A stretch of DNA of 64,000 nucleotides, taken from contig NW_027362761.1 in NCBI RefSeq assembly GCF_046119375.1, positions 941,222,001 to 941,286,000 of the forward strand, in the 5' to 3' direction. Every line of letters begins with the position of its first letter. Positions within the stretch are counted from its first letter, which is position 1. The notes under the pieces are model-generated. The model was given only the letters and a program-made list of their open reading frames with translations, did not search any database and was not told where the DNA came from. Position numbers and translations under genes: made by a program. This stretch comes from Phyllobates terribilis. Lineage: Eukaryota. This document shows positions 1 through 64,000 of the stretch, piece by piece.

Positions 1-803
1 TCTGATAATTGGTAATGTGGATGTACTTAGCCAATCACATTCAAACTCATGTTAAATAGTAACCAGTAAACTGCCATCATTTATCATGGTACTGCTTAAC
101 CCCATATAAAGTTTAGCTGTTATAGTTGGATTTTCCTGACATTTTTTAAGTTGTATTTTAAGGCAAAAGCCATGGTCCGCAAACAGCGTATAACACAGCG
201 AAATGGTCTCATTGTTGAAAGTCAGGAAAGGGGTACAAAAAACTTTCAAGGCATTAGAAATACCATGTGAACACAATCATCAAGAAGTTGCTTAAATTTG
301 GTATACCAGTTAGATTTTCTAGAACTGGTCATTCTTCAAAATCTGATGAAAAGTCAAGAAAAAAATTGGTCCAGGAGGCAGCCAAGAGGCCTGCTGCAAC
401 ATTAAAGAAGCTGCAATAATTTCTGGCAAGCACTGGTTGTGTACTGCATGTGACAACAATCTCCCATAATCTTAATATGTCTGGCGAGTGGGGTAGGGTG
501 GCAATACGGGGGCCTTTTCTTACAAAGAACAGGATCCAAGTCTGGATATGTTTTTCCAAAACCTACATCAAGTTTGCAAAAGGAAGTAGAATAATGTGTT
601 ATGATTTGATGAGACCAAGGTTAAACTGTGACTTTAGTCAAGGTGGAAGGAATTATGAACAGTTCCAAATATCAGTCAATTTTACAACAAAACCTTCAAA
701 CCGCTGTTAAAAAGCTTAAATGAAGTGGATTTTCCCCTTTCAGAACGACAATGATCCTAAGTATATATTTTAACAAGGGTGTTTAGACTTTTTCTATCCA
801 CTC
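1..803 (+). mobile_element. Degenerate Tc1-like DNA transposon, 3' part (runs off left edge)
   Basis: Decayed transposase-like sequence including CAGAACGACAATGATCCTAAG (QNDNDPK, second DDE Asp motif) near 741-761. It ends in a Tc1-type terminal repeat (..GGGTGTTTAGACTTTTTCTATCCACTC-TA). Many stops and deletions. Confidence 0.7.
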
Positions 804-849
804 TATATATTATTCTGATATTTTGTGTAGATGAACTCTTTGCATTTAG

Positions 850-1962
850 AAAGATTTTCCGGAATGTTATGATATTTGCAGGCAATGTGATACCATAATA
901 AAATAACCAAATCTAACCATTAACCAGTTCACAGTGCTGCCAATTTCCGTCTTTACGTTTTTTTTAATTTTCTTCACCTTCTTATCAGAGAGAGCCATAA
1001 GTTTATCATTTTTCTGTCCACATAGACATATGAGGGTTTGTTTTTTGCAGGACGAGTTGTACTTTTGAATAACACCATTCATTTAACCACACAGTTTACG
1101 TAAAAAAAATCCCAAGTGGGGAGAAATTGTGAAAAATTACAATTCTGAAATTGTGAAAAATTACAATTCTGACATTGTTTTTTGGGAATTGTTTTTACGG
1201 CATACATTGTGTGGTAAGAATGATCTTGCTATATAATTCTCCTTATGATTACAGCAATACCAAATATGTCCAGTTATTTTATTATTTTGGTGGTGAAAAA
1301 AAAATCAGACGTTTGAAGAAAAAAAATTTACGTTGCATAATATTTTCAGTTTTCGGCCGATGGAGCTGTGTGACAAGTTATTTTTTGCGAGGCAAAACAA
1401 CGTTTTTATTGATACCACTTTGGGATAGATATGATTTTTTGGTTGATTGTTACAGTATTTGTAGTATTGCAGTGACCAAAAAAATACATAATTTTGTTGC
1501 TCTTGAATTTTTTCCATTTACGGTGTTTACTAATCTTGGTAATTATTTTTATAGCTCAGACTTTTCTGAACTCGGTGGTACCAAATATGTGTATTTTTTT
1601 TAAAAAAAATTCATTATCTTTATTTTTAATGGGGGAAAAAGAGAGTGATTTTAACTTTTAAGTTTTTTTTCATATTTTGTAAAACATTGTTTTTCAACTT
1701 TTCACTGTACTTGTTAGTTCCCCTTTGAAGCATGGCCACAGACAGGTTTTTAAGGGATCTCCTTAATGACAAGTAGAGAGGTCTTAAACAGACCCCTGGC
1801 TGCCGGAGCAACTAATTAACATGTCGTCACTAGTCATCATCATGTCACGGGCATGCCGCTGTGAGCATAGAATGATCAATGGGGTGAGCTCACCCTGTGA
1901 GCCTGCTCCAAATACCCGCTTTCGACTTGCGCAGTACATGTATGGCGGATGTCGTGAAGGGG
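850..1962. mobile_element. Non-autonomous piggyBac-like element arm (terminus at 1962)
   Basis: Ends ..CAGTACATGTATGGCGGATGTCGTGAAGGGG-TTTA, the reverse complement of a TTAA-CCCCTT terminus. The body is an inverted, diverged homolog of 7420-8510. Left boundary is approximate. Confidence 0.55.
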
Positions 1963-2865
1963 TTTATTTCCCCACTGTTCCAGCACCACTACTCCAGTAT
2001 TTTGCAGTCATATGTCGATCAATACATGGGTTAGTCCATTTGACAAAAATGAGAAACTCTAATACACTGAAGGTTTGCGAGTCTTATTTTAAATACATCT
2101 GTATATCAAAACGCAAGAGACGCAAATAAAATGTATGCTTCTTTAAAAATAAATATTTCCAATAATAAGAATCAAAGGATATACATATTAACTAATACAG
2201 TCCAAGTGATTCATATGTTCTGTACAGGAAATTATTTCCCCTATACAAATAATTCTCCCACTGCTAAATATTATTCATTTAGAATCAAAATGAAATAGAC
2301 CTAAAAACTCTGATTCCAGTAAACAAGGCACTTAACACTGATATTAGTCAGTCTTTTACAGCAGTGGTTTACAGTATTTTTCAGACAGAATGCAGTAAAG
2401 CTGTCACAGGGATATGTCAGAGGTTTTGAGGAAAGGTCAAGGATCATTTTATTTATTGGACTTTTCAGCTAACATTGTTATTGAAGTTGACCCCCTATGC
2501 CAGGAATGGGACTAGGCTGAATGTGGTCTAATAGGTAGAGAATGCTATTACTCTTAGGGCTTGAACAGTATAATTGATCTGTACCTCTGTGTGTTACCAC
2601 TAACATATTTGTAACTAAAGCTGATGCATATAATATTGTTTCACAGTATGCTACTATTCAAAAGAGGTAAATGCAAATATAAAATTGTCGCTTTTAATAA
2701 TTATTCAAAGTTGGACTCTAATAGCAATATTATTACATCTTAAGCTTTTTTCATCCAAGTTCAGTTGTATTCATGCATTTTGGTAATGGATCACCTTGTG
2801 AGGTGGATCCTCCAAGACTCAGATTTGGGTGGGCACATGGATCCTGGGCATTGATGCAGCAGCAG

Positions 2866-3745
2866 GAAGGCATATCTGGAGCAAGGAATTGAATTAGTGA
2901 AGGCCACAGGCAGACAGGATGCAGGAAAGCAGGTATGGAGCAAGGACTCTAAGTAGTGGAGGCCGCAAGCAGACATGACGCAGGAAAGCAGGTATGGAGC
3001 AAGTACTTGAAGCAGTGGAGGTAGCTGGCAGAGAGGATAAAGGAAAGCAGGTATGGAGCAAGGACTTGAAGCAATGGAGGCCACAGGCAGACATAATGTA
3101 GAAAAGCAGGTATGGAGCAAGGAATCTAAGTAGTGGAGGCCGCAAGCAAACATGACGCAGGAAAGCAGGTATGGAGCAAGTACTTGAAGCAGTGGAGGTA
3201 GCTGGCAGCCAGGATACAGGAAAGCAGGTATGGAGCAAGGACTTGAAGCAGTGGAGGTAGCTGGCAGACAGGATACAGGGAAGCAGGTATGGAGCAATGA
3301 CTTGAAGCAGTGGAGGTAGCAGGCAGACAGGATACAGGAAAGCAGGTATGGAGCAAGTACTTGAAGCAGTGGAGGTAGCTGGCAGACAGGATACAGGAAA
3401 GCAGGTATGGAGCAATGACTTGAAGCAGTGGAGGTAGCAGGCAGACAGGATACAGGAAAGCAGGTATGGAGCAAGTACTTGAAGCAGTGGAGGTAGCTGG
3501 CAGACAGGATACATGAAAGCAGATATGGAGCAAGTACTTGAAGCAGTGGAGGTAGCTGGCAGACAGGATACAGGAAAGCAGGTATGGAGCAAGGACTTGA
3601 AGCAGTGGAGGTAGCAGGCAGACAGGATACAGGAAAGCAAGTATGGAGCAAGGACTTGAAGCAGTGCAGGCACAGGCAGACATGACGCAGAAAAACAGGT
3701 ATGGAGCAAGGACTTCAAGCAGTGGAGACCGCAGGCAGACAGGAC
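2866..3745. repeat. 59-bp minisatellite, about 15 copies (GCAGGTATGGAGCAAGTACTTGAAGCAGTGGAGGTAGCTGGCAGACAGGATACAGGAAA)
   Basis: GGAGCAA recurs about every 59 bp. Inner copies are more uniform than outer ones. It may lie in a degenerate LTR. Confidence 0.92.
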
Positions 3746-4455
3746 ACACGAAAGTTCAAGACAATGTAAGCAGAGGCAGGCCAGAAACAGATAGTATTAA
3801 AACTTTTGGTTCAGTTTATTTCATTTTATACCACTAAGACACAGGTATGCGTCTTAATTGGCCTTATCTATACCTAGGCATATGATCATAAGGGAGCACT
3901 CAGGGGTACTTGTAAAAGCTGGCATGGAGGACAGCAGAGGGCAACGGCCATAGGGGGAGGTGACAAAGGCCTGCCGAGGCATATGCCTAACATATTTTGC
4001 ACCCTTTTAAGCTGTGCCATGTAATTTCTAGTCTGAAGATCAGGCCTGACCATTCTTTCCTGTGTATACAGTTTGTCAATCATCCCCATGTGAAGGACTT
4101 TCAGTGATTTACCGAATCATATTACCACCTATGAAATCGCTCCTTGCAGCTCTCATTTTCACCCAAGCTCCACATTATTTGCTCTTCTGTATGTCTCATT
4201 GCGATTAAGTGCTGCTGAAGATATTATTTTTGCAGTATCTAAGGGACCAGGAGTGCAGTGATATAATCCCTACAATAGCTGCTGAGTTATAAAACTTTCC
4301 TGATTTATGCTGCATGTCTCTGTGAGCTCAGGGAAGCAGAGTAGTTTTTTAGAGATATGTCTAAAGCTACTGTATGTTTACATCTGTGTTAGGAATTCTG
4401 TTTTTCTAAATCGTAAAGGATGAACAGAACCCAAGCAGGAGATGGATCCATGATA

Positions 4456-5586
4456 CAGGTGCATCTCACTAAATTAGAATATAATCAAAAAGTTAATTTA
4501 TTTCAGTTCTTCAATACAAAAAGTGAAACTCCTATATTATTTCTGTTAATGTTGACGATTATGGCTTACAGTCAATGAAAACACAAAAGTCATTATCTCA
4601 GTAAATTAAAATAATTAACAAAAAAACACCTGGAATACCTTCCTAAGCGTTTAAACTGATCCCTTAGTCTGTTTCAGTAGGCTCCACAATCATGCCGAAG
4701 ACTGCTGACTTGACAGATGTCCAGAAGGCAGTCATTGGCACACTCCCAAGATCACACAGTTCCAATTTTCATTTGGAAATCAAGGTCCCAGAGTCTGGAG
4801 GAAGAGTGGAGAGGCACACAATCCAAGCTGCTTGAGGTTTAGTGTGAAGTTTCCACAATCAGTGATGGTTTGGGGAGCCATGTCATCTGCTGGTGTAGGT
4901 CCACAGTGTTTTATCAAGGCCAAAGTAAGCGCAGCCGTCTACCAGGAAATTTTAGAGCACTTCATGCTTCCCTCTGCCGACAAGCTTTTTGGAGATGGAA
5001 ATTTCACTCTCCTGCAGGACTTGGCACCTGTCCACACTGCCAAAAGTACCAATACCTGGTTTAAAAACAACAGTATCACTGTGCTTGATGGGCCAGCAAA
5101 CTCGCCTGACCTTAACCCCATAGAGAATCTATGAGGTATAGTCAAGAGGAAGATGAGACACCAGACCCAACAATGCAGACGAGCTGAAGGCTGCTATCAA
5201 AGCAACCTGGGCTTCCATAACACCTCAGCAGTGCCACGGGCTGATCGCCTCCATGCCACGCTGCATTCATGCAGTAATTTATGTAAAAGGAGCCCCGACC
5301 AAGTATTGAGTGCATTTACTCAACATACATTTCAGTAGGCCAACATTTCGGATTTTAAAAACATTTTTCAAGCTGGTGTTATAAAGTATTCTAATTTACT
5401 GAGATAATGACTTTTGTGTTTTCATTGGCTATAAGCCATAATCATCAACATTAACAGAAATAAACACTTGAAATAGATCATTCTGTCTGTAATGACTCTA
5501 TATAATATATGAGTTTCACTTTTTGTATTGAAGAGCTAAAATAAATTAACTTTTTGAAGATATTCTAATTTAGTGAAATGCACCTG
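4456..5586 (+). mobile_element. Internally deleted Tc1-like transposon with long TIRs
   Basis: TA-CAGGTGCATCTCACTAAATTAGAATAT at the left end and ATATTCTAATTTAGTGAAATGCACCTG-TA at the right, with TA TSD. Transposase fragment 4832-5134 ([24 protein letters not shown]). Confidence 0.92.
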
Positions 5587-7419
5587 TATTTCTGACACAA
5601 ACAGTGCCCAATGCACCTCATGGACTATTTTGGGATTTTTTCTTGGTGTTCACCAATATACTCTAAAAGAAAATATTGCAGCATGCTGGCTATTAATCCA
5701 GTAAAAAGATAAAATTCCTAGCGGAGCACTCTGACTCTGATATGAACTTAACTGAATTATAATATTGCATAAAATAATACCAGCATTGTCATGACCATAA
5801 AGAATCAATGCCAGTAATTAAAATATGACTGACCAAAATAAGGATTTAGTGATAGTTAAAATTAGAGGCCTTAGTTAAAAAAACACCATTACAAATAATG
5901 TCATATAAAAGTTATATTTTATTAAACCAGAATGAAATATCTTTAGGGTGTGTACACATGCACCATTAGTGTGTTGCGCAATTTTACAAGTGAAGGACAT
6001 GTTTCAACAAATGTTATGAGTGCAAACAGCAAATCCAAAACCAGCAGTAAAACGTCACACTAATCTGGAGTAAATGCAGAGTTATCCTACTAAATTTTTA
6101 ACTAACCTACAATCCCATGAAAATACACTTATAAGCTATTGTCACGCATACATTGATTCTCTCATGTGAGAGAATCAGATCGATTGTGTAAATGACACTC
6201 GGATCAAATTCTGATCCAAGTGTCAGCTTAGTGTGATTCAATTCTCCATCATCTCCATTCTGTGTCATCCGACAGCAGTCTGATGATTTCCAGCATCCAT
6301 AAACTAGAATGGGTATGTGACATCTGATTTGCTCTCCAAGTCGCAGCATGCTGCAATTTTTTTCACATGCCGAATCGGTATGAGAAAAAAAAACACTGAT
6401 CACCACTGCCCCAATGTATAACATTAGCACTTATAGCTATCTGATAAAACATGTAAAATTATGTGTATGCTCATGTGAGTGAGCTCATAAAGTGAAAATC
6501 TAAACACAATTTCATAATTACTTTTTATTCAAAGATAAGTGTTCTTCTTGCCCCACTATTGAAATTTTCCAAGGTCCTCAGTACACATAAACTCTTAACA
6601 CTACTGGAAATTTAACAATACTTGCAAGCTATTGTTCTATGTAGTAGATTTTGCCCAAACAACCTTCCCTTTTGTGACATCACTTCATATTCTACAGCGA
6701 TTGGCTAAAACTATACCTCACAGATGTTCTTTTCTACATGTACTACATACACAGACATCATTTTCTTGGGTTGTCCACACCTTTAACCACATACATTTAA
6801 AGTCCTGCCTTTTCAATTTGAATTATAATATAATAACAAAGCTCCTCAGTAGGGTTCCTACTGTCCCTCTAAAAGGGCCAACTTTCTAGCCAAGTAGGGC
6901 CTGAACCTCCGGTTTGTGTGATCCCGGCTTGCAGAGCAGGACCCCACAAGCCTCCTCAGCCAATCTCGCAGTTAAATAGCAAGATCTTTCTAGTAACTCA
7001 TCGCTACCACATACTTTACTAAAGTGTTACCAAGCGGTAACCACTGTAATGATGTTACAATTTGGTAATAGCTTAGTAAGGTATGTGGTACTGCTGGGTG
7101 ACTAATGATAGCAACATCTTGCAAGATCTCTCTCTTTCAGTGTAAGAGCAACTGTGGAGGGTTGTGGGATCCCACTCTGTATGCCGGGTTCCCACAAATC
7201 AGAAGTTTGGGACCAACTATGCTAAAAAGTCCCTTTTGGGCCTGACTTTTTAGCATACTCCTGGTCATGTCTTATCTCCTGTAGGAAAAAAGGATTAGGC
7301 AGAGAAATTGAACATGATCCATTCCTCTTCCCCTTACATCATATGTCCGAATGGAGTCAGAAAGACCTCAATGAACATTAGATGGTCCCTCCAAAATTGT
7401 AAAATTTTGACAATATTAA

Positions 7420-8510
7420 CCCCTTTCCGACTTGTGCCATACATGTACGGCACATGTCGGGTTTCTCCTTTTGGTGCAGGCTCCCGTGATGAGCCTGCAG
7501 TTTTCCAGGTACATGACAGCTGATTTGAATCACGATCCACCCGCGGCTGTTAACATGTTAAATGCCACTGTCAATCTCTGACAGTTGCGTTTAACATGGC
7601 CATGGCAGAAGGATGTCATAAGTCCCGCCCATTGATGCCCATGTCACATGACTGCGGGTCACCAATAGATTGGCATGACAACCCAGGGTCCACAGGAGAC
7701 TCCTGTGTTTGTCATTACCGGGAGGCTTTGAGCGCCGCCCAGCATTCAGCGCTCATAGCCAGTGAGCATTTCTGTTATGCACAGGCGATCTGATGATCGC
7801 AGCTTCTAGTCTCCCATGGAGACCATTAAATCTAGTGTAAATTTAAAAAAATGTTTTTTAAAATACAAAAAAATAAAAAAAAATATGAAAGTATAAATCA
7901 CCCCCTTTTGCCCCATTCAAAATAAAGCAATAATAAAAAAAATCATCAAATATGCACATATTTGGTATCGCAGCATTAATAATCGCCCGATCTATCAATA
8001 CATAAAAAAAATGATTCCAATCGGTAAACGGCGTAATGAGAAAAAAAATCAAAATGCCAGAATTAAGTTTTTTTGGTCTCCGCAACATTGCAATAAAATG
8101 CAATAACGGGCAATTAAAACATCGTATCTACTCCAAGATGGTATGAAAAAAAAGATTAGCTCAGCGAGCAAACAATAAACCCTCACCCGGCCTCAGATCC
8201 TGAAAAATGAAGACTCTACGGGTCTTGGAAAATGGCAATTTTTTTTAACAAACTTTGGATTTTTTTTCACCACTTAAATAAAGAAGAAACTATACATGTT
8301 TGGTTTTTAAGAACTCATAATGACCTGGGAAATCATAATGGCAGGTCAGTTTTAGCATTTAGTGAACATGGTAAAAAAACAAAGAAAAAATAACTGTGGA
8401 ATTGCACTTTTTTTTGCAGTTTCACCGCACTTGGTATTTTTTTCCCATTTTCCAGCACACGATATGGTAAAACCAATGGTGTCATTCAAAAGTACAACTT
8501 GTCCCGCAAA
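7420..8510. mobile_element. Non-autonomous piggyBac-like element arm (terminus at 7420)
   Basis: Begins TTAA-CCCCTTTCCGACTTGTGCCATACATGTACGGCAC. Homologous to the reverse complement of 850-1962. Truncated on the right. Confidence 0.6.
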
Positions 8511-8519
8511 AAAAAAAAG

Positions 8520-9034
8520 CTCTCACCTGAGACTGCACCCTGTGCTCCCTTTCATCCCTAGATCAGTCCCCCCCCCCCCCGTGTATGATCACGTGCCTAA
8601 GCCATAGCTGGCCCTGAGCTAGCCCTAACTAGTGAGTAGGGCAGCAAGATATTAGTCTCACTACTTAAGTAAGGCAACACAGAGAGAGAAACAAACAAGG
8701 AGAAATCAAACAACAAATTGAACTCCACAGCTCAAACTGGAACAGCTTCTCCAGGGAGGTCATCATAGGAAACCTATAACTGGCATAGGAGAGAGCTGGG
8801 AGTGAGTTTAAATAATGGAAGGGAGCGGCAACAAAATGCAGCAGCTGAGATTAGAGCCATATGGAATCCCAGCAGGATCAAAAAGAAACTCTTAACCCCT
8901 TCCACACCAAGTGAAAATAAATCTGCTCCACTCAAGTTAAATGCCAAGTGGACTCCAAAGAGGACCTGTGATCTGCCAATCACTGCAACCTTCTGATTCC
9001 AGATACCCCAAAAGTCTCACCAGGATGCTTTACA
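8520..9034 (-). mobile_element. Probable degenerate solo LTR
   Basis: Reverse strand is a pyrimidine-rich LTR-like sequence with TATTTAAA and starts TGTAAAG at 9034. No TSD recovered. Confidence 0.4.
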
Positions 9035-10184
9035 TTCATGAAATTAACATGTTGAAGTAGGAGTCAAAGTTAAGGGAACACTTAGGGCAAAACTGATACT
9101 GTGTTATGCCAACCCTCAGCCCTGGGGAGGGAATATGGAGCATTACAGATTTTCATTTGTCCATTCTTGTGTCATGTATTAATCCTGCACTTTGCAAAAC
9201 ACTGTGTTTTAGTTTTACATTGAGTACTCCTTTTTAGATACTAGGAGATGGGCTACAACAGTTGTTGCTTCACTGCACATTTCATTTCCGTCAGAGATGA
9301 TAATCTAAATACCTTTATAGTAATCTGTATATTTTACTTCTTCTATAATATATCAAACACAATGTTGAACAGTGCATATAAAATTAATCTTAAAAGTGTA
9401 ATTTGCAAAGTTTGGTGTTTTATGAATAGTTTCACTAGTCAGGCTACTTAGACATACTTACCATGCGATAAGTGTACTGCACTTTATTATCTTGATAAAT
9501 TGACTTCTTTGCAAAGAAAATAGATGACTAGCAAGTGGTGTTATTATTTTATCCCCCTAGAATTGGTCATTAATTCATTAAATGCACTGATAAATCAATA
9601 CTTAAATGATAAAATTGGAGAACCGTACACATTTCACAGGAACATGAAAGGTTTGATAAGTCATATCTAAATGTACTCTATGGCCTGTCATAAACTAATA
9701 GAAAAAGATTTACACAGAGGAATGAAGTCATCATTTATACTAATAAAAAATGACACCAGTGTTTGAACATAATTTTTCAGTGATTCATATGCATTTTATC
9801 TATGTAACTAGGAATGAAACTTCTTGGTGGGAATAATAAAATTCTGGTTTCATCAAATACTCAAAGCACAGAAATTAAATGATCAAAAATAAATGCAGAG
9901 GCAAGATTTTTATGGATTTGAATCCTACAAATATAGCACATTTCTTCCTCCCAGAAGAATATACATTTAGATTATTGGGAGTAAGTGATCCTATGAAGGG
10001 CATTCTTATTTGTCAAATTGACACAGATAGAGCTAAATAAGTCAAATAAATCTGAGAATTGCTCACGTCATATCACTCCTGCAGTAACTCTGAGATTTCC
10101 ACACATTAGGTGAATGGATAGGGTTATTTTACAGTATATACTGTAGACAAAAGCACACACTTACAAGACAAATCATTAAAACTA

Positions 10185-11445
10185 TGTGGCAACACATAGG
10201 GTTCAGTCGCCACAGAGGTACTGCACCTCACCCAGAGGTGTGGTATCCCCTGCTCTCAGGTAAGGAGGGAGTGCTGCCCAGAACCTCAACACCCACATTC
10301 AACACTACACTGCTCCAGGCCAGCAGGAAGGGCAAGATGCAATGTGTTTCCTCCTGAGCCCTGTTCCTGGCTGGAGTGGGGGGAACCCAGAGGTAGGGGG
10401 AACCAGTAGTGGGTGTGGGTGGAGGAAGCAGCTAAAGGGAACACAATAAAAGGAGGTATATATAAAGGGAAGCCATCTTAGGGTGGCAGAGCAGTCAGTG
10501 AGAGAAGAGAGTGAAGACAGTCTGTGAGCAGAGTCTCTTTAGGAGCTCTGCTCCACAAGTGGGGCCTAGAGATAGAGGCCCAGGAGGGGAGCAGAGGAGA
10601 AAGGCTCCATTCTATTGAAGGGATCCCAGGGGGTACGGCGAGTGCAGGACGGCACCCGTACACCCCAAATCTGTCAGAAGACAGAGGGATCAGGCCGCAA
10701 GAAGGGGACCGGCCCCTGGACCAGCCATGTTACTCCAGGTCTCGGCTTGAAAAACCGGAGGCTTCTGGCTTTTATAGTTCAGTTGCCAAAGCCCCATTCT
10801 AATCTCCGTGTGGGTCAAGCAGGTCCGGGAACTCCAGTTAGACAGGAGGGACTTCAGAGCACCCGGGCGGGACTGTGAGTGGGGAAGCGCAGGGCAAGAG
10901 GGAGAAGACCCAGCGTGAAGTCGGTCTAGAGAGGAACATAAGAAAGCGGGGTTCCGTCAGGTGCTCCTAACCAACCTGAGGAAGAGCTGAACCCCCGGTC
11001 TGGTGAACGCAGCGCGACGTGGGAGGCTGGCACCCGCGCAGTGTATCAGTGGAACGTGCATGAGAACTGTGAGTAAAGACTCGGATGACTGCACCGCACT
11101 GTCTCCGTCCATTATTTCAGCTGCGCCATCTTTCCCCCTGCACTACAATGCCCAGCGCAACCAACTATCTCTACACTGCCCTGGAGCTAGCTCTTCCTGT
11201 CGAGAGCCACACCATCCTTGCTGCAGTAACATCTGCTTCAGAGGACTGCTCCGCAGCGGCGGCTCCCTTTGGCCGCATTCCACAGGTGGCGTCACGAACA
11301 TCATAAATCCCCTATAAATAGAAAACCCCCTTTTTTATTGACCGCCCTGGGTCACGGACCGGGCGAGCCACCGTGATATCCCCCACCAGCATCCATAGGC
11401 CTGGCTGCCGAGTACCCCCACGGCCCAGGGGGCACGTCAACCACA
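10185..11445. mobile_element. Probable solo LTR (about 1.26 kb)
   Basis: GC-rich block with sharp edges in AT-rich DNA and termini TGTGG...CCACA. No internal coding domain and no matching TSD. Confidence 0.5.
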
Positions 11446-11864
11446 TAGAACAAAATAGTCACCATTAAACACTCTGAGTACTCTTATGAAAGTTAATATT
11501 AATGTGGAAGTGCTATAAATACATGTTGTTACCTAAGCCAATGTTGACCCATCAACTACACACTGCCTTGGAAGAAGCAATAAGCTCAGGTCACTTCTAC
11601 CCGGTAGTCTTGCTCCTCTGGGGATCACTGAGACAAACAAAGGGAGAAATACCTAGAGAAAAAAATAAAGAAAGACAGGAAACTATAACTTTTATAGGGA
11701 CTGATCATCTGACCATTAACATCCAAGACTAAGGGATAGCAGAGAGATTGTATGAAAAAAATTAAACAAAGGGGAGTTGAGCATCTGCATTCGACTGATG
11801 AAGCCATATACGTACTTGCAGTTTCAGCCAATAAAAATCAAAAGAAATAAATCTGACAGATAAC

Positions 11865-12286
11865 TGTTAGAACCTTGCTGTTAGTTTTTTTTTCCTTTGC
11901 TGGTCACATGACCTTGTTGGCCTATTTAATCCTGCTCCGCCCTTCTGGCTTTGCTGGACTTCATTGTATATCTACTTTCTAGCTAGCCTGTGCTCTGTAT
12001 CTATCTCTGTTAGTTTGCTTGGTCTACGGACCTCTATGTTCTATCTATTTTGTTTGTTCGTCTGTCTGCTACTATTTCTGTTAGGAGGTGTCCCATATTC
12101 CTTCCAGTCCTTAGTACTTGTAGGGATTCCCTCCCCACATCTATAGGTCTTCGTACAGACTAGATTAGGACTTTAGCAGGTCTGATCGCAGGATCAGGTT
12201 CCCTGTTACATCGTAGGGATTCAGCTGAGTCCTATAGTAGGGACAGATCTCCTCTCTTTCCTTAGCTTTGGTAGCAGAACATACCA
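11865..12286 (+). repeat. 5' LTR of element 1
   Basis: Direct repeat of 16418-16839. TATA-like TATTTAA at 11923-11929. Confidence 0.95.
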
Positions 12287-12297
12287 GTAAGTCCAGC
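12287..12297 (+). promoter_or_regulatory. Putative self-priming primer-binding site of element 1 (GTAAGTCCAGC)
   Basis: Directly follows the LTR and lacks the TGG tRNA-type start. Bases 12289-12297 are the exact reverse complement of LTR 11953-11961 (GCTGGACTT). Confidence 0.7.
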
Positions 12298-12337
12298 CTG
12301 CAAATTCTCTAAGGAAAGATTTTTTTTTTGTTCCATC

Positions 12338-15300
12338 ATGGTGTCGGTTCAGGATTTGGCTAAACACCTGCAGGGACTCTCTCTGGAAGTGGCCGAGCTC
12401 CGTCAGCACGTGAGTAACTGTCCTGGAGCACATTTCTTGGAGCCTAAGGTATGTTTGCCGGATTTATTTTTTGGTGAACACCGAGAATTTTTTTCATTTA
12501 AAAATGCTTGCTTATTGTATTTTCGTTTGAGACCTAAGTCCTCTGGGGATGAATCCCAGCGCGTAGGGTTCATAATGTCACTTTTGCGCAAAGAGCCTCA
12601 GGAGTGGGCCTTTTCTTTGCAACCTAGTGATTCATGCTTCAGATCAGTGGATAGTTTTTTTTCTGCTTTGGGACTATTATATGATGATCTTGACCGTGTC
12701 GCATCAGCTGAGACTGAGTTGAGACGTTTAAAACAAGGATCGGGTAATGTGGAAAAATATTGTACACATTTTCGTCGTTGGTCCACTCAAACAGGGTGGA
12801 ACGATTCTGCTCTGAAAAGTCTATTTCTTGCTGGGCTCAGTGAAAGGGTTAAAGACCTGCTAATTGCTTATCCTACACCTGAGGATTTGCAACAGGCTAT
12901 GCAATTAGCTATACGGGTGGATAGAAGACTGCGTGCTAGGGTTAATGAGAGCAAATCCTCTGCTATGTCAGTTTCTGGTTATGATAATGTGTGTATTAAC
13001 AGTGGTGAACCGATGGAGATTGGATCGGTGGCACCTCGCTCTCAAGAAAAAGACCGTCGTTTTTCGGAAGGCTTGTGCTTCTATTGCGGAAAATCTGGTC
13101 ATTTGATTAAAGGCTGTGAGCTTCGTATGAAGAAAGAAAAAAAAATGGTCAGTCACGCCCGTATTGCCTGTTTAAATTCCAAGGGTATATTTTTAGCTGC
13201 TTCCACGATTGCTCAGGAAAAATTGATGGAATTTCGGGTGTTTGTTGATTGCGGGTCTACACTGAATGTAATTGATGGGGGATTCGTGGAAAAACTCAAT
13301 TTAAAACCTGAACCTTTATCATCCCCCATTGCTGTGGTTTCTGTGGATGGCTCCCCTTTGAAGAATATTACTCTCAAGGTCAGTGAATTTCCTCTCACTA
13401 TTAATGGTGTTCACCATGAGAAATTGGATTTGGTAGTGTTGAATAACTTGCCTTCTCCAGTAATATTGGGTTTGCCCTGGTTAAAATTTCACAATCCTGT
13501 ACTGGATTGGTCTACCAGTGAAATTAAATCCTGGAGCCATAAATGTTATGACAAGTGTTGTAACGGGCGTATTGCAGCTTTGGATAGGGGAGAATTGCCT
13601 GTTCCTATTCAGGATTTTTGGAGAGTTTTTTCTGAGAAAGAATCGCAGGTTTTGCCTCCCCATAGAGACTATGATTGTTCTATTGAATTTGTCCCTGGAG
13701 CGACTCTTCCTAAGAGTCGTTTATTTAACCTTACTATTCCTGAGAGGAAGGCTTTGGAGGAATACATACAGACAAGCTTGGCCGCCGGTCACATTAGGCC
13801 CTCTAAGTCTCCTGTGGCGGTTGGATTTTTTTTTGTAAAAAAAAAGGACGGCGGTTTACGTCCTTGTCTGGATTTTCGTGAGATTAACAAAATTACGGTA
13901 CGCAATCCTTACCCACTGCCATTGATTCCTGATCTGTTTAACCAGTTATTGGGGGCCAAGTGGTTCTCTAAAATTGACCTTAAGGGGGCATACAATCTGT
14001 TGCGCATGAAGGAGGGTGATGAATGGAAGACTGCTTTTAACACTCCTGTGGGTCATTTTGAGAATCTGGTTATGCCTTTTGGTCTTACTAATGCTCCTGC
14101 ATTTTTTCAGAATCTGATTAATGACATCCTTAGACCTTTGATCGGTAAAAATGTGGTTGTGTATTTGGATGACATTTTGATTTATTCGCCAGATCTGGAG
14201 TCTCATTGGTGGAGCGTGCGTGAAGTATTACAGTTATTAATGGACAATTCGCTTTTTGCTAAGCTGGAGAAATGTGAGTTCGCTGTACAGAGAATTAGTT
14301 TTTTGGGCTACATTATCTCCAGCAAAGGTTTTGAGATGGATCCGGTTAAGGTTCAGGCTGTGCAGGAATGGCCTAGGCCTATTGGTTTGAAATCGATACA
14401 GAGGTTTTTGGGTTTCGCCAATTACTATAGAAAATTCATAAAACATTTTTCTAGTATTGTCAAACCTCTGACTGATCTCACCAGGAAAGGTGCTGATGCG
14501 GTTCAGTGGTCTTCTGAGGCCATTGAAGCTTTTGTGTATCTCAAGGAGAGGTTCACCTCTGCTCCCATCCTTATGCAGCCTGATGTTACTAGGCCGTTTT
14601 TGGTTGAGGTTGATGCTTCCTCTGTGGGGGTTGGCGCAGTATTGTCTCAGGATAACGGGGATGGATTACATCCCTGTGCCTTTTTTTCAAAAAAATTTTC
14701 GGAGACTGAATTGAATTACGATGTTGGTAATCGGGAATTATTGGCTATTAAACTCGCATTTGAACACTGGCGCCACTTCTTGGAAGGTGCGGAATTTCCC
14801 GTTCAGGTTCTTACGGATCATAAAAATCTGATATATCTTGATGCTGCCAAGCGCCTTAATGCCCGTCAGGCTAGGTGGGCACTGTTTTTCTCGCGGTTTA
14901 ATTTCTCCGTTACTTACATCCCTGGTACTAAGAATGTTAAGGCGGATGCCTTGTCTCGCAGTTTTTCTCCCATAGTCGGTGCTGAGAAAGAGGAAAACAT
15001 TTTACAAGAAGGTGTTGTGATAGCTGCTTTAGACTCCGTTTTGGAAGATGAGATTCTTAAAGCTCAGGAGAATGCCCCATCTAACACTCCTCATGGGAGG
15101 TTGTTTGTGCCTGGGACCTTTAGGAGAGATTTGTTTGTTGAGTGTCACGAATCTCGGTTGGCAGGTCATCCCGGAATCTCTGAGACCAAGAGACTGGTGG
15201 GTCGCAGTTTTTGGTGGCCTGGATGGCAGAAGGAAGTCATTAAGTGGGTGCGCCAATGTACTATATGTGCTAGATCTAAGTCCTCAGACACTCCTGCTGC

Positions 15301-16405
15301 GGGGTTGCTTTGTCCTTTGGAGGTCCCCAGTGCTCCTTGGACACATTTGGCTATGGACTTTATAACTGACCTTCCCCCCTCTGAGAGTTTTACTGTCATT
15401 TGGGTGGTCGTGGACCGTTTTAGCAAGATGTGTCACTTGGTTCCCTTCGTCAAACTGCCCTGCGCTAAAACTCTCGCTAAGACCTTTGTCAAAGAAATTG
15501 TCAGACTTCATGGCGTTCCTACTGACATTGTTTCTGATAGGGGTCCTCAGTTCGTGGCTCGTTTTTGGCGTGCCTTTTGTGACAGGTTGGGAATTCATTT
15601 GTCGTTTTCGTCCGGATATCATCCTGAATCTAATGGCCAGACAGAAAGGAAAAACCAGGATGTTGAGCAGTTCTTGCGTTGTTTTGTGGCAGACAATCAA
15701 GAGGGGTGGTCTGAGTTTCTGCCACTTGCCGAATTTGCTCTGAACAATCATACATCTTCTTCTGCTGGTTGTTCGCCTTTTTTTTGTTGTTCTGGGAGAC
15801 ATCCGTCGTTTGGGTCATTCTCCAAGTTGGGATCTGCCGTGCCTGAGGAGGAGAATTTTTCCGGTGATTTGGAAAGAGTTTGGACGGATGTGCGTGGTAA
15901 TCTTCAGGAGGCCAACAGAAAATCTAAAGACTACTTTGATAGGAAACGACAGGAGGTTTTGTTCGCTGTTGGTGACATGGTTTGGTTGTCCTCTAGGAAT
16001 CTGCGGTTGAGGATTCCTTCTAAGAAATTGGGTCCCAAGTTTGTAGGGCCCTTTAAGGTGCTTCAGGTTGTCAACCAATCTGCTGTTAGGTTGGAGGTTC
16101 CTACCTCCTGGAGAATTAATCCGGTCTTTCATGTCTCTCTGTTAAAAAAAGCTGTTGTGTCGGATGGTGACGCCTCTGCCTCTGTTCCTCCGGTGGTGGA
16201 GGACGGGGAATATGAAATTTCTCGCATCCTTGACTCTAGACGGTATAGAGGTAGTTTGCAGTATCTTGTGGCCTGGAAAGGTTTCGGACCCGAGGATAAC
16301 TCTTGGGTGAGGTCAGATGATGTTTCCGCGTCCAGACTTATCAGAGCGTTTCACAGGAGATTTCCTGATAAGCCTGGTCCTAGGGGATCCGGAGGATCCT
16401 CTTAG
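12338..16405 (+). CDS. Gag-Pol polyprotein, 1355 aa (capsid, CCHC knuckle, protease, RT, RNase H, integrase, chromodomain)
   Basis: CFYCGKSGHLIKGC zinc knuckle, FVDCGS protease, YLDD RT, VEVDAS and TDHKNL RNase H, HHCC plus D-D-E (GQTER) integrase, QYLVAWKGFGPEDNSW chromodomain. Confidence 0.95.
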   Translation: MVSVQDLAKHLQGLSLEVAELRQHVSNCPGAHFLEPKVCLPDLFFGEHREFFSFKNACLLYFRLRPKSSGDESQRVGFIMSLLRKEPQEWAFSLQPSDSCFRSVDSFFSALGLLYDDLDRVASAETELRRLKQGSGNVEKYCTHFRRWSTQTGWNDSALKSLFLAGLSERVKDLLIAYPTPEDLQQAMQLAIRVDRRLRARVNESKSSAMSVSGYDNVCINSGEPMEIGSVAPRSQEKDRRFSEGLCFYCGKSGHLIKGCELRMKKEKKMVSHARIACLNSKGIFLAASTIAQEKLMEFRVFVDCGSTLNVIDGGFVEKLNLKPEPLSSPIAVVSVDGSPLKNITLKVSEFPLTINGVHHEKLDLVVLNNLPSPVILGLPWLKFHNPVLDWSTSEIKSWSHKCYDKCCNGRIAALDRGELPVPIQDFWRVFSEKESQVLPPHRDYDCSIEFVPGATLPKSRLFNLTIPERKALEEYIQTSLAAGHIRPSKSPVAVGFFFVKKKDGGLRPCLDFREINKITVRNPYPLPLIPDLFNQLLGAKWFSKIDLKGAYNLLRMKEGDEWKTAFNTPVGHFENLVMPFGLTNAPAFFQNLINDILRPLIGKNVVVYLDDILIYSPDLESHWWSVREVLQLLMDNSLFAKLEKCEFAVQRISFLGYIISSKGFEMDPVKVQAVQEWPRPIGLKSIQRFLGFANYYRKFIKHFSSIVKPLTDLTRKGADAVQWSSEAIEAFVYLKERFTSAPILMQPDVTRPFLVEVDASSVGVGAVLSQDNGDGLHPCAFFSKKFSETELNYDVGNRELLAIKLAFEHWRHFLEGAEFPVQVLTDHKNLIYLDAAKRLNARQARWALFFSRFNFSVTYIPGTKNVKADALSRSFSPIVGAEKEENILQEGVVIAALDSVLEDEILKAQENAPSNTPHGRLFVPGTFRRDLFVECHESRLAGHPGISETKRLVGRSFWWPGWQKEVIKWVRQCTICARSKSSDTPAAGLLCPLEVPSAPWTHLAMDFITDLPPSESFTVIWVVVDRFSKMCHLVPFVKLPCAKTLAKTFVKEIVRLHGVPTDIVSDRGPQFVARFWRAFCDRLGIHLSFSSGYHPESNGQTERKNQDVEQFLRCFVADNQEGWSEFLPLAEFALNNHTSSSAGCSPFFCCSGRHPSFGSFSKLGSAVPEEENFSGDLERVWTDVRGNLQEANRKSKDYFDRKRQEVLFAVGDMVWLSSRNLRLRIPSKKLGPKFVGPFKVLQVVNQSAVRLEVPTSWRINPVFHVSLLKKAVVSDGDASASVPPVVEDGEYEISRILDSRRYRGSLQYLVAWKGFGPEDNSWVRSDDVSASRLIRAFHRRFPDKPGPRGSGGSS

Positions 16406-16417
16406 AAGGGGGGGTAC

Positions 16418-16839
16418 TGTTAGAACCTTGCTGTTAGGTTTTTTTTCCTTTGCTGGTCACATGACCTTGTTGGCCTATTTAATCCTGCTCCCCCCTTCTG
16501 GCTTTGCTGGACTTCATTGTATATCTACTTTCTAGCTAGCCTGTGCTCTGTATCTATCTCTGTTAGTTTGCTTGGTCTACGGACCTCTATGTTCTATCTA
16601 TTTTGTTTGTTCGTCTGTCTGCTAATATTTCTGTTAGGAGGTGTCCCATATTCCTTCCAGTCCTTAGTACTTGTAGGGATTCCCTCCCCACATCTATAGG
16701 TCTTCGTACAGACTAGATTAGGACTTTAGCAGGTCTGATCGCAGGATCAGGTTCCCTGTTACATCGTAGGGATTCAGCTGAGTCCTATAGTAGGGACAGA
16801 TCTCCTCTCTTTCCTTAGCTTTGGTAGCAGAACATAACA
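16418..16839 (+). repeat. 3' LTR of element 1
   Basis: Follows the PPT plus TAC. Near-identical to 11865-12286. Confidence 0.95.
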
Positions 16840-17009
16840 ATAACATTTAGATTATAGTAGTCTGCTATCAGCCCTCAAGAACGATTGTTCTCATATAATC
16901 TATTTCTTTCAACTTTAATGTTATATTTATATTGGCAACTTTATAAGTTATTGTGGATATTATTTCTTATCTCATGAAGATCTCTTCACTGGTTCTACAG
17001 TTTGTCTAT

Positions 17010-17345
17010 TAAGGTAGCACTGTTATGGGGCAATGTGTCCGCTTTTTATGAGATTAGTGCAACTGTAGTGGTCTCTTATGGGGCACTGTTGGCTCGCAAA
17101 TGGCATTGTTGGCTTTTGCAAAGGCACTGTTGTTGTATCCTGCTGTGGCACTATCTTTGGCTATTACAAAGACATTGTTCTTGGCTCTTACAGGGGCACT
17201 GTTGTTCCCACAGGGGCAAAGTTGGCTTTTGCAGGGGCACTGTTGCTCCCACAGAGGTAATGTTGGCTTTTGCAGGGACACTGTTGTTGACTCCTATAGG
17301 AGTACTGTTGTTGGCTTTTGCACGGGCATTGTTGTTGTTTTATAG
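17010..17345. repeat. Degenerate minisatellite (GGGGCACTGTTGTTGGCT-like core)
   Basis: Recurrent GGGCACTGTTG / GGCTTTTGCA motifs. A related array lies at 18118-18560. Confidence 0.65.
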
Positions 17346-17567
17346 GGACTGAACATCTGTTCATCAACGTACCCAATTAACAGAGATCAGAGAGTTTGTA
17401 GATAAAAATAAGAGTACAACAAATTGGGATAAGGGCATCTGCATTCCACTGACCATGCCATACCCTTGCAGTTTCAGACAATATCAGTCAAAATAATTAA
17501 ATCTGGCAGATGACATTTACAATTGTTCTCGTGTAATCTATTTCAGTCTACTTTAATATACATATAT

Positions 17568-17870
17568 TGATCCTTTGTTAGGTGAAGAGAATGGGGTATC
17601 AGACTGCGCTGCTCGCCTGTCAGAATAATGTACCAGAGGAATCCAAGTTGATGTAATGATGAATAGAATAGACTTTATTTCTACGCGTTTTGTGGTGATC
17701 ACACCATTTCCTCAGGATAGACTGTCCTGAGGAAGCGGTGTGATCACCACGAAACGCGTAGAAATAAAGTCTATTTCATCATTACATCGACTTGGATTCC
17801 TCTGGTACATTACTCTGACAGGCGAGCAGCGCAGTCTGATGCACCATTCTCTTCACCCAACAAAGGATCA
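17568..17870. repeat. About 150-bp-arm fold-back palindrome, probable inverted Penelope pseudo-LTR pair
   Basis: 17568-17717 is the reverse complement of 17725-17870 around the spacer TAGACTG. Each arm carries a hammerhead-like core. On the right arm AATAAA follows the core. Confidence 0.85.
17725..17762 (+). ncRNA. Minimal type I hammerhead ribozyme motif
   Basis: CTGAGGA (17727-17733), stem II GGTG-TGAT-CACC, GAAA (17751-17754), palindromic CGCG, then TA with predicted cleavage after 17760. Stem I is only about 2 bp. Confidence 0.6.
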
Positions 17871-18117
17871 CTGCTTCGGGGTTTGCAGTAGCCGCCAATG
17901 CTAAGTACATTGGTTGTGTCTTACACAACCCTAATAGGTGAATGAATTTGAATTATCTTTCACAAATATTATTTTTATCTCGGATAAGACCCTATGTGCA
18001 CTCTATATTCCTTCTAGTTACCTCAATATACTGTACATATATTGGAATTTTATGAGCTAATGTGAAGATGACTTTTAAGATGTTATTTCTTTCTCATTAA
18101 CAATGTGAAGGTCTCCT

Positions 18118-18560
18118 ATGGGGTTATATAATTTGCTTCTTAAGGTAGCACTATTATGGGGCAAAATGTCTGTTATTTATGAAATGAGTGCTTCTGTAGT
18201 TGTCTCTCTTGGGACACTGTTGGCTGTTGTTGGCTGTTACAGGGACATTGTTCTTTGCTCATACAGGGGCACTGTTGATGACTCTTACAAGGATACTATT
18301 CTTGGCTTTGCAGGGGCACTGTTGTTGGATCCTAAAGGGGCAGTGATATTTCTCTTTTGCAAGGGCACTGTTGTTGGCTCCTACAAGGACATTGTTCTTG
18401 TCTCTTACAGGGGCACAGTTGTTGTTATTACAGGGGTACTGTAGTTGGCTTTCGTGGGGGGCACCATTGATGACTGCAACAGGTGTACTTGTATTGACTA
18501 TTACAGGGACATTACTATTGGCTTTTTTTGTGATACTGCTGTTTGTTCAGTGGGGTCCTT
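18118..18560. repeat. Degenerate minisatellite related to 17010-17345
   Basis: Shares the TTAAGGTAGCACT..ATGGGGCAA lead-in and GGGCACTGTTG repeats. Confidence 0.6.
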
Positions 18561-18919
18561 TCTTCCATTCTCTCTCTCTTCTGTAGTTTTAAAGCTCTCA
18601 TGGTAAGCAAAGACCTCTCTCTCCTACAGAGTTTAAGCTCTTATGGTTAGAAGATTCCTCTCTTTCTTCCTCTCTCATCTCCCACACGTGTATTTTTCAA
18701 GCAATTTAAAGCTTTCCAGTATTGATGTTCATACAAATTTATTCGCCGAAAATTTGATGAAGCTGGCGAATTCAAATTTCAAAATATTTGCTCATCTCTA
18801 CTGCTGTGACCAGTAGACGGAGCCAAAATATCTCTGTAGTATCCAGTAAACAACCTAGAAACTTTCCTTTAGGGAATATTTGGGGAAGATTTTATAAGGA
18901 GTGCAGGTCAAAGTTTGTC

Positions 18920-19444
18920 TGTCACGATTCCTCCACTCAGGGTGGTGAGTGGCAGCTCAGCTGTCCAATCTTGGGCAGGAGCATGCTGAGTGTCAGTATT
19001 GTAATAGGCAGCTGAGCCGTCCAATCTGAGGCTGAAATGAGGCTGAACTGTCAGTGTTGTGAGTGACAGTTAAGTCGACCAATCAGGGCCAGGCATGCTG
19101 TGTTTCCTATAGGTGTCTTCTGTTCTCAGTGATTCCCTGGTTATTTAACTGTCTGTCTGCCTCTGATTACTGACAGCTGTAGCTTTAGCTCAGTATTGCA
19201 TGTTTGCCTTGTTCTTCAGTGTTCTGTCTCTGATTTATTGCTGCCTGACCTTTGACCTTTCCTCTGACCATCCACTTGCCTAGCCCCTTTGTCTTGATCT
19301 GCTACTTTTCTAGAATTTTGAACTCGGATTGTGACCTGAATAGGCCTTTGCCTTACCTCTTTTGTTTATGACTAGCCCTCTTTGAATCTGAACTCTTGAC
19401 TACCCAGCCTCACGGCTTGTTCATGAGTAGTGACTAGCATCACA
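18920..19444 (+). mobile_element. Solo LTR
   Basis: Termini TGTCACG...CATCACA, with flanks TTGTC / GTGTC (4 of 5 match as TSD). Pyrimidine-rich LTR-like body. Confidence 0.7.
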
Positions 19445-19659
19445 GTGTCATAGGGGACAGGCAGAGAGAAAGATAGAGGCTTCTGCATGTCAGCAACTGG
19501 TAGGCACAACAAACCTCCCAACAGTATCAGAAATCTATAGGAGCAGGAGACAGACTGTTGGCTCCAAGGAGACAGCTACCAAGCAGAGTGGCAAAGTGTA
19601 AAAAGAGACTGCATACAGAACAGCAAGAATCCGGCACCAGGATCTTCCTTATAAAAATA

Positions 19660-19765
19660 ACACATGAAAGCTGCAATGAAGGACAAGAGGATGACACTGT
19701 CAGAGGCCATAGCTGAAGACCGAAAGCACTGGGGTCTTCCATCTGTGACTACAAGTATTCAGAAA
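19660..19765 (+). mobile_element. Possible 3' end of an RTE-clade LINE
   Basis: Translates as MTLSEAIAEDRKHWGLPSVTTS, which resembles the RTE/BovB C-terminal L..DR..W....VT.S pattern. Very degenerate. Confidence 0.3.
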
Positions 19766-19994
19766 CATTCAGTTACTATCATTGTGGCCCTGTTGCCCCT
19801 GTTCAGAACCCACCCACTTAAAGAGACTTTGAGGTTACATTTGCTTATTTTTCCATATTGCCTATGAATACTACAATTTTGCCTGATCTCGGCTAACAGT
19901 AAATCTGTGTTAAAAACAAATCCAGTCTTGGTGTCATTGTCGACTATCCACCTGTATCTTACAGCACCACTGGAGACCTGGGTAAAACCATTAA

Positions 19995-20233
19995 AGGGAT
20001 TGTCCACTACTTGAACAACACTTTTGGAATTTCTCCAGTAGAATATTAATACTTGCACTCACATTTAGTGCCAGCACTGTTCTAATGTTATCAGCACTGT
20101 CTCTCCTTGGGCTCTGATGACACATACGGGAGAAACAGTGCTGGCACAGCTGGAACATTGTGTAAGTTTTATTATTTTACTGGGGGCAAACATAAGGATT
20201 CAAAAAGGGTTGTCTGAGTAGTGGACAACCGCT
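19995..20233. mobile_element. Kolobok/T2-type MITE
   Basis: TTAA-AGGGATTGTCCACTACT at the left and AGTAGTGGACAACCGCT-TTAA at the right. TTAA TSD. Confidence 0.85.
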
Positions 20234-23057
20234 TTAAGATAATTACATTGTTAAAAGGCAAAGATTTGCATTTAACGCCCATTTATCTAATAAACTAATT
20301 TTGTATTTGCACTATATACCTCTTAATAAGACAACTATTGTACCACTTTGTAAATCAATAAAAATATAGCATTGTATTTATGCAAAAATTAATCTTATTT
20401 TTTTCATTCACCTTCATGACTAACAACATGCATGTACAGTTCCATCACCAATTTTTTTAAAGCTTGCAATTAATGGAAACATGGAAGAGCATCAAGATCT
20501 CACTGTTTCAATGGAGGTCTCTTTCTAATTATTATTGTGTATGTAAAGTAGCATGGATACACCATTGTATTATGCTGTTGTTCCTGTTTGTTTTTGTACC
20601 TTTGAGCTGCTAATCATTTGCTCTTCTTAGATAACACTTCCTTACAGATCTACATCCAGTAAGTTCATGAAGCGCGCCAGTCATTTCTGCTCCGTGAGCC
20701 ATTTATAATTCAGCGTAAAAAGTAAGAAACACGCAATGGATCATTAATAGTTTAGTTCATTAGTGTCAACAGTCTTGTCTTCAGATAATGGCAGACATTT
20801 ACAAAGCCTGCATAACATTGTGCTCAAAGCAGATGAAAGTAGCTGGCTCATCCAAGCATACTGCAAAGAATGACCTCAGTTTTTCTTTGTTTGAAATCAT
20901 CCACACCTGTATTTCCGGTCACATCCTTATTAAAATAAAATAAAATGCATTTTCCAACAGGCAGGAGCTGCTTCTTACATTCCTCAAGAAACGGGAAAGA
21001 ATTGAGATTACTGCTTCGATATACTAAACATAATAAGGAGACTCCTTCATAAATTTGCCCGTTGAGATGAGAGCAAAACCATGGTGAAATGCATATGTAT
21101 ATTAAAAAAACAGCGTCAAGTGTCTCTGATGTTAAAAAGGATAAAATATGTATGAGCGAGGAACTACAAATGGAAAAGACTATAAAGGACTAAAAAGAGT
21201 TGGTCTGAGTGGCTGCTTTTATGTCCCGTGTAATCTGAAGGCTGTATTAACCAATTCTAGATCAGCGATGGATGCAACTGTTTGTCTGCTAAGAAATATA
21301 CCTAGATGAGGTGGTTCGGCTGATAGCATCTCCATGTCGTCCTGCTGCAGATATCACTTTCCTTTTATCTGAATCCTATATGAAAGACGTTGTATCAGCA
21401 TATTTTCTTCTTAGCCGATTAGCAGTGTAACTCTTCCCTGTATTGGACAGACATTGGTTCCGTAAATGCCATTTGTGATCTGCCGGGAGAAAAAAATTGA
21501 TGGGGGTGACAAGAGTTTAATGGGGTTTCTTTTAATCATGCTGACTTCATGAAATCTATAAAGTTCAGCAGCCGCAGATATTTCTTGACGATTAAAAGAT
21601 TTTTTTTTTTTTGCCAGTATAAACAGGGCTCTTTCTTATCTGAGAATCAAACAATTTCTGCACGGCATAAAAAAAAATGGTAAGCCGCACGCGCTCCCAG
21701 CATGCATCTGGAATACATTTCGATCAAACAATCTCTTAAAGCAATAGAAAATTGACTGAATTTTAAATGGAAGCATTGTATTTAAATATGTCAAGCTGCT
21801 CTTTGCTCATCTCAATAAGGGAAACATATTGACTCCCAGCTGCAGCTAATGCAGTTTTTTATAAATATCCTGTCAGACAAATAATGGTTCTCTATGGATT
21901 CCAGTGTGATGTACATTTCTAAAGCAAACACCGAACAGCCAGGAGGCTTGAGGGAAACAGCCATAACAAGACTCTGAACTAAAAAATAGGATTTATTTTA
22001 TCTTCATTACTACAGTACCATGTATTAGAGGACCCATTACAAGAATGTCAGCTGTTTAACCAAAACTAAGTTGTCCACACGTCTCGAAAAAAGCTGCACC
22101 ACTAAGAAATACGTTCGGAGAAGATTATCAGAGCTGGGCTATTCTTTCTACAATTTAGAATATTGAAAAAAAAATCTAAATTCACGTGGCATCGAATAAA
22201 AATAAACCCAAAATCCCAAACTATAAATGAACGTGATAATTGAACAACTTGTATCAGAACAGCCTCTTTCTGTGTTCCTATTGTGTGGAGACAAAGACTC
22301 TTTATTATCCAGCGATATATCTGTCAAGGTTTGGCTCAGTTACCAATCAATATGTCCTGTTTTTGGAAGTTTGCAAATGGAAAGGTTCTTTTCTATTTAT
22401 GTTCTTCACTGCTTCACTTATGTTTCATTAAAACATAACTTTGAATTTGTATCTTACGGAGATGGCAATAACCGCAACAGATGCCAGTAAGTTGAATAAA
22501 GTGACACATTTACGCGTATTGCTGCCAAGATGGAGGGTGGATGTTAAAACACTGCAAATCTTTTATTTTATCTTCAGCTACAAGTTTAGTCTAGCAAGAA
22601 AAAGAGAATATGTTATTGAAGTGCCATAATGTAAGACACATGATTTCTGTATACAGACGGGTCCATGGCTTTCCTAACTTGTTGGACAGTGCTTGCATTA
22701 ATTTTCAGTACGGTAATTGCTACATCAAAATAATAATTATTGATCTGTAGCAGATGAATACATTTCTAAAAGTGTATTTAGTTTTTAGTAAATGGAAAAC
22801 ATGGATTTCACATGCAGATTTCAAGGGAACTTGTTAGCATATTTTTGCAAATGGAAGTAGTGATATGGCTGTGTAGACTCTTGTCCCCCACTAAAAATGA
22901 TACCTTTCTTGTATAGATTCAATAGGCCAGTCATGAGAAGTCTACTTTAGAAACCATATGCAAATCAGCCTGGAAGAGCACTGTCGTTGTGTCTATGCAC
23001 CTGAACCAAAATGTGTATTATCATGCTCAGAGGTCTCTCCAGACCTCAGAACATAAT

Positions 23058-23735
23058 TGTAACACCACTGCCTGTATCCCTGCATGGCTTCCCATCCCCC
23101 ACCATGCAGGGACACCAACTTACTCACCACCCCTGGCCATGCAGGGAGTTCCTTGTCCTCTGCTTGCTGTTCATGTTTCCTGGCAGCATGCTTAGACCTG
23201 TGCAGGTCCTGGTTCTTAAAGAGACAGTATGCATGCTCCTAATGTGTCCTCAGCCAATTGCTGGAAGGCACTCGGTACTTAAGGCACATTTACCTGTTGG
23301 GAGGTGCCTGAGCAACACTCTCCTTTAATGTTGGTGCAACTATTAAGTTGCCAGGTCCTGTTCTGTTTCTGTCTCTGAACTTTGAACCTGTATCTGTGTT
23401 TATTCTTTTCTGAATCTGCTTCCCTGGGCCAGTGTGGCACAGGCCCGAACTGTGAACCAGTTCCTGTGTCTGACCTTGTCAGAACCTGCTGTCTGAATTA
23501 GGACCAGTCCCTTAACCTGTTTGTATCTAAGTCTTGATTTTTCCATGTTCCTGTTATGTCAGAATCTTGATCTGTCTCTGAATCTTTCAATGTCTGAATC
23601 CGTACCTGCTTCCACTTCTGCTGTATTTAAATCAGTACTTTCCTCCATACCTGTTTTCTGATTAAATCCCTACTTCTAAATCTGCTGTGTCAGACGCAGT
23701 ACCTTTCCTTAACCAGTTGTGTCTGAATTAGTACC
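23058..23735 (+). mobile_element. Probable degenerate LTR fragment
   Basis: Starts TGTAACAC and contains repeated TGTCTGAA(T/C) motifs typical of LTR U5-like tracts. The 3' end abuts a hAT terminus. Confidence 0.35.
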
Positions 23736-25253
23736 TATTAGTTATGAGCGAGCACTAAAATGCCTGGGTGCTCTTTTCTCAGATCAAGCAAATTGTAATG
23801 CTCGGGAACTTGACCCATGCAATGAGCCCAATGTAAATCTATAGGAAACTCAAGCATTTCTCCAGCGCCCCTCCCCCCCCCGGAGGTCTGCAGGGGGCCT
23901 AAAAATTGCCCAAATCGATGGGAACAGTGCTCAAATGACATGGGAACATCATGGGGAAGACCCCTGGAAGCATCTCTGACTCTCAGGCCACTGCTGTGAG
24001 CAATGTTGTCTCCACTTTTACAGGCTCACAATAAAAAAATACAAAAACGAAACCAAAATGGATTTTCCTGAGAAAGATGTTAAGGAACATCCTTTCCAGG
24101 GTAATGACTTGTGTTTAAGGCAAAATAAATAACCAAAAACAAAAATGCTCCTCCACACCTTGGGCTATGTTCACACGTAGCGTTTTTGATGCATTTTTGC
24201 ACTTTTGAATTGCTTTCAAAGGTGAAAAATACATTTACCAGTAAATGTAATTTTTAAATTTTACTACCTTATCTGGTCATGTGGTGTGTGAGACATGATC
24301 AGACACATTCTGTTTCATTTATGAAGGAGGGACTCTGAAAGTCACAAAGCCTATTTTTAAAGGGCCATCAAGCGGCCTTTACTATTTTTAAAAGGCCAGC
24401 AGTCTGCCCTCAATATTGTTAGTCATCATCTGGCTATGCTTTATAGTTCTCACTATTAAGGAGCAGGTCTCCTATCATGTTTCAGCATATGCAGTGACTC
24501 CAACGGCTGCCCAAAATTTGGAAAAACCTCAATATCCCTTTGAAGAGACATAGAGGGCCTGATTTAAAAAAAATAATTTCCCATTATTAAGGAGCGGTTC
24601 TCTTATACTGTTATTGTATATGCAGTGACTGAAAGGGCTGCTCAAATGTTGGAAAAACCCCAATACCAATTTAAAGACACATAGAGGAGGGCCCCAGTAA
24701 CAAAATGTTCCCATTATAAAGGAGTGGTCTTGCTATACAGTTATTGTGTATGCAGTCAGTCACTGCAACGGCTGCCTAAATTTTGGAAAAACCCCAATAC
24801 CACTTTAAAGACACATAGAGGAGGGCCTCAGTAACAAAATGTTCCCATTATAAAGGAGCGGGTCTCCTATACTGTTCTTGCATATGCAGTAACTGCAAGG
24901 GCTGACAAAAATTTAGACACACTCCAATGCCCTCTTGGAAGAAACATAGAGGAGGGACTCATTAAAAATTTTTTCCCATTATAAAGGAGCGGGTCTCCTA
25001 TACTTGTAACGCCCATGCACTAAGTGCCTGAGCTGAAAAGCATGTATACATGAACATGCTCTATAATAAACATTTCCTACGGACATTATAAACACCCTTA
25101 AAAAAAATTATTGGGTGTTGCATCACTGTCACCCTGGTGATACGGTGGTGGAGGATGGGAATGAGGAGAAGGAGGAGGACAACAGAAAATAGACAAAATC
25201 AGGAAGCGTATACCCATGTCTGGGTGTGAAGACAGAGGTGCATGGGAATAGAG

Positions 25254-28200
25254 TTAGACCTCCCAAAAAAAAGACACTATATTTGAGTTTTTTACGCTTC
25301 TATCATTCAGTGGTGTTGAGAAGTCTGGCCCAATCCAGCCCTTGTTCATTTTTATAAGAGTCAGCCTGTCAGCATTTTCAGTTGACAGGCGGATGCACTT
25401 ATCGGTTATAATTCCACCGGTGGCACTTAAAACCCGCTTTGACAATACGCTAGCGGCAGAGCAGGCCAGGACCTCCAAGGCGTAGAGAGCCAGTTCATGC
25501 CACGTGTCCAACTTGGATACCCAATAATTATAAGGCACAGAGGAATCACAGAGGACGTTGGTACGGTCAGCAATTTACTCCCTCAGCAACTTTTCCCTCC
25601 TTGGGAGATTACCCCACTTGTATGATGGGAGGGTTTGAGAAAAAAGTGTTCCCCTGCCTCTGCTGGACTGCATTTGTGTCTCTCTTGCCTGTACTCCTCG
25701 GTTGTCCAATGAACTGTGACCTCTGTCTCCAGCATTTTCAGATCGGAGTTTTTTTAATAATAAGGGCCTTCTGATACTGCATCATTTTAGCAAACCTGTC
25801 CGCCGTGGGAATAAGAGATAGATAGTTCTCTTTGTAGTGGGGATCTAGAAGTGTCACTAACCAGTAATGACTGTCACCCAAAATTTGTACAACGCGAGGG
25901 TCACGGGAAAGGCAGCGTAACAAACTCAGCCATGTGTGCCAGACTGCAAAGAGGCAAGACTTCCGTGTCGTCACCAAGAGGACGAATGACCATGCTCTCC
26001 TCCTCATCCTCCTCCTTTTCCTCCTCCTCCCTGTCCTCAGGCCATCCACACTGAACAGACGGCATGACAGTTGTGCAGGTAGTAACATCTGTACCGCAGG
26101 AAAAAGCTCCTGTTCTTTTTCCTCCTCTTCCTCATTGTCACCCAATCCACTTTGGGATGAGATGAGGCTTGGCTGTGTGGAATCATCCTGTATGTTTCCT
26201 TGTTCCATCTCATCGTGCTCCACCTGCAATGCATCCTCTTTAAAGGGGTATTCCCGTTTCCAAGATACTATCCCAATATGTAGTAGGTGTAAAAATAATA
26301 ATATTAGCAAATACCTCCAATTAGAAAAGTAGTATATTTTTTCTGATTCGCTATCTCTCTTTCCTCATGTGCAGGCATTGCAGGACCTTAGGTATCCATG
26401 GTTACATCCACTGTTAAAGTCAGTTTGTTAGCTAGTTGCTAATGGTCGTAACCATGGATACCTAAGGTCCTGCGATGCCTGCACATGAGGTAAGAGAGAT
26501 AGCGAATCAGAAAAACTATACTATATTTCTAATAGGAAATATTTGCTAATATTATTATTACACCTACTACATATTGGGATAGGATCTTGGAGATGGGAAT
26601 ACTCCTTTAATTGTGAGAAGAGTGTTGCAGAAGACAGATAAGCTGGATGGTGACGCTAATTATGGTGTCATCGCCGCTCACCATCTTGGTGGAGTCCTCA
26701 AAGTTTTGGAGGATCGTACATATGTCTGACATCCATGTCGGCTCCTGAGGTCTTATGTGTGGAGCCTGAACAGAATACCGATAGCCTTGTTGATGCCGGT
26801 AGTCAACAACTGCCCTCTTCTGCTCACAAATCCTTCCAAACATTTGCAATGTAGAGTTCCAACGTGAGGTGAAATTGCAGATCAGTCGGTGAGCTGGAAG
26901 CTGCAAATGCTGCTGAAGCACTGCAAGGGCGGCGGAAGCTGTAGCTGACTTTCTAAAATGGGCACACACGCGACATACTTTGACAAGCAGATCCAACAAA
27001 TCCGGGTAGGTTTGGAGAAACTGCTGAATCACAAGGTTACGCACATAGGCCAGGCATGGTACGTATGTGAGCTCGTCTCACCTCAGAGCCGCTACCAGGT
27101 TCCGGCCATTGTCACACATGGCAATGCCTGGCTGTAGGGTCAGCAGTGTCAGCCACAGATCTCCCTGCTCTTTCAGAGCTCTCTTCAGCGTTGTGCAGTT
27201 TGTCACCTAGCCTATTAGCTTCAGAACAGCCTGCTGCCGCTTGGCTGAGGCAGTGCTGCTGTGCTCCTAGCTTGCAACTGATGTGGTCATTTCGGAGATG
27301 GAGGCTGAAGAGGAGGAGGAGGAGGTGCAGGAGCTGTAGAATGTGGGGGCAACCATGATTGACCCAGGGCCCGCAATCCTCGGCATCGGGAGGATGTGTT
27401 CCATTCCAAGGTCCGACTGGGTCCCGGCTTCAACTATATTAACCCAGTGTGCCATCAGCGAGATGTACCATCCCTGCCCACAAGCACTTGTCCACGTGTC
27501 CATGGTTAGGTGGACTTTCCCAGTAACTGTGTTGTTGAGGGCACGGCTAATGTTGTGAGACACGTGCTCGTGTAATGCGGGGATGGCACACTGGAAGAAA
27601 CAGTGGTGGCTGGAGACTGAGTACCGAGGGATGGTCGCCACCATCAGGTTGTGAAAAGCTTCCATCTCCACGAGCCTAAAATGCAACATTTCAAGCGCAA
27701 GCATTCGTGAAATGTGTGAATTTAGTAGCGTGGCCTGTGGGGCGTTGGCGGCGTATTTGAGCTTGCGTTCCAAGGACTGGGGTAGGGACAACTGAACGCT
27801 GTGCTGGGACTACTTGTTGATGGTGCTACTTGAGATGTGCAATGACAGATGCAAGGCGGGAGGCATCTTGGCATGTACCATGGACAGGGGATTGACGTGC
27901 ACACACAACAGCAGAACAAGCAGTGGTGTCACCTGCAGACACTGTTGCTGGACCCTGGGATTCGGATCTCTTAGTCGGGTGCTTTGCAGCCATGTGCTTG
28001 ATCATGCTGGTGGTGGTCAGGCTGCTAGTTTTGCTACCCCTGCTGATGCTGGCCAGGCAGGTGGTGCAATTGGCCTTTTTGGGGTTATCTGCAGAGTCTT
28101 TAAAAAATAACCAGACTCGGGAAGACCTAACAGTTGTACTGGCAACTTACGTCGTGTTGGCGTTATGAGTAATACTTTCTCACCTTGTAGCTGTGGCTAC

Positions 28201-28920
28201 CACACTGCTTTTTCCTACCTGTTGTGGTGCTACATCTCCCTCCCCCTGTGTGCTGCTGTCCTCACTCTATATGTCCCCTTGCCAGGTTGGGTCAGTTACT
28301 ATATCATCCACCACCTCGTCTTCTACTTCTGCACCCTGGTTCTCCTCCTGACTTTCTGGCAATTGTGTCTCATCATCATCATCCACCTCTTGCGACAGTA
28401 ATTGCACTTTCCCACCGTCACCTTCATGTGATCGTGGCTGCTCCAATATTTGGGCATCGCTACATGCGTTCTCCTCTTGACTCGCTTGAAGCTGGCCGGG
28501 CGAGAGGCCCGAATCTATAAATGGAAAAGTGAACAGCTTTTCTGAGTGTCCAAGTGTGGGATCAGTTGTCTCCGGGCACTCGGCATGGTGGGAGGAAGGA
28601 GGATCAGGGTGAGGAATATGCGGTCCAGACTCACGGCTACTGAGACTTGACCGTGTGGAAGACAGGGTGGAAGACAGGGTGGTAGTGGTGTTGGCAAAGT
28701 GACCCGAAGCATTATCTGCTATCCAACCAACAACCTTTTGAGACTGCTCTGGGTTCAATAGTGGTGTACTGCAGTCCCCTAGGGAAAGGAAGGTCGACAA
28801 GATGTGGGTGTTTGTTGTGGCACAATTTCAACTAGCCCACGGCCACGTCCTTGTCCTCAGTCTCTGCATGCACCATCACCATCATGTCCAATTCGCCGTT
28901 CTTGCCGTGCACCTTGCCCA
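25254..28920 (-). pseudogene. hAT transposase pseudogene
   Basis: C-terminal dimerisation motif (YWVSKLDTWHELALYAL..ACSAASVLSKRVLS..LIKMN), TMDTWTS DDE-region motif and NFTSRWNST motif. Many frameshifts. Confidence 0.85.
26244..26606. mobile_element. Kolobok/T2-type fold-back MITE inserted in hAT copy 1
   Basis: TTAA-AGGGGTATTCCC at the left and GGGAATACTCCT-TTAA at the right, nearly fully palindromic. The paralogous hAT copy 2 shows the empty site (GCATCCTCTTTAATT near 41407-41421). Confidence 0.92.
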
Positions 28921-30057
28921 TTTTAAATGGAGTACAATATTTTCCATGTTCACGAGAAATGGCAGATATATGTGATATGTCTGAAAGAGAACCACGATTT
29001 TAAATAGCAGGCCTGTAATTTACTAATATTATTCTTCCCAGACGCCTAGTGTGAATAGCTTGAGCGACACACTGCAACAGAATGGAAATGAAAGAAATGG
29101 CTGACTTTGGAACAGTCTTATAGGTGATATGTCTAACAGAGAACCACGGTTTGAAATAGCAGGCCTGTAATTTACTAATATTATTGTACACAGAGACCTA
29201 GTGAAAGGGTGCAGAAGTTTGGATAGTCTAAATGGGAGCTCCTTGTTCCGAGGGCTTACTCAACTCACACTGGTGACATTTTCGGCAGACCCCTTTGACT
29301 TCTTGCCGCAGTTGGGGCCAATACACCAGCTGTTGTAACCACCTAAAGGTCTTCTCCACACCAAAGTGAGTACTTCTTCCATGAGCTTCCTGGGCAAGCT
29401 GTGTTACTAGCGCTTCTGGAACTACTACCTGCCAGGTAGCATCGAACTCTTGAGGTAGCTGAATTCTTTGGCACAGTACGCCATCCCTCAGGAAAAGCCT
29501 TTCCCACTGGTCTAGGATTTGTTGGGTAGTTGGGAGTGAAGCAGCCCTGGCCTCCTGGTTGGGTCTTTGACCCAGGGCGACCCATTCTCTCAGCTTTGCC
29601 AGTTCTGGGTCGGACTGTTGCAGATATATCCACTCGTCTCTTGAGCGGCCAGAATTTGAGTGGGCCTCGGCTACTCTCCGGACTCCTGGGCATCGACCAC
29701 AGCAGTGGCGAACTGGCTGGAATCTCGTCCCCTTCAAGCTCCTCATTTATGTCTCTCTTTGGCCCTGTCTGAGTGACCCAGGACAGGGCATCTGCATGAG
29801 TGTTCCTTGTGATCCACCACTGCTCTAGTGCACCCAGCTTTGCATTCTCTAAGTGGGCCAAAGGGTTGCTGTCTGTCCGCACTTGTACTTCTGACCCCAA
29901 CAAGTACTCCGCAAATTTCTCGGTCATGGCCCACACCAGTGGCAGTAGCTCCAGCTTGAACGAAATGTAGTTGTTCAAATTCTTTTCCATATCCCGGAGC
30001 GACCGGCTGGCAAACGCAATCACTTGCTCTTTTCCTCCTTGCATTTGAGCCAGCACT

Positions 30058-30688
30058 TGTCACGGGTGTGTTGCCACGAAGATCGTCACGAGTACACAGC
30101 CTGACTTCTCGCAGCTGACTTGTTGGTGCTTTGTGTTTCTCGGCAGTGAGGGAGTTAATTCTCTCTCTCTCTCTGGGCTAGATGAGGTCCAGCCTCGCCC
30201 AGCTGCAATCAAAACTTCTGTAGTGAGACTCCTTCATATACCTGCTGGTCTGTTTGGGAGGTGTCGGTGAAAGCATTTCATTCAGACTGACAGAGCGGAT
30301 CGTGGTGTTTGGAGTTGCTGAGGTAAGTGTATTTGGAAGTGTTTTTTCCCTTTCCTCGCTTTATCATTTATCTCCTTTCCCGTTGGTTTTCCCTCTGTTG
30401 TAGTTGAGTAGTTGTTTGTATGCAAGGTGGTTTTGGTTTTTCCCTTGTACTGTCTCGTTCGTCCAATTACTGTGTTTGGGCATATTATTTCTTGTTCCCT
30501 TTGGTTGTGATCGGGGTCCTTCTCAGGACTAGATTACTGAGGTGCAGGGATCTTCAGGAGGTAGGGGTTACGCTGGCGGCCTGGACCTCTGTACCTTTAA
30601 CAGTACCTCCAGGTTGAGGGATTAGTCAGGGCCCCAGCTTAGGGTCAGCGTAGGCCCCCTACCTCCAGTATACAGAGACAGCGTGACA
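30058..30688 (+). repeat. 5' LTR of element 2
   Basis: Direct repeat of 34847-35477. Differences are A30213/T35002 and G30323/A35112. Confidence 0.96.
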
Positions 30689-30699
30689 TTTTCACCGAC
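30689..30699 (+). promoter_or_regulatory. Putative self-priming primer-binding site of element 2 (TTTTCACCGAC)
   Basis: Complementary to LTR 30263-30273 (GTCGGTGAAAG) with 10 Watson-Crick pairs and 1 G-U pair. No TGG tRNA-type start. Confidence 0.8.
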
Positions 30700-30723
30700 C
30701 CACTTAGTTTTTCTCCAGCTACT

Positions 30724-31563
30724 ATGGATCCAGTAGCCGGTCTAGCTCGGCAATTGCAGGGTTTGTCCATGGAGCTGGCGGACGTTAGGTCCAAGGTTTG
30801 GCATCCTCAGGAGCAAGCCGGACCAGAACCTAAAGTAGCTCTCCCTGATAGGTTCACTGGGGGGCGGGACAAGTTTTTTGTTTTCCGGGAGGCATGTAAA
30901 TTGTACTTTCAGCTGCGGCCTCGGTCATCGGGGAGTGAAGAACAAAGGGTGGGAATTGTCATCTCGCTCCTACAAGGGGACCCACAATCTTGGGCGTTCT
31001 CTCTTCCCCCGGGTTCCCCGGCTCTCCAGTCAGTGGATAGGTTTTTCGCTGCCCTGGGACTCGTATATGATGACCCAGATCGGATCTCCCTTGCTGAGTC
31101 TAAGTTACGTAGGATCCAGCAGGGAGATCGTCCGGCGGAGGAATTCTGTTCGGAGTTCCGTAGGTGGGCCACGGACACCCAGTGGAATGACCCGGCTCTT
31201 AGGAGCCAGTTTTGTCATGGTTTATCCGACAAATTACAGGATGTGTTGGCACAGTATGACTCTCCCGTGTCTCTGGAAGCCGCTATGGCCCTCGCTATTC
31301 GCGTGGACAGACGGCTTCGGGAGAGGTGCGGGATAACTCTACCCCCTGTGATGACTCCACCTCCTACAAGGTCCCCTCATATGGTGGTTCCCCTGGTCAG
31401 TCCAGAGGAGCCTATGCAATTAGGAGGGACATCATTTCGGGGGAGGGGACCGGTGGTGCGCCATAAGGCAGGAAGGTGTTTCTTCTGCGGGAGAAAGGGA
31501 CATTTTATTGGGGGGTGTCCATCCCGTCCCTTGCAGAGTGAAGAGTCGTCGGAAAACTGTTGA
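30724..31563 (+). CDS. Gag, 279 aa (retrotransposon capsid plus CCHC knuckle)
   Basis: EPKVALPDRFTG..LYFQLRP capsid, EPMQLG motif, CFFCGRKGHFIGGC knuckle. Confidence 0.93.
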   Translation: MDPVAGLARQLQGLSMELADVRSKVWHPQEQAGPEPKVALPDRFTGGRDKFFVFREACKLYFQLRPRSSGSEEQRVGIVISLLQGDPQSWAFSLPPGSPALQSVDRFFAALGLVYDDPDRISLAESKLRRIQQGDRPAEEFCSEFRRWATDTQWNDPALRSQFCHGLSDKLQDVLAQYDSPVSLEAAMALAIRVDRRLRERCGITLPPVMTPPPTRSPHMVVPLVSPEEPMQLGGTSFRGRGPVVRHKAGRCFFCGRKGHFIGGCPSRPLQSEESSENC

Positions 31564-31610
31564 TCCCAGGTTGTGTGGTGGACGGCAATCTGGGAGTAGG
31601 TATTTCGTCC
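31551..31610 (+). promoter_or_regulatory. Putative -1 ribosomal frameshift signal (G_GAA_AAC plus H-type pseudoknot)
   Basis: Heptamer in gag phase, 6-nt spacer, stem 1 31564-31573/31586-31595, stem 2 31580-31585/31605-31610. Confidence 0.7.
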
Positions 31611-34600
31611 CTAGGTTCGTCTCAGTTTCTCGTACCGGCGAAGGTGGTGGTGGGTACGAGAACTGAGAGGATATCTGTTCTTCTGGATAGTGGGGCCGGG
31701 GCTAATCTGGTTGATGCTCGGTTTGCCCGGGTTCAAGGTATGCGGTTGAGTGAGTTGGCTAAACCCATCCCCATATTCTCGATCGATGCCAGGCCTCTCG
31801 GGCAGGGAAGTTTTTTGCAAGTTGTGCATGACGTAAAACTTCAAGTGGGGGCAATACATAAAGAACTGTTGTCTTGCTACGTGTTGGAGGGTCTTCCCAC
31901 TCCTATTGTGTTGGGCCTTCCTTGGTTAGCTAAGCATAACCCGGTTATTAATTGGCAAACCAGGGAGATAAGCCAATGGAGTAAATTCTGTAATAAAAAC
32001 TGCATGAACACGGTCATTGGTGCGGTTACTCCTTGGGTCTTACCTCCATTTCTGGCGGACTTTGAGGATGTATTCTCGGAGAAAGGGTGTCAGGAACTAC
32101 CTCCTCATCGCGTGTATGACTGTTCTGTAAAACTGCTTCCTGAGGCCAAGTTACCTAAAGCTAGGTTGTATAACCTTTCTGGTCCTGAGAGGCAGGCCAT
32201 GAAGGATTATATCTCAGAAAGTCTGGCTAAGGGGCATATTAGACCTTCATCTTCACCGGTGGCTGCGGGGTTCTTCTTTGTTAAGAAGAAAGATGGAGGC
32301 CTACGCCCTTGCCTGGATTTCCGTGAACTTAATCGGATTACGGTCCGAGATCCGTATCCGCTCCCACTTATTCCCGATCTCTTTAATCAGATCGTGGGCG
32401 CCAAATGGTTTTCTAAGTTGGATCTCAGGGGGGCGTACAATCTGATTAGGATGAAGGAGGGGGATGAGTGGAAGACGGCGTTTAACACTCCGGAGGGGCA
32501 TTATGAGAACCTTGTCATGCCATTTGGTCTGACTAATGCCCCGGCGGTGTTCCAACACTTTGTTAATGACATTTTTCGCCGCTTGGTGGGACAGTTTGTT
32601 GTCATATATCTGGATGATATCCTAATTTACTCGCCGGATCTGGTGTCTCATCAGGAGCACGTTAGGCAGGTGTTACAGATCTTGCGGGATAATAAACTGT
32701 ATGCCAAGTGGGAAAAGTGTGTGTTCGTCGTACAGGAACTCCAGTTTTTAGGCTTCCTGGTTTCAGCGTCCGGTTTTCGTATGGACCCTGGGAAAGTGCG
32801 GGCAGTTCTTGAGTGGGATCGGCCAGAGAATCTTAAGGCACTACAACGTTTCCTGGGGTTTGCTAATTATTACCGGAAGTTCATTCGTAATTTCTCGTCC
32901 ATGGTTAAGCCTCTCACTGACATGACTAAAAAGGGGACGGATTTTTCTAGGTGGTCTGACAAGGCTTGTCAAGCATTCTCCTCTTTGAAAAAATGTTTTG
33001 CCTCGGCGCCCATACTCATTCAACCTGATGCGTCTCAGCCATTCATTGTAGAGGTAGACGCTTCCGAGGTAGGGGTGGGAGCAGTATTGTCACAGGGTTC
33101 GTCCCCTGGTAAGTGGCATCCGTGCGCCTTTTTCTCTAAAAAATTGTCGTCCGCTGAGAGGAATTACGATGTCGGCAATAGGGAACTCTTGGCCATTAAG
33201 TTAGCTTTTGAGGAGTGGCGCCATTTTCTGGAGGGGGCTGTTCATCCGGTCACCGTCATCACCGATCACAAGAACCTGCTATATCTGGAGTCCGCGAAAC
33301 GTCTGAATCCCAGACAAGCTAGGTGGTCATTGTTTTTTACCAGGTTTAATTTTGTCGTTACATATCGTCCTGGGTCAAAAAATGTAAAGGCGGATGCCTT
33401 ATCTCGTAGTTTCCCGGGGGCCGGGAATACGGACGACCCGATTCCTATCCTTCAGGAGGGGGTGGTGGTTTCGGCAGTATGCTCTGAGCTGGAGGAGGAG
33501 GTATTGGAGGCTCAGGGGGACGCCCCTGTTGGACCTCCAGGGAGATTGTTTGTTCCAGATCAGTTGCAACAAAAGGTGATCGAGGCACACCATAACTCAG
33601 TTTTTGCAGGACACCCGGGGAGTAAAGCTACTGTGGATCTCCTCTCGCGTCGGTTTTGGTGGCCTAATTTACATAAGGAGGTGGTAACTTTTGTCGCGTC
33701 CTGTGGGGTTTGTGCGCGCTCTAAGACCTCACATACCCGTCCGTCTGGGGCCCTCTTACCTTTGAAGATCCCGGAGCGTCCTTGGACTCATCTGTCTATG
33801 GACTTTATTACGGACCTCCCTCCGTCTTCGGGTAAAACGGTCATACTCGTTGTAGTGGACAGGTTCAGCAAGATGGCACATTTTATCGCTCTTCCGTCTC
33901 TCCCTAATGCTAAAACTCTTGCGCAGGTGTTCATTGGGGAGATTGTGAGGCTTCACGGGGTACCCTCCGAGGTGGTGTCTGATCGGGGGTCTCAGTTTGT
34001 GTCTAAGTTCTGGAAGGCGTTTTGTGCACGGCGGGGGATGCAGTTGTCATTCTCATCGGCTTTTCATCCTCAGACCAATGGTCAGACGTATCTCCGGTGT
34101 TTTGTGTCAGAGAACCAGGAGGACTGGGCTTCTTTCTTACCTCTGGCAGAGTTTGCTCTTAATAATAGGCGGAGCGAGTCCACTGGTAAGTCCCCGTTTT
34201 TTGGGGCATATGGTTTTCACCCCCAGTTTTGTACTTTCAGTGGGGGGGGCTCTTCGGGGGTTCCTGAGGAGGAACGATTTTCCTCATCACTCGCTTCAGT
34301 ATGGAGAGGGGTGCTGAAGAATCTGAATACTATGGGGAACCGATACAAACGTATGGCTGATAGGAGGAGAGTGTCTGGTCCGGACCTAAGTGTGAACGAT
34401 CGGGTATGGTTGTCTACCAGGAATATTAAACTTAAGGTTCCCTCCTGGAAACTGGGTCCCAGGTTCATCGGGCCGTACAGAATCAGTTCTATTATTAATC
34501 CGGTGGCATTCCGTCTTGACCTCCCCCCTACGTTTAAAATTCACAACGTGTTTCACAGATCATTGCTTAAGAGGTATGTGGCGCCGGTGGTACCGTCACT

Positions 34601-34907
34601 TTTACCTCCCCCTCCAGTGGTTGTCAATGGTAACTTGGAGTTCCAGGTATCGAGGGTCATTGATTCACGCTTTAATCGCCGGTCCCTTCAGTACCTGGTT
34701 CATTGGAAGGGGTATGGTCCTGAGGAGAGGATGTGGGTTCCTGCGTCGGATATTAACGCAGACCGATTAGTTCGGGCCTTCCACACGACTCACCCGGATA
34801 AACCTGGCCCTGAGGGTCCGGAGGCCCCTCGTAGAAGGGGGGGTACTGTCACGGGTGTGTTGCCACGAAGATCGTCACGAGTACACAGCCTGACTTCTCG
34901 CAGCTGA
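31551..34907 (+). CDS. Pol (PR-RT-RH-INT-chromodomain), in -1 frame relative to gag; integrase has an in-frame deletion
   Basis: LLDSGA protease, YLDD RT, TDHKNL RNase H, integrase and QYLVHWKGYGPEERMW chromodomain. The annotated 31560 start is a TTG, so a -1 frameshift at 31551-31557 is the more likely entry. Confidence 0.9.
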   Translation, partial: GKLLIPGCVVDGNLGVGISSLGSSQFLVPAKVVVGTRTERISVLLDSGAGANLVDARFARVQGMRLSELAKPIPIFSIDARPLGQGSFLQVVHDVKLQVGAIHKELLSCYVLEGLPTPIVLGLPWLAKHNPVINWQTREISQWSKFCNKNCMNTVIGAVTPWVLPPFLADFEDVFSEKGCQELPPHRVYDCSVKLLPEAKLPKARLYNLSGPERQAMKDYISESLAKGHIRPSSSPVAAGFFFVKKKDGGLRPCLDFRELNRITVRDPYPLPLIPDLFNQIVGAKWFSKLDLRGAYNLIRMKEGDEWKTAFNTPEGHYENLVMPFGLTNAPAVFQHFVNDIFRRLVGQFVVIYLDDILIYSPDLVSHQEHVRQVLQILRDNKLYAKWEKCVFVVQELQFLGFLVSASGFRMDPGKVRAVLEWDRPENLKALQRFLGFANYYRKFIRNFSSMVKPLTDMTKKGTDFSRWSDKACQAFSSLKKCFASAPILIQPDASQPFIVEVDASEVGVGAVLSQGSSPGKWHPCAFFSKKLSSAERNYDVGNRELLAIKLAFEEWRHFLEGAVHPVTVITDHKNLLYLESAKRLNPRQARWSLFFTRFNFVVTYRPGSKNVKADALSRSFPGAGNTDDPIPILQEGVVVSAVCSELEEEVLEAQGDAPVGPPGRLFVPDQLQQKVIEAHHNSVFAGHPGSKATVDLLSRRFWWPNLHKEVVTFVASCGVCARSKTSHTRPSGALLPLKIPERPWTHLSMDFITDLPPSSGKTVILVVVDRFSKMAHFIALPSLPNAKTLAQVFIGEIVRLHGVPSEVVSDRGSQFVSKFWKAFCARRGMQLSFSSAFHPQTNGQTYLRCFVSENQEDWASFLPLAEFALNNRRSESTGKSPFFGAYGFHPQFCTFSGGGSSGVPEEERFSSSLASVWRGVLKNLNTMGNRYKRMADRRRVSGPDLSVNDRVWLSTRNIKLKVPSWKLGPRFIGPYRISSIINPVAFRLDLPPTFKIHNVFHRSLLKRYVAPVVPSLLPPPPVVVNGNLEFQVSRVIDSRFNRRSLQYLVHWKGYGPEERMWVPASDINADRLVRAFHTTHPDKPGPEGPEAPRRRGGTVTGVLPRRSSRVHSLTSRS

Positions 34908-35477
34908 CTTGTTGGTGCTTTGTGTTTCTCGGCAGTGAGGGAGTTAATTCTCTCTCTCTCTCTGGGCTAGATGAGGTCCAGCCTCGCCCAGCTGCAATCA
35001 ATACTTCTGTAGTGAGACTCCTTCATATACCTGCTGGTCTGTTTGGGAGGTGTCGGTGAAAGCATTTCATTCAGACTGACAGAGCGGATCGTGGTGTTTG
35101 GAGTTGCTGAGATAAGTGTATTTGGAAGTGTTTTTTCCCTTTCCTCGCTTTATCATTTATCTCCTTTCCCGTTGGTTTTCCCTCTGTTGTAGTTGAGTAG
35201 TTGTTTGTATGCAAGGTGGTTTTGGTTTTTCCCTTGTACTGTCTCGTTCGTCCAATTACTGTGTTTGGGCATATTATTTCTTGTTCCCTTTGGTTGTGAT
35301 CGGGGTCCTTCTCAGGACTAGATTACTGAGGTGCAGGGATCTTCAGGAGGTAGGGGTTACGCTGGCGGCCTGGACCTCTGTACCTTTAACAGTACCTCCA
35401 GGTTGAGGGATTAGTCAGGGCCCCAGCTTAGGGTCAGCGTAGGCCCCCTACCTCCAGTATACAGAGACAGCGTGACA
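34847..35477 (+). repeat. 3' LTR of element 2
   Basis: Follows the PPT plus TAC. Near-identical to 30058-30688. Confidence 0.96.
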
Positions 35478-38433
35478 GCACTGCACCCAGTCCATGCAAG
35501 CTTCCGTGAGTGTACAACACGAGAGGCTGTGATAAATCAGCGTAATCCAGAATTGGGGCATCCGTTAGCGCCATTTTCTATGCTCGGAATGCCTCTTCTT
35601 GTCGTGGGCCCCACTGAATGGGCTGCCGCTTTGCTCCCCCAGACATTGCTCTCAGTACTCATGGAGCGGGACTGCAATCTTAGCGAAGTCTTTTATGAAT
35701 CTGCGGTAGTATTCAGCAAGCCCGAGGAATGCCCTCAATTCTCTTAGGTTGGCAGGTGTGGGCCACTTCTGCACTGCAGCTACTTTCTCCTCAGTGGGAT
35801 GGACTTCCACACTAGACACAGTGTGCCCCAGATATTCAATTTCCCACTTGAAGAGATGACACTTACGAGGCTTGATTTTTAGTCCATGTCTCTGAAGTCA
35901 TTCTAACACTTGCTCCATTCAGTGGAGATGATCTTCAAACGTAGCGGAATAGATAATTATATCGTCAAGATATATTAAAGTGGCTTCGAAGTTGAGGCTC
36001 CCCAAGCATCTCTCCATCAGTCTTTGGAAGGTCCCTGGTGCATTTGTTAGACCGAACGGCATCCGGGTTGAACTCAAACAAGCCCATAGGAAGGACAAAA
36101 ACTGTCTTCGGACGATCCTTCTCAGATACTGGGACCTGCCAGTAGCCACTTGCCAGGTTGAGAGAAGAGAAGAACTTGGTGCTTCCTAGTGCAGATAGAG
36201 ACTCTTCAATTCGGGGTAGTGGATAGGAGTCCCGCACTGTACATGCATTCAGCTTCTGATAGTCTACACAAAACCCCAGGGTACCATCCTTCTTCCGAAC
36301 CAGCATGATAGGGGCAACCCAAGGACTCTGACTTTTGCGGATCACGCCATTCCGCAACATGTGGGTCAACAGTTCTTTCACCTCCTGGTACATTTGAGGT
36401 GAGATCTGTCAATATCTCTCTTGAAAGGGAGCAGTATTTCCTGTGGGTATTTCATGCCGAATGTCCCGAGTGCACCTTAAATCATCTTCATGGTGTGCAA
36501 ATACTCCCTGATACCGCTGTAGAAGTTGTTTGCTCTGTCTGACCTGCCCTGCAGAAAACTCAGTAAGGTTAGCCTCCATTTGCTCTAAGAGGTGGCGCCC
36601 AGCCAACGGTTCTCTTCCATTCTCTTGGCTGTTGAGGGACACCTCTGGGGTCCATGGTTCTCCTTCCACAGGTGCCAGCCATATAGCGTCAGCTCTGTTA
36701 AGATCCTCTGGCATTATGCAAACTAGCACCACCTCTTGTCGGGGCAACAACTGCAAACTTGTGCCAATTAGATTGATGCAATGCACAGGCACCTGGCCCT
36801 GCCACACGTTTGCCAGGGTGCGAGCAACCAGAAGTCCGGAGGGTGCTTCCTCTCCCTATATTGGTTCAATCTGAATGTCCACACCCTCTAAGGACACACG
36901 TGCCTGTACCGGTAAAGTGAGTACAGTCTGTCCCACTGGCAGTGTCACTGTGGCTTCAGGCGGTATCGATACCTTACCAAGATACTGAGAGGTAGTGGGC
37001 AATTTTTGAATTTTGCTGACTCGCATGAGATGCTGGAATACTCTCTTGCTGGCTGGGTCACGATTGGCGCGGGTCCAGTTGTTTTTGTCAGAGCCCTCAG
37101 CCAGGAACTGTCCGACCTCCTTCAGCACATTCATGCCCAGGGTTACGATGGGCCCGTCGCCTCCAGGCCCTGTGGTCAGTACGATCCCTTTCGGACTGAG
37201 GTCTTTTGCGCATGCCCGAACAGACATCCATACTACCCCAGCTACTGGGATAGGTAGTTGATTAGCCGCCACCAGTTTGACAGTGGGTTCCCTCCAGGAA
37301 CGAACAACTTCAGGAAACTTACTTTGGAAATACGTCTCAGGCATAGTGGTCACCTGAGACCCGGTGTCCATTAGACAACGAACCCGCTGCCCATTAAATT
37401 TAGCCCAGATGATGAGCCTCTCAGAGACAATGTCTTCAGAGCTCCCTCTTCCACTCTCCGAAGTTTGAAACCCCACGGTATGCTCCACAACCGTGGGGTG
37501 CCTTAGTTTAACGGCTGCCCCCATCTCCTCCTTTCTCGGTTCGGACAGTCTTTGGATATATGCCCCCTACCGCCGCAGTTCCACCACTCCGGCCCTCGCT
37601 CCACCGATAGGCCAGGTACATGACGTGTTGGAGCTTGCTATGAACGTCTCTCGCTCTGGCCTCCGTCCACGTGGGGTGGTGCGGTCCATCGGCAAGGGGG
37701 CAGAAGGGATATTCCTAATAGTGCTCAGCTCACCTCAAATATCTTGAATTTCCTGACATATCTTCCGTGCCCATTTGGGCTCTTTTATGGGTGAATTCAG
37801 GAATAGTTACTTCATGGCTTCTGACTGTGGCCTTGAAAACAGGAACTTCTTATTCCAGGACTCTAGCTTCAGCCCCAACCTCCAGAAAGCCCAGATCTGG
37901 ACTCAAAAGCAGCCGCTCCTTTAAGATCTGCCTCAGGGAAGGGTCCTTCAAGCCAGCAATCAGTTAATCATGCAACACTTCATCCAATAGTCCCAGTCCT
38001 CGGTTCTCATCTCGAGCCTTCTTAACTATATGGGCCGCCACTTCCTGTAATGCATTAACATATTGGTTCATGGTCTCATTTTTCCCTTGGACCTGCTGAA
38101 ATAACCACAGGCGCAAGTGCCCCAGATCCGTGGAGTCACCATGCATGTCCTCCAGAATTTTTATCACTTTGTCTATGGTGTCACGGTCCCCAGGTGGGAG
38201 GTACATCACAGTTTGCCGGGTCTCTCCATCAAGGGTTAGGAGGGCCAGCTCCGCCTGGGATAGGGAATTAAAGGGATACATGCATAGCACACTTCTCAGT
38301 CTTTCTACCCAGTCCCACAGTGACATGACATCCCCATGAACTTGGGAAGGTGGCTGAGCATAGCCCCAAGGGAATGTGTCCCCTGTCGGCCCCAGTCACA
38401 GACTGATCCGCCATCTCTGCATCTGAATGTTGC

Positions 38434-38451
38434 ATCCTGCCGACTACGCCA
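38434..38451 (-). promoter_or_regulatory. tRNA-Ser primer-binding site of element 3 (TGGCGTAGTCGGCAGGAT on minus strand)
   Basis: The plus strand reads ATCCTGCCGACTACGCCA, matching the 3' end plus CCA of vertebrate tRNA-Ser as I recall it. It lies 2 nt from the LTR edge TGTAATG at 38454. Confidence 0.85.
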
Positions 38452-38539
38452 AATGTAATGCAGGTGTCAGAATGCAACACACAGAGACACAAGGCGAGGA
38501 CAGTCAGGGATGGATATAAACAGTTTATATATAGATATA

Positions 38540-38542
<3 letters not shown>

Positions 38543-38594
<52 letters not shown>
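38543..38594. repeat. (TA)26 microsatellite left of Tc1
   Basis: Pure TA run. Confidence 0.95.

Positions 38595-40230
<1,636 letters not shown>

Positions 40231-40288
<58 letters not shown>
40231..40288. repeat. (TA)29 microsatellite right of Tc1
   Basis: Pure TA run. Confidence 0.95.
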
Positions 40289-40289
<1 letters not shown>

Positions 40290-41164
40290 CAGGTGTTCTA
40301 AACAAGGGAATAGTAACAGGGATAACAAACGGTAATTTGAAGTAATAATGCAAAGTTTCTCAGGGTAGTGTGATGCACCCAATTGTGGGAGTCACCACGG
40401 TAGTTCTTAAACTCAGTATATGACCCTAGCGGGGGTCACCAGTTATTCCCACTAGGCCTTAAGTCTTTTCCGGACAAAGTCAATAAAATCAAGTTTAGCT
40501 TCTCCCGCCCAAACCGGTCTCCTCCCAACCTGAGATCCTAAACCCAGCTGCCCCTGGTACCGTAGGTGAACAGTGGAAATAACGGCCCTGTTCACTTGTG
40601 CAGCTCCTCTTCTTCCACTGGCGTGACTCTCCTAGTGCAGCCTTCTCCCAGCTCCTCTCTGCTGGGCCGTTGGAGGCAGTCTATCAAGCCTTGGGTAGTG
40701 GGATCCAGACCTCGTCTGTTGGCAGGCGACGTCGGGTCCTGCAAACTCACTCAGCATGGCAAACAGGTCCCGACTCTACGCAGCAGGCGCAGCACTTGAG
40801 TCACCTCTGTGGGGAATCCAGAGTTCATCCACCGGTGTCCGGCTGTTATGTGTCGCAGTGCTCTGGCTCACGCCTGCCACGCTGGTGTTCTCAGCATATC
40901 TGAAGTGCGTCTGCACCTCTCTACAACTTGGCTCCATTCCCGCCTCAGGCTTGGCGCGCTGCACTTTTATATTCTGGAAATCCTTCCTGGAAGACATCTG
41001 ACAGGGTCCAGCGTCTAAATTTGCTCCCCCTTCAACTTTCTTAACACATCTTGGTTTCATTGGATTGTGTCTGAACAACAGATGGCAATCTCTGCTCATC
41101 TTTGACACATCCTCCAAGAATTCTTCTGAAGGCTTTTTTTCTTCTACTACACACCCACTCACAA

Positions 41165-44100
41165 GTCGCAATAGTAAACTGCCAGATTTCTGGGCAGCTG
41201 CTTGCGCTTGAAATGTGGCTTTTTAGGCTCGTGGAGGCGGGAGCTTTTCACAACCTCATGGCGAGGACAACTGACCATGCTCTCCTCCTCATCCTCCTCC
41301 TCTTCCTCATTGTCACCCAATCCACGTTGGGATGAGATGAGGCTGGGCTGTGTGTAATCACCCTGTATGGTTCCTTGCTCCATCTCATCATGCTCCGCCT
41401 GAAAATGCATCCTCTTTAATTTAGAGCAGAGAGCGTTTAAGAAGACAGAGAAGCGGGATGGTGACACTAATTATGGCGTCATCGCCGCTCACCATCTTGG
41501 TGGAGTCCTCAAAGTTTTAGAGGATGGTACAGATGTCTGACATCCATGTCCACTCCTGAGGTTTTATTTGTGGAGTCTGTTGGTACTCAACAACTACCCT
41601 CTTCTGCTTACAAATCTTTCCCAACATCTGCAGTGTAGAGTTCCAATGCATGGGGACATGGCAGATTATTCGGTGAACTGAAAGCTCCAAACGCTGCTGA
41701 AGCATGGCAAAGGCTGTAGCTGACTCTCTAAAATGGGCACATAGGCGGCGTACTTTGACAAGCTGATCCAGCAGAAATAGTGACGGCTGGGGACCAAGTA
41801 CCAAGGGACGGCCGCCGCCATCAGGTTGCGGAAAGCTTCCATCTATACGAGCCTAAAAGGCAACATTTCGAGCACAAGCATTTGTGAAATGTGTGGATTT
41901 AGTAGTGTGGCCTGTGGGGCGTTGGCTGCGTATTTGCACTTGCGTTCCAAGGACTGGGGTAGGGACAACTGAACACTGCGTTGGGACAAGGACGTGCTTG
42001 CTGATGGTGCTACTTGAGAGTGTGCAACGACACCTGTGGGGCGGGAGGCATCTTGGCAAGCGCCATGTACAGGGGATTGGCATGCACACACAATAGCGGA
42101 AGAAGCAGTGGTGTCACCCGCAGACACTGTTGCAGGACTCTTTGGTTCAGACCACTTTGTTAGGTGCTTTTTTGCCATAGGCCTGATCATGCTGGTGGTG
42201 CTCAGGCTGTTAGTTTTGCTACCCCAGCTGATGCTGGCCTGGCTTGTGGCGCAAATGGCCTTTTTGGGGTTATCTGCAGAGTCTTTAAAAAATAACCAGA
42301 CTTAGGAAGACCTAGCAGTTTTACTGGCAACTTCCGTCGTGTTGGTGTTATGGGGAATGCTTTCCCGCTTTGTGTCTGTGGCCACCACACTGCTTCTTCC
42401 TGCCTGTTGGGGTGCTATGCCTCCCTCCCCCTGTGTGCTGCTGTCCTCTCTATGTGTTTCCCCCTGCTAGGTTGGATCAGTTACTATATCATCCACCACC
42501 TCGTCTTCCACTTCCGCACCCTGGCCCTCCTCCTGACTTTATGGAATTTGAGTCTCATCATCATCATCCACAGTTTCCCACTGTAACCTTCATGTAAATG
42601 TGGCTGCTCCAAAATTTTGGCATCGCTACTTGCGATCTCCTCTTGACTCGCTTGAAGCTGGCCAGGCGAGAGGCCCTAATCTACAAACAGCTCTTCTGAG
42701 TGTCCAAGTGTGGGATCAGTTGTCTCCGGTCACTCAGCATGGTAGGAGGAAGGAGGATCAGGGTGAGGAATATGGGGTCCAGACACACGGCTACTGAGAC
42801 TTGACCGCGTGGAAGACAGGATGGAGGTGGTGGTGGCCACGTGACTGAAAGCATTATCTGCTATCCAACCAATAATCTTTTCACACTGCTCTGTGTTCAA
42901 TAATGGTGCTCTGCGGTCCCCTAGTAATTGGGACAGGAAGGTCGAGCGACTAGATGTGGGTGTTTTGTTGTGGCACAATTTCACCTTGCCCAAGCCCACG
43001 TCCTCGGCCTCTGCAGGCACCATCACCATCACGTCCCCTTCCTTGTCCCTTCCCCGCACCTTGCCCATTTTAAATGGAGGTCAATATTTTCCATGTTCAC
43101 TATAAATGGCTGATTTTGGAATGCAGTTATATGTGATATACAGTACAGACCAAAAGTTTGGACACACCTTCTCATTTAAAGATTTTTATGTATTTTCATG
43201 ACTATGAAAATTGTACATTCACACTGAAGGCATCAAAACTGTGAATTAACACATGTGGAATTATATACTTAACAAAAAAGTGTGAAACAACTGAAAATAT
43301 GCCTTATATTCTAAGTTCTTCAAAGTAGCCACCGTTTGCTTTGATGACTGCTTTGCACAATCTTGGCATTCTCTTGATGAGCTTCAAGAGGCAGTCACCG
43401 GAAATGGTTTTCACTTCACCGGTGTGCCCTGTCAGGTTTAATAAGTGGGATATCTTGCCTTATAAATTGGGTTGGGACCATCAGTTGTGCTGTGCTGAAG
43501 TCAGGTGGATACACAGCTGATAGTCCTACTGAATAGACTGTTAGAATTTGTATTATGGCAAGCTAAGTAAAGAAAAACGAGTGGCCATCATTACTTTAAA
43601 AAATGAAGGTCAGTCAGTCCGAAAAATTGGGCAAACTTTGAAAGTGTCCCCAAGTGCAGTTGCAAAAACCATCAAGCGCTACAGAGAAACTGGCTCACAT
43701 GAGGACCGCCCCAGGAAAGGAAGACCAAGAGTCACCTCTGCTTCTGAGGATAAGTTTATCCAAGAATATTATTCTACACGGAAACCTATTGTGAATAGCT
43801 TCACCAACACACTGCAATGGAATGAAAATGGAAGAAATGTATCATTTTTGAACAGTCTTTTAGGTGATATGTCTGACAGAGAACCACAGCTTTAAAATGT
43901 AGGCCTGTAATTTACTAATATCATTCTACACGGAGACCTAGTGTGAATAGCTTCACCGACACACTGCAACAGAATGGAAAAGTAGGCCAATATTTTCAAG
44001 GTTCAGTTCAAATTTTTTTATCGCTGAAATATGGAACAGATCTGGATTTATTCTGCAGTGAGCAGAAAAATGGTGTACTCTGGATTGCTTTTTAAGCAAC

Positions 44101-44694
44101 TAACAAGGATTAAGATAAAAAAAAATTTCCCCTGACCCCTGATATCTGGGGCTATGTCTAAAAATATCTGTAATTATTACAGCAGCAGCAGACAGGACAA
44201 TCAATGGACCCTCTCGTACTGTATTATACACTGCAGGCTGCCACATACACTGCCTGCCTGCTTAGCACTGATTATATGCAGCTGGATTAGTCCTCAGAAG
44301 GACTGTTAGTTCAGATGGACATATAGATATATGTTGAGGAATACCTATACTAACTATGAACAAGCAAATTACTCCCTGACGCAGCAGCAGCTCTCCCTAC
44401 TCTGCCTGTTTCCGGTGTAGACTGTGATGAGCATGGCGGCACCCAGTCTTATATAGACCTGATGATACTGTGCAGCCAGCTAATCACTGTAATGCACACA
44501 ACCAACATGGCTACGGCATTACAGTGCATGGCAGGCAATCCCTGCGTGTTCATTGGCTTTCTAAAGAGCGCCAAACATGCAGGGACAGGACCCGAGTTCC
44601 CACCCAAGCAACCCAGAAATACTCGCCGAGCTCGTCGAGCACAGTGATGCTCGGGCAAGTACCGAGCAGTGGTGAGCGCATTCGCTCAACACTA
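41165..44694 (-). mobile_element. Degenerate hAT transposon, copy 2 (same family as copy 1)
   Basis: Colinear with 25980-29200 apart from an internal deletion. Subterminal repeats are present and the terminus ..CGCTCAACACTA is at 44694. It lacks the transposase C-terminus. Confidence 0.85.
43141..43765 (+). mobile_element. Tc1 5' fragment inserted in hAT copy 2
   Basis: TA-CAGTACAGACCAAAAGTTTGGACACACC terminus and an N-terminal transposase (LSKEKRVAIITLKNEG..RPRKGRPRVTS), then hAT sequence resumes abruptly. Confidence 0.85.
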
Positions 44695-44772
44695 GTTATC
44701 ATTCATATTCTCTGAAACAAGGCCAAGAAAGGAAAAATTCTGCCATGGTATGTAAACTTTTGAGCACAACTG
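44695..44772. mobile_element. Tc1 terminal fragment
   Basis: ..GGTATGTAAACTTTTGAGCACAACTG-TA resembles a Tc1 terminal repeat. Confidence 0.55.
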
Positions 44773-46486
44773 TATACCGACCAATGAAATCTAACGCCCC
44801 CCACATGACCTGACCTTCTAACCCCACCCTACTCTTCCTTGCTTCTTCATGGCTATGTGCAAATCCTGAGTTTAACCCTTTTTTACCTCCCCAATTTCAA
44901 ACTCCTGTCATGTCCGGACTTCCACTTGCTGAGTCCATTCCAGCCCTATCTGGATTGTGTGAGGACAAACGGAAGTTGTTTGAGAAAATGTAAAATCGCA
45001 ATCTGCCTTTTCTTGTGCAAGTCCAGATGTATATGACTACTTACTTTCTCCTGATGACCTCCTTAAAAAAAAGAATTGTCTGTCAGTAAGGCGTAGAAAT
45101 AGCATAATTAGTATTACAGTATTTAGTGTAAACTGGGATATTCATTTCTGTAATAATAGTTGTAATAATGTAGACACTTAAAAAGAAGAGGACAATTCTA
45201 TTCACTTACAGAGCAGAAACTACCAGCAGATTATCATCATTGACGAACTATCTTATTTTCCTCAAGAGGATAATTGTTAAGTCCATTATTTTTCTTTCAG
45301 GGCTAGTACATGTGAAGAAGACACCCATGTACATCCTCCATATTTCAGAAACACTGAAGTAAGCTAAATTCAAAACTTGCTTTCCACCTTAAGAGTAAAT
45401 TTAATACAATATTTTATGAAGTGACTTAGGAGTCATGTAGGTTAAGACAAGCCTGGCAATACTGGTTCATTTAAGCCATTTGTGATACTGTTCCTCAGCC
45501 TAGGAAAACACCTCAGGTAACCTCCAACATATCGTTTTCATCAAGCACTTCTGTTTCCTTGAAGCTGACAGGCCTCCCGGACATCCCCATCTTAGAGTTT
45601 CATTATTACTACAAGCCTGATTGACAGCAAGTCAGTAGATACAGCTTCAATGATTGTCACCAGTGACAATATGTCAGCCCTTCTCCCCATAGATTTGCAT
45701 GTGATTGATTTGGCAAAATAATAATTATTTCTTTTTTAACCAAAAGCCATCTTAGTATTGTATCGTTACAAAATGAAATGAAAAGAAAAAAGATAATGCA
45801 AAAGGAGAATAATTTCTCCAGGAAACACCATTAGGATTGTTCATTGTTTGCCCCCATTTGCTATATCAATCGTATTAAATACTATAAAACAAGAAGTATA
45901 ACAAAAAAGGTATTACTTTCTTAAACTCAACATTACATTGTATTAACTGTGGCTAAGAAGGGAATCAATATCTTTTTTGTTAAGAGAAGTATATTTGCGC
46001 TAAATAAAATGGATGGACCACCAATCATAAATGAAATAAAACACTATATTCAGTCTTGCACAAATATATCTAAAAATAATAGCTAAATTCTTTGTTCATA
46101 CAGTTTCCCTCTGGGTTAATTACTAGGGTGGTGATGATGTCAAGACCATATATTGTCAATTAGAAGCCTTGTAAATGTAGAGTAGATCTAATACAACATA
46201 GCTGAATAAATGGTAAAGTGTGAAGTGGTAAATTAGTCAATTTGCATATTCATTCACATGCACTGCTGAATGTCAAGTACCTAATGATCCAGGGTGAGTC
46301 CTGTTAATCTGAATGTAGAGTCCCTTGTTTTCAGTGTCTCTTGAGTGCCACCCCGGATGGCAGTTCTTGCTCAAAGGGGAGGTGTCTCCAGGAGCTTGAT
46401 GGTGTACAGGGGTGAGTGTCCTCACTGATAGAGCCTCGCGTGATGACACATTGCTGATATGGATCACAGGATGGAACAGGCATATT

Positions 46487-46526
46487 TCCTACATGTTTCA
46501 GAAAAGTTGGTTTCCTTCTTCAGGGA
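46487..46526 (-). ncRNA. Minimal type I hammerhead ribozyme motif
   Basis: The minus strand reads TCC-CTGAAGA-AGGAAA(CCAAC)TTTTCT-GAAA-CATG-TA-GGA. It has the core, a 6-bp stem II, a palindromic stem III and a 3-bp stem I. Confidence 0.7.
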
Positions 46527-46875
46527 TGGTCCAGATAGGTGGATATAACTCTTTTATAGCTTTGTCAGTTGTCAACCCCTGCATGTACTTGAGCCCCCAT
46601 ATTAGCTAATGAAATGCAAAGAGCTCAATTTTGCTGTTCAGCCCCTTGAGTTTCAAAGTGTCCAATTAAAAAATCCATTGGCTTTCTACCCGAGACATCT
46701 GTTTGATATAATCCCCCCCTCACCAGCTCTCTTAAACTTTCTGTATACCCCATACTTGTGTGCCATTAATAGAACCTCCGTGCTTATATTCCATGAACTA
46801 ATATGGGAGCTCAAGTACATGCAGGTGTTGCCAACTGACAGAGCTATAAAAGAGATAAATCCACCTATCTGGTTA

Positions 46876-46913
46876 CCCTGAGGAAGGAAACTGACATTTC
46901 CGAAACGCGTAGA
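46876..46913 (+). ncRNA. Minimal type I hammerhead ribozyme motif
   Basis: CTGAGGA (46878-46884), A-GGAAA(CTGACA)TTTCC, GAAA (46902-46905), CGCG, TA. Stem I is reduced to about 1 bp. Confidence 0.6.
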
Positions 46914-47259
46914 AAAAAGAACAAAATTTGTATGCATTCAGTATGAGTGCCCCAAGCAAAAATGAACACAATTACATACCTTAGCATGCTATCAGTGAGG
47001 TTATTAATGGTCATCTGATGACTTTTCTACCAAGCTGAATGCTCTTGGTCATGCTAATCATCAAGATCCACTGCAGGCAGCTACCTTTGCAATTGCTGAC
47101 CAATAATATTTTTGATGTGCTTTATGGGAGACAAGTCTGGAGATGCTATAGGCCATGGTAGCACATTTAGTACACAAAGACAGCTCAAAGTAAAACATAG
47201 CAACATGCGGCTTGGAGTTGTCATAGTGAAAAATGGTTCCTCGAATACTTTGAAGAAAT

Positions 47260-48072
47260 GATCATACCACTAGTTCCACAAGCAAATCAAAGTAATACGG
47301 AGCTGCTAGTGTATCTGAAATAAAAACTAGAGAGGTCCGGCTACAGTACATTATGCCAGCCAATACCATAATCCTGGAAGTAAGACTGCTGAGATGTCCC
47401 CTTGTGAAGGACTCTTTATGGCATTGCCCACATGGCTTCCAAACCAATATTTAGCTATCATAAGTTCAAAGCAGAAACAGAACTCATCGCTGAGAAGGAT
47501 ATGTCTACATTCCAGCTGTCTTTCTCTTCCACGAGATAGCTTTAAGAGTGGTGGCGCAATATCAATGGAAAAGTTGTAGTTCATGTCTGGCTCGTAGCCC
47601 AACGTTGTACAAATGCTTTCTGATAGATTGCATAGACACTGTTTTACGTCTGAGGCATGGTATGCAATGTCCAATGTCAAATTGTCCCAGGAGCTGTTTT
47701 TTAAAATTGACAAATACAGACCAAACGTTTCTTTTCCTACCATGGCCTGCAACGTCTCCGGAATTGTCTTCTATCAAATACATCTAGGACGACATTAGTC
47801 AGCAATTTCAAAGGGAGCCATTTGCAACGGATCTTGCTTATTTATATTCCTAAGTGCATTCCTTGTGGTTGGACATTCCTAAGAAAACCATTAATAATCT
47901 AACTGATATCATGGCAAGCTTCTCATAATTTATGCTCAATAAATCAAAATGTTTTCAAAGTTTTGTTTATTTTTTTCATCATATGTATAAAATAACATAT
48001 CTATCTATCCTGTGATTTCCATGATTCCATGACTCTTCCTTCTTGGTGTAGCTATTCCAGTGTTGAGGAGTG
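47260..48072 (-). mobile_element. Degenerate, rearranged Tc1-like element
   Basis: Transposase-like fragments (RKTVSMQSIRKHLYNVGLRAR; VLAGIMYCSRTSLVFI) and a terminal repeat ..GCTATTCCAGTGTTGAGGAGTG-TA. Confidence 0.6.
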
Positions 48073-48439
48073 TACAATTCCTCCTAAATCAATCACTACT
48101 TGAATTCACTGAAGTTTCTAGGAACAGCCTTTGCAATTATTTGAAAAAAATTCTGAACCAAAGCCATATTTGTCAAGTTTAATCCAATTGGCTTTATTTT
48201 ATTACACTTTTTGCTTTCATTTGAATATATTGTGCAATGTACCTATATTTATACCTTAAGTTTAGTCCTATCAGCTCTATTTTAGTCATACTGTATGTCC
48301 CTCATCCTGGCCCCATCCTGAGATATATATCGCCTATTCTGCTATATATCCCTTATCCTGGGTCACATCCTAGTATATATATCCCCCATTTGGTATATGT
48401 CCCCTTTTCTGCCGCTGTTCTTTAATGTGTAAAAGAAAA

Positions 48440-48760
48440 TAAACCATAGAAGTCATGGGGCTCTATAGATGAAGTATAGTGCACCCCCCATTGTCCTCCA
48501 CATAGTATAATGCATTCCATAGTCCTCCATATAATACACTGCACATCCCATAGTCATCCATGTAGTATAATGCACAGCCCATTGTCATCCATATTAGTAT
48601 AATACATAGCCCATAGCCTTCATATAATATAATACACAGGATATAGTTATTAATGTAGTATAATGCACAGCTCATAGTCATTCATAAAGTATAATGCACC
48701 CCATAATCATCCATAAAGTATAATGCACCCTCATAAACACCCATAAAGTATAATACATAT
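48440..48760. repeat. Degenerate about 30-bp minisatellite (GTATAATGCAC..CATAGTC), resuming at 52633-52760 after the CR1 insertion
   Basis: The same motif is present on both sides of CR1 copy A. Confidence 0.7.
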
Positions 48761-49449
48761 TACATGGGAAACCGTTGGGGAAATCTGACATGGAGAAGGA
48801 CCTGGGCGTCTTGGTTAATAGCAAATTAAATTGGAGTGCCCAGTGTCAGGCAGCAGCTGCGAAGGCAAATAGAGTCATGGCATGCATCAGAAGAGGAATA
48901 GGGACATATGAGGAGAACATTGTTCTTCCTCTGTATAAAGCGCTGGTAAGGCCGCACTTAGAATATTGTGCACAGTTCTGGTCTCCGGTGCTCAGGAAAG
49001 ACATATTGGAGCTAGAGAGGGTACAAACAGGGCCGGCGTCAGCACCCGGCGCACCCGGGCAAATGCCGGGGCCCTGAGCAGGCAGAGGGGCCCACTGGCG
49101 GTCGCGCACCCCGCTGGGCTATGGGCGGAGGAGATTGGTGTCAGCGCCCGCCCTTCTCCGCCGCTTGCTCAGGGCCCCGGCAGCCCGATACTTACCTCTC
49201 CCCGTGCCTCCGCAGATCAGCTGTCTTCCTGCTCTGCGCTCCCTGTGACGTCTCAGGTCAGAGGGCGCGGTGACGTCTTTACACCGCGCCCTCCCCTGAG
49301 CCATCACAGGGAGCTCTGAGCGGGAAGACGCCGACAACGCTGGAGTTCGGAGCCGAGCAGCGAGCGGCGGGCAGCAGGCAGCGGGCAGCAGGTAGCAGGT
49401 GAGGAGAAGGGAGGTGAGTATTTGATTTTTTTTTTTTTTTAATGTATGG

Positions 49450-50870
49450 AGGCATGGGGCATTATAAAGAGGGGAGGGGGGGGGCATCCTGCATGGGGCA
49501 TTATAAGGTGGGGAACAGCCTGCATGGGGCATTATAAGGTGGGGAACAGCCTGCACGGGGCATTATAAAGAGAGGGGGGGCATCCTGCATGGGGCATTAT
49601 AAAGAGGAGGGGTGACAGCCTGCATGGGGCATTATAAGGTGGGGAACAGCCTGCATGGGGCATTATAAAGAGGGGGGGATTCCTGCTTGGGGCATTATAA
49701 TGAAGAGGGGTGACAGCCTGCATGGGGCATTATAAGGTGGGGACCAGCCTGCATGGGGCATTATAAGGTGGGGAACAGCCTGCACGGGGCATTATAAAGA
49801 GAGGGGGGGACATCCTGCATGGGGCATTATAAAGAGGAGGGGTGACAGCCTGCATGGGGCAGTATAAAGAGGAGGGGTGACAGCCTGCATGGGGCATTAT
49901 AAAGAGGAGGGGTGACAGCCTGCATGGGGCATTATAAAGAGGAGGGGTGACAGCCTGCATGGGGCATTATAAGGTGGGGAACAGCCTGCATGGGGCATTA
50001 TAAAGAGGGGGGGATTCCTGCTTGGGGCATTATAATGAGGAGGGGTGACAGCCTGCATGGGGCATTATAAGGTGGGGACCAGCCTGCATGGGGCATTATA
50101 AGGTGGGGAACAGCCTGCACGGGGCATTATAAAGAGAGGGGGGGACATCCTGCATGGGGCATTATAAAGAGGAGGGGTGACAGCCTGCATGGGGCAGTAT
50201 AAAGAGGAGGGGTGACAGCCTGCATGGGGCATTATAAAGAGGAGGGGTGACAGCCTGCATGGGGCAGTATAAAGAGGAGGGGTGACAGCCTGCATGGGGC
50301 ATTATAAGGTGGGGAACAGCCTGCATGGGGCATTATAAGGTGGGGAACAGCCTGCACGGGGCATTATAAAGAGAGGGGGGGACATCCTGCATGGGGCATT
50401 ATAAAGAGGAGGGGTGACAGCCTGTATGGGGCAGTATAAAGAGGAGGGGTGACAGCCTGCATGGAGCATTATAAAGAGGAGGGGTGACAGCCTGCATGGG
50501 GCATTATAAAGAGGGGGGGCAGCCTGTATGGGGCATTATGTGGGGGGTAACAGCCTGCATGGAGCATTAAAAGGGGGGGGCCTGTATGGGGCATTATGTG
50601 GGGGGGAACAGCCTGCATGGAGCATTATAAGGGGGGGGGGCAGCCTGTATGGGGCATTATGTGGGGGGTAACAGCCTGCATGGAGCATTATAAGGGGGGG
50701 CAGCCTGTATGGGGCATTATGTGGGGGGTAACAGCCTGCATGGAGCATTAAAAGGGGGGGGCCTGTATGGGGCATTATGTGGGGGGGAACAGCCTGCATG
50801 GAGCATTATAAGGGGGGGACAGCCTGTATGGGGCATTATGTGGGGGGTAACAGCCTGCATGCAGCATTAT
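49450..50870. repeat. Minisatellite of mixed 31/35-bp units (CAGCCTGCATGGGGCATTATAA..)
   Basis: Dozens of units, with a 335-bp higher-order duplication (the ORFs at 49730-49960 and 50065-50295 have the same translation). Confidence 0.93.
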
Positions 50871-51835
50871 ATGGGGACCGGTATCCTGTATGGAGCGTTA
50901 TATGGGGGCCAGTATCCTGTATGGAGCGTTATATGGGGGCCAGTATTCTGTATGGAGCCTTATATGGGGGCCAGTATTCCGTATGGAGCCTTATATGGAA
51001 GCCAGTATTCCGTATGGAGCCTTATATGGGGGCCAGTATTCCATATGGGGGCCAGTATTCCGTATGGAGCCTTATATGGGGGCCAGTATTCCGTATGGAG
51101 CCTTATATGGGGGCCAGTATTCCGTATGGAGCCTTATATGGGGGCCAGTATTCCATATGGAGCCTTATATAGGGGCCAGTATTCCATATGGGGCCTTATA
51201 TGGGGGCCAGTATTCCGTATGGAGCCTTATATGGGGGCCAGTATTCCGTATGGAGCCTTATATGGGGGCCAGTATTCCGCATGGAGCCTTATATGGGGGT
51301 CAGTATTCCGCATGGAGCCTTATATGGGGGTCAGTATTCCGCATGGAGCCTTATATGGGGGTCAGTATTCCGCATGGAGCCTTATATGGGGGTCAGTATT
51401 CCGCATGGAGCCTTATATGGGGGTCAGTATTCCGTATGGGGCCTTATATGGGGGCCAGTATTCTGTATGGGGTCTTATATGGGGGCCAGTATTCCGTATG
51501 GGGTCTTATATGGGGGCCAGTATTCCGTATGGGGTCTTATATGGGGGCCAGTATTCCGTATGGGGCCTTATATGGGGGCCAGTATTCCGTATGGGGCCTT
51601 ATATGGGGGCCAGTATTCCGTATGGGGTCTTATATGGGGGCCAGTATTCCGTATGGGGTCTTATATGGGGGCCAGTATTCCGTATGGGGCCTTATATGGG
51701 GGCAAGTATTCCGTATGGGGCCTTATATGGGGGCCAGTATTCCGTATGAAGCGTTATATGGGGGCCAGTATTCCGTATGGGCGTTATATGGGGACCAGTA
51801 TTCCGTATGGAGCCTTATATGGGGGCCACTATTCT
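50870..51835. repeat. 31-bp minisatellite (GGGGGCCAGTATTCCGTATGGAGCCTTATAT)
   Basis: About 30 units. Produces long repetitive ORFs in all three plus frames. Confidence 0.95.
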
Positions 51836-52759
51836 GTGTGGAGCGATTCACCGGTTTCTGAGCTATTGTGGAATTTACAATAGATATCACTCATGAAGTG
51901 AAATCTTTGCATTGTACTATATATATATATTTCTCCGCCGTATCTCTGCATCATGAATCGTGGTATGTGTTAAAGGGGCCCACTGAGACTCTTTCGCCCG
52001 GGGCCCAGAAAAACCTGGAGCCGGCCCTGGGTACAAAGGAGGGAGACTAAGGTAATAAAGGGAATGGAGGGACTAGAATACCCAGAGAGGTTGTCAAAAT
52101 TAGGCCTATTTACGTTGGAAAAGAGAAGGCTTAGGGGAGACCTCATAAACATGTATAAATACATCAGGGGGCAGTACAGAGATCTCTCCCATGACCTGTT
52201 TATACCAAGGATGGTGACAAAGACGAGGGGGCACACTATGCGTCTGGAGGAAAGGAGGTTCCTGCACCAGCATAGAGGGGGATTCTTTACGGTCAGAGCC
52301 GTGAGACTCTGGAACTCTCTGGGAGAGGAAGTGGTGATGTCCAACTCACTTAATGAGTTCAAGAGAGGCCTGGACGCCTTTCTTGAGAACAATAAAATTA
52401 CATCTTATGCTTAGTTAATTAATCCAGGGATTTAATCTGACTGCCAGATTGGTGTCGGGAAGTGAATTTTTCCTCAGTGATGTAAATTGGCCTATACCGC
52501 ATGGGTTTTTGTTGCCTTCCCCTGGATCAAGGCTGCGGAATAGCTGCAGTGCACAAGAAATAGGCTGAACTGGATGGACGCTTGTCTTTTTTCGGCCTTA
52601 TAAACTATGTAACTATGTAACTATGTAACTATAAAATGCACTCCCATAGTCCTCCATAAAATATAATGCACCTCATAGTCCTTCATAAAGTATAACGCAT
52701 TCCATTGTCCTCCATAAAGTATAATGCACGCCCATAGTCATCCGTAAAGTATAATACAC

Positions 52760-53075
52760 TTTGTTCTATCTCACCTGCTATTAACCCAACTCCTTTGCCA
52801 TTTATCCTGACCTCGGTTAGGTATACTAAACCTGTGCTGCCTGCCCTGAACACGGATTGTCTGACCACCTCTTTGCCTTTGTCCTTCTGTACCTTGTACC
52901 TGTGTCTCTGACCCTCCGGTCAGCTGCTGCGTCCTGGAGTGGTACATAGTTTCTACCTGTGACCCAGTCTATCTTCATCATCAGATGCCCTAGTGAAGAC
53001 CCAGTAGACACCTAGTCATGCCTCTGCAGGATAAGAGTCGAGGGGCACAAGGGATCCACACCCACTAGCATTACA
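52760..53075 (+). mobile_element. 3' portion of a solo LTR
   Basis: LTR U5-like pyrimidine tract ending ..CACTAGCATTACA. Confidence 0.5.
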
Positions 53076-53239
53076 ACCTGCAGATTATATGTGGAGGTTA
53101 CTAGTGTTTGGGGATATGACAGTTTCCCTTTAATTTCATTTTTAAAGATATCCAACATTGTAACATATTGTTATAAGCCATTTTGCACACTATGTTTTAT
53201 AACAATGTACCATCTTTCTACCTCCAGCTGTTTGTTTTC

Positions 53240-53680
53240 CATGTGTGTGTGTGCCTGCGTGCTGGTACAGAAGAGTGAAGTGCTGCATAAGAGAGTTGTG
53301 TATACTAAGGTTGAAGGTGTGATATACTGCAGAAGAAAGCTGTGTGTTATACTGCAGGAGAGAACAATGTTTACATATGCTAAAAAGTTGTGTGTGATAT
53401 ATTTGATCAACAGCAGGAGAAAGCAGGGTATAAAGTAATGTGATATATTTGAAATACAGCAGGAGAAAGCAGGGTATAAGCGGGCTGAAAAGAGTGATAT
53501 ATTCCAGAAGAGAGCTGTGTGTACAGTGGCTACAAGAAATGATACAGGGTAGGAGAGAGCAATGTAAGGTATGCAGGGGCTGAAAGGTGTCATATACTGC
53601 AGGAGAGCAGTGTATACAAGGGTTAAAGGTGTAATATACTGAGGGAGAGAGGTGTGTATAAAGGGGCTACAAGGAATGAA
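53240..53680. repeat. Degenerate minisatellite (TGTG..ATACTGCAGGAGAG core)
   Basis: Recurrent ATACTGCAG / CAGGAGA motifs. Confidence 0.5.
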
Positions 53681-54181
53681 TCATTGCTCAGCCAATCAGT
53701 GATCAGCATTTCACATGAATGAGCATACACATACCTGAAAACCATGTCATGGTTAGAAATGCAGTTTATTGCTGAATTGAGCTGGGAGGAAAAGCAATGA
53801 GAGTCACTTATAAGAGCAAACCCTAGCTTCGTTCTAGTAGGTGTTTTATCTGAATTTACAGCTATAATGCTTCATACTAATATAATGTTCTCCTACAATG
53901 CTGTTGCTTCTTAATATGCGTTACATGGAGACAGAAGATGAATAATCACTCATATCTATGTATGAAGTGCATTAGGGACATTACAGCACCTAGTCTTTAC
54001 CCACTAACTTTAAAACAACAGAAAATTAAATATAGAGCATACAGAGAGGAAAAATACAAGTCTTAGGTCACAAACCCACTATCAGTATTTGGTCAGTATT
54101 CGGTCAGTATTTTTTCTCAGGAGTGGGAGCCAAAACCAGGAGTGGATGATAAATGCAGAATTGGTGACTTGTTTCTATTAT

Positions 54182-56638
54182 TACATAGTTTATAAGGCCG
54201 AAAAAAGACAAGAGTCCATCCAGTTCAGCCTATTTCTTGTGCACTGCAGCTATTCCGCAGCGTTGATCCAGGGGAAGGCAAAAAAAAAAAACATGCGGTA
54301 TAGGCCAATTTACATCATTGAGGAAAAATTCACTTCCCGACTCCAATCTGGCAGTCAGATTAAATCCCTGGGTTAATTAACTATCACTAAGCATAAGATG
54401 TAATTTTATTGTTCTCAAGAAAAGCGTCCAGGCCTCTCTTGAACTCAATAAGTGAGTTGGACATCACCACTTCCTCTCCCAGAGAGTTCCAGAGTCTCAC
54501 GGCTCTGACCGTAAAGAATCCCCTTCTATGCTGGTGCAGGAACCTCCTTTCCTCCAGACGCATAGTGTGCCCCCTCGTCTTTGTCACCATCCTTGGTATA
54601 AACAGGTCATGGGAGAGATCTCTGTACTGCCCCCTGATGTATTTATACATGTTTATGAGGTCTCCCCTAAGCCTTCTCTTTTCCAACGTAAATAGGCCTA
54701 ATTTTGACAACCTCTCTGGGTATTCTAGTCCCTCCATTCCCTTTATTACCTTAGTCGCCCTTCTTTGTACCCTCTCTAGCTCCAATATGTCTTTCCTGAG
54801 CACCGGAGCCCAGAACTGTGCACAATATTCTAAGTGCGGCCTTACCAGCGCTTTATACAGAGTAAGAACAATGTTCTCATCATATGCCCCTATTCCTCTT
54901 CTGATGCATGCCATGACTCTATTTGTCTTCGCAGCTGCTGCCTGACACTGGGCACTCCAATTTAATTTGCTGTTAACCAAGATGCCCAGGTCCTTCTCCA
55001 TGTCAGATTTCCCCAACGGTTTCCCATTTAATATGTATGGGTGACTGCTGTTTTTCTTTCCCATGTGCATGACCTTACATTTATCGGCATTGAACCCCAT
55101 TTGCCATTTTTTGGCCCAACTCCTCAATTTATCTAAATCCTCCTGTAGCTGTGCCCTATCCTCATCTGTATTAACTACTTTACAAAGTTTAGTATCATCT
55201 GCAAATATTGCTATTTTACTATGAAACCCTTCCACTAGATCATTAATAAATATATTAAATAATATAGGGCCCAAGACAGACCCTTGAGGCACCCCGCTAG
55301 TAACCCCGACACACCCTGAGCTTACTCCATTGATAACCACCCTCTGCTTTCTATCACTCAGCCAGCTATTTACCCACTTGCACACATTATCCCCCAGACC
55401 AAGCATTCTCATTTTATATACCAACCTTTTGTGTGGCACGGTATCAAACGCTTTGGAGAAGTCAAGGTATACAACATCCACTGACTCTCCCCGGTCCAGC
55501 TGTGAGCTCACCTCCTCGTAGAAGGCGATCAGGTTTGTTTGGCAGGAGCGATCCCTCATGAATCCATGTTGATATGGAGTTAGACAGTTATTATCATTAA
55601 GATATTCTACAATAGCATCTCTAAGAAATCCTTCAAACAATTTACCCACAACAGACGTTAAGCTTACTGGTCTATAGTTCCCAGGGTCACTTTTAGACCC
55701 CTTTTTGAATATTGGTACCACATTTGCTTGGCGCCAGTCTAGTGGGACAGTCCCTGTCCATAAAGAGTGCTTGAATATAAGATACAGTGGTCTGTCTATC
55801 ACATTACTTAATTCTTTTAGTACCCGGGGGTGTATGCCATCTGGGCCTGGTGGCTTGTCTATTTTGATATTATTTAGGCGTTTCTGAACTTCCTCCTGGG
55901 TTAGGTGGGTGATATTTAGCGGAGGGTTTACTTTATCACTCTGCATTTCCTCCGATAAATTGTTTTCTTTTGTGAAAACAGTGGAGAAGAAGCTATTGAG
56001 TAGGTTTGCTTTACCCTCATCGCCCTCTATGATTTTACCCAGGTTATTTTTCAATGGGCCAACTCCATCAGTTTTAATCCTGTTACTGTTTATATAGTTA
56101 AAGAACAGTTTGGGATTCATTTTACTTTCCTTGGCAATTAGTCTCTCTGTCTCATCTTTTGCTATTCTTATTTGTTTCTTACAGATTTTGTTTTTTTCCC
56201 TATAAGATATTAGCGCTTCCTCACTGCCTTCTTGTTTAAGTTTACCGAAAGCCCTTTTTTTGTTTTTCATTGCCCTCTTGACTTCCTTATTTAGCCACAT
56301 TGGCTTCCTCCTATTCCTAGCCCTTTTATTCCCATAAGGTATGTACCTTCTACAGTGACTATGTAGGACTGTTTTGAAAATTTCCCATTTTCTATCCGTG
56401 CTCCTATTACTGAAGATACTATCCCAGTCTATAAGGTGAAGGGCATCTCTTAGCTGATCAAACTTTGCCCTCCTGAAGTTCAGTGTTTTTGTGACTCCCT
56501 TGCTGGGCACCCTACTGAAGCACATGTGGAATTGTATAATGTTGTGGTCACTATTTCCCAGGTGCCCCCGACCTGCACCCCAGTTATTCTGTCTGGCCTG
56601 TTAGTTAATATTAAGTCTAAAAGGGCCTTTTCTTTGAT
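54182..56638 (-). mobile_element. CR1 LINE copy B, 5'-truncated (about 2.45 kb)
   Basis: Begins in the endonuclease C-terminus (ALLDLILTNRPD..GNSDHN) and continues through RT, 3' UTR and an AACTATGTAA tail. Possible short TSD TTAT. Confidence 0.95.
54387..56525 (-). CDS. CR1 ORF2 remnant, uninterrupted 712-aa reverse transcriptase region
   Basis: YRPVSLTS, QHGF, YLDFSKAFD, GVPQGSVLGP and FADD motifs. The 5' part of ORF2 is missing, so it is not autonomous. Confidence 0.9.
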   Translation of the reverse strand: MCFSRVPSKGVTKTLNFRRAKFDQLRDALHLIDWDSIFSNRSTDRKWEIFKTVLHSHCRRYIPYGNKRARNRRKPMWLNKEVKRAMKNKKRAFGKLKQEGSEEALISYREKNKICKKQIRIAKDETERLIAKESKMNPKLFFNYINSNRIKTDGVGPLKNNLGKIIEGDEGKANLLNSFFSTVFTKENNLSEEMQSDKVNPPLNITHLTQEEVQKRLNNIKIDKPPGPDGIHPRVLKELSNVIDRPLYLIFKHSLWTGTVPLDWRQANVVPIFKKGSKSDPGNYRPVSLTSVVGKLFEGFLRDAIVEYLNDNNCLTPYQHGFMRDRSCQTNLIAFYEEVSSQLDRGESVDVVYLDFSKAFDTVPHKRLVYKMRMLGLGDNVCKWVNSWLSDRKQRVVINGVSSGCVGVTSGVPQGSVLGPILFNIFINDLVEGFHSKIAIFADDTKLCKVVNTDEDRAQLQEDLDKLRSWAKKWQMGFNADKCKVMHMGKKNSSHPYILNGKPLGKSDMEKDLGILVNSKLNWSAQCQAAAAKTNRVMACIRRGIGAYDENIVLTLYKALVRPHLEYCAQFWAPVLRKDILELERVQRRATKVIKGMEGLEYPERLSKLGLFTLEKRRLRGDLINMYKYIRGQYRDLSHDLFIPRMVTKTRGHTMRLEERRFLHQHRRGFFTVRAVRLWNSLGEEVVMSNSLIEFKRGLDAFLENNKITSYA

Positions 56639-57219
56639 TTATACCTTTTCTCTGATTGTTCCTCACCTAATTTTGGCTTCCACTCCTGAGAAAAAATACT
56701 GACCGAATACTGACCAAATACTGATAGTGGGGCCGTGGCCTAATAATGGCCAAAAAAGTTTTATTCTTCTTGTAAACTAGTAAACACACATGACAGCTTA
56801 ATCTGAAAGAGTCACCTGAAGTGACAGATATGCTTTATTGATCACTTTTAAAGATCTGTTGTAGATAGATGGATAGATACATAGATGCTTGATCAATATG
56901 AGTAAATAAACAGAATATAATTGATGTACTTTCAGTAAACTGCACTATTATTTTTTATCTTTTCTGTTTTTCCATATATAATTTACAATATGTCTTATAA
57001 CAGAAGTCCATCTGGCAGACATGACTGATTTGGCATAATTTCAATTAAACTTAATTGCTTTCTAGGTCACCATATCATGTTTTACAAAACACTTTTATCA
57101 AATGTAAATATACTTAAGCTGTGTCCTTCACAAAATAACATATATGGTGATTCCAAATTGGACAGGTTAATGGTACAACTCAGAGAAGAGGATAACTAGT
57201 AAATATACTAATGAGTGTA

Positions 57220-57640
57220 CAGGGGAGGCTATTTATATGGATACACCTAAATTAAATGGGAATGGTTGGTGATATCAACTTCCTGTTTGTGACACATTAG
57301 TATATGGGAGGGGTAAAACTTTTCCAGATGGGTGGTGACCATGCTGGCCATTTTGAAGTCGGCCATTTTGGATCCAACTTTATTTTTTTCAATGGGAAGA
57401 GAGTCATGTGACACATCAAACTTATTGAGAATTTCATAAGAAAAACAATGGTGTGCTTGGTTTTAATGTAATTTTATTCTTTCATGAGTTTTTTACAAGT
57501 TTATGACCACTTATAAAATGTGTTCAAAGTGCTGCCCATTGTGTTGGATTGTCAATGCAACCCTCTTCTCCCACTCTTGACACACTGATAGCAACACTGC
57601 AAAAGAAATACTAGCACAAGCTTCTAGTATCCGTTGTTTG
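57220..57640 (-). mobile_element. Tc1/mariner-superfamily 3' fragment
   Basis: The minus strand ends QRILEACASIS..VCQEWEKRVALTIQHNGQHFEHIL*, the NG.HFEHL-type transposase C-terminus. Terminus TA-CAGGGG at 57220. Confidence 0.65.
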
Positions 57641-58177
57641 TCAGTCAGTTTTTTTCTGCAGAATGGAAAAAATGCACGCTGCACACATGCACACTGATAA
57701 CACATGTATAACATCCATGTGTCATCAGCGTGACATGTACCAGTGCCGGGGAATCAGCGGTACAGTTTGCGCTGTTCCCCGGCGCCTGCTGCTGAAGGAA
57801 GCTCTCATTATTGTTGGCTGTTCACGCTGAGATCAAAGCAAGCAGGAGACAATGATGGGAGATGTATGAAAAACAACCATATTCCTCACCTGTCCGAAGT
57901 GGAAAAAATCCCTAGTGTCCCATGCCGTAATCCATGCTTTTTATTTTTACTTTTTTACAGGGATCAGCGCGAACTGTACTTCTTTTTCCAGGCGCTGGTA
58001 CCTGTCACAAGCACGGCATATGGATGTGTCACACAAACATACAAACACACAGATGTCACATGTATGCCACACGGATGTCACATACGTACATATGGATGGC
58101 ACATGACACGGACCACGGATCTTACCAGTACTGTTTTTTCCTGTACCGAAATCCCCAAGATATGTGAAGGAGGCCTT
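57641..58177. mobile_element. Harbinger-type MITE, right part
   Basis: Ends ..ATGTGAAGGAGGCC-TTA. Confidence 0.5.
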
Positions 58178-58254
58178 AAGCAGATTTTAAGCCTTTCAGT
58201 TGAGTAAGCATATACATTACGCTACTTTTTTTGTGCTTATCCTGTATCACGTTA

Positions 58255-59006
58255 GGTAATTTTCACACGTTGCTTTTTTGTTGCGTTTTTCATGCAAATT
58301 AAAAGCTGCTTTTTACAGCACCAGCAAAAGCTATGAGATTTTCAGAAATATCATGGACATGCTTTTTTTTGCCTGACTGAACTGGAAAACTGCTGCCTTT
58401 TTTGAAAACTGCATCATGTCAATTCTTTCAGCATTTTTATAGCATTTTTTCACCCATAGAAAGCAATGAGTAAGTGCAAAAACTTTACTATCAGTTTTCG
58501 CAGCATTTTTGGTAAAAAAAAAATGCATGTACAGCAGAATGTGAAACCCATGTGTAAAAGTGAATAATGCCTTACCAACTAAACGCCCTACCAATGTGTT
58601 AAGTAAACAATGCCCTACCAATTCAATGCCCTACCAATTTAATTTGTCTAGAATAGGCTAGAATTGTCTTTAATTGTCTAGAATAGTCACTATTTTTTCA
58701 GACATAAAAAAACTTTTTCTCTTAAAAAACATGATCAAACTGCCCTTTTTTCTAAAAATATTTTTATGGATTCATATGTGTCTTGCATTGGTGGCCTATC
58801 GCCTTATATTGTTCATGCTTGCAAGGTGGAAGCAAAGCTGAACTTTGGAACCTGAAAAATGCAGCAAAAACCACAGCAAAAAGCAGCAAAAATGTAGCAA
58901 GAAAAGCAGGACAAAAAGGTGTTTTGGCTGCAGATTTTTTAATGCTAAGAGATCAGGTTTTGGCTACAGATAAAAAGCAGCAAAAAACCAACCTGCGAAC
59001 ATAGCC
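58255..59006. mobile_element. Harbinger-type MITE
   Basis: TTA-GGTAATTTTCACACG at the left and GCGAACATAGCC-TTA at the right. TTA TSD and internal (T)nGCTG / CAGC(A)n symmetry. Confidence 0.65.
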
Positions 59007-60188
59007 TTACACGATGTGCTATAGTCCGAAGCAGTATTCACATATCTGTAGGCTTCAAAGCTGAAATCTATCAGGGCATTTTGCTCTTTTATAATATTCG
59101 CACAACTTACCATAGTGATTTCTATTTTGTAAAGTGTGAACCTAAGGCCAGAGTCCCACCAGCGTATGGTATCCGATGAGAGACCATCGAATGCGATATG
59201 CTAATGACTAGAGATGAGCGAACATGTTCGGAAAACGTTCGGATTTTTCAAATTCGGCTCGAACATTGCACATTCATTATCGGACACCTGAGTGTTTTTA
59301 CTGAAAATCGGCCCAATTCGTCAAAAGTGCGGGAAATGACTGCATTTCCTCTACTGCATTTATTAGGTAGTAGTGCTGTATGATGAGCGGGGGGAACATG
59401 TTTAATGAGGGAGTGGGAGAGTTCAGAGTAGTGGCGGGCTGTTAATCTTATATATATATTTTTCTTAACTTAATGTGTGCAGATTCCGGCAAGCCAATCA
59501 GGGCACAGGAAACATCCACAACGGCCAGACACAAGGGCTTCTGTCATTGGCTGCTGAAGTCACATGTCCCTCTCCATATAAAAAGCGGACATTTTGTTTT
59601 AGCACCATTTTGTCAGTGTGATAGCGCAGAGAAGCTACTCCTAACGTTGCTCCTGGATAATGAGAGATTTGAGATATTTAGCTAGACGGTGGCTTCTAAG
59701 TCAGATAGCTTAGATAGATAGGATCCTGTGTGGCTGTGAAATCCACCTTCCAGCAGATCAATAATTTTTGCTATTAGTGTGGTCCAGAAAGATAGCAGGC
59801 CACATTTCAGCATAGAACTCTGTTGTGCTGATATTGTGTTCCATACAGGAGTACACTAGGCATGAGTGAACATTTCAATGTTCGGTTCGGAAAAGTTCAC
59901 CAAACAAATTGATATTCGCCGAACGTTCGTCAAACATTTCCGAATCCAATAGGAGTCAATGGGGGGACCAAAAAAATGCATATTCAACACCTAGAAATGG
60001 GACGAAAAGCTGCCAAAACACATCAAATTAGATGTAGACACCAGGGAAGTGCCATCAATTGACCCAGAGTGCAAGTACTATAATTATTATTACGGTGAGA
60101 GACATTTACTCAGTTACGCTTTACATGTCAAAAAAAGGGATCACCTACTGGTACAACAGGAGAGAGGACCCTGCCTGCGAGGGTGCAC

Positions 60189-60820
60189 TGTCACGGACGT
60201 GGTTTGTGGAACCACTGTGCCAAGGACCCCGGAGAGCCTGGAGGGGCGTGACTAAGTGAGCACCGGACTGTTCACTAGAGCCTGTGATGGTGAGGTTAGC
60301 TCCCGATGAACGCCAGGTGCCACTCCAGGACAGACCAACGGACACACAGCAGCTGGACCCAGTAGAACAGACTAGATGGTGCAGCAGGCAGAGTCTGTAT
60401 CAGGAGTTCAGCAGGCAAAGTTTGTATCAGAGTGCAGCAGGCATAGTCTGGATCAGAGTGCAGCAGGCAGAGTCTGTATCAGGAGTGCAGCAGGCAGAGT
60501 CTGTATCAGGAGTGCAGCAGGCAGAGTCTGTATCAGAGTGCAGCAAGCAGAGTCTGTATCAGAGTACAGCATGCAGAGTCTGTTTCAGAAGTGCAGCAGG
60601 TAGAGTCTGTATCAGGAGTGCAGCAGGTAGAGTCTGTATCAGGAGTGCAGCAGGAAGAGTCTGTATCAGGAGTGCAGCAGGCAGAGTCTGTATCAGGAGT
60701 GCAGCAGGCAGAGTCTGTATCAGGAGTGCAGCTGGCAGAGTCTGTATCAGGAGCGCAGCAAACTTACACAACTTAGACTGCAGAACAGGAAGGTTCCACT
60801 ACAACCACCACAATACATAG
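60189..60820. mobile_element. LTR-like fragment containing a 27-bp minisatellite
   Basis: Starts TGTCACGGAC. The other end was not found. Confidence 0.4.
60377..60765. repeat. 27-bp minisatellite, about 14 copies (GTGCAGCAGGCAGAGTCTGTATCAGGA)
   Basis: Clear 27-bp period giving 9-aa repeats in several frames. Confidence 0.93.
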
Positions 60821-61639
60821 AGACCCAATCAGGATTTCTCACATTTAAAAAACTTAGTGGCAGACGCCAGCAAGTGGCATCAATTTCACTACTGTACAAA
60901 TAGGGTAAATAAGACCCACACCTCTTTCAGTACAGCCAAGCCAAGAGATGGAGACCTAACCAGGAGTGTTCACATTGCCCTCAATGAGGGCCTAACACCA
61001 CCGAAGTGGCATCAATGTCATCAGACTACAAGTAGTTTAACGCAGACCCATACCTGTCCCACTACAGCCAACCCAGGTGATGCAGACTCAATCGGAAGTG
61101 TTTACATTTAAAAAAAATAGGGCCTAAGACCACCATTTCCGTGGCCAACAGATTGGAGATGGTAGAGTTCAACCTCTTAGCTTTGTCATGTGTAGGATAA
61201 AACAATCTTTTACATGACCACAACAGTGGGATTGAGGGCTGGCTGCAGTGCTGAGAGAGGGCAGAGTATGGTAAAATGGACAAACCGATAGACCGTGAGT
61301 GAGGTGCAGGCGGAGATGTTACGGTGGATTAAGAAATGTGTGGTGTGCTCAGAGAAACAAACACAGCAGGCATGTCCGCTTCACTTACAGCTGACGGGCT
61401 GTTACTCAGCCTGACTGCAGCGGGTATACAGCTGGTTCTGGCGGACACCTGCATGACACAACTTGGCACAGTAACAGAGGAGGAGGAAGAAGCAGCAGAG
61501 GTGTTTGATGGGGCGGCTAATGGTTGATTATTGAAAATCAATTTAGAGTTTATCATGTTTGTGTACCCGTTTGGGGAGAATAATATCTGCACCAAATGCT
61601 CAATTTCATTACAGTATAACTATAGAAATGCATGAAGAC

Positions 61640-62468
61640 TGTCACAAACCGATCGGATCCTTCCTCACAACTTCCATGAGTTCCGGGTTTAGGATAATGT
61701 GAAGCGAGCTTATAAATTTTATATATTTATTTACTCAAAAGAGCGATGCTAGGTACAATATATACAAGAGGTTACAAGATATATATATACAGTAGTCAGA
61801 CAAATACAGTAAGGAAGCAGTAATACGATACAGTAAAATTAAAAGGAATAAAAGTGAATATGCCACACTTTCGTCAAAGGTCTCTGAACACGGCAGGAAG
61901 GGTGCTGTCATGGGTCCAGGGCGGTTCCTTGTGTCTTTCTGCCCATCTGTAGCGACAGGTGACCCTCAACAGAAGACTCCTCCTCTCTCACAGAGGGACA
62001 CATTTATACGTAACTTGGGCAGGGCAGAAAATAGGCGATTTACATGTAATCTCCTCTTCCCTTCTATCAGACATTTCATAATCCATTTCCCAGCAATATT
62101 CTCATTGTAAGGTGCGCATGGTAATTGATCTAACACAGGAGCTTTCCCTGACTTCAGAGGTAATTCAATTAGCTATTCCTCATTGCCATGATTCAATTAG
62201 CTCCCCCATACTCTTGTCAGGAATAGGCGTTTGCACTACAAAGGTATATATCCTAGCTGACCTGTATTCAATTCTCTCCTGGGCAATAGCATCCTTTTTG
62301 TAATTGCCTTTTTGGAGCCGGAATAGTAACGTAATGGTAATTAAGTCATATCCTGACTGTGGGGAATACACCATTTCCCCTGGGGTCCTTTGAAGTCAGA
62401 CAGACAAGCATTCCTGCTGAGACCTTCATAACTGGGAATATGAATTTCCAGTCCCTGGCCTCACCACA
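61640..62468 (-). repeat. 3' LTR of element 4 (about 829 bp)
   Basis: The minus strand starts TGTGGT directly after the PPT and ends TGTGACA at 61640. The partner LTR is outside the window. Confidence 0.75.
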
Positions 62469-62478
62469 CCTCCCCCTT

Positions 62479-64000
62479 TTAGAGTGCGTTCGGAGGAAGA
62501 CCTCGTCGGTCATCATCCGCAAGCACTTCAGCTGCCTCCCCTTGCCTGGATAACCCATCTGCTTTACCGTGGGCCCGGCCGGACTTATACCGAACATCAA
62601 AGTTGTAGTGTTGGAGAGCTAGGCTCCAACGCAACAACCTTCCGTTCTCACTGGCTACTCGAGATAGCCAAGTGAGGGGGTTGTGGTCCGTCACCACAGT
62701 GAAATGGCGCCCGTAGACGTATGGCTGCAGATGCTGCAGAGCCCACACGATCGCCAGGCATTCCTTCTCCACCGTAGAGCAGGCCACTTCCCTCGGCAGA
62801 AGTTTCCGACTGAGGTATTGAACAGGGTGCTCTTGACCTGCTGAGTCAGGTTGGCTCAGCACCGCACCAAGTCCGTAGGTGCTGGCGTCAGTCTGTACTA
62901 CTAGCGGCCGGGAGTCGTAGTACGCCTGGAGTACAGGGGCTGCCACCAGGGCAGCTTTCAAGGCCTGGAAGGAGCGCTCACAGTCCGCTGTCCAGTTGAT
63001 AGCTTGCAGCAGCTTCTTCTTGGTGAGGTCTGTCAGGGGCTTGGCCAGGGCACTATAGTCCTGTACGAACTTCCTATAGTACCCGGCCATACCCAAGAAA
63101 GACATCACCTGTTTCTTGGTCCTTGGGGTGGGCCAGGTCGTGATTGCATCCACCTTCCCAGATTCTGGTCTCAGTTTCCCCCCACCTACCCGGTGTCCAA
63201 GGTATTGGACCTCGGTCATGCCCATCTGACACTTTCTCGGCTTGATGGTCAAGCCTGCCCGGTGGATCCGCCCCAGCACCTCTGACAGGTGCCGAAGGTG
63301 TTCCTCCCAAGTGGGGCTGATGACGGCAATGTCATCCAGGTACGCAGCTGCGAACCCTTCGCACCCTGACAGCAAGGTGTTGACCATCCGCTGGAAAGTG
63401 GCGGGGGCATTCTTCATGCCAAATGGCATGACGGTGGGCTCATACAGTCCAAAAGGAGTGATAAAGGCTGATTTCTCCTGTGCCTCTGGGGACAGGGGAA
63501 TCTGCCAGCAAGCATCCTCGGCTCAAGTCCATGATGGTCAAGTACTGAGCCTTGCCCAACCGGTCAAGCAGGTTGTCGATGCGCGGCATGGGGAACGCGT
63601 CATCGGCGGTAATGGCATTGAGCCCCCTGTAATCCACACAGAACCGGGTCGTCCGGTCCTTTTTGGGTACGAGGACTACAGATGAGGCCCATGCGCTGGT
63701 GGACGGGCGGATCACCCCCAGCTCCAGCATCTCGGCAATCTTCTTCCGCATTTGCTCCTGTACCTCCAAGGAGACGCGATATGCCGTTCGCCGGATAGGG
63801 GCGTCATTCCCCGTGTCCACTCGGTGGACTACCAGCTTTGTCCGCCCGGGCTTTCCTGAGAGGAGGCCAGGGAAAGGGCGCATAACCTCCTTCAGCTGGG
63901 ACCGTTGGTCCTCAGACAGAAGGATGTTCATGGGGGCATCCTCCATGGACCCTCCCGCACGGGCATGTGCGAGCAGATCCATGAGGTCCTCCTCCTCCCC
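62479..64000 (-). pseudogene. Pol RT-RNase H with one frameshift (about 63507-63514)
   Basis: RFCVDYR, MPFGMKNAPATFQR, AYLDD, QTDAS, TDHNPL and ADGLSR motifs. The expected GYWQIP appears as GGA TGC TTGC TGG CAG ATT CCC, a 4-bp insertion. Confidence 0.88.

What the first reader, a model, noticed from the sequence alone, without database searches (positions are those of the whole stretch)
11923..12297. Element 1 has the same self-priming geometry with a completely different sequence (natural covariation)
Seen: PBS GTAAGTCCAGC (12287-12297) pairs over 9 contiguous bp with GCTGGACTT (11953-11961), which begins 30 nt after TATTTAA (11923). Pairing again stops sharply at the predicted +1 G. The LTRs and PBS of elements 1 and 2 share little sequence, yet the spacing and complementarity are conserved. 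Two independent lineages with compensated sequences support the structure better than either alone. The two primer-end positions (CA where AC is needed) are mismatched here, which may mark a priming defect in this copy or a shorter duplex.
Basis: partly seen in the sequence, partly recalled or inferred. Interest (0 to 1): 0.7.

Follow-up and report, generated by a model that had tools for sequence, protein, structure and literature searches.

The report
Self-priming retrotransposon with cut-site scars
A very abundant jumping gene has no tRNA docking site; nine bases at the predicted start of its own RNA pair with the spot where copying begins, a self-priming trick already known from yeast Tf1, and recurrent errors shared by both ends of many sister copies likely mark where that RNA is cut and capped.

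Summary
Observation confirmed; mechanism already known (Tf1/sushi self-priming); the defect idea is wrong. Element 1 is a chromodomain Ty3/gypsy (LTRs 11865-12286 and 16418-16839, 5-bp TSD). The 9-bp duplex pairs LTR 11953-11961 with +3..+11 after the LTR. By chance 1 of 4077 internal windows does this at TATA+30. CA at 11962-63 is the family norm (29,378 LTRs; AC in 1 of 200 listed variants). The unpaired GT at +1/+2 mirrors AC before the 3' LTR and is likely the integrase-trimmed end. In 31 of 35 surveyed chromovirus copies the duplex lies in +1..+12, mostly starting at +3. Elements 1 and 2 are sister families, not independent lineages. New here: within the family, variants at primer nt 9 (368 LTRs, all three bases, often in both LTRs, at least 13 origins, PBS partner unchanged) and T>G at -1 (at least 5 origins) look like non-templated and cap-copied bases. 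They would map the cut after nt 9 and the start at 11953. No RNA data confirm this. The scan noted self-priming layouts before in other genomes.

The parts
11860..11864 (+). Left target-site duplication ATAAC
   Evidence: identical to 16840-16844
11865..12286 (+). 5' LTR of element 1, 422 bp, TGTTA start; 4 differences from the 3' LTR, one of them a private C at 12284
   Evidence: A at that place in 29 of 30 nearest copies
11923..11929 (+). TATA-like box at -30
   Evidence: sequence; AT-rich 7-mer at -30 in the family representatives; function inferred
11952..11952 (+). Position -1; site of recurrent T>G in sister copies, read as a copied cap
   Evidence: interpretation inferred
11953..11961 (+). 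Predicted 9-nt self-primer at the predicted RNA 5' end; nt 9 (11961) is the both-LTR mutation hot spot in sister copies
11962..11963 (+). Unpaired CA after the predicted cut; family norm
12255..12265 (+). U5 arm of a predicted 11-bp stem enclosing the PBS
12287..12288 (+). GT spacer, mirror of the AC before the 3' LTR; likely the two terminal bases removed at integration
   Evidence: role inferred
12289..12297 (+). Primer-binding site, +3..+11; no TGG
12309..12319 (+). Leader arm of the predicted U5-leader stem
12338..16405 (+). Single gag-pol frame, 1355 aa: Gag with CCHC, protease, RT, RNase H, integrase, SH3, chromodomain; no env
16404..16417 (+). Polypurine tract followed by TAC
16418..16839 (+). 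3' LTR, TGTTA...TAACA
16840..16844 (+). Right target-site duplication ATAAC
30263..30272 (+). Element 2 predicted self-primer (5' LTR 30058-30688)
30690..30699 (+). Element 2 primer-binding site, +2..+11

Best explanation
Element 1 is a young copy of a very abundant chromodomain Ty3/gypsy retrotransposon that likely primes its own reverse transcription: its RNA is predicted to start at G11953, the first nine bases would pair with 12289-12297, and RNase H would cut between bases 9 and 10. Shown: the anatomy, the 9-bp complement, its place two bases after the LTR, the family-wide CA, and the variant counts. Inferred: copying starts at the GT spacer, so both cDNA ends read ACTGTTA/TAACAGT and integrase trims two bases (trimming recalled from retroviruses). 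Strong-stop DNA ends at base 10. A non-templated base added there lands on base 9 after the first jump and is copied into both LTRs. Less often RT runs to an uncut capped 5' end and copies the cap, leaving G at -1.
For: Chance is low. 31 of 35 non-TGG elements have a duplex of 8 bp or more within +1..+12, starting at +3 in 21 and +2 in 7; the 3'-flank control gives 2 of 35. Nine family representatives: cognate 9-10 pairs, non-cognate 2-8 apart from the identical pair E/F; pyrimidine|G start and C after the PBS in 9 of 9. Variant LTR counts against 29,378 exact: nt 5 = 87, nt 8 = 59, nt 9 = 368, -1 = 107. Full-length both-LTR pairs: nt 5, 1 in 87 rows; nt 8, 12 in 59; nt 9, 30 in the 100 listed; -1, 28 in the 100 listed, all G. 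Nt 9 variants are C 38, A 37, G 25 of 100, on 23 haplotypes in 32 5' LTRs, with at least 13 origins forced by starred branches and A kept at +3 in 32 of 32. The -1 G lies on 13 haplotypes in 19, at least 5 origins. The unpaired nt 10 TA variant is one clade. Tf1 is cut at the end of its primer (PMC7175516) and its RT adds non-templated bases strongly (PMC3185545).
Against: No RNA 5' end or cDNA end was seen; only contigs were available. The hot spot was tested in one family; 47 rows from six other families showed no both-LTR change at the last primer base, too few for a 1% event. Nt 11 also has both-LTR pairs (11 in 100 listed of 192, other flanks) and nt 8 has 12, so the peak is not confined to one base. 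Only 6 positions were profiled. No -1 G copy lies on the largest chromosome (0 of 90 listed, p about 0.0006), which independent per-round events do not explain. The three-duplex 'pretzel' is only partly seen: the U5-leader stem beats shuffles in 7 of 9 families but not in element 2 or family B, and cross-family pairs are often as stable.
Confidence: 0.75

Rival explanations
1. Self-priming is right, but the nt 9 and -1 variants are not footprints: nt 9 is simply tolerated (an 8-bp duplex suffices) and -1 G is favoured because it adds a pair with C12298, so many small sub-lineages carry them.
For: Small clades of variants exist in the tree, and labels are more clustered than shuffles. The -1 G copies avoid chromosome C1. 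G at -1 would pair with the C that follows the PBS.
Against: Truly unpaired nt 10 shows one clade, whereas nt 9 shows all three bases on many backgrounds. The +3 position is paired in most surveyed elements, so it looks selected. At -1, 90 of 100 variants are G, a transversion, against 6 of 59 G at nt 8.
Confidence: 0.15
2. The duplex is only a structural closure of the leader RNA (packaging or translation), and copying is primed by a host RNA such as a tRNA fragment.
For: Priming was not observed. Half-tRNA priming exists in copia elements (PMC6317226) and was not tested here.
Against: No TGG in +1..+8 of element 1 or 34 other elements. The duplex ends in a fixed register two bases from the LTR across nine different sequences. 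A hot spot at nt 9 is not expected if the RNA stays uncut.
Confidence: 0.06
3. The primer is 11 nt as in Tf1 and this copy is priming-defective.
For: Tf1 uses 11 bases; elements with pairing into +2 or +1 occur (8 of 31).
Against: CA in 29,378 LTRs, AC in 1 of 200 listed variants; a TA subfamily, also unpaired, has spread.
Confidence: 0.03
4. The 9-bp match is chance.
For: About 2% of internal 20-mers have a 9-bp complement somewhere in the LTR.
Against: 1 of 4077 at the TATA+30 site; repeated in 31 of 35 elements against 2 of 35 controls.
Confidence: 0.01

Closest known systems
Tf1/Tf2 of Schizosaccharomyces pombe (PMC7175516 passages; bioRxiv 10.1101/2022.12.06.519325 passages)
   Same: Chromodomain Ty3/gypsy, single ORF, no tRNA site, 5' end of the RNA complementary to the PBS, flanking U5-leader stem.
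   Different: Tf1 primer is 11 nt; here 9 nt (10 in most other families surveyed) with a 2-nt unpaired spacer. Gag here has a CCHC motif, which fission-yeast elements lack. The third duplex of the pretzel was not consistently found.
[quoted passage not shown]
   Same: Vertebrate host, chromodomain, about 5 kb, LTR ends fit the Sushi motifs TGTYANR and CNTNACA (3' LTR), self-priming predicted in print (Butler et al. 2001, cited there; paper not seen).
   Different: No reference sequence was available for a direct tree. In the passages seen, priming in vertebrates is 'implicated' or predicted, and no cut site or start site is mapped.
Plant Tcn1-clade chromoviruses (PMC6317226, passages and supplementary file 5)
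   Same: Self-priming predicted for 83% of elements from a 10-bp or longer LTR complement starting 0-5 bp after the 5' LTR; 5-bp TSD.
   Different: Moss and club-moss hosts; that 10-bp rule would have missed element 1's 9-bp duplex.

Membership tests
Ty3/gypsy chromovirus | Domain order Gag-PR-RT-RH-IN with a C-terminal chromodomain | tested here: met
   Pfam; best PDB match Ty3 Gag-Pol
Ty3/gypsy chromovirus | TG...CA LTRs, polypurine tract, 5-bp TSD | tested here: met
Tf1/sushi group | No tRNA-type PBS (no TGG next to the LTR) | tested here: met
   half-tRNA complementarity not tested
Tf1/sushi group | PBS complementary to the predicted RNA 5' end | tested here: met
Tf1/sushi group | Two further duplexes flanking the PBS (pretzel) | tested here: inconclusive
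   U5-leader stem 14 of 500 shuffles in element 1 and 19 or fewer in 7 of 9 families, not family-specific; upstream stem inconsistent
Tf1/sushi group | RNase H cut at the primer end and priming from it | not testable with these tools
   indirect footprint only
Tf1/sushi group | RNA starts at the first primer base | tested here: inconclusive
   no raw RNA reads; TATA-like box at -30, pyrimidine|G and -1 G variants are indirect
V-clade (sushi/Amn) | Phylogenetic placement with named reference elements | not tested
   no reference sequences held; the tree only separates the nine families from three TGG-bearing elements (100/99, long-branch warning)
V-clade (sushi/Amn) | Sushi integrase-recognition motifs at LTR ends | tested here: met
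   TGTTAGA and CATAACA (3' LTR) against Table 3 of PMC3601003; this copy's 5' LTR differs at 12284

The most novel reading that the evidence does not exclude
The roughly 29,000 LTR copies form a natural mutation-accumulation experiment that records reverse-transcription intermediates at single-base resolution. It maps the RNase H cut after base 9 and the cap at 11953 for a vertebrate self-priming element, shows a short primer plus 2-nt spacer as the vertebrate rule, and shows that some copies are made through an uncut capped RNA (priming or jumping in trans). The C that follows the PBS in 9 of 9 families may pair with, or be copied from, the cap.
Probability: 0.55. Interest if true: 0.6.

Novelty: new member of a known kind. 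Interest (0 to 1): 0.42.

Why it matters
Self-priming has been shown by experiment in yeast Tf1 and, in the papers seen, only predicted for vertebrates. The finding as given repeats that prediction. The footprint, if it holds, gives in-vivo evidence and exact positions for the cut and the start site from genome sequence alone. The same counting could test any high-copy element with a disputed primer. It also shows that a 10-bp cut-off for self-primers misses real cases.

Tried and rejected
No RNA holder listed, contigs only; laying them gave no start or end and could not show 1% variants. One search did show A at 12284 in all four runs. A longer interrupted duplex reaching the LTR end was considered and dropped: it rested on the private C12284 and a wrong LTR end. 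An apparent 4-bp TSD had the same cause. The cross-family test of the U5-leader stem was not specific. Replication of the hot spot in other families was underpowered. The metagenome search for outgroup elements gave no answer. Primary papers (Levin 1995, Lin and Levin 1997 and 1998, Atwood-Moore 2006, Esnault and Levin 2015, Wilhelm 2001) are not held; Butler 2001 was not seen. Passages of PMC6088434, PMC5371799 and PMC4668388 gave nothing on end errors. Supplementary file 1 of PMC6317226, which lists individual PBS calls, was too large to read and may bear on the spacer claim. ARAGORN found no tRNA in the window. Half-tRNA priming was not tested.

Full report
1. Observation. The letters and coordinates are correct. 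The element is a complete LTR retrotransposon: LTRs 11865-12286 and 16418-16839 with 4 differences in 422, TSD ATAAC, a purine tract followed by TAC, and one 1355-aa frame with Gag, protease, RT, RNase H, integrase, SH3 and chromodomain. A private C at 12284 hides the LTR end in a simple diagonal comparison; 29 of the 30 nearest copies and the element's own 3' LTR have A there. A 9-bp complement somewhere in the LTR is not rare (90 of 4077 internal 20-mers), but at TATA+30 it is (1 of 4077; shuffles 6 of 20000).

2. The two mismatches. The genome (10.6 Gb) holds 29,378 exact matches to the 21-mer with CA, 291 with another base at nt 10 (of 100 listed, 92 TA and 8 AA, counted by eye) and 192 with another base at nt 11 (other flanks; AC 1 of 100 listed). 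CA is the family norm, not damage. GT at +1/+2 is the exact mirror of the AC between the purine tract and the 3' LTR, so both ends of the cDNA would read ACTGTTA/TAACAGT. That integrase trims two such bases is recalled from retroviruses and comes from no call.

3. Survey. I fetched 120 regions around SH3_Tf2-1, DUF4939 and Chromo hits. They were picked by hand from the best 150 of each search, mostly for long open frames, so the sample is biased. With elements 1 and 2 this makes 122. Of these, 44 had TG...CA ends and a 5-bp TSD, and 37 of the 44 had a purine tract directly before the 3' LTR. The 7 dropped were L084, L108, L118, L139, L170, L173 and L186; three of them show the duplex and one has TGG. 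Two of the 37 have TGG. Of the other 35, 31 have a duplex of 8 bp or more within +1..+12 (start +3 in 21, +2 in 7, +4 in 2, +1 in 1) and 4 miss; the same test on the 3' flank gives 2 of 35. Nine family representatives (one is L173) have an AT-rich 7-mer at about -30, a pyrimidine|G start, 9-10 cognate pairs against 2-8 non-cognate (families E and F share a primer), and C right after the PBS in 9 of 9. Family A shows a compensated pair among its own copies (L073 against L078). Elements 1 and 2 share 3 of 9 primer letters and no real LTR similarity but are sisters, 73.6% identical in RT-RNase H. The covariation is real but inherited, not independent. All 30 nearest copies of element 2 have the window's primer and PBS.

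4. Flanking structure. With the PBS held open, 12255-12265 pairs with 12309-12319 at probability 0.98 or more. The U5-leader stem beats shuffled leaders in 7 of 9 families (19 or fewer of 500), not in element 2 (411) or family B (150), and cross-family pairs are often as stable. A second, upstream stem was not consistent. The Tf1 pretzel is thus only partly met.

5. Footprints. I counted single-position variants of the same 21-mer: nt 5, 87; nt 8, 59; nt 9, 368; -1, 107. A change made during reverse transcription in R or U3 ends up in both LTRs; a later mutation hits one. Full-length both-LTR pairs were 1 in 87 rows at nt 5, 12 in 59 at nt 8, 30 in the 100 listed at nt 9, 28 in the 100 listed at -1 (all G), and 11 in the 100 listed at nt 11 (nt 9 against nt 5 p about 3e-18). 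At nt 9 all three bases occur (C 38, A 37, G 25). I compared 5' LTRs: 32 nt-9 variants kept from 50 loci (3' LTRs, solo LTRs and unresolved ends left out; two rows come from one tandem element), 19 of 20 for -1 G, 19 of 20 unselected, 5 from 12 loci for nt 10 TA. Nt 9 variants lie on 23 haplotypes, need 19 changes on the tree (13 forced by starred branches), and keep A at +3 in 32 of 32. The -1 G lies on 13 haplotypes and needs 6 changes (5 forced). Nt 10 TA is one clade (100/97). The bootstrap had not settled, and the labelled columns were left in, which favours clustering.

6. Mechanism. Inferred: RNA starts at G11953; bases 1-9 pair with +3..+11; RNase H cuts after base 9, as Tf1 is cut after base 11 (PMC7175516); RT copies GT, U5 and R up to base 10. 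Tf1 RT adds non-templated bases strongly (PMC3185545). Such a base would face base 9 after the jump to the 3' R and pass into both LTRs without changing the PBS, which is the pattern seen. G at -1 fits copying of the cap on an uncut RNA. That end-of-template errors and cap copying occur in retroviruses and Ty1 is recalled; my searches did not retrieve a passage for it. Against: no RNA or cDNA ends were seen, one family only (underpowered), lesser peaks at nt 8 and 11, only six positions profiled, and no -1 G copy on chromosome C1 (0 of 90 listed, p about 0.0006), which stays unexplained.

7. What is known. Self-priming is the hallmark of the Tf1/sushi group of fungi, vertebrates and mosses (passages of PMC6317226, and its supplementary file 5; bioRxiv 10.1101/2022.12.06.519325; PMC4600332). 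Amn-san chromoviruses are the most abundant LTR elements in a frog genome (PMC4131045 passages). The LTR ends fit the Sushi motifs (PMC3601003 passages). Passages of PMC2864245, PMC11042837 and PMC3035444 added background only. Butler et al. 2001 and the Levin primary papers were not seen, so I cannot say whether the 2-nt spacer is already drawn there. The scan has noted self-priming layouts in moss, ray, shark-like and diatom genomes (not checked).

8. Verdict. The feature is real and is a new member of a known kind. The added value is the footprint, which makes the cut site and start site of a vertebrate self-primer directly testable. Interest 0.42; 0.6 if the footprint reading (probability about 0.55) holds.

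Noticed in passing
L153, L154, L156, L159, L170 (small unplaced contigs): Ty3/gypsy elements with TGGTATCAGA after the LTR, a tRNA-Met-type site typical of plant elements (label recalled), on a separate long branch; possibly foreign DNA in the assembly (-style scan, tree).
   Followed up: partly
G000, listing: The -1 T>G variant is missing from the largest chromosome (0 of 90 listed) and frequent on small scaffolds; unexplained.
   Followed up: partly
L228 and L229 (G000:C1:206.54 Mb): One element has different non-standard bases at primer nt 9 in its two LTRs (A and G), which would need two end errors or an error plus a later change.
   Followed up: no
window 12298 and the matching base in eight other families: C follows the PBS in 9 of 9 families, opposite where the cap would sit; may be shared descent, cap pairing or cap copying.
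   Followed up: no
window 16400-16403: TCTT precedes the purine tract of element 1, a feature described as specific to fission-yeast elements; element 2 lacks it.
   Followed up: no
L244-L246 (G000:C1:468.87-468.89 Mb): Three-LTR tandem of the element 1 family with the same nt 9 variant in all three LTRs.
   Followed up: no
window 30058-35477: Element 2: LTRs differ at 2 of 631 bases, TSD GCACT, gag and pol in two overlapping frames; it appears to sit in another retroelement (protease-like hit at 36859-37566, minus strand).
   Followed up: partly
window 38543-40288: DDE_3 transposase frame between 188-nt inverted arms and long TA runs, a Tc1-like insertion.
   Followed up: no
window 54387-56600 and 62479-63522, minus strand: A further RT frame between long inverted arms (52029-52415 and 54386-54772) and a partial RT-RNase H frame.
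   Followed up: no

Follow-up and report, generated by a model that had tools for sequence, protein, structure and literature searches.

Pairing of the primer-binding site with the predicted RNA 5' end suggests Tf1-type self-priming in an abundant Ty3/gypsy chromovirus of Phyllobates terribilis

The stretch of DNA analyzed in this study (the window) comprises 64,000 nucleotides of the genome of Phyllobates terribilis and contains, among other retroelement sequences, two LTR retrotransposons, element 1 and element 2, the second of which is the main subject here. Element 2 lies on the plus strand and is flanked on both sides by the target site duplication (TSD) GCACT (no strand assigned; left copy 30053-30057, right copy 35478-35482). 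Its 631-nt 5' LTR (30058-30688) has the ends TGTCACG...CGTGACA, which match the Sushi LTR-end motifs TGTYANR and CNTNACA listed in Table 3 of PMC3601003 (available in part), and differs from the 3' LTR (34847-35477) at two positions over 631 nt. The 5' LTR is followed by the primer-binding site (PBS, 30689-30699), by gag (30724-31563), which encodes a Retrotrans_gag domain and a CCHC knuckle, and by pol (31542-34846), which encodes protease, reverse transcriptase (RT), RNase H, integrase, SH3_Tf2-1 and a chromodomain. Relative to gag, which it overlaps, pol lies in the -1 frame, and the sequence GGAAAAC occurs at 31551; this arrangement of the reading frames suggests -1 gag-pol frameshifting. 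A polypurine tract (PPT) and then TAC (34830-34846) are located directly 5' of the 3' LTR.

The TG...CA termini of the LTRs, the TSD and the domain order protease-RT-RNase H-integrase, together with a chromodomain at the integrase C-terminus (PF00385, 6.6e-13; PF24626, 1.3e-19), identify element 2, as judged from its sequence, as a young Ty3/gypsy chromovirus, and Ty3 Gag-Pol was its best match in the PDB. Compared with four out of four sibling copies, the integrase core has a 27-nt in-frame gap near 34084-34089, which from the motif context presumably removes a catalytic residue; therefore, this copy is probably integrase-dead, even though its LTRs have hardly diverged. The 5' LTR also carries a private A-to-G change at 30323, which creates GTAAGT, a perfect look-alike of a splice donor that is absent from the 3' LTR, the other 29 of 29 copies having A at this position.

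Pattern searches of the host genome (10.6 Gb) found 18,894 matches to the PPT-LTR junction common to elements 1 and 2. The LTR-PBS junction pattern of element 2's family (family B) and its sister family B' gave 6,515 matches versus 32 for the control, with the B' pattern alone accounting for 689 of the 6,515. Element 2's kind is very abundant in this genome.

Element 2 has inserted into a Ty3/gypsy element that is older, broken and located on the minus strand (29228-30057 and 35478-37566), and of which an RNase H fragment remains on the left and the protease on the right. Element 1 (11864-16839) is a chromovirus of family A with a single 1376-aa frame and 422-nt LTRs. It has a 9-bp complement located 30 nt behind TATTTAAT, the same self-pairing signature as in element 2 but in different letters, and an 11-bp stem between U5 and leader closes its PBS loop (3 of 150 shuffles, tested on a sibling copy). 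The window also contains, both on the minus strand, a 737-aa frame with RVT_1 only (54387-56600) and a Ty3/gypsy RT-RNase H fragment (62479-63522).

Immediately downstream of its 5' LTR, element 2 has the 11-nt sequence TTTTCACCGAC (30689-30699), in which the TGG of a tRNA-type PBS is absent. Comparison of the reverse complement of TTTTCACCGAC with GTCGGTGAAAG at 30263-30273, the predicted RNA 5' end and self-primer, showed a difference in the last base only, so that the two sites can form 10 Watson-Crick pairs and a terminal G-U pair. The complement is contiguous, the duplex cannot be extended 5' of 30263 by a single base, and the two strands are separated by a loop of 415 nt (30274-30688). 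Each of these properties had been put forward in the preliminary description and was borne out by the base-by-base comparison, as was the distance of 28 nt between the TATA-like hexamer CATATA (30235-30240) and 30263, with the qualification that the hexamer itself is not conserved in the family. A splice-built primer need not be invoked, given the contiguous complement and the restriction of GTAAGT at 30323 to the 5' LTR of this copy. The PBS-LTR duplex is part of the minimum-energy fold, and in the predicted ensemble the pairs 1 to 8 have probabilities of 0.96-1.0, followed by 0.65, 0.44 and 0.12 for pairs 9, 10 and 11, respectively. The conserved core on the LTR side is the 9 nt at 30263-30271. 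The primer window had two changes in 50 LTRs, a level of conservation equaled by 43 of 621 windows.

The position of the complement relative to the promoter was similar among the family representatives. In eight out of eight family representatives the PBS paired with the element's own LTR, and the complement began with a G after a T, with a TATA-like word at -28 to -32 by a word pattern that was set after the sequences had been viewed. Families B' and C have canonical TATA boxes at the corresponding position. In family B, the box in 27 copies was CATATAC in eight, TTTATATT in five, CATATTC in one and CAAAT(G/A)C in 13, suggesting that the TATA of element 2's family is weak. The TATA spacing and the T-G step point to 30263 as the putative RNA start of element 2.

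The 30 closest copies of element 2 were invariant at both duplex sites and hence uninformative on covariation. Therefore, the sampling was widened, in each case blind to the PBS, to 100 PPT matches (the first ones on contig 1) and to another 100 places selected because their LTR starts differed, which together with both window elements gave 202 candidates. LTR boundaries were accepted for 113 candidates, and 89 were dropped for want of a clear LTR pair. The longest Watson-Crick run between PBS and LTR was at least 9 in 98 of the 113 elements, compared with 2 of 113 for a mock PBS taken from the flank beyond the 3' LTR, although 91 of the 113 elements belong to families A (63) and B (28) and the run counts are thus not independent. 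The 15 elements with a run below 9 included cases of boundary errors, single changes and deletions as well as four old elements; in the latter (L167, L190, L209 and L225) no convincing LTR site for the PBS was found. In a swap matrix of eight representatives, each PBS formed 9-10 pairs with the LTR of its own element, whereas the maximum with a foreign LTR was 8, except for families A and A2, which have a common PBS.

Priming by a full-length tRNA is excluded by the lack of TGG, which was absent from the 8 nt following the LTR in all but one of the 113 elements (112 of 113), the exception being an internally deleted copy. Eukaryotic tRNA genes do not encode CCA.

The sampled loci also included head-to-tail tandem family A elements with a common LTR (L048/L049, L107-L109 and L111/L112), the dinucleotide context of the shared LTR being that of the PPT junction. 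At L084, a family A LTR fragment directly follows an apparent clade C LTR end and may represent a chimera. L132, L134 and L135 represent an abundant family with internal regions of 1.8-2.7 kb that contain clade C-like gag pieces and little or no pol, and this family is probably non-autonomous.

In order to look for compensatory changes, diverged relatives of element 2 were compared. In the sister family B', 11 of 18 loci had a site 364-396 nt ahead of the PBS, six of which align to 30263, while no homologous site was found at the other seven loci. Compared with B, all 11 B' sites have A-T instead of T-A at PBS +3, and nine of the 11 have G-C instead of A-T at +10 (one G-U and one mismatch in the remaining two), with the B' sites having been chosen by best complementarity, which biases these counts towards pairing. 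The core was perfect in only three of the 11 B' sites, and most of the remaining sites differed by a single CpG change. For clade C, an upstream anchor independent of the PBS served to locate the PBS partner; this gave 42 rows, 10 of which had no anchor and 31 of which were unique. Among the 31, Watson-Crick pairs were found in 30 at +7 (17 A-T and 13 T-A) and in 26 at +9 (16 G-C and 10 A-T). In total, 84 of 93 cells were paired versus 58.7 +/- 4.0 after shuffling, and none of 20,000 shuffles was as good, a figure that is not to be read as a probability because the covarying copies are related. On a tree built from copies of this genome only, the covarying changes correspond to about two events within clade C and about two more that separate B from B'.

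Compensatory changes at four positions in diverged relatives thus indicate that the pairing is selected. Covariation, proposed in the preliminary description as a check on the pairing, was found with the diverged relatives B' and clade C, and each PBS fits its own LTR only. The idea that the complementarity arose by chance, or as a by-product of local duplication or inversion, can draw on the two control flanks that also had a 9-bp run. However, a perfect 10-mer complement occurred in only seven of 20,000 dinucleotide-shuffled LTRs of element 2 (33 of 20,000 for the 9-mer core), and both its fixed position and the compensatory changes argue against such an origin, which is refuted by the covariation provided that the alignments are correct and to which we assign a negligible probability.

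Additional helices are predicted around the duplex. The LTR segment 30296-30330 is a candidate 5' arm that pairs with the leader (30700-30731), covers the gag AUG (-28.1 kcal/mol; two of 150 shuffles as good) and may correspond to a duplex of the 'pretzel', a three-duplex structure that Tf1 needs according to the available portion of bioRxiv 2022.12.06.519325. Downstream in the LTR, an inverted repeat of 11 nt (30557-30567 and 30656-30666) is predicted to close a U5 hairpin (30557-30666). The flanking helix showed no covariation within family B (8,448 of 20,000 shuffles). A significant leader helix was found in only four of 13 representatives, at differing places, and no flanking helix conserved across families was found.

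The helix over the gag AUG, together with the fact that cleavage and priming are deductions here, could be taken to favor an alternative in which the duplex is real but structural only, serving packaging, dimerization or translation control, while a tRNA fragment or another small RNA primes reverse transcription. Against it, there are at least seven distinct PBS sequences, each of which is matched by the LTR of its own element, and an outside primer would therefore need to change in step; moreover, the location of the duplex is exactly that of the PBS, its end coincides with the predicted start, and an Rfam search of the PBS-LTR region gave no match to any family. We regard a purely structural duplex as quite improbable.

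The duplex, its rarity by chance, the compensatory changes and the fixed promoter geometry together make Tf1-type self-priming likely. It is considered highly probable that element 2 primes reverse transcription with its own RNA start in the manner of Tf1, most likely with a primer of 9 nt on PBS +3 to +11. According to this mechanism, Pol II would start the transcript at G30263, the RNA 5' end would fold onto the PBS across the 415-nt loop, and the RNase H of the element's own RT, a domain that is present in pol, would cleave the RNA 3' of the paired bases, and the resulting short 5' fragment would prime minus-strand DNA. With a primer of most likely 9 nt (10 being possible in element 2's family) paired to PBS +3 to +11, the cDNA would bear about two extra bases beyond the terminal CA for trimming by integrase, and the candidate helix that covers the gag AUG may contribute to keeping the PBS open.

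The primer length was examined by comparison of the paired positions among families. Positions +3 to +11 of the PBS (30691-30699 in element 2) were paired in every family, and in C the first G extends the pairing by one position (+3 to +12). Position +2 was paired in B, B' and E, unpaired in A and D, and variable in C. Position +1 was unpaired in A, D and E, paired in one of 31 C copies and Watson-Crick paired in none of 11 B' copies. In seven of nine representatives, the dinucleotide that follows the 5' LTR is the reverse complement of the one that precedes the 3' LTR, the exceptions being B and B'; element 2 has TT after the LTR and AC before the 3' LTR. In the light of retroviral and Ty3 cDNA ends, the mirrored nucleotides suggest a 2-base overhang that is trimmed by integrase and therefore a 9-nt primer, or possibly 10 nt in B. 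Since element 2's family lacks the mirror and pairs at +2, it could use a primer of 10 or 11 nt.

A primer exactly as in Tf1, 11 nt long and abutting the LTR end, would be in keeping with the ability of all 11 positions to pair in element 2's family, with the pairing of +2 in B, B' and E, and with the invariance of the LTR-site positions +10 and +11 in 50 of 50 LTRs, an observation that is not specific to such a primer because +12 is equally invariant. The low predicted probability of the 11th pair, a G-U, the unpaired +1 in A, C, D, E and B', and a deletion junction at L110 that resumes at +10 speak against it, and we consider the 11-nt primer unlikely. The proposal of Tf1-like self-priming in the preliminary description is thus supported by the covariation and by the fit of each PBS to its own LTR, whereas the length of 11 nt given there is probably too long, the conserved duplex being +3 to +11. 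A primer of 9-10 nt, with spacer bases left for integrase trimming, is probably to be inferred from the comparison.

L110 (G000:C1:20540576-20548593) has one 159-nt deletion in both LTRs, the sequence resuming at +10, directly behind the 9-mer, with 3-nt microhomology. The junction provides an indirect hint of RNase H cleavage that would release the primer. It is likely the trace of a mis-jump of strong-stop DNA and is consistent with a missing 9-nt primer, although the junction is also compatible with a primer of 10, 11 or 12 nt and is a single event, among four copies with shared deletions, that was sought after having been predicted. Among matches short of the upstream part of the reference, no +10 junctions were found beyond the two LTRs of L110; the five other partial matches start at -41, -1, +30, +45 and +45, and 278 matches were full length. 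In a different locus, L119 (G000:C1:21836973-21844990), both LTRs are 238 nt long and have a common 390-nt deletion (+18 to +407), which leaves the primer site about 25 nt from the PBS.

A more general proposal can be advanced tentatively, at somewhat less than even probability: vertebrate sushi elements may have a variant of Tf1 self-priming with a 9-nt, sometimes 10-nt, G-initiated primer located 2 nt off the LTR, may form retrovirus-like symmetric cDNA overhangs that integrase would trim, and may have the cut site recorded in genomic copies by mis-jumped strong-stop DNA, as at +10 in L110. If this is true, genomic sequence by itself would suffice to map the site of cleavage, since the family comprises thousands of young copies.

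Self-priming has been shown for Tf1/Tf2 of Schizosaccharomyces pombe and proposed for Tj1 of S. japonicus (PMC7175516, PMC4600332 and PMC5341516, each available in part). The accessible text of PMC7175516 states that the first 11 bases of Tf1 pair with the PBS and that RNase H cuts between bases 11 and 12. Element 2 resembles Tf1/Tf2 and Tj1 in being a Ty3/gypsy chromovirus with a chromodomain and in having a PBS that lacks TGG and is complementary to the predicted RNA 5' end. In contrast to the 11 pairs of Tf1, the families compared here have a conserved 9-bp duplex located 2 nt off the LTR end. Furthermore, CCHC is missing from the elements of fission yeast and Tf1 consists of one ORF, as stated in the available part of bioRxiv 2022.12.06.519325, whereas the Gag of element 2 contains CCHC and its pol overlaps gag in the -1 frame, the layout of Tf1/sushi elements outside fission yeast.

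The vertebrate Tf1/sushi elements, which are the V-clade of GyDB (sushi-ichi and Amn-ichi/ni/san), share with element 2 a vertebrate host, the chromodomain, CCHC, the -1 frameshift layout, Sushi-type LTR ends and predicted self-priming, according to the accessible parts of PMC6317226 and bioRxiv 2022.12.06.519325. Element 2 also shows the features of the group at its PBS, which is not of the tRNA type and is complementary to its own LTR behind the promoter. By sequence it represents, as far as tested, a new family of the Tf1/sushi group. Self-priming has likewise been predicted for plant Tcn1-clade chromoviruses and for TAR copia, which differ in having plant hosts and, for TAR, in belonging to Ty1/copia (PMC6317226, in the part available); the methods of that paper define self-priming by at least 10 complementary bases beginning 0-5 nt after the LTR.

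Self-priming has been described before for the Tf1/sushi group, including its vertebrate members. The available portions of PMC6317226, bioRxiv 2022.12.06.519325 and PMC4600332, citing Butler et al. 2001, describe it as a common feature of the group from fungi to vertebrates, with self-priming of the vertebrate members given as a proposal. Primer lengths for sushi elements may already be given in a figure of the bioRxiv preprint and in Butler 2001. The excerpts of PMC5341516, PMC5006619 and PMC7472051 added nothing on vertebrates, and no experimental test of self-priming in a vertebrate was found in the literature searched, which covered few of the primary papers.

In conclusion, these results leave what is known of the group unchanged, and they add to it covariation, a common promoter geometry and a hint of a primer shorter than that of Tf1. 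With this comparative support and the very high copy number of the elements, the genome of P. terribilis is a good test system for self-priming.
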